A DNA stretch of 63,489 bases, counting the filler, from Reticulomyxa filosa (Eukaryota; Protista; Foraminifera), in assembly GCA_000512085.1 (NCBI GenBank). It is 10 parts of 10 records of this genome, joined end to end, with 100 filler letters (N's around TTAATTAATTAA, not from the genome) between each part and the next. Parts side by side here need not be neighbours in the genome. Positions count along the whole stretch, not along the records: positions 20,121 to 30,930 come from ASPP01005251.1; 9 more parts are not named here. One strand, written 5' to 3'. Every line of letters starts with the position of its first letter. Position 1 is the first letter of the stretch. The notes below the pieces were generated by a model. It was not told where the DNA came from, did no database searches, and saw only the letters and a list, made by a program, of their open reading frames with translations. Below, piece after piece: positions 1 to 63,489 of this stretch. The position numbers and the translations under genes were made by a program.

Positions 1-1059
1 TACTACTAATAATTGTAAGTCAAGAGTACCCACTTGAAAGCACAAATCTTTTGAACTAGGACTCAGTACAAAAAGTGAACTTCCAAAGGTTGCAAGTTTT
101 GTTGTTTGGGAGCCTAACATTCTTTTTAGTCAAAATTGTTTCTTTTTTAGGTTTTTCATTGTTAATACGTTTAATGTTTGTAGTATCATGCCTTCAATAA
201 ATTTTAGTTGCGTTTGCTACGAAAGGCGAATTGCCGTAGGTGTGTTTTTTCTTTTTGCTTTTTTTGTACAGGAGGATACCTTAATCTGAGAGCTACTGAT
301 GTGTAAAATTTACCGCAACTAATGATTCTGATTTTTTTGGAATTTCTTTGTTGTGTGCAACAATTGAATTCGAAATAAGCTGATTGTTTGTTGTGACATA
401 GATGGCAAGAATTTCGAAAGATTCTACGAAGCTTGTAAAATTTACTGTGTGTTGTTTTCTAAAAAACAAGCAAAAAATAATTTTTTCAAGCTAAATTTTA
501 TTTTTGATGAAATTGATTTTCCATTTTCAAAGGGAACTAAAAATAAGCAATTCATTGTGGAAGCTGTAAAGAGAGAGTTGATAAGCAACTTTCAAACAAA
601 ACGAATAATTTATATCAATTTAATGTACCAAAAATTGACTTATCAAAACTTTTGTATTATATTTAATTCCAGCAACTATTTGCAATAACAAAATAATGAT
701 CTGCCAAACATGAATTTTTTACGTAACATGTATCTTTAAAGAGTAACATTGCCACAATTGACAACTTGCTTGCACTTTAAAGCTGGGCATCTGCCCGTCA
801 TTTGTGTCAATGGGCAACACATTATGTGAGTCAATTTTATTAGGATTAAAAAAGTATATCAAACCTGATAGATCAAATTATTAGGTCGAAATAAAAAATG
901 TATTGATAGGGTAATGTAACAACAAACCTCTAAGAGCACTTTGAAAAACGTAAAGGTCAAGGTAACAAGAAAAAAGGCTTATTATTGCAAAAGCAACAGT
1001 TTTAGTGACCAACTCAAAACTTTTTTCCCTTCTTGAAAATCTTAAAGTGTGTCTCAAGG

Positions 1060-3384
1060 ATGCTTGCGCTTGTAAATCATGTTGTCAATTTTCGTGCTTT
1101 GCACCTGACATTTCTAAGAAAGTCGGGATTATTTTTTTTGTTGGGTTGGACTCTTGTGGTGTCAACCCTCTTTTTGTTTACGTCCTTTGGGACGCAGGAA
1201 ATTGTTGTGGAAGATGTCACCAAGCCTTGGCCAGGTTCAAAACGCAGTCCAAACATTGTGTTTATTTTAACGGATGATCAAGTAGGTGTGCTTTTTTAAA
1301 GCAGTGCTCATTATGCACATACGACACATGCAGTGGATGTGTCCCCCTTATTTTCTTTCGCGAAAGGGGAAGGCAGGGAGAGAGGGCGGCAGTAAAAGGT
1401 TCACTAACAAAAAGAGGTAGGAAACAAATGGATGGGAGAAAAGAAAATAAAAAAATAAAAAACAGGATTTAATATTGGATGGAATGTCAACAATGCCAAA
1501 AACGTTATCGTTACTAGCGAATGGAGGCATGACATTTACGAATGCATTTGTGACGAACCCAGTGTGCTGCCCCTCACGTGCGTCAATATTGACAGGTATG
1601 TATCCGCACAATACGAAAGTGTATAACAATAGTCGTCGTCCGGGCAACGGCGGATGTACGCCATTCAATTTCTTGTCGTTCATTGAGCATTACAGTTACA
1701 ATCGCTTTTTGAACAAGATGGATTATAAGCCAATAGACGATCCTTTGGAAAGGATTAAGCGTTTGGGTCCTAATTGGGAAGCTACGTATGATCTTGAGGT
1801 CCCAATAGACCGTGGACATCTCTTTCGAAATACGTCATTCGACGATCAGTTATACACTCATTCGAAAGCTTCCCAACAAAAGCAAGACACGCTCGCTGTT
1901 GAATATATGACCTTTCATTCTGGCAAATACCATAATGAATATTGTTGCTATGGGCCACCAGGTTTTTGTTTGTGTTACACACATACATGTATATACATAC
2001 GCATACATTTATATACACATGTTTATGTATTAACACGTCCTAATAAAACAAAAAAAAAAAAAAAGGGAGAGGTCATTTTTTTTTTTATCCTTTTTTTTCT
2101 TTTTTTTTTTATGTACGTTTTTTTTTTTCCAAAAAAATAAAAAAAATGTATATATGTATATACGTACGTATGAAAGGATGGGATGTATGGCGAGGCCAAA
2201 ATAAAAACAGCAAGTTTTACTTTTACCAGATAATCGACGAAAATTGGAAAGAAGAAGGGTATGGGAATAATCCGGACGAATATATGACCGATCGGATGAA
2301 GACGTGGTCATTAGAGTTTTTGGAAAAGTACCAAAGGTTTAAAGTGGAGTATACGACGAACACGAAGACATTGGAAAAAGTAGCACCATTCTTAATGGTG
2401 CTGAGCGTGCCGGCGCCGCATAATCCTTTTGAGCCCGCACCTCGACATGTAGATGCCTCCGAGCGTCTGCCGTCGGCTCCTCGCACTGCCAACTTTGGGC
2501 GCTGTAGCGTTGCCAGCGAAGACAAACACGTACCCATACGAGGGGCGCCGTGTTTGAGCGAAGTGCAAACGGCAGAGATCGATTCGTGCTTTCGAGGGAG
2601 GTTAGGCACACTAATGAGTGTCGATGAATTGATCTATGATATTCACGAGTATATTGACAAACAAATGGGCTTGTTGAACGACACCTATTTTATATTTACC
2701 AGTGACAATGGCTATCACTTGGGTCAAAATAGTCTCATGTACGAGAAACGACAGCCTTATGAGACAGACATTCGCGTCCCATTTTATATCAAAGGACCTG
2801 GCATTCGTCCCAATTCCACTTATGACGGTATTGTTCTGAATATTGATATTGCACCGACTTTGATCGATTTGGCCAGAGGTTTCGTCCCTCCTCATGTCGA
2901 CGGCCAGAGCTTGGTCCCCGTTCTCTTTGCTTCTCAAGACAGTGATCGTGCGAATCCGCGAACAATGGACGAAAGGTTCTTGGTCGAATACTACGGCGAG
3001 TCGTTTGAAAATCCTCCCCATCTCGGTATTCAAACCTCCAATGGAGAACATCCTGCGTTTACTCATACGCCCGCCGACACGTGGAACAATACGTACAAAT
3101 GCATTCGCGAAATCGAACGCTCGAAAGGCGATGTGCTAGGCAAAATTTATTGCCAGTTCACTTGCTTTGATAAGGATAAAAATCCATCCCCGTGCTTAAA
3201 GAACACTCCTGAGGCAAAAGGAGAATATTTTCATTTAGATAAAGATCCTTGGCAATTACAAAATCAATGGCACACTCTGTCTTCCAAACATATTCTCAAA
3301 TACAGCAAACTCATTTCTGAGTTTTCTACTTGTCGTAATACTGCACAGTGCAATCATTTCCGATATGGTCGGGTTGATCCTTAG
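1060..3384 (+). CDS. N-acetylglucosamine-6-sulfatase-like (family S1) sulfatase; exons ~1060-1281, 1466-1961, 2177-3384
   Basis: Spliced reading gives PNIVFILTDDQ|DLILDGM, the formylglycine motif CCPSRASILTG, GKY, TSDNGYHLGQ, EKRQPYETDIRVPF and NIDIAPT. GT-AG introns restore the frame, and there is an N-terminal hydrophobic anchor. Confidence 0.93.
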
Positions 3385-3937
3385 ACTACTGCATGTTTTC
3401 TTCTTTTTTTTTATTAATTCAATAGTTTGCACGTTTTTGCAAGGTGCAACTCGCATGCGCAGGATTGCACGCGCGCACGTGTATTTCTGTGGTGGGACGT
3501 GCTTGTTTGTTTTCATTGTAATTTTTTTCTTACTCTTTTTAAACAGTAAAAACAGGTGGCAACTTGCCACCGTGAAAAAGTTTCATCACACAAGTTTCTC
3601 AGCTTCCTAAATCTCTTGATTCTTATATTCTTTTAATCCATTGTTTTTTTTTAAAATTAATTTCAAACAACCAAAGCAGCCACATTAACAACATCATTAG
3701 CTTGGATAAAAAAAAAGCAACACAGGATTAGAATTGATTAATTTGAATTTTTTCAAAGTAACAATTCATCAATACCATTTAACCTTTGGACAAGTTGCTT
3801 CAATAAATTTTTTTTTGAACAAACAACGCCGTTTAAGGTGTTGCAACTGCCCCCAGCACGTTTTGCAGCAAAAAATTTCGAAATTTGAACAGCATAATTG
3901 ATTATTATATAAATTTTCATCACATACATTTTCTTCA

Positions 3938-6853
3938 ATGCAACGTTCTGATTTGGAAGCAAAAGCCTCAAGTAAGCGTGTCACTTAAAACATGAAAAAT
4001 TCTCTCAAATCGTCGACGCTTATTGCACTTTTTATTTGTATTTTTGAAGGTACGAAAAAAACCAAGAAAAAAAAAAAAGCAAAGATAACAAATCTTAGAA
4101 AAATGTGTTCGTCGTCGATGGACAAAACAAGAGATAAAACAATTAATGGAGCATGTAGAGCGTCCACATACAAAATTGAAAGATGTGGACTGGGAGAAGA
4201 TTGCGCAAATGTACGAAGACCGCACCCCGACGAGTTGTCAACAGAAATACTACGAGATAAAAAGAAAGGAAAAGCAACAGCAGCAGACAGCGTCTCCAGA
4301 AACGCCATTGATGAGTGAGGAGTCTCTGCCCCCACGCACATTGATTTCCTCGCCCCCTGCATGTGGTGAAATACAGTTTTTGCAGCATTATACTTTTTTT
4401 GAACTTTAAAAAAAAAGGGGGAAAAAAAGTGAACCTTTTTTTTATTTTTTTTTTAAATAAAAAAAAAAGTCGCAAAAGAATACGCGAAAGCGAAAAACGT
4501 GAGAATAGTGGTCGTAAAAACGGCGGCGGTGTGAGTGGCAGTGACAGCAGCGACAAAGATGGTATATCCAACAACCGCCCACCATTGAAACGTATGAAAC
4601 GCAACTGTGGACATGCGTTGAACGCAAAGCCACAAAATACTAATGGTAACAGCAGCATTAACAACAACAATGGTAATGGCAGTGGCGTGAATCACAAATG
4701 GATGAGCCAATATCCGCTGTTGACAGACGTGGAAATCCGCGAAAAGCAAGAGTTGCAACGCAAGATGCGAAATCGCAAGTCGGCGGTCGCGTCGCGAAAT
4801 AATCGCCGTCTCAAAAAAGAATGGCTTACAACTCAGCTCTGTCAAGCCAAAAAGAAAATCGAACAATACAAGACCACTGTTTAGCTGTTTGTTTTTTTTT
4901 TAATTCAAACTTTGGAAAAGTCATGATATTTTTTTTAAGATTGTGAACATTCGAGAAACTCACTCTTTTTTTTTTTTTTTATAAAAATAAATGCAATGTG
5001 TTTGTCAGAACAAACTAAACTTGAGTGATTACACGTTGTCTTTGGAAGAGCTCAAAGTCGCTGTCAAAAGCAGATTGCAACAGACCTCAACGGTCAACGC
5101 CGATAATCCATTGTATCTGACCGTCATGAATGAATTGGCAAAGTGCTCGCTTCGCTGTGACTCAGAGTTTGTTTTTTTTGGAAAAAGGGAATAAAAAGTG
5201 TTTTTTTTATGTAATGATGAGTTAAATGGCACAAAAAAAAAAAAAAAAAAAGGGAAAAGTGTAAACCGAGAAAGCAGTTTGCAAACCCTGAACAGCAACA
5301 CGAGCAAAGAACGAAAGCCAATATGTGTTGAGAAAAAGATGTCGTCCACAACAACAGCGACAAGATTGGGAATGATGGGAAGTAAGAAAACAATAGAAGG
5401 CAAACGAACAGTGACAAAGTCGACCATGCCTGGTGGCTTAAAGCCTTGCATGATAATGTGTTGCATGTTCTTAGGAGGCAATGGTGAAATGGACATCAAC
5501 ATTGGAGAAGGAAAGCAAGAACCCTTTTCGTTTGAAATGGATGGAAGTGATACCATCGGATTGGGCATCAACTCGCGTTCCAGCTTTTTGTCGACGTGCG
5601 AAGGTGCGGATGCACCCATTGACGACTTCTTTCTGAAACAACTGGACAACAAAGACGAATATGCCATCCCTTTGGACGCTTTCGATCAAGACACTGCCCT
5701 CGACTTTCCTGTTTCCATTCATTCCAAAGACTTTACTTCCACTGGTCCATGTTCATGTCAGTTAAGTTGTTTGGCCTCACAATTGCTTCTTTTTTTTTTT
5801 AAATCATTTATTTGTGCCAAATTGCAAAGTCTTAATCGCAAATACAATTTTCTTTGTACTACAACTTTGCATTTTCACAACGCCAATTTCACAATAGAAA
5901 TTGCATTGGACATGATGCAGTTTCCAACAATTTATTTACCAATGAAATGAATTTGGTTAATTTTAAAAAAAATTCTTTGGTTTGTTTTCCCTCCCTCTCC
6001 TGTTTTTGAACTTTGTTGATTTGTGAATAGTGCGAGACACAACCGTCATTGACCTCATTTACGTCACCTTTGACTGTCTCCAGCACGGCGAATACGCAAA
6101 TCCCAGCTATTCAAATGCCCCTTCCTGCCAATCCTTGCGGTGAGGTCATATTCGATCAACTGGGCGCCGAGACTGGGATGAATGAGTTGTTGCATCAAGA
6201 CAGCGACATGAAAGATGGAGTCAAAGATGAACAAATGACTCGGGAAGGTGACAAAGACACACGTTGCCACGAGTCGTTATTCACTCCGACTCAGGATCAA
6301 TGGAGGGAAGCCAGGAACAATGTGCTTAAGGATTCGAATGGAGGTACTACTGTAGCGGGCATGAGTCTTGATGAGGGTTATGATATGTTCCCTGCTACAA
6401 ATCATTATCCATGGACCCGCCAAACCTCGAATTCCAATCTTAACAATCCTAATTCTAATTCGAATCCCATTTCTACTTCTACTTCCGATTGGAATGGTAT
6501 TCGAATAAAAAGAAACATATACATATATGCATATGTGTAAAAAAAAAATATGTAATATATACATGCACATACTGGAAACTCTAGAACTGCAACACTTTAT
6601 TTGTTTGTATATGATATGATTAATATACAAAGGTAATTCCTCCAATTTCAATTTGCTTGAAAACAATCTCTGGGGTGATGACGCTCTGGATATCAATCCT
6701 GCACCGGAACTGGTGCGCACAGAAAGCGCAGACCCTTTTTCTGTTTCAATTCCTTCTGCTAATCACTTCACCAATTCGGTGACATCTCCTTGGGATAACA
6801 GTGCCAACGAAAATCTTTCGAGATCTCCTTCGCCTTTTTTCCGATTTTTTTAA
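3938..6853 (+). CDS. Multi-exon transcription factor with an N-terminal Myb/SANT repeat followed by a bZIP domain and a long acidic/low-complexity C-terminus
   Basis: Exon from 4099 reads RRWTKQEIKQLMEHV...DWEKIAQMYEDRTPTSCQQKY (Myb). Exon ~4470-4878 reads RKMRNRKSAVASRNNRRLKKEWL (bZIP basic N-x7-R) and continues in phase at 5009. Later exons ~5255-5745, ~6031-6496 and ~6632-6853 are approximate. Confidence 0.75.
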
Positions 6854-9225
6854 ATTTTTTTTTAATGAAAAGAAAAAATTATCTTTGAGTACTTTTTTTT
6901 TGTGTTCTTTTTTTCGTTTTATTTTTCTACGTTTATCCCTATCCTACCTCCTTTCATCATTAGCCACGCAAGGATTGGTCATTAACTATATCATTTTTCA
7001 ATCTTGCAAAGGAGTACTACAAACAAACAAAGCAAAATTTCATTGTTTTGATTTGTTTTGTTGCAAATTTTGTGGGCTTGATTCTTGATATTTTTTGTTG
7101 TTGTTATGTTTGGTTGGTTTTGGTTTTGGTTTGCTTTTGGAGAGGAAAGGAAATTATCTTGCCATAACATCGTTTATTGGTGCAAAATTGGTCCTATTTG
7201 GACATCAAGAAGACAGTTTCAAATAAGAAATACAAAAAACAACTCCAAAAGTATATATTGAGCATTTCAATTTGAATGAATAATTTTACTTATCGTCAGT
7301 GTCTAATTTTCAGATCTTTAAAAAAAGACAAGATATTCTTGTTCATAGAAATTGATGATCAACACTTGTTGTAAGACATTATCACATTTTGATTTACGGA
7401 ATTTCGTCTGTAACACGGAGTAATAATTGGCTCTATGATTTTAAAACCTTTTTTGAATAATAAAATACTGAATTTGAAGTTTAGTTTATTTTCAATGATA
7501 TATGATCATTACAGAATTCACACAGATTATACGTTTTGTTGAACAGAGCACGAAAGAAAATCAGTTGATCTGATGCAAAGCGAGCCAGCGCTGGGTATAT
7601 AAAAAAAAGAGTAGAAGAGAAGCATTATTTAATCGATGGTGAAGTTTTATACTAAACAAAGTCTGTCGAAATGGGTGGTATATCTGCGTACCTCATAATA
7701 GTTCGATTGAAGATGGAGATTTCACGGACAAATTTATAAAAACACATGTATTGAAAAACAGTCCACATTTCAAAGACGAACCATAAGTCAAAACGAGCGA
7801 TCAGTGACAATAGAAAAAGGTGTGATTTCGGCAAGGCGTGCTTTAACACTCTTCACGAATTGGTAATATTGTAAGAAGAGCTACTTTATAGCATTTGTGT
7901 ATATATTTAAATTTATCAGGAGTGTTTAATTGGGTTAAAATTACAATAAAGTGCAAAAGAAAGTGGACATAAAACAGCACATTATAGAGATAATTGATTT
8001 TCTTCATGAATAAGCAACATTTAGACATAATTTTTTAAAATATTTATAAGTTGTGTAGTTTTTAAATATAATTTTGATTTTTTATTACATCTTTCATAAG
8101 TTTTTTTGAAAGTGTTGCTATTTTTGTTGTTATTTGAATGCTTTCGTCATTTTATTTTTTATTATTAGCTTTTAATAAAGTTATTGATTATGTTTTTTAT
8201 TCTTAAATAGTTATAATGACCAAAATGATGTTTATTTTGAAAAAAAGAAAATTTCTTGAAAGTATTTGACTTATCTTTAAGCAACCTTTTATCTCATTTA
8301 TTATCGCTAGTAGGCTTAAGCAAAGATAAGTTATGCAAAAAAGATTAATTTTTAAGTTAAGAATGCTATATTTAAATGAGAATTTTTTTTAATTTGATTT
8401 TTTAATTTTTTTTTGACCATTTGCTATTTTTGTTATTTATTTTGATCTTTTTACTCTGTTGATGCATCTTTTCAACTAATTTTGTTATTCGCTTCCATTG
8501 CAAAATGTTGTTATTTTTAAAAATTGATACAAAACATTTATTGTGATATTTTTTGAAAATGCTAAAAAAGTTGGCAACTTTCATGGTTACAATATACGCA
8601 CTTGTCAAATTTTTCAAAGAATTAAGAAATATGTAAAAAACCAGAACCATATTTAAAAACTACGTGATTCATATATATTTTTCAAAAAAATAGGTTAAAT
8701 GTTGTTTATCCATGGAGAAAATTAGTTATCTATGTAAGGTGCATTTTAGGTACTGTAATTTGGAGTGCATAACATCATCACTTACTCTTGCGAAGATGAT
8801 CTACTTATCGAGAAATTCTGGCGTAATCAAAATCACGAACGACAAAGTTTGTGTTCAATTGTTGGACATAATTAATAAAGAGGTGTGATTTGTCTACAAA
8901 AAAAATTTTTATATGACACTATTAAGCACAACAACAGGAAAAAAAACATCACTGGAAAGTTGTAGCTTTGAAAAGCCAGAACGTGTGTTGGTGAGGTTAA
9001 AAAAACGATCTTAAAACGCGGTTGGTGGATCGTTGAGTAAAAACATATTTTCTTTTTCGAGAGTGTTCTTTTTTTTCTAAGGAATGTACTTTGATATAAG
9101 AGAAAAAAAATGGGAAGTTTTTATAAATATTTTTTGGGTATAATTTCTTTGGCTTGTTTCCAATTAAGACCACGAAACAATACAAATCGAAAAAAAAAAT
9201 AATAAGCAACAACCATTTTACATCT

Positions 9226-10575
9226 TTACACTAACTCAAAATTACCACCTTGCAACAATTCATTCATCTCTTTTTTGAACTCCTCAGAGCTATTTTTATC
9301 AAAGGATAAATCTAAGCAACGGATCACACGATCAATGCACTGCGACTGAGACAAGTTATTATAATTATAGTGGAAAAGCATCTCCAATTCCCAGTTTACC
9401 ACAGCCCATTTGGACTTATCCACTGGATTTGCTTTGACCGCCCCTTTTTTTTTTTCATGTTATGACATTGTCACAAACTAACAAACCACACCGACGAAAA
9501 AAAAAAATTTTGTAAAAGTTTATAGTTTGACTTCAAACCTTTTCGGCGATGTTTGATCTGGACTTTTTCATAAGGCAAAAAGATGATATCGATGAACCAT
9601 CCCGGCGAACCGCTGTAATCACTTAACTTGTATTTGCGTTTCAACACTTCCATGGTAATTCGAAACACTGGATCGAACAGCATATTTTGGGTGCACAAGC
9701 ACAGCACCGACAGCAAAAGCGAGTCGCTCAGCACTGGTTCGTTCTCGAACACAGACTTCAAAATCATAGGCACATCTGCATTTTCCAGTTTCTCGTAATT
9801 ATCTAACACGAACACATCATTGTGTGCCAATTAAAAAAAAAAAGGGGAGGGAAAGGAGACAAAAAAAAAAATTTCCACCCCCCTTTTAGAAAAAGAGAAA
9901 TATACTTGCGAACATATACATGTATATATGTATATGATATACATATATACATATTACAATTTTTTTTAAAAAAAACAACCTGTGGCTTGGGCTCCAACTT
10001 CTAATAGGATAAAGCGTTTGTTAATAGTGTCGAGTTTTTTTTGTAGCAAAGGTTCAATTTTTTCTTTTTGCTTCGACCCCCTTCGATCGAGCGAACTTCG
10101 TTTGGTTTGTCCTTGCATTTTGATATCACACAATCTTGCGAAAATGATTAAAAAGTGACAGATCCGAGACCAGCGTTGCCATTTTTCCTCAATCGTCGTC
10201 GGGGCAGCATTGTCACTTGCGTCCACGTCGTCATTATTATTATTATTATTGTTGTTATTGCTATTATTATTGCTAGCATTGCTGTCAGCTTTTAAAGACA
10301 AATTGGTCAAACTGGTCGTGTCCAACGCCACAGTTAATTCGCTACTGGCCATTTTGTGCAATTGATGCGTCTCCGTATACGTAATGCGACTCTTGCCATC
10401 TGGGTCCACACTTCTTCCCACGAGTGGATCTGCGGACGGGTCACTGTCAACCTCGGACGTACTGCCGACACTTATTAATTCAACATTGTTTGGATAGTCT
10501 TGTGTCACATTGTCGTTGTCATTGTTATTATTATTATTACTGTTATTGTTATTATTGCTGTTATTATTATTATTA

Positions 10576-10616
<41 letters not shown>

Positions 10617-11030
10617 AATGGTATTGGTATGACCACGATTGTTAGGATTGGTAAGAAGATGCTGGTGTAACATTTGGAACTCTGTTTGTCTTCTACCCTT
10701 TAGCTGCTCTTGGATAACTGATTGAAAGGTTGGAAACTCAAAGCTTTGCCAATACTCGGGGGTGATGTGAACTACTGCGGTATCGCTCAACTTATCCAAC
10801 AATGAAAAACGTGTTATCAGTCGTGGCAAATCGATCCATACTGAACTTTTCGTCTCTCGTCCAGTAAACTTTTTCGTCGCTTCCACCTTCATATCCACTG
10901 GAGGGCCTTCCGTGTGAATCACACTGTTCGTTGTCATACGGTTCCTTACCGCTCGCATCTCCCCTTTTCCTTTCGAGCCTGCACCATTATCATCCGTGTC
11001 ATGTGCTCCTCGGCAACAACATCTTCGCAT
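9226..11030 (-). CDS. Uncharacterised protein with Cys-rich N-terminus (MRRCCCRG), poly-Asn tracts and a globular C-terminal domain; exons 11030-9980, 9802-9539, 9443-9226
   Basis: Three ORF segments join in frame through two phase-1 GT-AG introns. No family confidently recognised. Confidence 0.75.
10520..10617. repeat. (ATT/GTT)n microsatellite encoding poly-Asn on the minus strand
   Basis: Directly visible trinucleotide run inside the 9966-11030 ORF. Confidence 0.9.
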
Positions 11031-11388
11031 TGTAAATCTTTCTCAAGCTCGTTTCTTTACTAAGCACTCGTAATCCAACGCACAAAAAAACTTCAAAGTT
11101 TAGCACGATGGAACGTTTCCAACACAAAAAGAAAATTTTTTTTATATTATATAGACCATTTCAACACTGAGAATCTCCTTTGTCAAATCTTGTATTGTGT
11201 TTCCTCTTTTTTTGTTAAAATTTCATTTATTGAATCAATATTATTCTTGAAAAAAAATTCTAACAGCCGTGACGAAGTACACTTTTAAAACAAGTTAGAA
11301 GAAAAATATTGTCACTTCTGTCCTGTTTTCAACAGCCGTAACACAACAGCGTCCGAAAAGTTCAAGCGGTAAAAAAAAATATAAAAAA

Positions 11389-12973
11389 ATGGCTGAAGTA
11401 GATGATAATTCGTCTTTTGAAGCAACATCTGAAAAGCAAGCGAACACAAAAGTAGATGACTATATCGCTCAACATAACAAATTGGCAGAAAGTGTGCGAC
11501 AGTTTGAGGAGACGTTACATAGGTCGTTGACGGACATTGACGAAAAGATTCAAGAAATTGAGCAGATTAATCAAACAGTGAGAACGAACAAAACATGTAC
11601 ATCTTTTTTTATAGGAGAAAAAAAATTCTTAAAAAAAAATTAAGAGAACAAACCTATTTTTTAATAAAAACAAAAAAGAAAGAGAAAGCCGAAGCAAGTG
11701 AGCAAAAAGAAGAAAAAAAAGAAGAGGATACAACGAAAGACAATAACACAGCACAAAAAGATGATAACGTAGACATTGATGCGTTATCAAAATCGTGTTT
11801 GAACAAAGGTATTTTCTTTGGCAAATCGTATGAAGAATGTGAACTAATTCATTTGCCTCAATATGCTGTGGCCATTCCAGCGGGACTGGAAGGCCTTAAA
11901 AGAAGACTACTTGAGTGCGGTGGCTTAGACCTGGTATCCAAATGAAAAAAAAAGGGGAGAGAAGGGAGGAAAAAAAAGATTGATAAATGAATGGAAAAGA
12001 GCTAAGGGATATAAACTGCACCCTATTTTGTTTTGTATATAGAATATATAACAATAATAAATAATAACAACAAAAATAATAATGATAAAAATGAAAAACG
12101 AATTGAGGGAGTTAGGAAGGAGTATTTCGATTACGTGGAAAAGAAGCGTCCATTCGTGCCTCAAAGAATGTGTTAAATAATGGCAGCAAAATAAGTGAAT
12201 TGCAATGCACTCCGATCGAAATGGCCCAAGTGCTGAAATCTTGGTTTCGAGAGGTGTTGTGTGACGATCCCGGGTTTGTCACCTTGAAACTATTGGAAGC
12301 ACGCACAGTTAGTCCAAACCAAGAGAGAACGACAAAAGGGAGAGAGAGGAGGGAAGAAAAGAGGAGGTTATCATGAGTACAAATACTCGCAATAAGGAAT
12401 GTATTGAATATGGTTTTTATTAATGCTCAAATTTTTTTTTTTAAATGATCTGTGAAGGAAGCCGAGGTGAAAGATGCGTTTACTGAATTAACAGAACCGA
12501 GACGCAGTGTATTGCTGTGGATTTTTGATTTGTGGATTGAAGTGGAACAACGTTGCAACAAAAACAAAATGACGCTTCAATCAATGAGCATTGTATTCTC
12601 ACCCAATTTGGTACGCACCGGTGATGCCAGCAATCCTATGATTTTCTTACAATACCAAAAGGAAGCACAAAGGGTTTTGGAAATTGCCGCACATTTGAGA
12701 AAAAGTGGTCAATTGCAATTTGACACTGCAGTTCTTTTTCTTATTCCCCTCTTTTCTTTTTTTTTAAAGCCACATTTATATAAAAAAAAAAATTTGATGT
12801 ATTGTTCTTTTTGTTTTTGAAATAAGGGAACTCCTGGACCATTGTCCACTCCCACGAAACAGAAGCCAGCAGTTCCTATTGAATATGTACGGCAAGTTCA
12901 AACCACCAATACAACTACCTCTAGCGGTCAAAACTTTGCCAATTTGTTTAAAAATGTTTGTGTTGTATTGTGA
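11389..12973 (+). CDS. RhoGAP-domain protein with N-terminal coiled coil and C-terminal CaaX (CVVL); 5 exons
   Basis: IPAGL...GGLDL|EGVFRLRG (arginine finger), AQVLKSWFRE and NKMTLQSMSIVFSPNL are RhoGAP hallmarks. The last exon 12827-12973 ends KNVCVVL*. Confidence 0.9.
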
Positions 12974-14196
12974 TATCTATCGTGATATGTTTTTGTGTCT
13001 TGATATCTTTTATTGGTAGAACATTAAGCCCCTTCAGCCCATAGTGCCAAAAAAAAAATATCATATTTTTTTAAAAATGTGTGGATTTGTTTGTAATGGA
13101 TTTAAAAAAAAACAAAAAATAAAAAAATATTTCCTTTTGGGTTTATGATGGTCATGTACTGCAACAAAACAAATATACTGTGAGATCCTTCGTCATGGAA
13201 GAATAAACTTCAATAATTTTTGACGCCAACCCCTCTCTTTAGTATACTATCATCTATCTTCAAGGCTCTCCACTCCAATTGTCTTTATTTACTCACGGCC
13301 CACACCGTACATTTTTTTTGTCATTAGCAATTTCTTTTTTTCCAAAGAAGGACTTCTAGCCCATGATGAATTTGTAATGTACGAGTATTTGGACTCAACG
13401 TTCCAGTTCGTTGTGAAAAGCATACTAGACTTTGGAGCCTCTTTTCGAGCTGCGTTTTTGTCATAAGTAGTGTATTTGCGTTGTATTCTAGCCTTATAAC
13501 GGTGTTGTCGATTTTTATAGCCACAATCAATCGCAAAAAAATCACAAATTTGCACTTTATTCGTGTAAAAAAATATTTTTTGAAATTTATTTAAAAATTA
13601 CCTGCAGACCGTAGAAACCCAAAGGTGTTTGATGTCTAGCAGGTGCTAAAAAGATTTAAAAATTGTAATTTTAAATAAGTGAAGATAATTTCAGTTATCT
13701 AAATCGACATTTATTTTTTCTGAAATTTTAATATTATTAAACATCAAATGCAACTTTGGAGTCCAACAAGCTGTAGATATTATTTAAAAATTCAAAAGAG
13801 TGTTGATTTTTCATGAATAAAATTACAAATGCTCGTATTCACATAATTTCCAAATTTTTTGCATTTTCAGAAAATAAAGTTCAAATTTATTTTTGAAATA
13901 TTTTTAATTGGCATTTTATGAAATCAGATGACGGGATCCCATGCTAGATTATAGCACTAAATTTAGTATTGATACGTATACTGGCACCATCATGCTTACA
14001 GTGCATTGAAATGGCAACATATGACAATCGCTGTTGTGTTTTTAATTACTTTTTTGGCATTTTCATCCTTGAGCTTATTTTTTACACATTAAAATGTAAC
14101 ACAATTTCGCAAAAATAGTAAAACAAAATTATTTTGCTCTAGTCAAAAGTTACCTGAACTTTTGTTTAATAATAATTTTCATCAAATGCTCACGAA

Positions 14197-16624
14197 ATGT
14201 CTTTAAACGGATCTCTAGGTTATTATTTGGCAACAATTGGCTTACGCTTTATTCTACTCTTTTTCAACAGGTTATATACATCCAGATGAACATTTTCAGT
14301 CCTGTGAAGTAGCAGGGAAAATGGTATTCAATTTAGATACATTTATTCCATGGGAGTTTGGGGGAGATGGATCTGGTCACGCCACATATCCATTGTCATC
14401 AAAAGAGTTGAGTATATGTGTATATTACATTTAGATTTTGAAAGATGACATATACATATATATGTAATTGTATGTGCAATGTGCAGTCAACCCCCAATTC
14501 GGTCAATCCTGAGCTCACTTCTGACATGTGGAGCATCTTACAGGATATACGATCAATGGTTTTCGTATTGGTTGGGCGAAAAGACAGGATACCTGTTATT
14601 CGTTGTGCCACGTATATACACATTTGTGATATCTTTGTTGATCGATCTGGCAGTATTTCGTATTTGCAAGCTGATGAATCATTCGAATCCGTCGAGTGTT
14701 CTCATGCTTTGGAGTATCAATGTGGTTTCCATCGTATTTAGCACTCGCACGTTGAGCAACACATGGGAGTTGTTTTTGTTGGTTATTCTAGTTTGGTTTA
14801 TTATCGAATTGAGACAATTGGCGGTTCAGTTTTGTTTTATTTCATCTGTGCACATAAGCTAGCAAACTATATATACATATATATGTACATATTGTATATA
14901 AAAGGACCAAATCATTTGCAATTCGTAATGCATTGGTAGGAGGAGTCTTTGCGATTGGAATATTTGTCCGTTTCACATTTGTTGTGTTTGCATTCCCTTA
15001 TCTATTATTCTTGACATTTGACAATTTAATAATTTGGAGAAACTTATCAGAACAAAAGTAACATACAAATATTTTTGGGAGGGGATTTAATTTTATTTAA
15101 TTCAAGAAAAAATATATATACATATATATGTATGTGCATATAATTTCACTTTTTGGATGACAACAGAGTAGCAGTGTGGAAAATGACCTTGTATTCTTCA
15201 TGGTGCAGTTTGGTGCTGTTGATATCGTTTTTGATAACAAGCGCAATAATCGTGCAATGGGACAACGACTATTTTTATCGGGGACAAAGGAATGGCATTG
15301 CGCTGATAACGCCAATCCAAGCGCTGCTGTACAACTCGAAAACGGACAATTTGTCCGCACATGGCATTCATCCGTTTTATTTGCATTTGGTCATTAACAT
15401 GCAAATGCTATTTGGCCCGATGTTTGTGTATTTGGTTTTGTATATGCCAATTACGGGATTCACACATTGGGACTATTGTTATTTTTCAGTGACGTGTTGC
15501 AAAGTCGTGGATTGTCATCCGAGTTCATCGACAAACTACGCATCCCTTTGGACAAGAGGATGTTCTATTACGCTTTGCTCGCCAATATATTTCTATCTTT
15601 GTTCGCTCTGTCACTCGTGCCTCATCAAGAGCCACGCTTTTTGTTGCCCTTGTTATTGCCTATGTCCATTATCACTGGGCCGTTACTCTTTCCCTTGCAC
15701 AATTTTGATGATCATGATCATGTTCAACTTCAAGATGAGTCGTTACAAAATCAAAATGCGACACAAGATAAACATACTTCTTCTTCTTCTGCTGCTGCTT
15801 CTTCTACGTTACGATTTCGCAAGAAACGTAAAGCTGACAATCAACACAAACACAATAATAATACCAATGGCAATGACGATAATGATGACATGTCAGTATC
15901 TGATGATGACTCTTGGTATCACTACTTTTTGCCAAATTTAAATCGTCCATTAATTGCTTTTTATGTCTTGTTTCATGCTTGTTTATGCATTTGGTTTGGA
16001 CTATTGCATGAATCACAGTTGATTCGAGCCATTTTTCATCCCAATTCTTGGGCTCTGTCTTCTTCTGATGCCACTCACTCTCATCTTACCAAACACGCTC
16101 TTTTTTTTAAAACTTTTATGCCGCCAAAGATTTTCTTATATGATACTTCTTTGATCAATACAACCACAGTTATTTTTTTATTTTTTCTTCCTATTTGTGT
16201 GTCCATTTCGAAAGCTTACACACGGCTTCTTCGTCAACTAGTACAACGCAAAGAAAAAAAATATTTTGCACAGTTTTGGGAATGCCATACGATAGAGGAA
16301 GTTCGGAATATCACAGAAACTTTGTATAAATCTGAAAGCTCTTGCCATGATACGGATACAGATCACTTGGGCATCAGCTATCTGATCTTTACTCCTAAGG
16401 CTTTGGATATGCGGCACTTGATTGAGACACATGTTTTTGGACTTAAAAACACAGGCCAACATTCCACAGATACTCCAAATGAAAATATCTGGAAGGACAC
16501 TTATCATAAAATTGATTTTGTTACGACATATTGTCCTCATTTTAGTGTTGATACACCGACTTTTTCACTTCCTCAAATGTGTTTGGAAGTCTTGAGAGTC
16601 TATGTCTATTCCGATAACGATTAA
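14197..16624 (+). CDS. PIGZ: GPI mannosyltransferase 4 (PIG-Z/Smp3, GT22 family), multi-exon; apparent +1 homopolymer frameshift near 14260
   Basis: GYIHPDEHFQ, PWEF, PIRS, TRTLSNTWE, NLSAHGIHP and HQEPRFLLP motifs, plus multiple TM segments. The ATG at 14197 reads YYLATIGLRFILL and joins the STGYIHPDE frame if one T of TTTTT is removed. Confidence 0.87.
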
Positions 16625-17084
16625 TTTCTCTTTTTGAATAAAACATTGTTGATTTATGGAAGTAATTGTGTTTTTAGTCTATCATATAGAAAAAGAATCG
16701 TTTATCTCCAAATCACCAAAGGCAACTGTTCAACTTTAAAACATGCATAGTCAAGTTTACAAAAAAATAAACCTAAAGTTTGCACTTCTAATAACTAAAA
16801 TTACCATTTTTCAAGAAATCCAAAAATATGTTCAATTTTTAATAACAATTCGAGAGATGTGGAAAAATTAAATATTTGTTGATGATACTTCCAAAAAACT
16901 TAAGACGTACATTCTTCACTTCTAATGACAGTTTTTGTATTTTTTTTTGTTGATTGTTTAAATTTTTAAAAAAATTGACACAGAATAATTACAAATATAG
17001 ACATAAAAATATGTCAATGTGGAAGGTAATTCAAGAAGGAGTTGTATTTATGGTTGAAAAAAAGTGTGCAAAAAAACCAGTTGA

Positions 17085-19571
17085 TCAACTCATAGAGCTG
17101 ATAAGTTTCTGATTTAAAATTTGAATTTGATCAATTTGAGTGGAATTCAATTTGTCGGTGCGATCATATGTCATGAACCCATTGCATTGCAATTCGGTGT
17201 CCGCCATTCTCACATAAACAACACCGGACAAATCGCCTTTCCACAACATAAGTTGGTTGAGGTACGAAGAATACGTAGTCAGCAACTGTTGTGTTGAGTC
17301 AACCACCTTATTTGCAGTGCATGCATTATTGACCCATTCTTTGCCAGTCACAAAATACCCAAGTCCACCATAATTACCCAAGACCGCATATTGCACATCA
17401 CTGGGCAAATTGTCGATTGGAGAAGGAAGACTGTATATATCATTGACATTGCCAAAGCCAAAGGCATTGGCCGAGCCTCCACTGTCGCTATTGATTAAGC
17501 GCGTACTATCCAAAGCACTGATCTCATTTACGACGTCATCAACATTCGAAAACACCTGCCAGCACTCGTCTTCATTGAAGATATCCCACTGAATGACGCT
17601 GTTAACATCCACATATGAGAAACATGACAAGCAAGAGTCAAGTTGTGACATATCGAAGAGATAGAAAATGACCTGGGATGATTTATCTTGCCCAGCACCA
17701 TGGCGTTTAAATCGTTTGTGAAGAGAGGGACAGTATCGGCGGTAGCACCAGAGTACTTTTGCGGGGCGTCTTGCCAAACCAAGACACCAAGCGTGTCTGC
17801 ATGGTAGTACCATCTCTCATTGTGAACCTTTTCTTGAACTCGAATCATATTGAATCCATACCTCTTCACTGATTGCAAGTCGAACAGTATAGCATCGTCG
17901 CTTGGCGCGGTATATATGCCATCCGGCCAATAGCCCATGTCCAGCCAACCATTGGTAAACAATGGTTTGTTATTCAAATAAAACCGTTGAGTTGGTGGTC
18001 CGCCTTGAGCGCCACTGCACTGTAAACAATCACAACAACAATATACATACATATATATATGTATATATTTATTTATTTATTCTCAAAACATAACTCTGCA
18101 AGTGTCACCAGAAGCGACTGGACGACTACCCTTAATCCAACAATCTCCAGACGAGCTATCACAGTTGGTGACAGCCCACGACCAAGCCAGACAACTCGAC
18201 GACTGATTGCACAAGAGCCAACACTCATTGCAGCTGCTCGTTGTCACGGGATAGCCAGGCAGATCATCGCCACCACGGTCCCACCCCGGTTGCGGTCCTG
18301 TCGTCACTGGCGCGGTCAATGTCGATGACAGGTACCGCATCCCAAAGTACGTTTCTACTTCGTCTCCACTTGCCAATGAGATCTTTTTTTTTTTTTTAAA
18401 TTTGTGGTCCCCCTTTTTTTTTAAAAAAAAAAAAAAAGATCATGACAGTTCTAAACGGTCATATCATAAAGAAAAGGGAAATCGGGTGACCATAAAGTCG
18501 CGTTTTGTATTTGCAGCAAAAGGACTTCATTGCAATCTGCAGTTGCGGTAATAATCAATTTGTTGGAACTGCTGTCGTACACTTTCACGGTGAATTGCTC
18601 GCTACTCGGATCGCCATTGACAGTGACCGTGATACTGACAGTCTGCAAATCGGGCGAAGTGATCACTTGAAACCCTTCGATGTAATTCATCGGGATAAAC
18701 TCGAGCCATACTGTTTGCCAAATGCCCGACGTCGGAGTGAACACAGATCCACCGGGCTCGGTCATCGCAGAGATGCTTTGTCGTCCGTTTGGCTGTTGTC
18801 CGTACTCCGTTGGATCGAATACCATCACGTCCAACGTATTCCCACTCTCGTTCACATATTTCGTTATGTCCACAACAAAGCTGTCGTATCCGCCAATATG
18901 CGTCCCTACGATCTCGTTGTTTACATACACCGTCGTGTCCCAGTCCACTGCGCCGAAATTCAGCAATAAACGTGTGTCCGACTTGTTTCGATCGGCAAAA
19001 TCGGTAAATGTCGTACGATAGTGCAAATTACTTTTTTGTAAACATTATTATTATTTTTTTCTATGTGGTTCAATCAAAGGATTTTATATACACGTACACA
19101 AACATAAATATGCATATATGTGTATGTGTACACAAAATTATCGATACACGTAAGTTTGACCAAGTCCTGACAGACAAGACTCGGGAGGAAACGGCACTAA
19201 TATTGTCTCTGGTAACGTGTCTTTGAATCGATTCGATAGCCATTGTGTTTTGCTTTCTTCCACGATTGAATAACCTTCGAACCTGTTTCATATTCCTCTT
19301 TTTTGTTTTTTGTTTTAGTTGTCTCCTATCTCTTGTTCAAAACAACCACAAAGTAAACATCTATTAACTGCCACAGTCCATTCATATTCAACCAATTGTT
19401 CTTTCGAACCATTTGCGGTCTTGGATACTCGGGCAACGTGTTGTTTGGTGTCACCTGGCTACCCCATTGAGTTATTTGGTCTGTAGGTCCACAACTTGTT
19501 CGCGACCATGATTCCACAAGTGCCACGAACAAAAACCATACACAGAATGCAGCAAGAAATGAAAACATCAT
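17085..19571 (-). CDS. Secreted glycoside hydrolase family 2-like protein with an internal PAN/apple-like Cys-rich module; multi-exon
   Basis: Signal peptide, then PEYPRPQMVR, LNFGAVDW, THIGGYDSF, SGIWQTVWLE, LWSPDFPFLY, WPDGIYTAP, NHP|SVIQWDIFNE and NGFMTYDR. The PAN-like segment DRGGDDL..CNECWLLC...CLAWSW...CWIK lies at ~18095-18290. Confidence 0.88.
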
Positions 19572-19800
19572 CAATTACCTCGTAAAATTCAATCAAAAAT
19601 TTTCTTACTTTGCTAACGCTTGGTTAATATTTTTTCGATCAATTTGACAGTCTATCTAGGTTTCTTTATAAGTATGTGCCATTGATGATTAGAGTACATA
19701 GTGTTTTTTAAATATAATGTAGTGTTAGAAAATTCAATTATACATTTTCTACTAACAAATTTTTATTATACAGTAAGATAAAAAAGAAAGTTGACACCTA

Positions 19801-20020
19801 AAATGCCACATTGTGGGGAGTCTGCGTGAATAGCTTCACTAAATGTAATACGAAAGAGTGTTACTCGAAATGATAGTGACTTTCAGTAAACAAAAGTAAA
19901 TTAAAGAATAAATCAAAGGACAAAAGAAAGTAAAGAAAGTAAAGAAAGCAAGTAAGTCAGAGGTAGTTTGTTGAGGAGGTTTAACCCAAAGGGAGCTCCT
20001 TAGTTCCATAAGCGTTCAGC
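19801..20020 (+). repeat. Dispersed ~200-bp non-coding repeat, copy 1
   Basis: Shares colinear blocks (ATTGTGGG, TGTAATACGAAAG, TTTCAGTAAA, AATTAAAGAA, AAGTAAAGAAA, TTTAACCCA, GTTCC) with the reverse complement of 54400-54602. Confidence 0.7.
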
Positions 20021-20120
20021 NNNNNNNNNNNNNNNNNNNNNNNNNNNNNNNNNNNNNNNNNNNNTTAATTAATTAANNNNNNNNNNNNNNNNNNNNNNNN
20101 NNNNNNNNNNNNNNNNNNNN
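20021..20120. other. Artificial contig spacer (44N-TTAATTAATTAA-44N); identical spacers at 30931-31030, 36958-37057, 42682-42781, 46969-47068, 51211-51310, 52821-52920, 53921-54020, 62215-62314
   Basis: The identical 100-bp structure occurs nine times, and TTAATTAATTAA places stops in all six frames. Confidence 0.98.
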
Positions 20121-20128
20121 TGTGTGTG

Positions 20129-20159
<31 letters not shown>

Positions 20160-20222
20160 TTTTTCCAACAAATATATGTAGTCAATTGAACATTATACGT
20201 ATACATATATGTATACACGTAC

Positions 20223-23200
20223 ATCCTCCATCTCCATTTGAAAGAATACAAAACTTGGCTAATGGCTGGCACAGCAGAATATGTAACAAAGAAGTCGAGC
20301 GGACCATAAGGGACTTGGGTCAACGAAATAAATTGATCGTGTTCAATTAGTCGCTTGAGTGACCACAGATATGTCGGCATATCGGGCTTTGGGGAATTGG
20401 CGACAAATTGATGATACTTTTCACACATTTCTGTCAAACGCAAGCCAAAGTAACGCTGAGCAAACAAAGACTTGAGGACTTCCATTGTGGGCAATGTTTC
20501 CGTTTCCGTGTGCAATTCCTTTGAACTGAAATCGGTGATACGTTTGGTCAACGTTCGATCACGAGGAGTCCAGTAGAACCCCAGCAACTTCTCCGTTTCA
20601 TTCACAAAGCTACGGTTGGAAAGCTTGGTATTGGACAAGACAATTTCAAGTGAGACGTCGTTGCATATCTCTGAATGTTCGAGGATATTTCGCATATCCA
20701 GAGCGGTTTCAATCTTCCAAGTTTTTTGAGGGGACACAAAAGTGGAGGCACTTGCACTTTTGTCGATTATTGAAAATTTGAGCCAAGGAAAACAACAAAT
20801 GGACCGCAACAAATACAGGGATGAGGCTTGGGCGTACATTTTGGGATAAAGCCTACGCAAATGCATGTCCAAGTCTTCAAAGAAGAGACCCTTATCGACC
20901 ACTCCCAAGTCGCGGATGACATGTCGTACGTGTCCGGCCAGAGATGCAGGTTTCCTTTTTTGATACAAAATGGACGGACTTGTGGAAACAACTTGCACAA
21001 AGTCTAAACACCAATCCCTGATTTCGCGATGCTCAATTTCTGGGAATGTTGGCATTGGATTTTCCCTTTGGAGATGCAACCAGCCACTTGTGTCTGCGTC
21101 GTCATGTCCATTGCTCGAATATGTCGGATGAATCAGTCGATTGTAAATAATGTCATTCAAATCGTTCAATGACACCGAGTCCTTTTGCGATGACAAATAG
21201 TCGAGTGACATTCGAACCAAAGCTCTCCTCAATTCCACGGCATTCTGTGCGACCAGGGCGTCGTTGTCGCGCAAAGGCATTACCGCAAAGTTGTTGTTCG
21301 TCAGGTAATCGTAAAGGGTTGCGAACCTATCCTTACTTTCTATCGGAAGCAAATGAAACCCCGACAATTGAGAAAGCAATAGTGTTCCATTCTCGCAAGT
21401 CGACAAGGTTTGTTTGACCTTAAGCAAAGACGATTTTGCTTTCTCCTATAAATAAGTATATATTGACGTATAAAGCCTATTTACAATTTATTTACCAAAA
21501 CTATATATGTACATACATATACATATATATTTATATATAAAGTAACAGGATCAAGCATTTTTGTATTCAAATCTCGGAATTGAAATTTCGATACTCGGCT
21601 GTTGGCATCATGAAGCGTGGTGACATGGAACCACAGTTCATTGAACACGGTGTTCAGCACTTGATTATCTGTGGGAGGGATCGAGTTTTGATTTTGTTTG
21701 GCCCAAGCCTTGACCCCTTCCAGCAAGGTGTCGATGGGCACTTGGGCTTCGTCGGCCATCGCCAAAACACTGACGATATGACGTTGCACGGGAGAGAGCC
21801 AGTGGACTGCTGTGACGACAGGATAAGCGTCGTAATTATTATCTTCGAAGGATCCGTTCACAGTGTACATGCCCGTCGATTGCAGAGCATGTTTCAAATT
21901 GGGAGTCACGATCACGACATCGAACACAGAGTGTATTTTGCGTTGGAATATGTAAAGTGGAAAACGGATTTGGTTCAGCCATGTCATCGCCAATGCTGTT
22001 TCCACGGTAACGCTTTGCTTCTGTGACTTGTATGGCACCAATGGATTCCAAAGCTTTATTTTCAATTGATCTTGTGTACGCGTTATTTGCAAATCCAAAG
22101 AGAAGCTTTCAACAATGACAGACAGAAGGGATGACGTTGACAAATCCTTGAACTTGCTCCATTGGCTTAGATGCTGCTGCAAGTCTTCGATTGACATTTG
22201 CAATGACTTATTGCTGCAAAATGCGGCCAAAATGCAATCTCGAAGGAATTTGGTTTGATCATTCAAGTTCGAGATTGCAAGACATTTTTGCTTAAAGAAA
22301 TCCAAATTCTCAAACTTTACTACGAAATCAGGGTACCACTTTGCGGAATTCAAAGACATGGACAGAAAAGGCATCAAATGCCGTGGCGGTCTGCGTAGCA
22401 ACGACGAACAATCAAAAACAACAGAGCGTGAGCGACTTTCTTGAGTCATTTGTTTACACCAAAAATTGTGTAAGTCACTCAGCCTTATGGTATTATTGTG
22501 AGCATCCATTTGACGGTCTTTGACCAACACCTCAAGCATTTCTTCCAAACTTTGATAATTTGTGATTGCCACGTCGTTGTTCGTTGTGACAGTTGTCGTG
22601 TTTGCAGTGGATGGAAGATTGCGCAAGGAAAAGTAATACTCGTCTCTGGCCTCATTGTGCTCGACCGCGAATTGATGCGGATAGTGTTGCAACAAAAAAC
22701 GAGTGACGTGAGGATAGTGATCAAAAAGGAAGGCACACTTTTCGTTGGCTCTGTTCCAAATGCCTTCGCTGTCTTTGTCACAAATACGTTCCTGTTGCTC
22801 CAACATGTTTATCATGGTTTTCACGAACTGACGCAAGGCAGGGAGCAAGTTGAACTTCTTCCACTCCATGTTACCAATGATAATATCCGACAAAGAGAAG
22901 GTCAATGTCTTGGTCGGATCACTGTTCAATATTGTACGCAGCGTCGAAAATGACATCAACAATGGCTCTCGTACATATCTCGATAGCGCTGTTGCAATTG
23001 ACTTACGTTGACATATACACGCTGGTCCAGCAAATCCAGCAATCGATTGAAAATCTCCTCCGAATATTGCTTGCTGGGCTTTTTCGACCGTGGCTCAAAA
23101 TATGGCTCCTCCGACAAAGTGGAGTCCAGGTGCACGCAAATGCCTGGCAAACGTTCAAGCTGTTGGATCAAGTTTTGATGGGAAGGGAAATACACTCCAA

Positions 23201-26200
23201 AGCGTTGTATGAATTCACTTGCAGCTGCGATATACGCATCGAGTCGACATCCATGGTATACAATATATGTAATACCAATCGATTCAATAATCTTGTGTCT
23301 TGCAGTGATTGGAACTCAGGACGTATTTGAACCATCCATGGCCGATGTGAATGTGTGGTAGATCGCTTCAATTTCACAAATGGGAGCATCAGCAACTCGC
23401 CCAATGTGTCCAATGGGGTGGAATGCATTTGAGCCAATGACTCCAACAAAAGAGACATTTCCATGGGCTTGTTTTTCAATTGAGTAAATACATGTCGAGC
23501 AAAAGCATTGACGTCTGTGCCATTGGTCGCTTGCAGTCCGACCACCGCATCCGCATTCCATTCTTTGTGCTCCTGTTTGATCCAAAATAACTCGCTGCAT
23601 TGATTGCACAAATGATAGAGAAACTGATACGAATTCAAAGGCTTCAAATCTGGATACTGCAATTTCCATTCATTGCAAATTTGCAAAGCAGTCAGACTGC
23701 CATTGGGCTGCTTCATAAGCAGACTTTCTATTAATCCTCCAAACAAATTCTTATTCGAATTGGATATGTAGTAGTCCCCATTTGGCAAAGGCACACGTGG
23801 CAAAGATAACTTGTCCAACAAAGGTATCCAAGGAATGAAATATCCAAACCGCTCACGAAACAACGAACAAAATTCAGACAGCTTAATGTACTTTGTATTG
23901 CGATTGACATTGTGCACAATCTCGTTCATTAATGTGGCGATCTGGGCGTCTGTGTTTCCTTTTTGAGATCGATTACGAAGAATTGTCTCTATGTTCATTG
24001 TGGTAGTGATGGTATCTTTGGTATGATCTTGCCTTGACTGCGTTGCGAATGAAGGGACAGGCCAAAATGAAAAAGATCTTTCCTTTCGTCCATTGACATT
24101 GAGCTCTTCTTTTATTTCGATATCTTGATGGCAATTGTCGAGTACGTACGAAACCACTTTGGACACGTCGTTGTCATCCAATGTCAATTGCAGGTTTTTC
24201 TTAGTCAAATTTATCCAATCTGACTCTAGGAGTTTGTGTGGATAGTGCGTTTCAATGGCTTTGATTAATCCCAGCACATTGACTGGAAGCGAATGAGTCG
24301 ACTATGGTTAAGCATGAAAATCGAACACATTATTTTGTTCAATGTTTGTATTAACAAAATACAAATAAATGAACAAATATATAACATATACATATATATG
24401 TTTATATAACTGCTGGCTCTAATTGTACAAATGGAACAGAGTCATGGATGACAGAGAAGGAAAACCATTCAAAGAGCAAGTCCAATGGGAGACTCGATTG
24501 CTGAAAATGTTGAAAGAACAGATCACCAAATTGTTGATGCAGCATGGATGGGACAATACACAATGGCACCATGCGCAAATTGTCTTTTGTCCAAAAATGT
24601 CGCTCATTTGCACATCGATCCAACACAGCTTCGATCGAACGACGCACCGGCAAAGGACTGTGAATGGGATGAACAGATGTGGCTGTCGGGACCGAGTGCA
24701 TGGGACTCTTCAGTTTAATGCAAACATTTGACTCGAGAAAGTCCAATGCATTGGCTAAGTTGTTTCGATATTTGGTAGGGATCAAAAATGTATCAAACTG
24801 TTCGATAAAACATGCATGATGCAAATACTGCAAGCTTTGAGGAGAATAGCAATGAAATGATTTCAACAATACAAATGCTGTTGGACTCGCATCTGATGTT
24901 GATGATATATCGTTAGAATAGCAAAGTTGACGAACAATCGCTTCATTGAGAAGTCTTTCGCGCCAATAAAAATATTTCATGATTCCATGATGCGTGAGAT
25001 TATACGCCGATAGTTGATTGATATTTTTCCAAGTCACAAAGAGATCAGGAAAGGTAGTGGCATTCGACGATGGATCCAGTTGTATATAAGGCTGAATTCT
25101 GTGCTGTAACCAATCCAACATCAAGAGATAATTGTTATAGTTTTTGGATGCATTGTGATGGCGAATATGTTTTGATCGTGTCAACAAATTCGACAAATTG
25201 GGATCGTACTGCAACAAGTGATGTTGGAGAGAAGACAATGCGATACCATCGGGACACTTTTGTATCAAATGTTCCAACCACATTTCCAGAGATGAATAGT
25301 ATTGATCATTGTACACACTTTTTTCATTTGATATGTAATAGCGTATTCCGTCACGATACTGCACATCAATGGCTCTGGACAACGTGACAGTGGACAATAT
25401 GGCAGCACAAAAATCTGCGTCATTGCCGTGAGTGGAATATGGAAAGGCAACTGAATCCAACAATCCAATCGGCCATCGCGTTCGAATTGCTTCAAAGGTG
25501 AGTCCTATTGTATTCGACTGTTTCAACATGGAGATCAACTTTTCATCCCAAGTTTGGGTTTTTGATAGTTCAAAGTTCGGGCCTGTTTTCCATTTAAAAC
25601 CATATGTGTCCACTTTGGTGCAGTGATTGGGTAACATTTCCATGCCATTCGAACCAGAAATAAACATTTTGTGCAAATTGAAAGCATTACATTTGCTCAT
25701 TTGAGCATTATTCAACACGCAAGATATGATTTGCAAAAAATAATCATTTCGAGACGAGTTCACTTTTTCGACCTTTGTTTGTAAATGCTGTTCACTCCAT
25801 TCCATTACATCACGTTCAATTTTGTTTTCCATTTGTCGGTCCATCGTAAAGACGCGCAATGACAGATTCGCTACATTTCGATAGAGAGTGAAGATGATTG
25901 TCTTGTCGACATTGAAATAAGTTTGCAGTTGTTGCATCAACTGATCCGACAGAGCCAAACTATTACTCACAAATTTGGGGGGAATAGTGATATCAAAATC
26001 GAGCATGGTTGGAGTCTTGACATACAATTTGTTATCTTTAGCAACGATATCACAGCCATGGCCTTGCAAGAATTTTTGCATATCCAATGTCAGACAAGGC
26101 GCTCCAAAAAGCGTTTCGAATTCGTCTTGAAATTGATTCAAATCCAACAGGTTTTGTTTTTCTTTGACTCTTTCGCTTAAGTAATACCAAAATGATATCA

Positions 26201-29200
26201 TGGGTTTTTTCACTTCTTCCCATTGATACAGGGTGTTCAATCGATTTTTACTGTTTGATGAAATTACCAAGCAGGGATTGGTAAGCAATATTTCCAATGG
26301 CATTTTCGATTGCCCTCCGAATTTGGATTCCCATCCATTGGCCAGCTCGCTATAGGTGAACCGAATGTCCGAAGAGGGTGTGTTGGGAGTGTGAAGACTG
26401 CCAAACACAAAACGGAGCTTGGTCATTGCTGGAATGCGATCAGCGGGAGAATGCGAAAGCTTTGGTCGTAATGAATAATTCCATGTTTTTTGATCTTTGT
26501 TCCATTGAAATGTCAAGATATGAGAAAAGTGATTGTGCATATTGTCCAAATACTTTTTTATTTCTGAAATATCGGACTGGGTCATTGAATCAGGTGACAA
26601 TTTGGAGACAAGTATGTCTTTCAATTCTTTCTTGGTCATCTTCTGATTTGGGACACTAAGCATTGCCTGTTCAATGGCATTACAGGTGTCCACATAAGAC
26701 TGTGGCAATAACAACTCTAAATTCAATGGATACGGGGCATACAAAGAGAAATGTGGCGTGCTTGCAATTAACGCTTCCAATGTTGCATAACCATACTTGC
26801 TTGGCTTGACCATGGGAAATTTTGCACAAATTTTAGATCGAATATTCAAAATTGATGGCTGTTGCCAAGTGTGCCCATAGGTCATTTCATGCACAATTGC
26901 AGCAACACTGGCATAAAGCTCTTGCAAATGTGGAGATACAAACAATCTTATATTCCATTGATTTGTGAGATTAACGTCAATTTGTGGCATTGTATTCATG
27001 ATTTCTAATGCCGTTTGCACCTCTCGTGACAACAGCGAATCCAATGCATCATTGGTCTCACTTTCCAATTCATCCATAGTAGCCAGTGCTTTTTTTTTGG
27101 ACAACTTTGAGTCTTTTTTTTGTTTATGGGTAGCCTCTTCAAAGTGAAATCGTTCTAAAAAACCAGGCATTGCATTTCGCACAAATGCGACGATGGCGAA
27201 CAAGGGCACTCCTTGTCCGTTACGTTGATCAAGCCGATCAAGTTCTTGGAACATCATCTCTTTCAACTCATTGAAATGTCGACGCTTGACAACAATAGGG
27301 TCGTAATCGGGGTCGGCAAATGTAACGGAAAGATCTTGCTTGCAATGAAGTAAAATCATTTGAAACAAATTTGTGTTTTGATCGATCATTTTGGGAGCAT
27401 CGATCCACGTGCCAAAGTGTTGTATCAACTTGGGTTGAATCTGTGACAGATGCAATCCATTGGGATAAAAATCACAAATCATTTGAACAATTTGACTTGT
27501 AATTTTCTTTACATCTGTTTCGTGATGAGGAATGCTATTGATTTTATCTTCGCTGCGATAGGACAGGAATCGTAGCCAATTACCTCCCATTTTATCCGCT
27601 GATGCATTGTCCCCAGAAGCAAGGGACTGGGATTTGAATTGGACTTCCAAAAACGGGTACCAATCTTCAATGATCATTTTCATGCAGAGCTTATGAGAAA
27701 ATGGCAAACTCGTTTCAGCATAACTGAGATAAAGATTTTCCAAGTCTGCTTCTGGAATGGCCAAAGTACCATGCTGCAAAATGGGTGGATATTTCCAATG
27801 GATTCGAGCATTCAACCATTGTGGATTGTCTTGGCAATAGATTAACAAATCTACAATATTCTTCCAAAAATGCTCTTGTTGTTGCCGTTTTTTGGACTTG
27901 GAGAATTGGGTCGTCATTGCCATGTCTTCCGCTTCCAATATCGATTTTGCAGTATACGTTGCAAATGAAGTTTCGTTAATACGTTCCGTTTTTGTTGGCA
28001 TCGATTTTTTGCTTGTGCTCGATAAGAGCAACGGAGGAGATGTGGACGTGAGTAAAGAAAATTTGTGTGCAATGATGCATTGAATCGGTCTTGGGATGAT
28101 CAAGTTCAAATTGGTTGCATCAAACTTTTGAAGAAATTCTGGCAAGGATATGCCATCCGGACAATGAAAAGGATGACTCAAATAAATAGATGGATTCAGC
28201 CATTTCTTCACATGCCACATTTCCACATCAAAGCTTTGATTATCTGTGTGGTCAGTTGAGACCCGAGTCATCGTCGACAAAATATTGGCGTCTGTAAAGT
28301 TACAAAAATAGCTGTTGGCAATGGCTCTCTTCAACAGCTTCTCCGTGATTTTGTAGCGATCCACAGTGCTGGACTGGAGTGGCTCTCCAAACAATATCGG
28401 CTTTGCTCTTGTTTCATCCAGACTCAAGGCGCCCGATGTGAATACATTCCATTCCAAGTCGTGGACGTTCGATGACGACAGATCCACTTCCTTTGCTTTG
28501 TGTTGGCATTGCTCGACCTGGTCTAACCAGTCCACATAATTCATGAGCAAATCCAAATGGCTCAGCTTCCCATTGAAAGTGACCACATTTGGAGGGATTA
28601 CTTTGTACTCAATCAACGGTTCATCACTCGGACTTTTACCACCAACACGAGATGCATTGCCGAGGATTTGACCAAACCATGAATTATTTTTGTAACTATT
28701 CACAATGATATTTTGAATCCACACACTGCAATCAACTGTTATCCCCTTTTATTATTATTATTATTATTAATTATTATGTTATTATTATTATTATTATAAA
28801 TAAATAATTATAATAAAAATTCTTACACATGTGTATTTTCTTTGGAGGAGAAAAAAAAAAACCTGACTCAAATTTGGTAATAGCAAAAAATCTTCGAGAG
28901 GCTTTCCAATAGTGGCGTCAATTCGCTTGCACAACAAATCGTCGAGAAAGTGTAGCGTAAAATAATCAAAGTAGTGATGAGGAGACAAGAGTGGAGGGAG
29001 GCTAGGTTTGGATGGGTCGCTGTCATGGACAGATCGAGACGATGGGAAAAAATGAGAGGCGATGACCTCGTCCAAATGCTCGTGGTACAACGAAAAGTAG
29101 TAATTTTTCAACAGACTGAATTTGATACCCTGCGGGAAGTCCGAGGTAATACAGAGTATCTTATCTCTTTCTGTCAAAGGCATTAATTCAATGATCAGGG

Positions 29201-29852
29201 ATTCGAGTGCAAAACGAGCATCCCCAATACCTTTGCTCGATACACTGGTGATCATGACTGGAATATAATACGGATGCGAATGGTTTGCAATGGCTGATAT
29301 GTCGTCTTTACTCTCATTGTACACTACGTCCAACACTTGGTTGCTCGTTGGCAATTTACTTCGATCAATCCATTCCATGCTCTTATTGTTTTGATCCCAT
29401 TTCTTCACCTCTGTCGATAACATATGTTGACAGTCATTCACCAAGTGCAACTTCAATTCTGCATATCTTCGATCTCCACTCACTTTCATGTACCAACTTT
29501 TTTCTTTCCGTTCGCCAAAGATTCGCATAAAATATGGCTTGAATATTGACACCACACAAGTGCTGGCACTGGTGTGGGTGCAAAATAAGTTTGCTCGTCC
29601 ATACATGCCTGGCCTGTTCGATATCGTCTTCCTATCATTTTCTGCTGATTTGGATTCGGAAAGATTGGACAATTGTCTTTGTGTTGGAGTCAATGCTGTT
29701 GTTTGGAGCTGAGTTTGGCTGTTTCGCACTTGCACACTTGGAAGACTGCTCATTGCTTTGTTCCAAGTTGTTCCTTGTGCTCGAAACACTCTCTGTAATT
29801 TCCTGCCATTTCTAGCACGTGGCGAAACATGGTGACCTTCCAAAATTTTCAT
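20223..29852 (-). CDS. Giant (>=3100 aa, 3'-truncated) protein with many OST-HTH/LOTUS-like winged-helix repeats; exons 29852-28863, 28745-24411, 24301-21547 (two 1-bp frameshifts), 21445-20223
   Basis: Phase-0 GT-AG introns link all ORFs. Recurrent motifs include PQGIKFSLLKNYYFSLY, PDGISLPEF, YPNGLHLSQIQPKLIQHFG, FPMVKPSKYGYATLEALIASTPHF, PDGIALSSL and IKLSEFCSLFRERFG. The gene model is solid; the domain call is by eye. Confidence 0.7.
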
Positions 29853-30476
29853 TTTTTATTATGATTATGATTGTTGTCCTTTCTATTCACATTAGCAAGA
29901 GAGAAAAGAGGGTTCGTGATATATTTGAACCTTCATCTCTTCTAAAAGAAGTTCCAAACGAAAACTTACCCTGTTCTTATTGCGTAGTCTATTTTAATTC
30001 ATTAATGTTAAAAGAGAAACAAGAATATAGGAACAATTTGCAACGGGAGACATTTTACCAAGATTTTACTATTTTTGGATAAAAAAATAAACCGTGGTAG
30101 CTTTTTTTCTAAAATTCAAAAAAAAACATAACCAAATTTTTTCCATATGTTTCAAAACCAAAAACATGTTTACATTTTTCACTGCTTGTAGATGTTATTT
30201 CAAACAAGCGAAAATAAAATTGCAAATGTCAGTGTGCAGTCGGTTGTGTCACTAATGTTGGCAAAAAGGTGATATTTGTTATGCATATGTTTTTTGTGGA
30301 GTAGTTAACAATAGTGCTAACAGCAATTTTTGGTGAAAAGGATAAAACAAATAAACAGATGTTTAAAACTTAAACATATGTTTTTACAAAAGTAATTAAA
30401 GCTGTCCAATTCTTATCAGTCTTAAAAAAATGAAAAGAACAAAAGAAAAAAAAGTAACAACAATAAATAAAAAAAA

Positions 30477-30913
30477 TCAGCTACAAGAATCTGAAGAACT
30501 GGAAATAATCTCCGCCACAAAAGATTCAGTACAAACAAAGAACATAACAATGCCAAATCCGCTGATGCAATAAGCAAGAATTTTTTCTTTGGTAGTGACA
30601 GTGGTATACGCGGGACCTAATTTGACGTACATCAATGGTGGCAAAATCAATCCTAACACATTGTTTCCAAAGGCGCCAGTAAGTCCAGTGAGCACCTGAA
30701 ACGAAGGGACAAGCAAAGCAATACCACAAGTGGCAAATACCAAAATGCCGCGCAAAATATTTCGTTTAATTTCAATGCTTCGCTCCCCAAAGGTCGCAGG
30801 GTCCCACAAAGTACGTTCCAGCGATTCCGTTACGGGGAACAAAAACAGGGCATAGGTAAAAAACAAATCTGCACTTAAGAATATTTTCACCAGAGTCTTA
30901 ATGACACCGCTTT
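30477..30913 (-). CDS. Amino acid/auxin permease (AAAP/SLC36-like) transporter, last exon only
   Basis: FTYALFLFP, ALLVPSFQVLTGLTGAFGNNVLGLILPPLMY and hydrophobic TM helices. The 5' part is lost at the spacer. Confidence 0.85.
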
Positions 30914-31139
30914 CTATTCAAAAAAAAAAANNNNNNNNNNNNNNNNNNNNNNNNNNNNNNNNNNNNNNNNNNNNTTAATTAATTAANNNNNNNNNNNNNN
31001 NNNNNNNNNNNNNNNNNNNNNNNNNNNNNNAATTGGATGTTATAAAAATGAATTTGATTTTGAGTTACTTTGGAGACATTAAGTTGAGTAGTTGAAAAAA
31101 TATATTTAATGCATTCTTAACAGCAACAAAACATGACAG

Positions 31140-32645
31140 ATCGATTCTAAGTACAACTACTCTTCAATTGGAAAATCAATTATCGACTATGTTGAATTAT
31201 ATAAAGAATGATAAAACTTGTAAAAATATTGAATTCATCGTATTAGATACTATGGATCATGAAAGAATTAAAAATGTCAAAGAACAATGCAATAAAATTG
31301 ATATGCAAATTTCAGTCATTAAATATCAGATAAATAAATTAGATGCTGATTTCAAGAAAGTGAATCAAGATATAAAGTTACATTTGAATCTATAATCAAC
31401 AATGTTGAATCACATGAAAGTTATTTATTAATCAAAGTCAATATACACAAAGATAAAAAAAAAGAATCACTTCGACATTCTTTAAATATACTTAGAAACG
31501 AACAAATAAGATTTTAAACTAAAAATGATGAAATTGATATTGAATAAAAGATAAATTTACTGAATCTGATGACAAAATTGAAAATTACGTCAAATATTAC
31601 AAGATGAAGATAATAAAGTTTATCAATTTGATTTCAATTAAATTAATTAAATTGATAATTACATAAAAGTTGCATTTGTAAATGAAGATAAAATAGATAA
31701 AATTATTCAAATAATCGACAAATTAATTATTATTGAACATGAGTCAATCACTATAGATGATATAAAATTAAACTATAGATCAATATATATAAATTATTTT
31801 ATAGAATTTATTGAAAGAAAATTAATAGATACACTAACTTATAAAATAGATATTGCACATTTTAATAATTTTCAACAATGGAAAAAGTTGAACCAAATTC
31901 AAGTAGAACATGGCATTGAATGGAACGATTGACATTGATATATTAGATTAAAAAGAAATCAGTTAGAGCTAGATAAAGAGTATTCGTTAAGAATGATGTC
32001 ATCATTTTGTGGTAGACTTTCATTTACAGATTTCTCAAATATTATCACGTTTAGTACATCAACATCAATTAAATTTTGCTATCTATATTGACAAAACAAG
32101 AAGAAGACTTATTACTGTCATATTTGCCAAAAGAAAAACAAAGTAAATTGACATTACTATCGCGTAAGCGTTGATGGATTTGGGGCAAATTATTTTCATC
32201 GAAAATGTGGTACCAAAGTAGCAACAGTTACAATTATATTATATGATCAATTTAATCACGTTTTTGGTGGTTTTGCCAATGCACAATGGAAAGTCGCTGT
32301 AGTTTTGCGTATGATGCAATATCTTTCTTGTTGAGGAGGCAAAACAATTATGATCATAAAAAATGTTCTATTAAATCTAGGCAAAAATCTTATGCTATCT
32401 ATGATCACATCGATGTAGGTCCAACATTTGGTAAAAGAAAATTTGTTACTAAAATACAAATGTATAATATATTTTGTTGTACATTTCTTTTATAGGCAGA
32501 TAGCATGACATCAAATTTTTCGAACAATGATAATCTTTTTTCTGGTTCCTGTAGCACTGACAGTTACAATTTAAATAACAATGCAATGTTATCAGGTGCA
32601 ACTGCTTTCCATATCAAAGAGATTGAAGTTTATTCAGTCGATTGA
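31140..32645 (+). pseudogene. Decayed coiled-coil + TLDc gene, paralogue of the downstream intact gene
   Basis: YRVSVDGFGANYFHRKC, FNHVFGGF, YAIYDHIDVGPTFG|intron|...SGATAFHIKEIEVY* with stops and frameshifts. TLDc part ~32100-32645; the upstream boundary is approximate. Confidence 0.8.
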
Positions 32646-33691
32646 ATAGTAAGTATTGACTTTGAATGATTGCTAGTCGTTTTACAAGAATATAATTTTT
32701 TTGGTAATTTTTTGCTATTATTTATTTCGTTTTTTATAACAATTTTTGTTCAAAAATCAAAGTACGATACCAAAAAATAGAATTCGTATGTTCAAAACAA
32801 AATCTTCCTTAAGATAAGTAGAAATTACAACAAGTAGAAATACGTGTCAAATTGATGTACCACTTTACATTCTTTGATTACACGATTAAATGTTTTTTTG
32901 TATGACACCACTTTTTTTAGTATCTTCGATAATCTTTTCTTTGTTTTTTTAAACCATATTCTCCACATTTTTTTAAAAAGGATAAAGCAACAACAGTACA
33001 AACGAACTACTCTATCTCAGTGAAGCTAACTACGCTAGCTGAAGAGATAGTGTCATATCTTGGAAATTGATCATCTTTCCAATTCATGCATATGATAATA
33101 TGTTAAAAATTTTTACGTTTTTATCATTCTTGCTATTACATAAATGATAACAGAATGATCTAGTCTCTGAAATGTTTTTTCGTTGTTGCTTAGATGCAAT
33201 TGAATGATTGTTAGTGGTTGTCAGCTTGTAAAAATTATTGTTTTCATGTCTTCTGCGTCTACGGTGGAGTACTATTTGTTATTTCACAAGTTGATTGGTA
33301 GTAATTTGAATAACTATTTTTTTCTGGTGGCCAATGTATATCATTTCAAGTTTGAAAATATTGACTCGATAGAATACTCAAAGAAAAAATTGTACAAAAT
33401 CATGAATTTTTCAATTTCAGGCGACAGAAACTTAACAAATTGCTGAAACGGAATATTTTCGCTGATCAAACATGCATCCCAAACAAATAAAAATGTTGTT
33501 TTTTTTTTTGCTTTGAGCTTAATAATGACGATGCTAAAGAAAGTGCTTGTTAATACAAAGTATTTATTATCTAATATGTCTTACAAGAGAGCATCTTCAA
33601 AAACTGTTTGTAATATTCTTTAAATGACCGGCAACGGAAAAGCTGCCCTTGAACTTCCAACATTAATATTGAAGCGTACATAATCATATAA

Positions 33692-35760
33692 ATGACATCC
33701 GATCTGAAGTTAACATCAGAGGTTGGAGAAGGTTCTTTAGATTCTAGTGCAGACTCTCTGAAGGAGTTTTTGTTAAAGCATAATGTGAGATCAGGAGAAG
33801 CAACAGCAAGCGCTTTAGCAGCACTTGGGATAACTCTGAACGATTTGCTTGAATGGCGAGAAAAAGGAATTGAGTTAAAAAAAAAAAAAAAAAAAAGGCA
33901 TGTACACAAAAATATACAAAAAGAATGTGTAATAATATATTTTGTATTGTAACAGAGACATGTGCAAAGAAGCACAAATCGGATGGATGTCCCGTGAGGA
34001 TATAATACGAGCATTGCGAAAAAGCCCCGAGTCGCAAGTGTACAAAGAGAGCGAGATAAAGCAGCGACCAAAGTCGGCAACATCACAAGTGATAATACTG
34101 CATACGACGCAGCACGACCGCATAACGCAAATCTACGAAGGGTACAAAGAGGTATCGAAGATGGTCGGTCAAATCGAGAACCAGTTGATAGACCTGGAGG
34201 AGAGCAGTCGAACATCGAAGCGCAAGGTGTCGGACACATGTAAGCAGTTGATGAGCGCAGTGGAAGCTCACGAGAAGAGTATGTTGGAGAAGATTGACAT
34301 TTACAAGAACAAGAAGAAGAGGAAGTTGTTGCAAGTGTTGAGCGAGCTGCAGAAGATGGAGGGGCGTTTCAAGAAGAAGAACGAGCAGATTGCGCAATGC
34401 ATCAACGACAGCGAGTTGGATGTGAACCAAAAGACGGAGCAATTGAAGGACCTGTTGAAAGACGACCCGAGTCTGGTCACCACAACGTCGTTTAGCACAT
34501 CGAACGCGGACGTGCTGAGCTTTGGCACGCCAGTGGCCGTTCAATTCGTGGACGATGAGAAGGACACCCCACAGCTGGTCGCCATGGTGGACAACCTGCT
34601 GAAGCAACACATGGTTGTCATCGAGGCCGGCACTATCGTGCTGTCCGATATCGCCTTCAAAAAGACGACGCTGCCGCAGATGTTGCTTGGATCGGCCAAG
34701 TACAGCGTGGACAAGTTCAACAAGTTGTGGAAGGATGAGTGTACGTACCACTTGGAAATAGCCGCCCTTCCGGGAAATCGCAACACCAATGAGAACAGTA
34801 GTAGTAGTAGTAATGATAGCAACATGCCTTTGCAATGGACTATCATCAAAGAGATGGCTATGGACTTGGACAAGCCCAATGGCGTGATCGAATTTGCTGA
34901 TGAAAAAGATAATTATAATTATGATGACAGTGACAATGACAATGACAATGATAAAAGCAATGGCAATAACAATCGTCGTCAAAAACGTGTTCCATTGGAA
35001 TGGGAGAAAGAGTACAAATTGAGAATGAGGATATGCTGCTGTCCTGGAATTGCCTTCACATCCTTTTCGAATGCACCCGTGCTTCGCGTAGTCGAGGACT
35101 TGTCCTTCTCCAAAATACTCAAAAACACAACCGAAGTGGACACTCTGATGTCGTTCTTGCCCAGAGGCAAAAGCAGCACGCTCTCGCTCTTGTATCGCGC
35201 CAGTCATGATGGCTTCGCCGCCAAACAGTTCCATGACAAGTGCAATGCCAAGGGCCCCACGCTCACCGTGCTGCTGTCCGAAGACTACAACCATGTCTTT
35301 GGCGGATACATCTCGGTCTCGTGGACAGGGACCAACACTTGGAAAAGTGATACCAATGCCTTTCTTTATTTGATTCGAAGTGGAAAAGGTGACAACCCGC
35401 AAAAGTTTGCTCTCAAGTCGGGGCACGAAAGCACCGCTGTATATGATGTTTCCACTATCGGTCCAGCATTCGGTATTAAACACATTGCACACCACTAGAC
35501 TAAGAAGAAAAAAAAGAGAGAAAAGGGGAGACGACACTGTGGGGATTTACAGTTTATTTTTTTTTTTGTTTGTTTGTGTTGCTATATTTTTACATGTTGC
35601 AACAGGCGGTGGCCATGATATGTACATTGTCGACATGCCCAATTCCAATACCGGCAGTTACTGCGGGTCCTATAGTTTCAACATTCCAGCTGACACCACG
35701 CGACTGGCTGGTGCCACCAATTTCCGACTGAAAGAGATTGAAGTGTTTTTGGTTGAATGA
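33692..35760 (+). CDS. TLDc-domain protein with SAM-like N-terminus and coiled coil; exons 33692-33873, 33956-35472, 35606-35760
   Basis: LLYRASHDGFAAKQFHDKCNAKGPTL, VFGGY, GPAFG|GGHD and FRLKEIEVF are TLDc motifs. Both introns restore the frame. Confidence 0.9.
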
Positions 35761-36072
35761 TCATAACGTCAAACATAATAAAAATGAAAAATGATTGACA
35801 GATCGATAGAGAGAAAAAGGAGGGGGAGGGGGGAGAAGGAGAAAACCAAAAAAAGTAGGAAGATCAACAGTTGTAAAAATGCTTCTTTTTAAAACTGTTA
35901 GTTATATAAAGTAAACATTAGAGTATCAACAGCTCAAACTGTTCTAGCTGTTAGAACTTTTTTTTATATTATTCTTCATGCGAAAAGTGGGAAATATATT
36001 GTTGCAGATTTTTTTTTTTGCAGTTGTTTTCTTATCAGCACTTTCCTCCCCCTCCGTGTTGATATCACATCA

Positions 36073-36267
36073 ATGGGCTGTTTTTCAAGCTCAGTGGCAA
36101 ATACGACAACTGCACAAAATGAGGTGCAAATAGCTATTGAAGGGAATGATAAGAATACTGAAACAGCAAACCCAGCCAACAATGTTGGTGGGAAGTCTTT
36201 GATGCTCCAAGCGCTGCAACATCAACAGCAACAACAGTTACAACAATCACAGCAGTCACAGCAATCG

Positions 36268-36302
<35 letters not shown>

Positions 36303-36802
36303 GAAGCCACTAGCACTCCCACCAACGAGCACAAGCACATTCACAGCAACGAGGGTGGATTCGCTATCTCCAGCGACGACACCGTCGTATGACGTAACGG
36401 TGGACGATGGAGTGCCAACAAAGAGCGGGAACGAAACGGAAAAGTATGAAAAAGTGAAGGATGCAACCAATGACCCCAAGATAAACGTGGAGTTGGCACT
36501 GAAGAGAGAGAGTGAGCATAGAACAATAGACAAGAATGGTGGCAGCACAGCGATGGGTGTCGGCGCATTGCAGCAAGTGCAAATGGAATCGGTGAATGAA
36601 CAGAGCACGCTAACAAAGAATCAACGGAAGATCAAATTCAATCCCAATGAGACTGTTCAAGTTATCGAGTTTGACTTTAACGAACATTATCACGATATCT
36701 TGCGTCTCTCCAATCAATGTCTACGTCTTTCCTCAGACGTGTTGTCTCCTATTATTTTTCATTGTTTTAAATATAAATGTTGTGTCGCTATTATTTTCCC
36801 AG
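36073..36802 (+). CDS. N-myristoylated/palmitoylated (MGCFSS) poly-Gln protein, first exon only; possibly the start of a GNAT-like fold
   Basis: MGCxxS N-terminus, poly-Q at 36222-36303, donor site at ~36803, and the contig ends inside the intron. The GNAT suggestion is weak. Confidence 0.6.
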
Positions 36803-36919
36803 GTTAATTTTTTTTTTTATTTTTTTTATTAGAAATGCAAGGTTTATTGTATATAATATAGTTTGTATGTATAGCATATGTATTTGCATTGTCAACAAAC
36901 GGAGACCCTTTTTTGTACT

Positions 36920-36957
<38 letters not shown>

Positions 36958-37125
36958 NNNNNNNNNNNNNNNNNNNNNNNNNNNNNNNNNNNNNNNNNNN
37001 NTTAATTAATTAANNNNNNNNNNNNNNNNNNNNNNNNNNNNNNNNNNNNNNNNNNNNATATATATATATATGCATATGTATATATATACATATGCATATG
37101 TATATGCACACATATATATTATAAG

Positions 37126-37701
37126 GTTGACACTCGCTTTTCTTATGCAGCAGTGAATGCATTGGGCTTATTACAAAGCTTGGATCGCATTGACCGTAAA
37201 CAATGTATCCAACACTTGATCAAATGCCGCAACTTTGATGGTGGATTTGGGACGGTTCCTTATGCGGAGTCACACGGCGGAATGGTGTTTTGTTGCGTTG
37301 GAACGCTGGCCATTTTAAATGCCTTGGATGAGGTCGACACGGACGTTTTGAACTGGTGGCTGTGTGAACGTCAGTGGAGTGGTACCAAACAATATCTGGG
37401 CGGATTGAATGGCAGACCTGAAAAACTACCCGATGTCTGCTACAGCTGGTGGGATCTCTCTGCCATGTCCATCTGTCAACGTGTTCATTGGATTGACTCG
37501 GACAAATTGTCTGAGTTCATTCTGCAATGCCAAGACGCTGCTGACGGTGGCATTTCTGACAGGCCCGAAGACTTGGCTGATGTCTATCACACTTTCTTTG
37601 GCATTGGTGGGTTGTCACTTCTACACAAGGGCACCGTTCGTCTCATCGATGCCAGATATGCTTTGCCGGTCCATCGCTTGAAACAAATTGGAGTGCTGTG
37701 A
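37126..37701 (+). CDS. RABGGTB: Rab geranylgeranyltransferase type II beta subunit, last exon
   Basis: VDTRFSY, NFDGGFG, ESHGG, WWLCERQ, GGLNGRPEKLPDVCYSWW and DRPEDLADVYHTFFG. Confidence 0.95.
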   Translation, partial: VDTRFSYAAVNALGLLQSLDRIDRKQCIQHLIKCRNFDGGFGTVPYAESHGGMVFCCVGTLAILNALDEVDTDVLNWWLCERQWSGTKQYLGGLNGRPEKLPDVCYSWWDLSAMSICQRVHWIDSDKLSEFILQCQDAADGGISDRPEDLADVYHTFFGIGGLSLLHKGTVRLIDARYALPVHRLKQIGVL

Positions 37702-38224
37702 ATTCATTCCCAATTTTTGTCTTTGAGAGACAAAGTAAAATTTTTAAAAATAAGAATGAAAGTGAAATTTTAACTTGATACTTTAAATTTTTTTTTACAA
37801 AAATATTGATTAAACAAAAAGATAAAATTACAAATAAAATAAAAATTTTCCACTGTTTAAATTACAAACAAATACCTTTTTTCCTTACTATTCTTTTCAA
37901 TTTTTTTAAATCAAAAAAATTATCGCTTTTGTTAAAGGGTGCCCCCCCTTTAATAGTGTGTTATGCAAAAAACAATGAACAATTTTAAACGACTATTTTG
38001 TTACAATATTCAAAAATATTTAAAAACGGCGAAAATATTGCTTTATGTTTGCAGTCAATGATCAATGCAGCGTATTTGTTGCCTTTTGAGAGTATATTTC
38101 AGAGAAAAACAACAAAGACCTTTCTTCAAAGTTTGAACTGAATTTTAGCGTCTCGTAAATATCTTGGCTCCTTGTCTTGGGTTTTTAAAGCGTAAACACC
38201 ACTTATCAAGATAAAGAAAAAAAA

Positions 38225-39325
38225 ATGTGGAAGACGACAATTCTTTCGCTCTTATTATTTATCTTTTCGTTAGTCAGTGAACTAAACAACGTGCTCGTTA
38301 AAGACAAAGGAAACACATCAATACTTGATGTAGACACCGGCAAGAACATTTCAATTTCGGCCACTGCCGTTGAGTGTTTTATAATGATATAATGTATTGC
38401 TAATTTTATCTTATGAACAAAAAATAAAAACACAAACAATTGACCAGGAATTTGGAGCAACTTGGGTGTGGATGCATGGGAAATCAGAATCTAATAATTC
38501 GGATACAGATCAGATAGTAGCATATGCTCAGGCATACGACGAAATGTGCAGAAACGGCGACGGATCGCAGAGTTTTTGTAATTCATTGAAGGACTTGAAA
38601 TATAGTGGAAATGCGTATTATGCACTGGATACAATTGGAGTATTTTGTGCAAGTTGCTCATTGTTTTTTAGTTTGGTGATTTTGTGTGGACATAATATTG
38701 CGTATAGAGGTACGTATGAAGAGATGGAATCAAACACCGGTTGCAAGCAATGCATGCATAAACGCTGTGTCCCGAGCAAACATGTATTTTCGTACCAAAT
38801 TGTCGTCATGCTATTTTTGTTTGGATGTTTGGTGTGTCTGATCGCATCGATTTTGGTATTTATCAAAAGTTATATTCCCCATCTAGTTATTAAAAAAAAT
38901 TTATGCACCTATATTTATTTTTTGTAAAGCCTTTTTTTTGTGGTTAATTTTTTTTTAGACCCCTTTTTTTTTAATAGGAACAAGTATCAACCGATATATT
39001 CTTGTACTATTTCACAAGAGAGTCAGCGACAATGACCTGGAAAAAAGCTGAAGGTGGAAGTTCCATCTACTTGAATGTAGCTGCTATCTTCTGTTGTTTG
39101 ATCACCTTCCTTATCCTGGCGTGCTTGGAAATCTATCGCAAAGATGAAATGGATAACAATGATCTCACTCCTTTCGGACAAGTTCAAGAGGATTGCAAAC
39201 AGTGCATTTCTTGCTTAACCTGCCAAAGATGCCGAAAATCCTCTCGTAATGGTAATAAAACTGGTGATACGCATGAGTATGAGACTCCTGGAGATGGCAG
39301 TGATGATGAGGATCGTAGATTTTAA
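38225..39325 (+). CDS. Claudin/PMP22-like four-TM membrane protein, 3 exons
   Basis: MWKTTILSLLLFIFSL|EFGATWVW, a two-Cys extracellular loop (MCRNGDGSQSFC), three further TM segments and an acidic/Cys-rich tail. Confidence 0.6.
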
Positions 39326-39777
39326 AAACTACATGCTTTTTTTGTCAATATGAATATATAAAAAATTCGAGTTAAGAGGGGAAGAAACGATAAGGGACCC
39401 TCCAACATGAAACGGAACAAAATGATTTTTATTATTTTGTTGTTACCTGCTTTTTGTTTCTTTATTTTCAAATTTCCTTTTTTGCTTGTATGGAAACAAT
39501 TCTATCTTGGAGGCGGAACACTCGTTATAATCAAATTTTGATGACTATTGTCTCATTTTTAAATGTTTATTCTTATTAAAGTTCTAATATTTGCGAACAA
39601 GAAATTGAAAATAGAAACTTATGGACGTTTTTACAAAGAAGCGGCACTACAAAAAAAAAAAGCCTTACCAATCTCAAACGAAAGTTTTCGAAAGTTGACT
39701 TTAACAAACCAAACGACAATAGTTACAAATCAAAGGCATTTATGTTCACAAAACCACAAGACCCATAAACTTTTTCT

Positions 39778-42590
39778 TTAAAAAAGAAACGTAATTTTTT
39801 TGGGGCAATGTTTCGGCTTTAGCCAAGCCCAATGAAGCCTGGGATCTTTCTTCCTTTCTTTTTTTCGAGAGTTCTTTCCAGTGGCAATTACACTTGTGTT
39901 TTCAACGTTCATACCAGAAATGACTTGGCCCAGCTCTCTGTGCCTTTCCCGTAATTTTTCATTCCCAACAACTTTGAAGTACTCTTCAGCATTTTTATGG
40001 ATTTTCGCTCGTTGGGAATGCAACATTGACTCGTAGACTATATCTCGCAGAAAGCCATAAGCGAACCGATATGTAAAGTCTTCTGTGGACACAATTTCGG
40101 ATTCGATAGTGTTGGGAGTAGTTGTGGCAGTTTGATTTCCATCAAGCATTAATTGGGTTATCCTGTGGTTGTTTCCAGCAGTGCTATTGTTATCCATTTG
40201 ATTCTGTCTCATGGTTTGTTCTTTGATCTCTTCCAAAGCCAGTTCCTCCGGAGTTTTGATGAGATTTCCTTCCCCACGTTCGTAGCCGCTGATAGACTTT
40301 TCTTCATTGATTATGTGATCAACGCCTAAACTCGATGCAGGATACAAGGGGTTACCATTTGTGTTTCCATAAGCAGTGATGACACCAGACGTGGGCAGCA
40401 CCTTTGTGGAATGCAATGGAGTACTACTGCTCATATCAGGACTACGAATGATAGGACTGTTGACAGCAGACGAAGTAGTAGTAGTACCGACATTGGGGTC
40501 AGTCACGCGATACGTATTATTGCCGCGGGTGGTGGCGTCGAGAAACAGGCGGAACCATTCGTCGATGTCACCTTTTTCCTGTTTGGACATGCCTTGCAAT
40601 ACATACTTTTTGCCATTCTTTCGCGTGTGTTTGATGGTGATAGTGATCTCATCGTTTCGTTTCAGCTGCAAAATGTTGTCCCCAAACACAATATGTCCCC
40701 GAGGTTTTTGATCTGAATCCAAGTCTGCAAACCAATACAATGTGCGATCTTTGAACACAAAGTAGCGAGTTTCATTTCTTCGAATGCCTTTTTTTTTTTG
40801 ATGAGTGTGCCCCTTTTGTACGGAGTTCCAGGCAACGCCTCTTGGAATAGTTCGGCTTTTGTGGGCAGTCGCGAGCGAGGCATGTCATTGCCGACACTTT
40901 TGCGGGGGATGCCTTCGGTTCCGTCATTGTCACTAAGCATGCGAGGACTGCCATTCACTCGCGACTGAATCTCCGTGTCGTCATCCGACGAGTTCATCGC
41001 CGACTCATTGTCTTGCGTGGGGTAGTCAGTATACGTATTGTTGCTCTGATTCGAGACCGTGGAGTCCCATCGTCGATGTTTGATTGCGGTCGACCCCACT
41101 CCGGCATGATTGAAGATCGAGGTGCGATACCCTCCAAACGACCTCTCTTTCCATCGCGACACCGTTCCACCGACGCCCTGAGTTGCGCTTGTTACATTGG
41201 TTAGAGGTACTGTCGTCGTTGTCGTTGTCGTCATCGCCATCGCAGTAGTCGCAGTAGTCGCAGTAGTCGCAGTAGTCGCAGTAGTCGCATTCATAGTTGC
41301 CACCGTCGCTAGCGGCGCTGAGTGCGAGGCGGTAATAACACTACCTGCATTGGATCGCGTTTCGGGTAAAGCCAAAGGGAAATTGATCACGCTTCCTCCA
41401 CCACCATTGTCATCCTCGTCCAAGTGAATAAACTTCATCATGCATAACACTTTCATCGTGCTGTGAAGATGCGCCACGGCTCGGAACTCTTCCACTGGAT
41501 GCACTGCGCGGACGACGCTTTCGCGCACTCGGAGCGAGCGGTATCCTTCGGCCACACATAGCGACGCGCACGTCTTTAGACACAGAGATTGCTCCGGCGA
41601 CAGCACATCCAACTGACGAAGAGTCACTCCCAAAATCTCAGATGGAATCGGAAATCGCAACATGTGCGGCTGCGGCGTGTTGTCAATCCAACTTTTCAAA
41701 CGCAAGCGTCGCTCCTCGCGCTCTCGCATTTCCTCAAATTCTAATAAATCGTTTGCATGGTCTTTCAACAACTCCACAAATGATTTGCTAAATCCAGGTC
41801 GACCTTGTCATTCATTTCAACCAATCAAAATTAATTAATTGTATTGTTTAAAAAAAAAAAATGTATATGTGTACATATATGTATGTATATGTGTACATAT
41901 ATGTATATATAAATATATAATACGTACCACCACATTGACGATGAACCAACTCGACCAATGCTGGCGATACGTCTCGAATGGAACCGAATTGCGTTTTAAT
42001 AAAAGCCTTTGTCTTTTGCTCTCCCCACGCATGTGGGATCAACTTGTTATCTTTTGCGTAGTCCAAACGTAGCTTTTGATACTCTTCGACCAAATGGTTT
42101 GGAATGAAATGCGGCCTGTAGCGGGCGTTGTCCATTGGCTGCGAGCTTATGAACACACTCACTTGCTGCAACACGCCCTCGCGGATGTGGCTGCACATGC
42201 GCCGAGTTAGATCCCAATCGTCCTCACGCAGCCACTGGAACTGGTCGATCACAATGACGATCGGACGATAGCGCGGCGTCGCCCATTCCAGCAAACATAG
42301 CACAAGGTCGTACAACGCAAGTTTTATTTTCACTTTCGTGTCTTTCAATCGGTATGCCAAGCTAAAGCAATATTCTGAGCCTTCCAGCTGTTCTTTCGTC
42401 CCAATATCTGTCCGTAATCATTGCAAAAAAAAAAAAAATTATGTATATGTATATACGTATACATATTATGTACGTATATGTTAGTCTTACCGATTAATTC
42501 ATTCAATAAGAACAGCCAATAGGACAAATCAGGACGTCTTTTGGCAACATACTGAGCAAAGCTTTTTCGTTGGAAGGATTTTTCATCTGA
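39778..42590 (-). CDS. C-terminal part of an ADCY10/soluble-cyclase-type STAND NTPase with an inserted PH domain; 5'-truncated, poly-A frameshift at ~40789-40799
   Basis: Walker-B-like IVIVIDQFQW, HRQCGG|RPGF, IPSEILGVTLRQLDVLSPEQSLCLKTCA and YRFAYGFLRDIVYESMLHSQRAKIH. PH segment KRGTLIKK..RYFVFKDRTLYWF..KPRGHI..DEWFRLF. The cyclase domain is not visible. Confidence 0.75.
41241..41289. repeat. 9-bp tandem repeat (CGCAGTAGT)x5 encoding Thr-Ala-Thr repeats on the minus strand
   Basis: Directly visible. Confidence 0.9.
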
Positions 42591-42781
42591 GATCAACACA
42601 AACAATGAATGAAAAGCAAAGCAAATACACACCACATACACATGTCTATGTACACATCTCGCTAATGCAAAAAAAAAAAAANNNNNNNNNNNNNNNNNNN
42701 NNNNNNNNNNNNNNNNNNNNNNNNNTTAATTAATTAANNNNNNNNNNNNNNNNNNNNNNNNNNNNNNNNNNNNNNNNNNNN

Positions 42782-42819
<38 letters not shown>

Positions 42820-42821
<2 letters not shown>

Positions 42822-43362
42822 AGCTCATCTTTCTTCTGTGTTCAATGCACAGAGTTCCTCCAATTTGAGTGTGTGGAAAAGCATCGCGCCTTTTAATAAT
42901 GGATACGATCGTTGTCAATGTGGAGTGCTTCACGATCCCTATGCCAATCGTTTGGTTGTTGCGGGTGGCTTTAGCGAACGCAATGAAGCAAACAAATCAC
43001 AATACTCGGTTGTGGAAGAATACGATATCTACAAAAACTGTTGGTACAGACTACCCGATTTAAATTTAGGAGATAGTGGTACTCTGCCATATGAGTACTA
43101 TCCAAAACTGTTTCTGCAAAATGATCTCGACTACAAGAGCAATTCGTTTCATTACGATAATCAAGAGATTTGCGGCTGTAACATATGCAGGCAACTCATG
43201 CATTATGTTATCTGCATTGTGGGAAGCTCTATCTATCATCCCAACAAATTAGTCTGCGAATACTTTGATAGGAGAGATTCTAGAAACCGATGGAATATTT
43301 TGGAAATCCCCCGCCTTCAGACTCACCCCGATCAACAATTTCGTTTTTTGTTCCAAACTTAA
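42820..43362 (+). CDS. Kelch-repeat protein, C-terminal exon
   Basis: WKSIAPF, LVVAGG, VEEYDIYKNCWYRLPDL and CEYFDRRD...W show the kelch GG/Y/W pattern. 5'-truncated at the spacer. Confidence 0.75.
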
Positions 43363-43874
43363 TTTGTCAGTGTTCTTTTTTTCTTTTTCTTGAAGCAAAA
43401 CAACACACAAGTACGTGGTTACTCTTACCTTCCGTGTTGCGTTTACTTTTTTGGGTTTTTTTTTGCTATCTTTTTTTTTGTGATGATAAACCTGAATAAA
43501 TTAACAAAAACTAATACAATAAAAAATGGTGAGCACAAAAATTTCAGTTTTTTGCATGAGAAAATGGTTGAGAAAAAAAAAACTACTGCAATTGTTCTAT
43601 CGAATATACATCATTTTTGGATATTTGAAAAGAATCGAGCCTGTTTCATTAACACGTAAAAAAGTAATATGCAAAAACGATGTCTTAATGTGATAAAAGT
43701 TGCTGTGTCTGAAAAACTAGGATAGTAATATGAAAATACATTTCGTAATATCAGTCACAAGCATGTGACCAAAGAAGAAGATTGCTTCTGCTTGATCACC
43801 GTATTTTTTTTTTTTTGTGTGTCGGCGTATTAGATGGTGTGTGCCCTGAATGTTACATAAAAAAAATGGCGTGC

Positions 43875-45238
43875 CTAAAAGCGTTTCAAAACCATTCCCC
43901 TTTGAAAGTTGAGTCTTTCCACCATCCGTTTGTTGATGAATGGCAAAAATCCAGCAATCATCCAGCATAGATCCCAACTCACAGTTCCCGACAAGTCCGA
44001 GGGATCCTCTTTTAACATTTTGTACTTTTCGACAAACAGATGCAGTAGATTTGCTATAAATCTTTTTCGAGTTAAAAAATTGGATTTGCTTGCATCAATC
44101 AGCGTATAAATATTGCCGTGTCCCTGTTTGAGAAAGTCGCTTTGATACCATTCGTCATCGACGAAAGCGCCACTGCACAGGCACTCATTCAGCAAGTTTA
44201 AGTCCTTTTCGCTTTCTCGGTGTCGCATTGCACGCATTTGAGTGACAAACGAGGTCAAATAGAACACGCATCCCCCGTCATTAAATGGTGCAAAACATCC
44301 TTTTTTTTTTTTTGAAAGACCCCCCCCCCCCCTTCCCCTCTTTCATCAGCATTCGTAGCAATATAATTTGAATATAAAATTCTTTTCTTTTTTATTTGTT
44401 ATGTTATGTTCCTCCTCTATCTCTCCTGGTGAAAATAATAAACAATGAACACACCTAAGTAAAGCAAAGCATGGATACATTTTTCATGTCCCAACAAACA
44501 GGCATGTCCAAGGAAAGACAGCCGTCGTGCTTTCGAAGTGTAAGTCACCGGAAACATGATTTTGAAACGGTCTTCGACCACATATTGTCCAGATTGAGTT
44601 TCTGCAAACACTTGTTTGGGTTTACTGATCAGTTCATTGTCGCACATTTTTTTGACGAGCGCATGAATTTTTGGGATCATTGTTTTCATCGCATTTCCAT
44701 CGATAATGCCACCATCTTCATCTTCCACATCTTCATATCCGCCATTCACGTCAAAGTCATAATTCATCTCCACATAGGGACTAAATGCTCCCAGCAACAA
44801 TGTCAGACATCTGGCGTCATCCAATGCTATCAAATATGCAATTGTCGCATACAAATGTGCCTTTTGATATTCCAGGTACATCTCCAGCTGCTCAAACAAT
44901 TCTCTTGTATTATTTTTTGATACCACATCCCAATCAAGGTACCTTTCGCACAAATCACGCAGGTATTCGTGTATCGTCGCAAGGTTTTCGTCACACCACT
45001 TTTCAAAGTGCTTCAGCTTTGTTGCTCCGCACACGCAAGTCGTCATGTCTCGATCGTTTGTTGACCCACAACTGTCATTTAGGTTGTTCATTTCTTTTTT
45101 TTTGTTTTGTTTGATTTGGTTTGGTTTTTTTTTTTTTTTTTTGGCGTTGTCAAAAACAAATAGCATCGAGGGATATGCACATATAAAGAGATAAAATGAA
45201 ATTAACCTATCACATTGCCACCGGGATCGTTTTGACAT
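43875..45238 (-). CDS. Uncharacterised multi-exon protein with an ankyrin-like repeat
   Basis: Coding-like ORFs 44457-45091 and 43875-44300 separated by an intron. FLGHACLLGHEKCIHALLYLG resembles an ankyrin repeat. The start is uncertain. Confidence 0.55.
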
Positions 45239-47068
45239 TTTTTGACAGATGGATTCGGACGCAAAGTATTTGACTTTTTTTGATGTAGCTTTCTTAAAGT
45301 TCCTGCCAGCAAAAAAAAATCTGGGCACACTCTGTGCTCAGCCAAGAGTTGTTACAATACTTTGTTTTTTGCAAGTAATATGCAATTCTTCTCTTTATTC
45401 TTTAAGAATCCAGATTCCTCGCTGCATTTAGATGTTGTTTTAGAATTAACAAATTTTTTTATTGGTCTTTTAGTTCTATATTAATTTTAAGAAAGAAAAA
45501 AAAGGTTTCAATTTGGTGTCATCATTTGTTCTTTAACAACTTTTTCAATTTATTTACGTTTTTGCGTCTGGGCTGTGTCCCTTTGGGGGGTCAAACATTC
45601 GTCTAAAAAAAAATATAACAACGTCAAATCAAAATAGCTAGTTCGTTTTTTTATCAATATAATTTGTCGAAAAGCCTTTTTGTAAAAGCAATATTACTTC
45701 AAATAAATAAATGTCCAAACACAACAAAAAAAGCAATAAGCCAGTACTGACAAAGACATCGCGCTTGAACCGAAATTAGAAACGATAAAAAACTCAAAGA
45801 AAATAAACGAAACAAGTGTAATCAATTGTAAAAATAATGAGGATGAAAATAAATACAAGTTGGATGAAAACATTGATTATACTGTTGAACATACTGACAA
45901 TATATATTAATAATATAAAAGGAAAATGAATTTAGTGAGACGAAGGAACAATGAAAACAAAGAGCAAATCAAGACAAAAACGAATGAAAATTGACAAAAA
46001 AAGACACTGTACTACCAAAAATTTAATTTGAATGAAAACAGCCAACTAATGTCTGGTTTTTGAAATTGTATAAAATGTGCAATTACTAAATTGACATTGA
46101 CACAAATTTTGTTTGATGTTGAAAATACTATCAATATAAATAAATTAATTTTAATTTTAATAAAAATATATTTAAGTAAATAATAATTATAAGTTATTTA
46201 GAAAAGATTATCTTTTTAATTATGTAAATTAAAACAATGATTTCTTCATTATCAATGACAGTAATGTACGCTAAATTACTGTACATAACATGTATAGTTA
46301 TTGCAATAGAATGAATGATTATATTCATATAATTAAATTAATTAGTACACATAAACATATATAAATTAATAAATAAATAATATTTTATTGATTTAGGTCA
46401 AATATATTATTTAACATTTCATGAATAACACTTTTTATTTTTAATTTTTTGTTTTTTTTATAGCTAAAAAAAATTAAATATAAAAAAAAATTATATTATT
46501 GACAGATACTGAAATATTTAATTACAAATCGATACAGTGGCAAAAAGTGTGATATAATTAAAAAGTATGCTTTAGTGAAAATATATCATCAGTTTCACCG
46601 GACTCCTTAAGTTATTAATGAATCGCACCATGTGATATTTTATTGCTTTTTAAAATATCAAAAGCGGTTTATTCAAAATAAAAGTAATAAACATGATTGT
46701 GTCTTAAAGTTCTGAATTTTTCAATTTTTTTGACTTTGCTTTTATCAAAAACTAGAAATTTGTAATTTGCAAACGAGTACTTACATTTTCTATAAATTCT
46801 TTCCAAACTCATAACGAATATTATCATATATCATAAAGAGAACTGCTATTTTGATTGAAAAGTTTAGCCAAAGAATTGTATGATTGTAGAACAAACTGCC
46901 TTAAAAGGGTATAGACTTGCATTGTTGAGAAAACACTTAACAATTTTTTCATCTTGAAATCCAAAAAANNNNNNNNNNNNNNNNNNNNNNNNNNNNNNNN
47001 NNNNNNNNNNNNTTAATTAATTAANNNNNNNNNNNNNNNNNNNNNNNNNNNNNNNNNNNNNNNNNNNN

Positions 47069-47103
<35 letters not shown>

Positions 47104-47104
<1 letters not shown>

Positions 47105-48366
47105 TGACATTGAAAGTTTTCGTAAAGATCCCAACAAAGCGCAAAAAATAATTGGCGTCGCGTTTCAAAACATGCCTCGTGGTGAAAACATTGGCTTTAT
47201 AATTCCAACACCAGTGATTGACCACTTCTTAGGTGATATCAACAAGTTTGGGACGTATAAGGGCTTTTGTCGATTGGGTGCAAATTATCAGCCGTTGACG
47301 GACACGTACTGCGTTCACGAGTTCTTTGGAATGGACAAACACACGAGGAAGCCGCCGCTGGGTGGTATATTGATCACCAAAATACATGAACATACTCCTG
47401 CGTCTGGAAAATTGCAGCCTTATGATATTGTAACACAAATTGACGGACGTGACGTGTCCAACGACGGTATGACCAAATTTCAAGATGATGGCTGTGTCGC
47501 AATGGAACATTGGATTACCGAAAAGTTTGAGGATGACGTATTGCCGTTGCAAGTGTTTCGTCAGGGGAAATTCCAATCCATCGAAGTTCAAATGAAAGTG
47601 TGTGAATTGGTAGTGCCCGTGCATCGGTTTGAAAAGCACAGTTCGTATTACATTTTCGGCGGATGTGTGTTCATACCACTTACACAACCCTATTTGCATA
47701 CTTGGGGGGAGACGTGGTATCAAGACGCCCCACGAGATCTGCTTTCCGCTGCCTTCAAAGGGGACATTGCCGATCCACTCAACGTCTCGGAACTGGTCAT
47801 TGTTTCCACGGTCTTGCCACATACCATAAATATGGGCTGCTCATTGTCTGTCTGCTTGTGTTTTTTTTCCTTCCCCCCCCCCTCTTTTAATTCAATCTCT
47901 CTGGCTTTTGTTACGTAACGGAGTCAGATTCGTCATGCTATCAACACATGCAACTTAAATAGCCGCTGCAACACTTTGCTGAAAAAAGTTGGCGATGTGG
48001 AGATTCGATCGTTGTCCCATTTGAAGCAGGTCCTTGAGTCACACGTATTAAATGGTGACAAACTAATTGATTTTTACTTTAAAGAGGGTGCTATGATGGT
48101 GCTACCTGTTCAACAAAGTTTGGAGTCAGAACCACAGTTGCTTAAACGACACCGAATTCCCGATAGACAATCGCCAGATTTACTTTTATACGACACGTAT
48201 TGTTCCATTTTGTTTGTTTAAAAAATATTTTGCTCATTTCTTTTTTTTTTTTTTAATGAATAGGCCTGAATTTGAACAAAAGTTGAACGATATTTATGAA
48301 CAGTTTTTCAAACGTGAAGAATCTGATAAAAAACCAACGCTGCAACCTCTGGCTGATGCAGAATAA
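47104..48366 (+). CDS. Deg/HtrA serine protease (plant Deg2/Deg9/Deg10-like), C-terminal portion with PDZ domains
   Basis: IGVAFQ..ENIGFIIPTPVIDHFL, LQPYDIVTQIDG..VSNDG, SYYIFGGCVFIPLTQPYL and ELVIVSTVL. The catalytic triad is lost at the spacer. Confidence 0.9.
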
Positions 48367-49149
48367 TCAAAAATGTCCTAAAAGAAATTTTAAAAAATAA
48401 AATAAAACATAAAGAATAAATCGAATTTCAAGTTTGTGCTATATTTATGATGAGTGATGCTTTTCAAATTGCAATTCATGATCAACTCTTTACTCATGAA
48501 AAAAATTGAAAAAACAATTACTATCTTTTTTGGACAAAATCTGTCACTATTTGTTCGTTTACAATATGCAATGGAAAACAGATCTCGTTACAAAATTTAT
48601 CATAAAGTTACTATATTCCAAGTCTTTCAATAGCACAACCATTATATGTTCTTAATTATAAAATCAGTGTCCATTCAGTATCTGAAGACTAAAAGGATGT
48701 GGATGTGCTTTAAAAAATGATTTTGAACAAATGTTGACTTTTGTGGGGTCCGTCAAAAAGAAAAAATTTTATCACTTAATCATCTAGTCGTTCTTTGAAA
48801 AATCTTGATCAATCTGTTTCATAGTATAGTTAAAGAATATCACTATAAGTGATATGATGTTAATAAACGGAAAAAGAAACAACTATCTGATAATGAAAAT
48901 GATTACGTGTAAATAGTATCAACATAACAGTAAAGACAAAAGATCGAATTTAAAGTGAATCAATTAGAAAAAATGTTTGAAAGTAATGATGAAGAAGCAA
49001 TATACAAAGAAAATAAATTAAAATCTATTTAAATGATAAAAAAGAATGATGAAGTAAATGAAGATAATGTTTGGAAAAAAAAGCAGAAAAATTATACGAC
49101 AATTTCTTCGTACAAATTTCACAACATTCGTCATTATTATTATTATTTA

Positions 49150-50180
49150 AATTGTCTTTAATTCGTTTATGAATTAGATTCAAATTATATCAGGCCAAAA
49201 AACAAAGAACACGATCAACAAGTTGGATAACTCTTTATGTCGACTTGTCAAAAAGTGTTTAACTTCATATCTAGAAGAAATTTTAAATTGATTTAATAAC
49301 GTACAAATCAAACAACTTGTGCAAAATGATTCTAAAGGTGATATTGAAGTAAGTTTGTAGCACCAAAATGATGCATATTTCAAAATCAAATGAACTACAC
49401 AAATTACGCAAGAATGTTCATCAATTGAAAAGAAATTTTAGAAACTATAGAACATCAGAAAACTATAAAAAATACAATGAAGCAACTCGATTATTTAAAC
49501 AAATACTTTAATTTGAAAAAAATTATACTTTACAAAAAGTATATAGTCGCTACATGAAAAAAATACTAGAAAATGTTTTTTCAGTTCATGTTATTGAATT
49601 CAAATAAAATTGCAATAATTCAATCATTAATAATTCCAGTAAAAGATGAAGCAACAGATTCAATTATTGAAACTGGTTTGCTCAACAACAGTACCAATAT
49701 CATTATTGTCATGAGTGAAATTTATGAAAGAATTATAACAATTAGATTAATAAAATATTTAAATGAAAATCAAATGTTGCAATAAACCAAGCAAGGATTC
49801 AATTTTTGCATAATAAATCTGAACTGCTTTTACTTATAGCAGAATCAATTAATGCATCATTTGATAAAAATGTAGTAACATATGCAGCAATGTTAGATAG
49901 TTCGTCAGCATATGACAGTGTTTGGCGTGATAGCCTACACTACAAAATGAGAAATGAATTTAATCTTTGTGATAGATTATACTAGTGGATTGACAGATTT
50001 CTGTCGGAAAGATTATAACGTGTTGTCCTAAATAGTACTAATTTATCAATATACAATTTCAACACTGTAGTATATCAATGGTCATCATTATCATTATTAT
50101 TGTTTCTACTTTACATTAACGATATTCAAGATGTCAATGAACAAATACAATGTGGACTGTCTGCAGGCGATGTTGCATTT
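49150..50180 (+). mobile_element. Decayed non-LTR retrotransposon (LINE) reverse transcriptase fragment
   Basis: EIYERIITIRL, AMLDSSSAYDSVWRDSL, WIDRFLSERL*RVVLN and YQWSSLSLLLFLLYINDI...SAGDVA (degenerate YADD), with several stops. Confidence 0.88.
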
Positions 50181-50634
50181 TTTTGTATTATAGACTTCTT
50201 TTTTTGTTTTGTTTGCCAAACTATTTTTTTTTCTTTTGCATCGGGTGTAGTAGCAGTGATCTTTGTACTTTTATTTTCAAAAAAAAGCAAAGCTGAAAGA
50301 GGGAACAAACATATAGAGCGAACTAACTGAAGCAACCCAATTTATGACCAAATGATATCTTTTTTGATTGGATATGTCCCATATGATCTAAATTATTTAA
50401 AAAAGCTATTTATTGGATTGCAACTCTAATTTTTTAAAAATTTGGATTTTATTTTGTGTGAAAATGAATTAATATTTATTTTATAAAAAATAAATAAACA
50501 ATCAAAATTCAATTCCTAAAAGAGCTTCAAAATCCTTTTTGTTTTATTGTCTTCTCAAAATTTGCAAAACAGTTGATAAAAAGACGTTTGTTACAAATGG
50601 TTCTATTCTTACTGTTTTAAAATATTTTACAAAA

Positions 50635-51165
50635 ATGTCAAAAACAACGTTCAAGCTGCCAGACAAAAAAAAGTGAATACGTGGTGCATTTTTCATTTTA
50701 TGATAAATTAGAAAATTGCCATGTTAACCGTCAAATATTGCGGGGTTTGTACTTTCCCGCCAGAATATTGTCGCTATAGTTCTCAATATAAAGATTGTCT
50801 CAAATGGCTGAAAAAAAACGATCCAGAATCCTATCAAGAGCTTTGTGGTAATGAATTTCCTCTTGTTGTTCTTCTCCAAAGCGAAGCAAAATAAGCCGCA
50901 GTAATGGCGAATAACCGTGTTGTGTGTGTCAAATGTATCAGTGAGAGACGCGGACATAATATCACCCTTTCAATCCGAGTTGGCCGAGTCCAAAGATGAA
51001 ACGGAAGAGATGCCTCTTCAAGAGGAGCCAAAACCTCCAAAGTCAATTTTAAAGACAAACAAAAACGACGAAAAAAATAAAGCTGACACAAATGAGGCCG
51101 AAAAGGTGGATGCAGCGAGCAAGTCTTCAAAAGCAAAGGATGCAAAGAATGTTAAATTTCAACAG
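50635..51165 (+). CDS. DENR: Density-regulated protein DENR/Tma22, N-terminal exons (SUI1 domain lost at the spacer)
   Basis: The second exon (from ~50712) reads VKYCGVCTFPPEYC...KDCLKWLKKNDPESY, the DENR zinc-binding motif, followed by a charged linker exon. Not in the supplied ORF track. Confidence 0.88.
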
Positions 51166-51310
51166 TTGTGAACTTTTTTTTTTTTTTTTTTTTTTTTTAA
51201 GAAAAAAAAANNNNNNNNNNNNNNNNNNNNNNNNNNNNNNNNNNNNNNNNNNNNTTAATTAATTAANNNNNNNNNNNNNNNNNNNNNNNNNNNNNNNNNN
51301 NNNNNNNNNN

Positions 51311-52420
51311 ACGTTGCGAATATGCGCACGCACACGACGAGTTTTGATTATTGTTCTGCACCCACACTATTTCTATAACGACGGGTTTCACTTGTTGGCG
51401 CAAATAGACCACAGTTCAACTTCTTCTTTGGTAATGTTCTGCGCCAAGGGTTATCCGCATAGACTTGTGTGCGCCTACGTTGATGGCAAACAAGTCCTTA
51501 CCAATGTTTCGCGCTGGCATTGCCAGACATTGTCGAATTTGTTCAGCCTTTTCCATTGGTGTGCGATACGAGAAGGCAGTCCACGCCCGCGAATGGCGAA
51601 TTTGCGCGTTTCCAGGCATTAACCGAAATTTCATCCCCAAACTCAGCAAAGCCGACCGACGTGTTTTTTCCTTTTAAAAACAAGTCCAACGCTATATGCT
51701 TGGAAACCATTTCTTTCATCGACCTCCTATGTCTGGCAGTGTCTTGGTGCGAGTTTCGCAAAACTACTCAATCGATTTGAGCCAATATCACATCGAACGG
51801 TTCTTCTGACGTAGTGGTTTGCTTGATCCAATGTTGATTCTTTTCTAACAACTTCCTCGTCCTTTTCTTCACTCGCTTTTCACTTTCTCGTACGTCCAGT
51901 TGCTGCCACCATTGTGATATCATAATGCCGATATCATTTTCACTTGCGCGATGTCATAATCTTTTTTTTCTTTTTGGCGAGCTCGCTTCATATTCTGACG
52001 GCACCAAGATAAATGTTGTTCGCATTGATATAATAGAATCTCGCCAAACTGTTCCAACTCAATATCGCGAATGTTCCCAGTACAAAGTCCATCGACCTTT
52101 TGGAATAAATGCGATTATTTTCAATAAATCCAACGTTTGCACTCGCTGTATTTTCCCAACACTTGAAGAAACTCAAATCGCCAATCCAAACTATTGAGTC
52201 GCACATAACAAGTCTAAATTTGCACACAATGACATACAAAGTTGCGCATACGCGCACGTACACGACTAATTTTGACAAGCGACCAGTCTCAGACTTAATT
52301 GTTTGTCATCCATAACGTTGGCGCAATTTCCACTACAATTTAGCTTGATTCACTTGTTCGTCCTGTCGCTGCTGCTGTTGTTGTTGTCGCTGCTGATGTT
52401 CTTCTTCTCACACTTCTTCT
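51311..52420 (-). pseudogene. Disrupted coding-like sequence (pseudogene or low-quality contig), family unknown
   Basis: GC-elevated, with protein-like stretches (EEEHQQRQQQ, ISQWWQQLDVRESEKRV, FSYRTPMEKAEQIRQC) broken by stops and frame changes. Confidence 0.45.
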
Positions 52421-52931
52421 CCTTCTTTTTCTTCTTTTTTTTTCCATTTTACTTTTTTTTATATTTTTTTCTATTTTTTTTTCTTTTTGATCTTTTTATC
52501 TTTTTTTTTTTCTCTTTTTAATATTTTTCTTTTTTTCAAATTGTCCTCTTTTTATTATTATTTTTATTTTTCATTTTCCAATCCTTTTTTATTATCTTTT
52601 TTTTTCCCATTCTTAAATAAAACTTTTTTTTCTATATTTTTTTCCCCCTTTTTTTCTCATTTTTTTCCAATTCCTTTTTTTCCCCCACAAATTTTTCCAC
52701 CCTATCAAATACAAATAAAAAATAAAAATCTTCACAATCTTTGACTTGACTCATATGAATACAAACAAATTAAAATAACTTTTTCATTTTTTAAAGAAAA
52801 AAAAAAACATACTTGATCGCNNNNNNNNNNNNNNNNNNNNNNNNNNNNNNNNNNNNNNNNNNNNTTAATTAATTAANNNNNNNNNNNNNNNNNNNNNNNN
52901 NNNNNNNNNNNNNNNNNNNNAAAAAAAAAAG

Positions 52932-53920
52932 GCTGGGCTTGTGCCAATTGTGGAGATCCCATACGCCAAGTATCTGGACTGTGGCGCGGATATGTTTTAT
53001 GAGTCGGTGATAATGAACTGGCTAAGCAATGGAAACCAGCCCAATGGGATGCTGATTCGGCTGCAGGGATTTGGGACGGGCTTGTTTGGTGGCAACTTCC
53101 ACACTCACAACAGCTTAAACTTCCCACCCGGATTGGACGTCGTGTGCTACAGCAATGGCAGCGACTATGTGCGCGGCTGGCGATACAATATTCAACAAGC
53201 GAAAGGGGGGCGCGTTGTGATGAGCGTCGATTGCACGAAACTGCTGAATCAAAGACATGTGTTTGAAGACATGGGATCGCGGGACTCGCTCTTGTTACTC
53301 CCACATCCAACGCCGTCTGAATACATCACTCTTGAGGATGTCATTTTGTATCCTTCGAAACGCTCCTCTCATACCCAATCTGTCGACGAACACTTTGTTG
53401 AAAAAGTTATTTGCTCCGATGTCAGCGTTGACAATAAGACCATTGTCGAAAATCACGCCTCGTATAGCTCAAACGCCGATTTACGTAGCTATTTCAACAC
53501 GTCGACCAACTCCAAACCCTACGTATGCATTGTCACCTATGGAGTCGGGGTTCCTCTGGCAAGACAAGTTTTGACTCTTTTCTTGTTCATTGTATATAGT
53601 ATTGGATCATATTATATGTATATATATTTACATATATACATATATATATGTTTTGCATTCTTTGTTTATTATATGTTGACATGACAACAAAAGGCCCAGG
53701 AAGTGTTATGCAAAAAATATGGCTATGAAAATGTCCTCGTTATCGACACTCCTTGTCTAAGCAAGATTCCAAACAAATTGAAACAGCTGTTTGAAAGTGT
53801 CAAAAATCAAAAGGCGGGGAAATCCGATCCACGCTTTCAAATTATGTTCGCAGATATGTGCAAAGAAATGAACGCTCCGCTGAATAATTTTGCCGTCAAA
53901 CTGCAAAATGAAAGCATCTT
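52932..53920 (+). CDS. 2-oxoacid dehydrogenase E1-beta/transketolase-like protein (pyrimidine-binding and C-terminal domains), internal fragment
   Basis: AGLVPIVEIPYAKYLDCGADMF, IRLQGFG..FGGNFHTHNS, PGLDVV and CIVTYGVGV. One intron at ~53568-53693; truncated at both ends. Confidence 0.8.
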
Positions 53921-54399
53921 NNNNNNNNNNNNNNNNNNNNNNNNNNNNNNNNNNNNNNNNNNNNTTAATTAATTAANNNNNNNNNNNNNNNNNNNNNNNN
54001 NNNNNNNNNNNNNNNNNNNNTTGGATGAAATCAACATTCTTTCAAATGATTTTTGAAAATTCTGCGATAATGCGTATCATTTGCACTTTTATTAAAATTA
54101 ATAAATTTTCAAATTTTTTTGTTTACATTTTAGAAATCTCCAAGTCGCATAGATACTTTTAAAAAAAAATTATGCTTGTATCATTCGCAGTCTTTGAGAA
54201 AAATCATATTCTTTTATTGCAGTTTAAAAAATATGTACAAATATTGTAGTTTTTAAGTTATTGTAAGAAATGATATTTTTTTAATGAAGTAAAGATAAAT
54301 TGTGTGAAAAAAATATCAAACTAAGCCTTAATAGCTAATACTATCAAAAAAGCAAGGTTTGATAAAGATAGTGTAGGGAAAGTCACTACATTACATCCT

Positions 54400-54602
54400 T
54401 AAACACTAACGGAACGTTGGGACCCCCAGTGGGTTAAAACCCTCTTCTTAGCACTACTCACTTTCCTCTTGTTTCACTTGTTTTCTTTACTTGCGTTGTA
54501 ATTATTCTTCTTTAATTAACTTTCTTTTACTGAAATTATTCTCTTGGAACTAAGTTCCTTTCGTATTACACTTAATCTTCTCACAAGTCCCACAATAGCA
54601 TC
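54400..54602 (-). repeat. Dispersed ~200-bp non-coding repeat, copy 2
   Basis: The reverse complement aligns block-wise with 19801-20020. Confidence 0.7.
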
Positions 54603-56294
54603 ATAATTTGGTTTACTTTGAATCAAAATTTAGGCATATCTGCAAGATAAATAATAAATGCAATTATAAAATACATAAAAAAAAATTAAAAAATGAATCA
54701 TGAGCAAAGTCTTATCGTTTAGATTATAAAAATAACAGTTGGATTTTATAAATTAATTTTGTCTCGTCAAATTTTTTAAAACTATGAAAGATACAAGGCT
54801 AATTCTTTTTAAAAAGTATCTACATGACTTGAAGATTCCTAAAAAAGAAACAAAAATTTTAAAATTTCTTCTTGACAATACAGATTTGATTTATACGCAT
54901 TACTGCGAAATTTTCAAAATCATTTGAAAACAATGCTTTTGATAAATAGGAAAAAGTTATTATAAAATTAATTTCATATTTAAAAACTACAAGAACTGTA
55001 GATGTTTTTTTAAAAATCATGTTTAAATGTATAAATCATTCAATTTTAAGAAATAAGAGAAATAAAGGAAACACTTGCCAATGAAAATATCAATGTTAAA
55101 TAAAATCAAAAATTTTTGGTTACTTTCTTTACAATGTAATAATTTTCAAAACACAATACATCAAGCCAACCAGTGTCTTTTTTGTTTCGATAACACTATA
55201 TAATATTCCAACGATAAATGGTATTATTATGAAAATAACGCATAAATCTTTTATCATTATCCGATTATGATGACGATATGTTAAGAATAAGATTTTTATA
55301 TTATTTTCATTTTTCCAATAAATTAAATCAAACACAAATACATGCAAGGACAAAAGTCATAACACACAAAAATTGCACCATGAAGATGATCGATATTTTA
55401 AAAAAGCTTCTATGTATAAATCTGCGTTAATATGTAAATTGAAAATCATAATGACAAAATTAAAATGATTAGGTTTTTTCAAATAGTAAATATAAGATTT
55501 AATTGTGAAAAATCTTCAAGAGTAAAAATATTATCAATGAAAAATTCAAGTCATGCTAGTAATTTATTTGTAGACATCTAATTGTTTTTCTAGTTATTTT
55601 AATTATCATTTTGTAATTGTTGTTAACTCTTGTAGATCTATATTTTATTGCATTTACCCAATGATAAATTGGATCTGCTTATTATTTGTTCTTTAATGAT
55701 TACTTAACTCAGACTTAACTATTAATTACTGTCATTTATCACAAGAGACAGCAAACTACTTTTCACTAGACAAAATAGCAAAAGTACCTGAAAAAAAGGC
55801 AAGAGCTATTTGAGTATATACAATTGTATCATCTTAAGCGTAGTGACGAGAATAATACAACTTAAATAACAAAACAGTTTTGTTTAAGGGTATTTTTTAT
55901 TTTCAAGAAGCCATAAAGAAGGAGGATTATATCTACAAATTATAACTCATTGTGCATTCTTGCACTGGAAAGATTTTGTTTTATCACTAATCAACTTAAA
56001 GAGTTGATCGCTACTAGTGACAGTTCAAAGTTTTTTAAACTGGCTTGATGTTATTGTATTTTGATTTCTTTTATTTGATTATCTTTAGAAAAAATTATTC
56101 AATAATTCTTCTGGATGCGGGAACTTTTGGACCAGAAGAGATTAAGACATAAAAATACTCACACTTTTCCTATGGAATAGTTATATTACATTTGTTGACG
56201 AGAAACATAATTTGAAATGTAAATAAAATGTTGATTTTTCCAAAGTAAATCGACAAAGAAATTTGCTGAGAGGGAGAAAATGAGAAAAGGATTA

Positions 56295-57189
56295 TTATTT
56301 TCCGAATTTCTCTTGAACGAATTGTTGGATTTGCGTTTGAATTTGTTGATAAATTTTTTCAAGTAACCGAACAGCAAAGTCTTGGGAAGCATCAATTGAA
56401 CTCCTAAGATATTCTGCACAAGTTGCCCACGAATCCTGGCTATCCTTCAATTCAAATGTTTGCACTCTAGTAACTAAATTTTGAATTGATTGAATGAGAA
56501 GTTGCGTCTGTATGCGTTTATGTTCGTTCCAATAAAAAAATAGTGTCGTTAGGGATCTTCGATATTCAAAAATGCAATTATATAAGTGCAATGTTTGTAT
56601 TCAAAACAGAGTTGGGGCCTTTGGAGAATGTAAGCTGTAGATAGACTCCAAGTGCGGTAATGAGGAAGCCCACAAACGCAATAAAACCCGCAAGCATATT
56701 ATCATATTTACCAATACATGGGATAAAATCTGGAATAAGATCCAATGGCAACTGTCGGTACAACAGACCTAACATGAACATTGTCACTCCTGTGGCCAGC
56801 AAGATTTCAGCAAACGGACCAAGTAAATTATTATTTTTCAAGTGATCTTTTGAATTTGGCAAATCATTAGTTGCTGTATTTCATTTCATTTGAATTTTGG
56901 TTGTTGCGATTTTTCTTGTCTTTTTTTTTTGTTTTTGGACAAAACCTTTAGCTAGTGCTGAAATATCCACCATCTTCCAATGAGATGAAACGAGTGTCCA
57001 CCAAACCATTCCACAGATCGCCATTAACAACATCACTATAAACTGCTGTACCATCAACCGTACTATTTTCACCAGTCCAACGTAGCTGCATAACAACATT
57101 CCGGTACAAGCGAACCATAACATAGGCCAGTGCAGCTCAATCCAAGAACCCCACTCAGGACCTAACGTGTCAACAAATAGTGTTGTCAT
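56295..57189 (-). CDS. DUF1232/YkvA-domain membrane protein, 3 exons
   Basis: YRQLPLDLIPDFIPCIGKYDN matches the DUF1232 pattern PxDLIPDxIPxxGxxD, with flanking TM helices. Confidence 0.78.
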
Positions 57190-57630
57190 ATCTTGTTAAA
57201 AAATTGAGCTAAGAGCTAACAAAAAAAAGCACCTTTTGCACGTTTCTTTTTGCGATCTGTATAACATCTGAGTTTTTTTGAATAAACCAAAATAACTTTT
57301 TGTATTTTTTTTCGTCAACAAAAAAAGGAAAAAATTTAAAAAAGTTGAAATAATTAGGCCTGAAAAGAGCTAGCGTTTCCCCCTTTTGTAATCAATTCAA
57401 GCGTAGCAACTTTTCACGTCAACAAAAAGGCAGAGAGATAAAATAAATGCGATCTCAAAGTCATCAAAACTTGAAACAGCGCCGCTCGAATCCCATCCTG
57501 CCCTTGTCAGTGACTTTTTCATTGCGCTGTCTAAACAGGAAAAAAATAAAAGCAGACACAACAGATATATGGAGCATAATAATTAATCAACACATTGAAA
57601 AGGACTGTCCCAGCAACTTGGCGTGAACAA

Positions 57631-58502
57631 ATGAGTTTGGGTTTGAACACAATTTGTTCTCTCCAGCGATGGAAGATTGAATTTCGAATACTGAACATGT
57701 ATCGCATCGTCTTTTTAATATGTGTGATAATTCAATTCCTTCATTCGACGGCCACAAACCTTGCCTATTTTCGACACAGAAGAGGAGAGAGACTAATAGA
57801 TGCGGGATTTGATTTTTTCCCGTACTTAGATCCTTCGTTGCATTGGATAAGCGAAGTAATTACATTTGGCATTATCATATCCATTATTATTTTGGGTTTC
57901 ATTCCTTTTTTTTACAGCAAGCCCCCTTTTTACATGGTATGTTCTTTTGTGTGTTGGGTGATAGATTTCGATAAATTGAACGAAGTAACACACACACAAA
58001 AAAGGCTACGTTTTGGATTCGAGCATTGCTCGTGATGGGAGTATGCATATGCCTGAGATGTCTATCGTTTTTAGCAACAGGATTACCTGGCCCTGCACCG
58101 CATTGCCAGCCGCTAAGCTCAGAATATGCACCCCCTGAAACGATATATGATGTTGTGTTTCGAATTGACGTTTTTAAGGGCTGTGGGGATCTCATATTTT
58201 CTAGCCACACAAGCATTTCGATGGCCTTTGTGCTGACCGCACACTATTATCTAAAACACTTTTGGGGAAATGGTTATCACTATAAACTTGTCCTGTTTGG
58301 TGTGTATTGGCCACTCTTATTGATGAATGTCTGTCTGATTATTGCTGCTAGGAAGCATTACACTGTCGATGTTGTCATTGCTCTGTATACCACTCCATTA
58401 GTCTTTCACGCCAGTTTATATGTTATACCTGATCCTGTCGCCCAAGATTTGGAATACCAACAAGTCATTACGATTGACAATGACAAGTCCGAAGATGAAT
58501 GA
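57631..58502 (+). CDS. Inositol phosphorylceramide synthase / sphingomyelin-synthase family (plant/protist IPCS-like); exons 57631-57936, 58005-58502
   Basis: LIDAGF, LPGPAPHC, GCGDLIFSSH and RKHYTVDV catalytic motifs, with a phase-0 intron. Confidence 0.9.
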
Positions 58503-59917
58503 TTGTAAGGTTTTTATTTCACAAGGGAGAAAGCCAATTTCTACATTTTGATTCGTTTGCTTTTTTCGTTTTCCTCCTTTTTTTTGCTGTGGGTTTTTTT
58601 CCATGAAAGTTTTAAATTGATGAATCTTTAATTCTTTGTGAATTTTCAATTTTCTTTTAAGGAAGAAAACCCTCGCCAGTTGACATTTTAACATATAAGT
58701 ATGCCTGGTTTTGTTTACGACTATCGTGTTGTTTTCTTTCGACTTTCATCAAGTTCCACAAAATTTTGTTAAACTATTCAAGGCCACTAAAACATATCGT
58801 GTTCCAAAATTACATCGTGGCAGTACAACTTGAATATGAACACTGTTGACCCCTTAAGTTGATGTCTTGACCGTTTTTTTTTAAGCATTAACATTTGATG
58901 TGTGGCCAAATGATTGGATGCAACATTTCATGTTTCTTTAGGTTAAAAAGGACATAAACTTGCTATTTTTCTTTGGTTTAATGGTTTGCCTTGATCCGAA
59001 GTGAACTTTAGAACGAAGCATTACTACGTTTGTAGTTTATCAAACCGAAGACAAATAATTTAATCAGTGGAAAAGAAATAACTTTGTTTGTGTGCATTAT
59101 ACAGTAGACAAACAAAGTGACAAATGCAATACGGAGACTTGTGGAGAGTTATGATTCAATAAGGTGTTTATAATCGGACAAAGTGTTTGTAGAGCAACTG
59201 GACATTGAAATTGACTACTGAAAAAGATACATATTTGGCTTCTGCGTGTGTTGGGCATAAAATATGTATCAACGACTAGCTAGTTGTAATATACATACTT
59301 GTATTTTGTATTTGACAACAAAGTAATTTACAGAATGATCAAAAAATTATGAATTCAAAACGGTATTTCAATATTTAAATTAGTTAACAGCAAAAGCAAT
59401 ATCAAACATGACTACTTCTGCAGTTTGGAAGAGAAATGAATTTGAATGATAGAATATATCGATTTTAAATTCTTTTCAAGATTACATTTCGTGTTCATTG
59501 GAATAAATCAATTGATACTTAAAGTAAATAAAATTGATTGGTGAAACTAATTATATCGATATATTGTGTTGAATTATCGTGGAAATGTCGATCTAAAAGC
59601 AAATGCGTATGATTATAAAGAAATTGTTTTTGCATATTGTTTTCAATGAGATCAAATTTACAATTTAATAAGTTATATAAACTAGTTTGGAGTAAAAAAA
59701 AATTAAAAAATTAAAATTAACTCAATTTATCATTAATAATAACATTATTGTATTTTAAAATAGGTTTAAGTTGCAATTACTTCAACATATTTCAAGTTTT
59801 GAAAGCTTTTTTGAAAAATCATTGAGATACTAGCACAAGAATATTCGTCAAGTTTCTGAGCAAGTATAGCAAAGTAACTGAAGAAAGCAAGAAAGGAAGA
59901 AAAAACAAACTTTTTTC

Positions 59918-60512
59918 AACCAGTAAAATTTTTTTATAGTGATAAACATTTTTTAAAGTAATTGAAAGTTTGAGATATTGTAAATTTAGTATGAGTTTCA
60001 CTATGTTATTCTTTTTGGAAACGTTTTTGTTGTAATTTATTTTTGGAGGCTTCGTCGTCAGTTCAGCATCTAGTGTGACTGTAAGAGGGGGGACGTGCTT
60101 GTTAATACTTAAGCTTATCTTGCTAGTTCGTTTACAGGAATTCCAAAATGCCATTTGATCCAATAAATCTCAGGAACATCATTTTCTCAAAAAAAAATTT
60201 ATATAATCATCGATGATCATTATGAAAGATTAGCAAAATCTTGAGAGCAAAGCCGTGGCATCTAGATATTTCGAAAGATATCGAAAGATAATGAAGAAAT
60301 CAGAAAGTTTCTCAAACAAACAGATATTGGTGAACAAAATCCGAAGAATTTTCAACTAGTGAAAATTTTTTTATAGTGATATAAAGATTTTTATAGTAAT
60401 TGAATTTTTGAGATATTGTAATTAGTGCGTCTTCAATTTTTTTGTCCCTTTTGGCAACATATTTGTCGCAATTTATCTGGGCAGGATGGATATCGTCGTC
60501 GGTTCAGCATAT
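59918..60512. repeat. Diverged direct repeat pair (~59918-60072 and ~60354-60512)
   Basis: Shared blocks TTTTTATAGTGATA, AGTAATTGAA, TTTGAGATATTGTAA, TTTTGG and TCGTCGTC(A/G)GTTCAGCAT in the same order. Confidence 0.8.
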
Positions 60513-60889
60513 ATCTTCCACAATTTTGAGGCACGCGAGGTTAAAAGAAAGGGTCTTTTACTGAGCGTGGTGATAACAAGAAAGCCGTTCAGCAAGTATA
60601 GCCAGCACCCTCATTCTTTAGTGAGGTTGTTACGAGGTTGTATATATTCCATTTGCAGACGTAATCGAGAGTGCTATACTCAGGCCTAGAAATACAGGCT
60701 CATAAAAGAATTTCTGCTTTTATCAGCATGTATTTTGTGATTGAAAAAAGGGCAGTCCAGAACAATAAAACTTTTTTTTGCAATTCAAAAAAGATGCAGC
60801 AAGCAAATGTTCAACTTGTGATGGTGCTGATTGTAATTCCAAGGTATTAAATGAGACATTGAAATCTAGAATGAAAATGGATATGTTAA

Positions 60890-62214
60890 ATGTTATTTGG
60901 AAATTCTGGTATTGGTATTAACAGTTCTGGGATCCCATTATCGCAACAACGGCAATCAGTCATGGATATTGATGGCAATCCAAACAAAGCAAAGAAACGG
61001 AAATTTCCAGAAAATGATAACATTCCTGATGTGAATGCCAAGAAGAGGAGAACGAACAAGTTCACAAATGCAAGTGCAAGTCGCTGTGCGACCTGAAGTG
61101 GATGAGAAAAAGAAAGAGATCACTTTCTTCAAGAATTTGACACAATTTCATCATCGACACTGGGATTACACCAATTCAAGCCAAAGAGCTTAAGTCAGCA
61201 ACATCAGTGGTTAAGTTCCTTGGCTTGAAAAATAAGCACACATTGGCACGAAATGTGGTTGCTTACACATTCACCTGCAATTTTAGGACAATCTACGTCC
61301 ATTTTGCTGTGAATATAAATGCTCAACATGCGGCAATTATGTGAAGCATTTAACAATATGTAAAAGGCATCTGATGGAGATGAGAAATCCGAAGACAAAT
61401 CCAATAAAGACAAATGATATCCTGAACTAAACAAGACTGTTCTATTGAGGAATATTCCAGTTTGAGAGTGAAAAAGAAATCAAAGAAACATTGGAAGAAT
61501 ATGGTTATTCAGTTGAAGTGGTAAAGCGATTCAACAGTTATGGTGACGTTATCCGAATCTGGAGATGTGATGAAGATCTTGATGATAAGTAGATTCAGAT
61601 TGAATACGCCATGACACAAGCTGTCCTATATGACAAGAACAAGTTAAGACCAAAACATCACTTCAAACAATGTCGAAATTGTTTCAAAATGGACCACATT
61701 GCTAAAGAATGCCCGTAGAAAAGAAAGACGTGGATTAAAGAACCATGAAGCATCGAAATATCGATATTGTGAAGAACCATCCAAGTGATTCAGTGCAATG
61801 TGAAGTTTTTGCAAGGCGAGAAAAAAAATTGGAATTAAATTGACTAAAAAAGAGACAATATTACTGAAGAAAAAAGATGCTTTGCAAAGCATTTCAATTA
61901 AAACTAATGTGCAACATCAATCAAAGGAGTATTCATATACTGATACTGTCTACAATAGTCAAAGAAATGGAAATGAAGCGAAGCCTAAAATAAAAAAAAA
62001 TCATATATCAGATCATCGTGACGATCTGACACGTTCTAAGTGAAAACTCGTTAGAACAGTGTGAAACTTCAAAAAGATCAAACTCGATATCGAAATATCA
62101 AGATCTCTTAATATGACAAATGAGCCAACTAAGCAAAATAAAAAGTGTCAACTAGAAAATCTTACAACAGTGGTATTCACATTTGCAGATCCATCGAACA
62201 TTGTCGTAAATCAA
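60890..62214 (+). mobile_element. Decayed LINE ORF1 (gag-like) with CCHC zinc knuckle
   Basis: TVLLRNIP...EIKETLEEYGYSVEVVKRF (RRM-like pre-knuckle region), then KQCRNCFKMDHIAKEC at ~61665-61712, with stops and frameshifts. Confidence 0.78.
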
Positions 62215-62584
62215 NNNNNNNNNNNNNNNNNNNNNNNNNNNNNNNNNNNNNNNNNNNNTTAATTAATTAANNNNNNNNNNNNNNNNNNNNNNNNNNNNNN
62301 NNNNNNNNNNNNNNTGTTAATATTACTGGAAAAATTCACACTGGCATATTTCCTAATTTTCTTTAATTTTTTTTTTTCCCCTATTGGGCCAAGGAGGAGC
62401 AACAATTTTCTTCTTTCTTTATTTTTTATCTAACCTCACTGTGTTCAAAAAAAAAATTTCCTGAGGGTATTTTGAATTGTTGTTCTCATGTTTTGCTGGG
62501 CCTGTTGCCTCCTTTTTCGTTTGTCGTGGTTTATTTTATTTTATCTTTTTTTTTTGCATTTTGTATCGATTTCCAAAATTTTAA

Positions 62585-63400
62585 CCTTTGCTAAGCAATA
62601 TGATGAATATGTTGCGCATTTGCAACCAGTGCAGTTGGTTGTGATAGCTGCAATACTGTCCTAGACGCTTGTTGGTGTCTTGTAATGAATCCAATTCAAT
62701 ATCTTGTTACTTATATGTCATGGACGCAAACATAGCCTGCTTTTTGTGATGTTGTTGCGCTGTCATTATGATGCTATATCCCATTTTTGTCTATTGTAAT
62801 CAACAACTTGTATTTTTGTTTTATAGGGCCAGTTCACTTGGTCAAAGTCTTGTTTTTAAATGCGTTTTCATGGTAAATAAAAAAAAAAGAATAAGCTTTT
62901 TCAAACTTCTTTTACAACTTTGGTCCAAATATACTTTTGAAAGGAAAAATAGTTAATTTTGACGGCATAGTCTGTTATTGTGCCAGTTTTTTTAAATACA
63001 GTCTTGTCATACTTTAAAAAAAAAGTATCAACAGCTTATTTAATGAGCTTTGATTCTAAAAATTAATACATACAAACAAAAGATCCAACTTTGTTAAATT
63101 ATTTGTAGACAACGCGATTGTGAGGATGCAACAGTTTCACATTGAGACTTGAGCGCCAGGTTTTGTTGCTTTAGCGCTACGTAGACGCTCACTAACGAAC
63201 TTGAGTCTCACCCAATCGCAAAAGCCAACATCTGCCATTTTACTGAGACATATTAGTCAGAAGCTTGGTATTGCATAATCAATGACCACAATTCGCTTTC
63301 TGCAACTTCATTTGGATTGACCGTCGCCAATGTTGTCGTTGTTATTGCGATTTGTAATGTGCACTCGTTGCTGCACTCATCATTTTTGAGCAAATATTTC
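62585..63400 (-). pseudogene. Decayed coding-like fragments, family unknown
   Basis: Two GC-elevated blocks (~62585-62770 and ~63100-63400) read as protein-like frames interrupted by TAA/TAG. Confidence 0.35.
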
Positions 63401-63489
63401 GAATCAAAAATAATTGCTGCTTTTTGTAGATAGATCTATCTATATTTTTGTTTCCAATGATCTACGATAATTATGTTAATCTCAATTCT

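What the first reader, a model, noticed from the sequence alone, without database searches (positions are those of the whole stretch)
20223..29852. Giant protein built from a long array of divergent OST-HTH/LOTUS-like winged helices
Seen: four exons totalling ~9.3 kb (>=3100 aa, still open at the gap). At least a dozen motifs of the form (P)xG-hydrophobic-x-L-S-x-L...(Y/F)xxx(F/Y)G recur along the whole length: FPQGIKFSLLKNYYFSLYHEHL, CPDGISLPEF, YPNGLHLSQIQPKLIQHFG, GQGVPLFAI, FPMVKPSKYGYATLEALIASTPHF, FTYSELANGWESKFG, CPDGIALSSL, VPLCIVPSMLHQQFG, IKLSEFCSLFRERFG, PNGSLTALQI, RISQLQSEFIQRFG, VNVSQLQQRYRDMY, YFGLRLTEM. Known: LOTUS domains (Oskar, TDRD5/7, MARF1) bind RNA or DEAD-box helicases in silencing granules. 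Inference: this is an unusually long LOTUS array with no visible NYN or Tudor domain, possibly a scaffold for an undescribed RNA-granule or transposon-silencing system in a protist.
Basis: partly seen in the sequence, partly recalled or inferred. Interest (0 to 1): 0.8.

Follow-up and report, generated by a model that had tools for sequence, protein, structure and literature searches.

The report
Giant multi-LOTUS protein of a foraminiferan
A giant single-celled amoeba (Reticulomyxa filosa) has one very large gene, split into three "hypothetical proteins" in GenBank, that carries at least ten copies of the LOTUS RNA-binding module known from animal germ-granule proteins, but what it does in this organism is only inferred.

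Summary
The piece is R. filosa contig ASPP01005251.1, where GenBank calls three genes (1777, 372 and 867 aa). They most likely form one minus-strand gene of at least 3,091 codons: four exons, three AT-rich phase-0 GT-AG introns, 3' end lost at the contig edge. A codon model places them independently; no reads were listed to tell assembly error from mutation.

LOTUS identity holds. Exon 2 passes Pfam's OST-HTH cut-off. One modelled unit best matches TDRD5/TDRD7 LOTUS (Z 9.7/9.6); another is a winged helix with MARF1 LOTUS as tied top hit. About ten units have statistical support across all exons, against 6-8 in MARF1.

New here: a KH-fold domain lacking GxxG at the start of exon 2 (low-confidence model), and two distant orthologues with the same domain order. 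No NYN, Tudor or RRM was detected. Best reading: a nuclease-free, multivalent RNA-binding scaffold working like Drosophila MARF1; function is inferred. A new architecture of a known domain family.

The parts
28863..29852 (-). Exon 1 (330 aa, ATG at 29852). The first 225 aa have no family hit; LOTUS-like unit U1 is at its end.
   Evidence: matches GenBank RFI_06225
28746..28862 (-). Intron 1, GT-AG, phase 0, 117 nt, 88% AT
   Evidence: orthologue P0002 aligns across this junction in one ORF
24411..28745 (-). Exon 2 (1445 aa); Pfam OST-HTH 35.1 bits, E 1.2e-8 (sum of weak stretches)
24302..24410 (-). Intron 2, GT-AG, phase 0, 109 nt, 80% AT; GenBank instead ends RFI_06225 here
   Evidence: not confirmed by RNA or by an orthologue
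21547..24301 (-). Exon 3 (about 919 aa when read with X at two frame changes)
23210..23219 (-). Frame change 1 (-1), inside LOTUS-like unit U18
   Evidence: codon-model switch at 23210; the unit scores 19.8 bits when read across it
22966..22975 (-). Frame change 2 (-1), just after the second helix of unit U19
   Evidence: codon-model switch at 22975
21446..21546 (-). Intron 3, GT-AG, phase 0, 101 nt, 82% AT
   Evidence: GenBank's 867-aa model has the length expected from this intron
20223..21445 (-). Exon 4 (397 aa to a donor at 20254, or about 407 aa to a donor at 20222); the gene continues past the contig end
28503..28745 (-). Predicted type-I KH-fold domain without the GxxG loop (P0001 330-411), 38% identical in the orthologue
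   Evidence: (vigilin KH12 Z 7.1, tied with secretin N domain Z 6.9); model pLDDT about 45-59, no sequence-level KH hit
28863..29170 (-). LOTUS-like unit U1
   Evidence: leave-one-out p 0.04, conserved in P0002; fails the full-HMM leave-one-out
27558..27824 (-). Probable winged-helix unit U3 (H-E-H-H-E-E in the model; conserved in both orthologues)
   Evidence: pLDDT under 50; not supported by the profile
27276..27533 (-). LOTUS unit U4, the best supported
   Evidence: Pfam E 0.054; TDRD5 Z 9.7, rmsd 3.3, 80 aligned; TDRD7 Z 9.6, rmsd 2.6, 76 aligned; p 0.003
26730..26915 (-). LOTUS unit U6, with the KYG motif
   Evidence: Pfam E 0.0025; the orthologue piece P0003 scores 27.5 bits, above the cut-off; HMM leave-one-out 0.005
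26529..26702 (-). Probable unit U7
   Evidence: HMM leave-one-out 0.035; three helices in the model; not supported
26004..26219 (-). Winged-helix unit U9
   Evidence: MARF1 LOTUS Z 7.2, tied with other winged helices; p 0.023
25074..25304 (-). LOTUS-like unit U12
23738..23944 (-). LOTUS-like unit U15
   Evidence: 23.8 bits on first recruitment; p 0.003; HMM leave-one-out above all 200 shuffles
23085..23296 (-). LOTUS-like unit U18, spanning frame change 1
22850..23069 (-). LOTUS-like unit U19, spanning frame change 2
   Evidence: p 0.017; HMM leave-one-out 0.07
22036..22257 (-). LOTUS-like unit U22
   Evidence: p 0.023; fails
20726..20944 (-). LOTUS-like unit U27, in exon 4
   Evidence: p 0.003; fails

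Best explanation
One gene encodes a cytoplasmic scaffold of more than 3,090 aa made of at least ten (possibly about twenty) divergent LOTUS-type winged helices plus at least one degenerate KH-fold domain, with no catalytic domain in the sequenced part. It most likely works like Drosophila MARF1. The tandem LOTUS units bind structured or G-rich RNA with high avidity, and some units act as docking sites for mRNA repression or decay factors (deadenylase, decapping complex or a DEAD-box helicase), so bound transcripts are gathered into RNP granules and silenced or stored.

Shown: gene structure, LOTUS family membership of U4 and U6, winged-helix fold of U9, recurrence of the unit in all four exons, and conserved domain order in two other organisms over residues 230-1050. 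Inferred: the intron-2 join, that the frame changes are assembly errors, the KH fold, RNA binding, partners and granule localisation.
For: Pfam OST-HTH above cut-off for exon 2 and for an orthologue piece. Among 48,161 chains, U4's best matches are TDRD5 and TDRD7 LOTUS, with Oskar, Tejas and MARF1 LOTUS further down; the top Atlas shape hit is an OST-HTH cluster and the Atlas feature hits with a family are led by OST-HTH (scores under 0.9). Seven further units beat shuffles. The KH-fold match adds a second RNA-type module, and OST-HTH/KH fusions are documented (PMC2848206). LOTUS domains from bacteria, plants and animals bind G-rich and G4 RNA (PMC7498356). Tandem LOTUS domains recognise targets in human MARF1 (PMC7279887) and recruit CCR4-NOT in nuclease-less Drosophila MARF1 (PMC6168497).
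Against: No expression, localisation or binding data; no sequencing run was listed. Both models have low mean confidence (pLDDT 34 and 41) and Foldseek gave nothing at E<=0.001. Most units have no Pfam hit of their own, and U9 matches generic winged helices as well as LOTUS. The KH lacks GxxG and ties with secretin N domains. The C-terminus is missing and could hold an enzyme. The gene has two frame changes.
Confidence: 0.5

Rival explanations
1. The protein is a LOTUS-array enzyme (MARF1/limkain-type NYN ribonuclease, helicase or ubiquitin ligase) whose catalytic domain lies in the missing 3' exons or is too divergent to detect in the first 225 residues or another unmodelled stretch.
For: The gene is open at the contig end. 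NYN, RING and U-box fusions to OST-HTH are common (PMC2848206). About 2,000 residues were never modelled.
Against: In MARF1 and in bacterial proteins the nuclease lies N-terminal to the LOTUS units, and exon 1 has no NYN hit or NYN motif.
Confidence: 0.15
2. The array is a DNA- or protein-binding winged-helix scaffold of another kind (like TFIIIC tau138/GTF3C1 or RNA polymerase III subunits), and the LOTUS likeness is limited to a few units.
For: U9 ties with MCM8, ESCRT-II, Rpn12 and ORC winged helices. Tau138 eWH appears at Z 6.5 and RPC5/RPC62 among weak Foldseek rows. ASFV I73R scores Z 8.2.
Against: The only family passing a curated cut-off is OST-HTH. LOTUS structures lead the next non-LOTUS match by 1.4-1.5 Z. 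No TFIIIC family hit in any exon.
Confidence: 0.12
3. The locus in R. filosa is a recently broken copy (pseudogene), with two real frameshifts; only the part up to frame change 1 could still be made.
For: Two -1 changes 250 nt apart; no reads were listed to check them. The orthologous pieces also show breaks: a stop at a Tyr position in L002 and overlapping fragments on the GCA_024449935.1 contig.
Against: No in-frame stop in about 3,090 other codons, strong frame-specific codon signal in every segment, intact splice sites, and no second copy found. Single-base losses are a common draft-assembly error (general knowledge).
Confidence: 0.13
4. GenBank is right: these are two or three separate neighbouring genes, each with a few LOTUS-like units.
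For: GenBank models of 1777, 372 and 867 aa; orthologue evidence reaches only about residue 1080.
Against: The 109-nt gap after exon 2 is an AT-rich phase-0 GT-AG intron like the other two. The 250 nt between GenBank genes 2 and 3 is coding in the third frame, and units U18 and U19 run across the breaks.
Confidence: 0.1

Closest known systems
Drosophila MARF1 (one RRM plus six tandem LOTUS, no nuclease; PMC6168497)
   Same: Tandem LOTUS array, an RNA-recognition-type module near the N-terminus, no detectable nuclease.
   Different: At least 3,090 aa with ten or more units; KH fold in place of a demonstrable RRM; no sequence similarity found; rhizarian.
Human/mouse MARF1 (limkain b1: NYN, two RRMs, eight LOTUS; PMC6294520, PMC7279887)
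   Same: Large protein dominated by tandem LOTUS; MARF1 LOTUS is the tied top fold match of U9.
   Different: No NYN or RRM detected; more units, much more divergent from one another.
TDRD5/TDRD7, Oskar, Tejas (LOTUS plus Tudor or OSK; PMC5458760)
   Same: U4 is structurally closest to TDRD5 and TDRD7 LOTUS (Z 9.7, 9.6).
   Different: No Tudor or SGNH domain; those proteins have 1-3 LOTUS domains; the helicase-binding C-terminal extension could not be identified.
Egalitarian (three LOTUS-like winged helices, mRNA transport adaptor; PMC13186709)
   Same: Several divergent LOTUS-like units; Egl appears among fold matches (Z 6.6 and 6.2) and Atlas feature hits.
   Different: No exonuclease-like domain found; many more units.

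Membership tests
OST-HTH/LOTUS domain proteins (PF12872) | Score above the Pfam gathering cut-off | tested here: met
   Exon 2: 35.1 bits against 23.8 (summed over weak stretches of 13.8 and 18.1 bits alone); orthologue piece 27.5 bits
OST-HTH/LOTUS domain proteins (PF12872) | Winged helix (three helices, two strands) closest to solved LOTUS domains | tested here: met
   U4: TDRD5 Z 9.7, TDRD7 Z 9.6, Oskar 7.8-8.4; U9 winged helix, LOTUS tied
OST-HTH/LOTUS domain proteins (PF12872) | Ghxph motif in the insert between helices 2 and 3 (PMC2848206) | tested here: inconclusive
   Clear only in U6 and its orthologue copies; absent from the other units
OST-HTH/LOTUS domain proteins (PF12872) | Binding of G-rich/G-quadruplex or structured RNA | not testable with these tools
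   needs a binding assay
MARF1/limkain b1 | NYN nuclease N-terminal to the LOTUS array | tested here: not met
   No Pfam NYN hit or NYN motif in any exon; 3' end missing; fly MARF1 also lacks it
MARF1/limkain b1 | One or two RRMs before the array | tested here: inconclusive
   No Pfam or PDB RRM hit for residues 1-228; an RNP1-like look at residues 85-160 is by eye only and was not modelled
MARF1/limkain b1 | Six to eight tandem LOTUS domains with sequence similarity to MARF1 | tested here: not met
   About ten or more units; the search of 1.84 billion representatives with residues 600-1770 returned only three relatives, none of them MARF1
TDRD5/TDRD7/Oskar (eLOTUS) | Tudor or OSK domain | tested here: not met
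   No Pfam hit; 3' end missing
TDRD5/TDRD7/Oskar (eLOTUS) | C-terminal extension helix that binds a Vasa-type helicase | tested here: inconclusive
   The helix after U4's hairpin looks like the first helix of the next unit; model too weak to decide
Type I KH domain | Beta-alpha-alpha-beta-beta-alpha fold | tested here: inconclusive
   Model shows E-H-H-E-E-H; vigilin, FBP, KSRP, MEX-3C and OOEP-complex matches at Z 6.3-7.1, tied with secretin N; low pLDDT
Type I KH domain | GxxG loop | tested here: not met
   Absent here and in the orthologue

The most novel reading that the evidence does not exclude
The protein holds some twenty or more LOTUS units interleaved with several GxxG-less KH domains, by far the longest LOTUS array known, and is the lineage-specific organiser or transport adaptor of mRNA granules in the giant multinucleate reticulopodial network of foraminifera: a counterpart of animal germ-granule scaffolds and Egalitarian that evolved independently.
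Probability: 0.15. Interest if true: 0.7.

Novelty: new variant of a known kind. Interest (0 to 1): 0.42.

Why it matters
The LOTUS arrays described in the papers read here have at most eight units (MARF1), and the original survey did not list Rhizaria among the lineages with the domain; no held paper mentions both LOTUS domain and Reticulomyxa. A conserved LOTUS array of more than 3,000 aa with a KH-like module in a foraminiferan would extend LOTUS-based RNA control to a lineage with huge multinucleate cells, and give a first candidate for how they store or move mRNA. In practice it corrects a gene that GenBank splits into three. It remains a domain-architecture finding with no functional data, in an organism that is hard to manipulate.

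Tried and rejected
Sequencing runs: none was listed, so read laying could not be used on the frame changes or introns.

Word-index homologue searches found only the protein itself or nothing. JGI metagenome and IMG/VR scans found no relative. PDB sequence and profile searches gave nothing significant, NCBIfam nothing, Foldseek nothing at E<=0.001.

An unseeded motif finder did not beat shuffles. A full-length HMM passed only 6 of 13 units in leave-one-out.

Hidden introns as the cause of the frame changes were rejected: every bridging GT-AG candidate is at most 60% AT, against 80-88% for the real introns. A PIN/XPG-like reading of the start of exon 2 was dropped because the model gives a KH-type fold. 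Further KH-like starts seen by eye (P0001 about 462, 1246, 1648) were not supported by hhalign, Pfam or PDB. There are no DNA-level repeats between units.

The joined full-length protein was not built, searched or folded. Exon 3 was scored across its frame changes only with X at each break, in local scripts.

Full report
Source and gene structure. The piece 20121-30930 is identical to GenBank contig ASPP01005251.1 of Reticulomyxa filosa, assembly GCA_000512085.1. GenBank calls an amino-acid transporter fragment and three further genes of 1777 aa (RFI_06225, here P0001), 372 aa and 867 aa. On the minus strand I find four exons: 29852-28863, 28745-24411, 24301-21547 and 21445-20255/20223. They are separated by three GT-AG introns of 117, 109 and 101 nt, all in phase 0 and 80-88% AT. 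After exon 4 an AT-rich stretch runs into poly-T and a TG microsatellite at the contig edge, so the 3' end is missing.

Frame changes. Exon 3 is not one open frame: it passes through all three frames. A frame-aware Markov model trained only on exons 1 and 2 puts the best two switches at 23210 and 22975 (38.5 bits, against 17.0 for a single switch). These lie within 10 nt of the positions suggested by the protein motifs. No AT-rich intron can bridge them. Read with X at both breaks, the exons total 3,091 codons with no stop. A LOTUS-like unit runs across the first break and is the second-best recruit of the profile. I infer single-base assembly errors in one gene, but no run was listed, so a recent pseudogene is not excluded.

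LOTUS identity. Exon 2 matches Pfam OST-HTH at 35.1 bits, E 1.2e-8, above the cut-off of 23.8. Alone, the two contributing windows score 13.8 and 18.1 bits, and no other window hits. An AlphaFold2 model of residues 226-1072 from four sequences is poor overall (pLDDT 41), but unit U4 is locally moderate with winged-helix topology. Against 48,161 chains its best matches are TDRD5 (Z 9.7, rmsd 3.3, 80 aligned) and TDRD7 (Z 9.6, rmsd 2.6, 76 aligned), then ASFV I73R 8.2, Oskar 7.8, TDRD7 LOTUS 2-3 7.6, Tejas 7.2 and MARF1 6.6 (same order). In a separate single-sequence model, unit U9 (26219-26004) is a winged helix with MARF1 LOTUS first at Z 7.2, tied with unrelated winged helices.

How many units. 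A two-block profile seeded on U1, U4, U6 and their orthologue copies recruited seven more units (25244, 26147, 23887, 23239, 23012, 22197, 20887). Block shuffles gave 1.3 on average and none of 100 reached seven; the reversed sequence gave four; at a looser threshold the excess faded. Leave-one-out scoring of 28 candidates passed nine at p<=0.05 (partly circular, since the core set was recruited by the same model), and U6 is independently a Pfam stretch. A full-length HMM passed six of thirteen, including U7. U3 has winged-helix topology at low confidence. A fair count is about ten supported units in all four exons, two more probable, and up to about twenty by eye. An unseeded finder failed.

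Second domain type. The first 80 residues of exon 2 model as E-H-H-E-E-H and match type-I KH domains (vigilin Z 7.1 and 6.8, FBP and KSRP 6.6, MEX-3C 6.3, OOEP-containing complexes 6.5-6.7), tied with secretin N domains at 6.9. The GxxG loop is missing here and in the orthologue, and there is no sequence-level KH hit. This is a lead at moderate confidence. No NYN, Tudor or RRM was detected.

Relatives. Word searches found none, so the large search was used once, with residues 600-1770. It returned three sequences. P0002, from an ENA metagenome contig, is collinear over residues 230-1050 at 25% identity and crosses intron 1 in one ORF; its stop falls at a Tyr of P0001 and homology continues to the contig end. 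P0003 and P0004 are consecutive pieces on one contig of GCA_024449935.1, and P0003 passes the OST-HTH cut-off. The organisms are unknown. No MARF1 or TDRD protein and no R. filosa paralogue appeared. Exons 3 and 4 were not covered by the large search.

Mechanism. [quoted passage not shown] Human MARF1 uses its central tandem LOTUS domains to recognise targets, and MARF1 proteins have six to eight (PMC7279887). Fly MARF1 lacks a nuclease and recruits CCR4-NOT through LOTUS (PMC6168497). Vasa binding needs a C-terminal extension (PMC5458760), which I could not identify. Egalitarian uses LOTUS-like units to read RNA stem-loops for transport (PMC13186709). The anatomy here fits a nuclease-free, multivalent RNA-binding scaffold that docks repression or decay factors (confidence 0.5). 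Rivals are an enzyme domain in unseen parts (0.15), a pseudogene (0.13), a DNA- or protein-binding winged-helix array (0.12) and separate genes (0.10). Nothing supports transposon silencing specifically.

Verdict. The protein is a member of the OST-HTH/LOTUS domain family and works, by inference, like fly MARF1. It is not a member of the MARF1 or TDRD5/7 families by their defining features. The domain label was already assigned automatically to exons 1-2. The single giant gene, the unit count above eight, the KH-like module and the orthologues were not found described. New variant of a known kind; interest 0.42.

Limits. The spliced model was searched exon by exon or through the stored protein P0001; the joined full-length protein was not built, searched or folded.

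Noticed in passing
window 30229-30917, minus strand: 3' part of an amino-acid transporter gene (Pfam Aa_trans, E 5e-16), ending about 380 nt upstream of the LOTUS gene's ATG; no sign of a link.
   Followed up: partly
L002 2552-2554: The orthologue P0002 ends at a TAA that aligns with a Tyr of P0001, and the same frame stays homologous to the contig end: probably a sequencing error or a nonsense change. It is the only in-frame TAA in 830 codons, so not an alternative code.
   Followed up: partly
GCA_024449935.1 contig of 2521 bp (no DNA served): The second orthologue is called as overlapping pieces of 238, 216, 207 and 60 aa; the last two may match downstream units but could not be fetched.
   Followed up: no
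window 29600-29370 (P0001 about 85-160), minus strand: By eye resembles a degenerate RRM (RNP2-like and RNP1-like stretches); no Pfam or PDB support and not modelled.
   Followed up: partly
window about 28350, 26000 and 24795 (P0001 about 462, 1246, 1648), minus strand: Three further stretches begin like KH domains without GxxG; hhalign, Pfam and PDB searches did not support them.
   Followed up: partly
window 28862, 24410, 21546, 20254: The three donors, and the one implied by GenBank's last model, all begin GTT rather than the usual GTA/GTG; alternative GTA donors lie near 28827 and at 20222.
   Followed up: no
window 27533-27276: African swine fever virus I73R is the closest non-LOTUS structure to U4 (Z 8.2), and the top Atlas feature hit is an OST-HTH cluster whose commonest recorded phylum is Nucleocytoviricota (5 members with a record); a lead on LOTUS-like domains in giant viruses only.
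   Followed up: no
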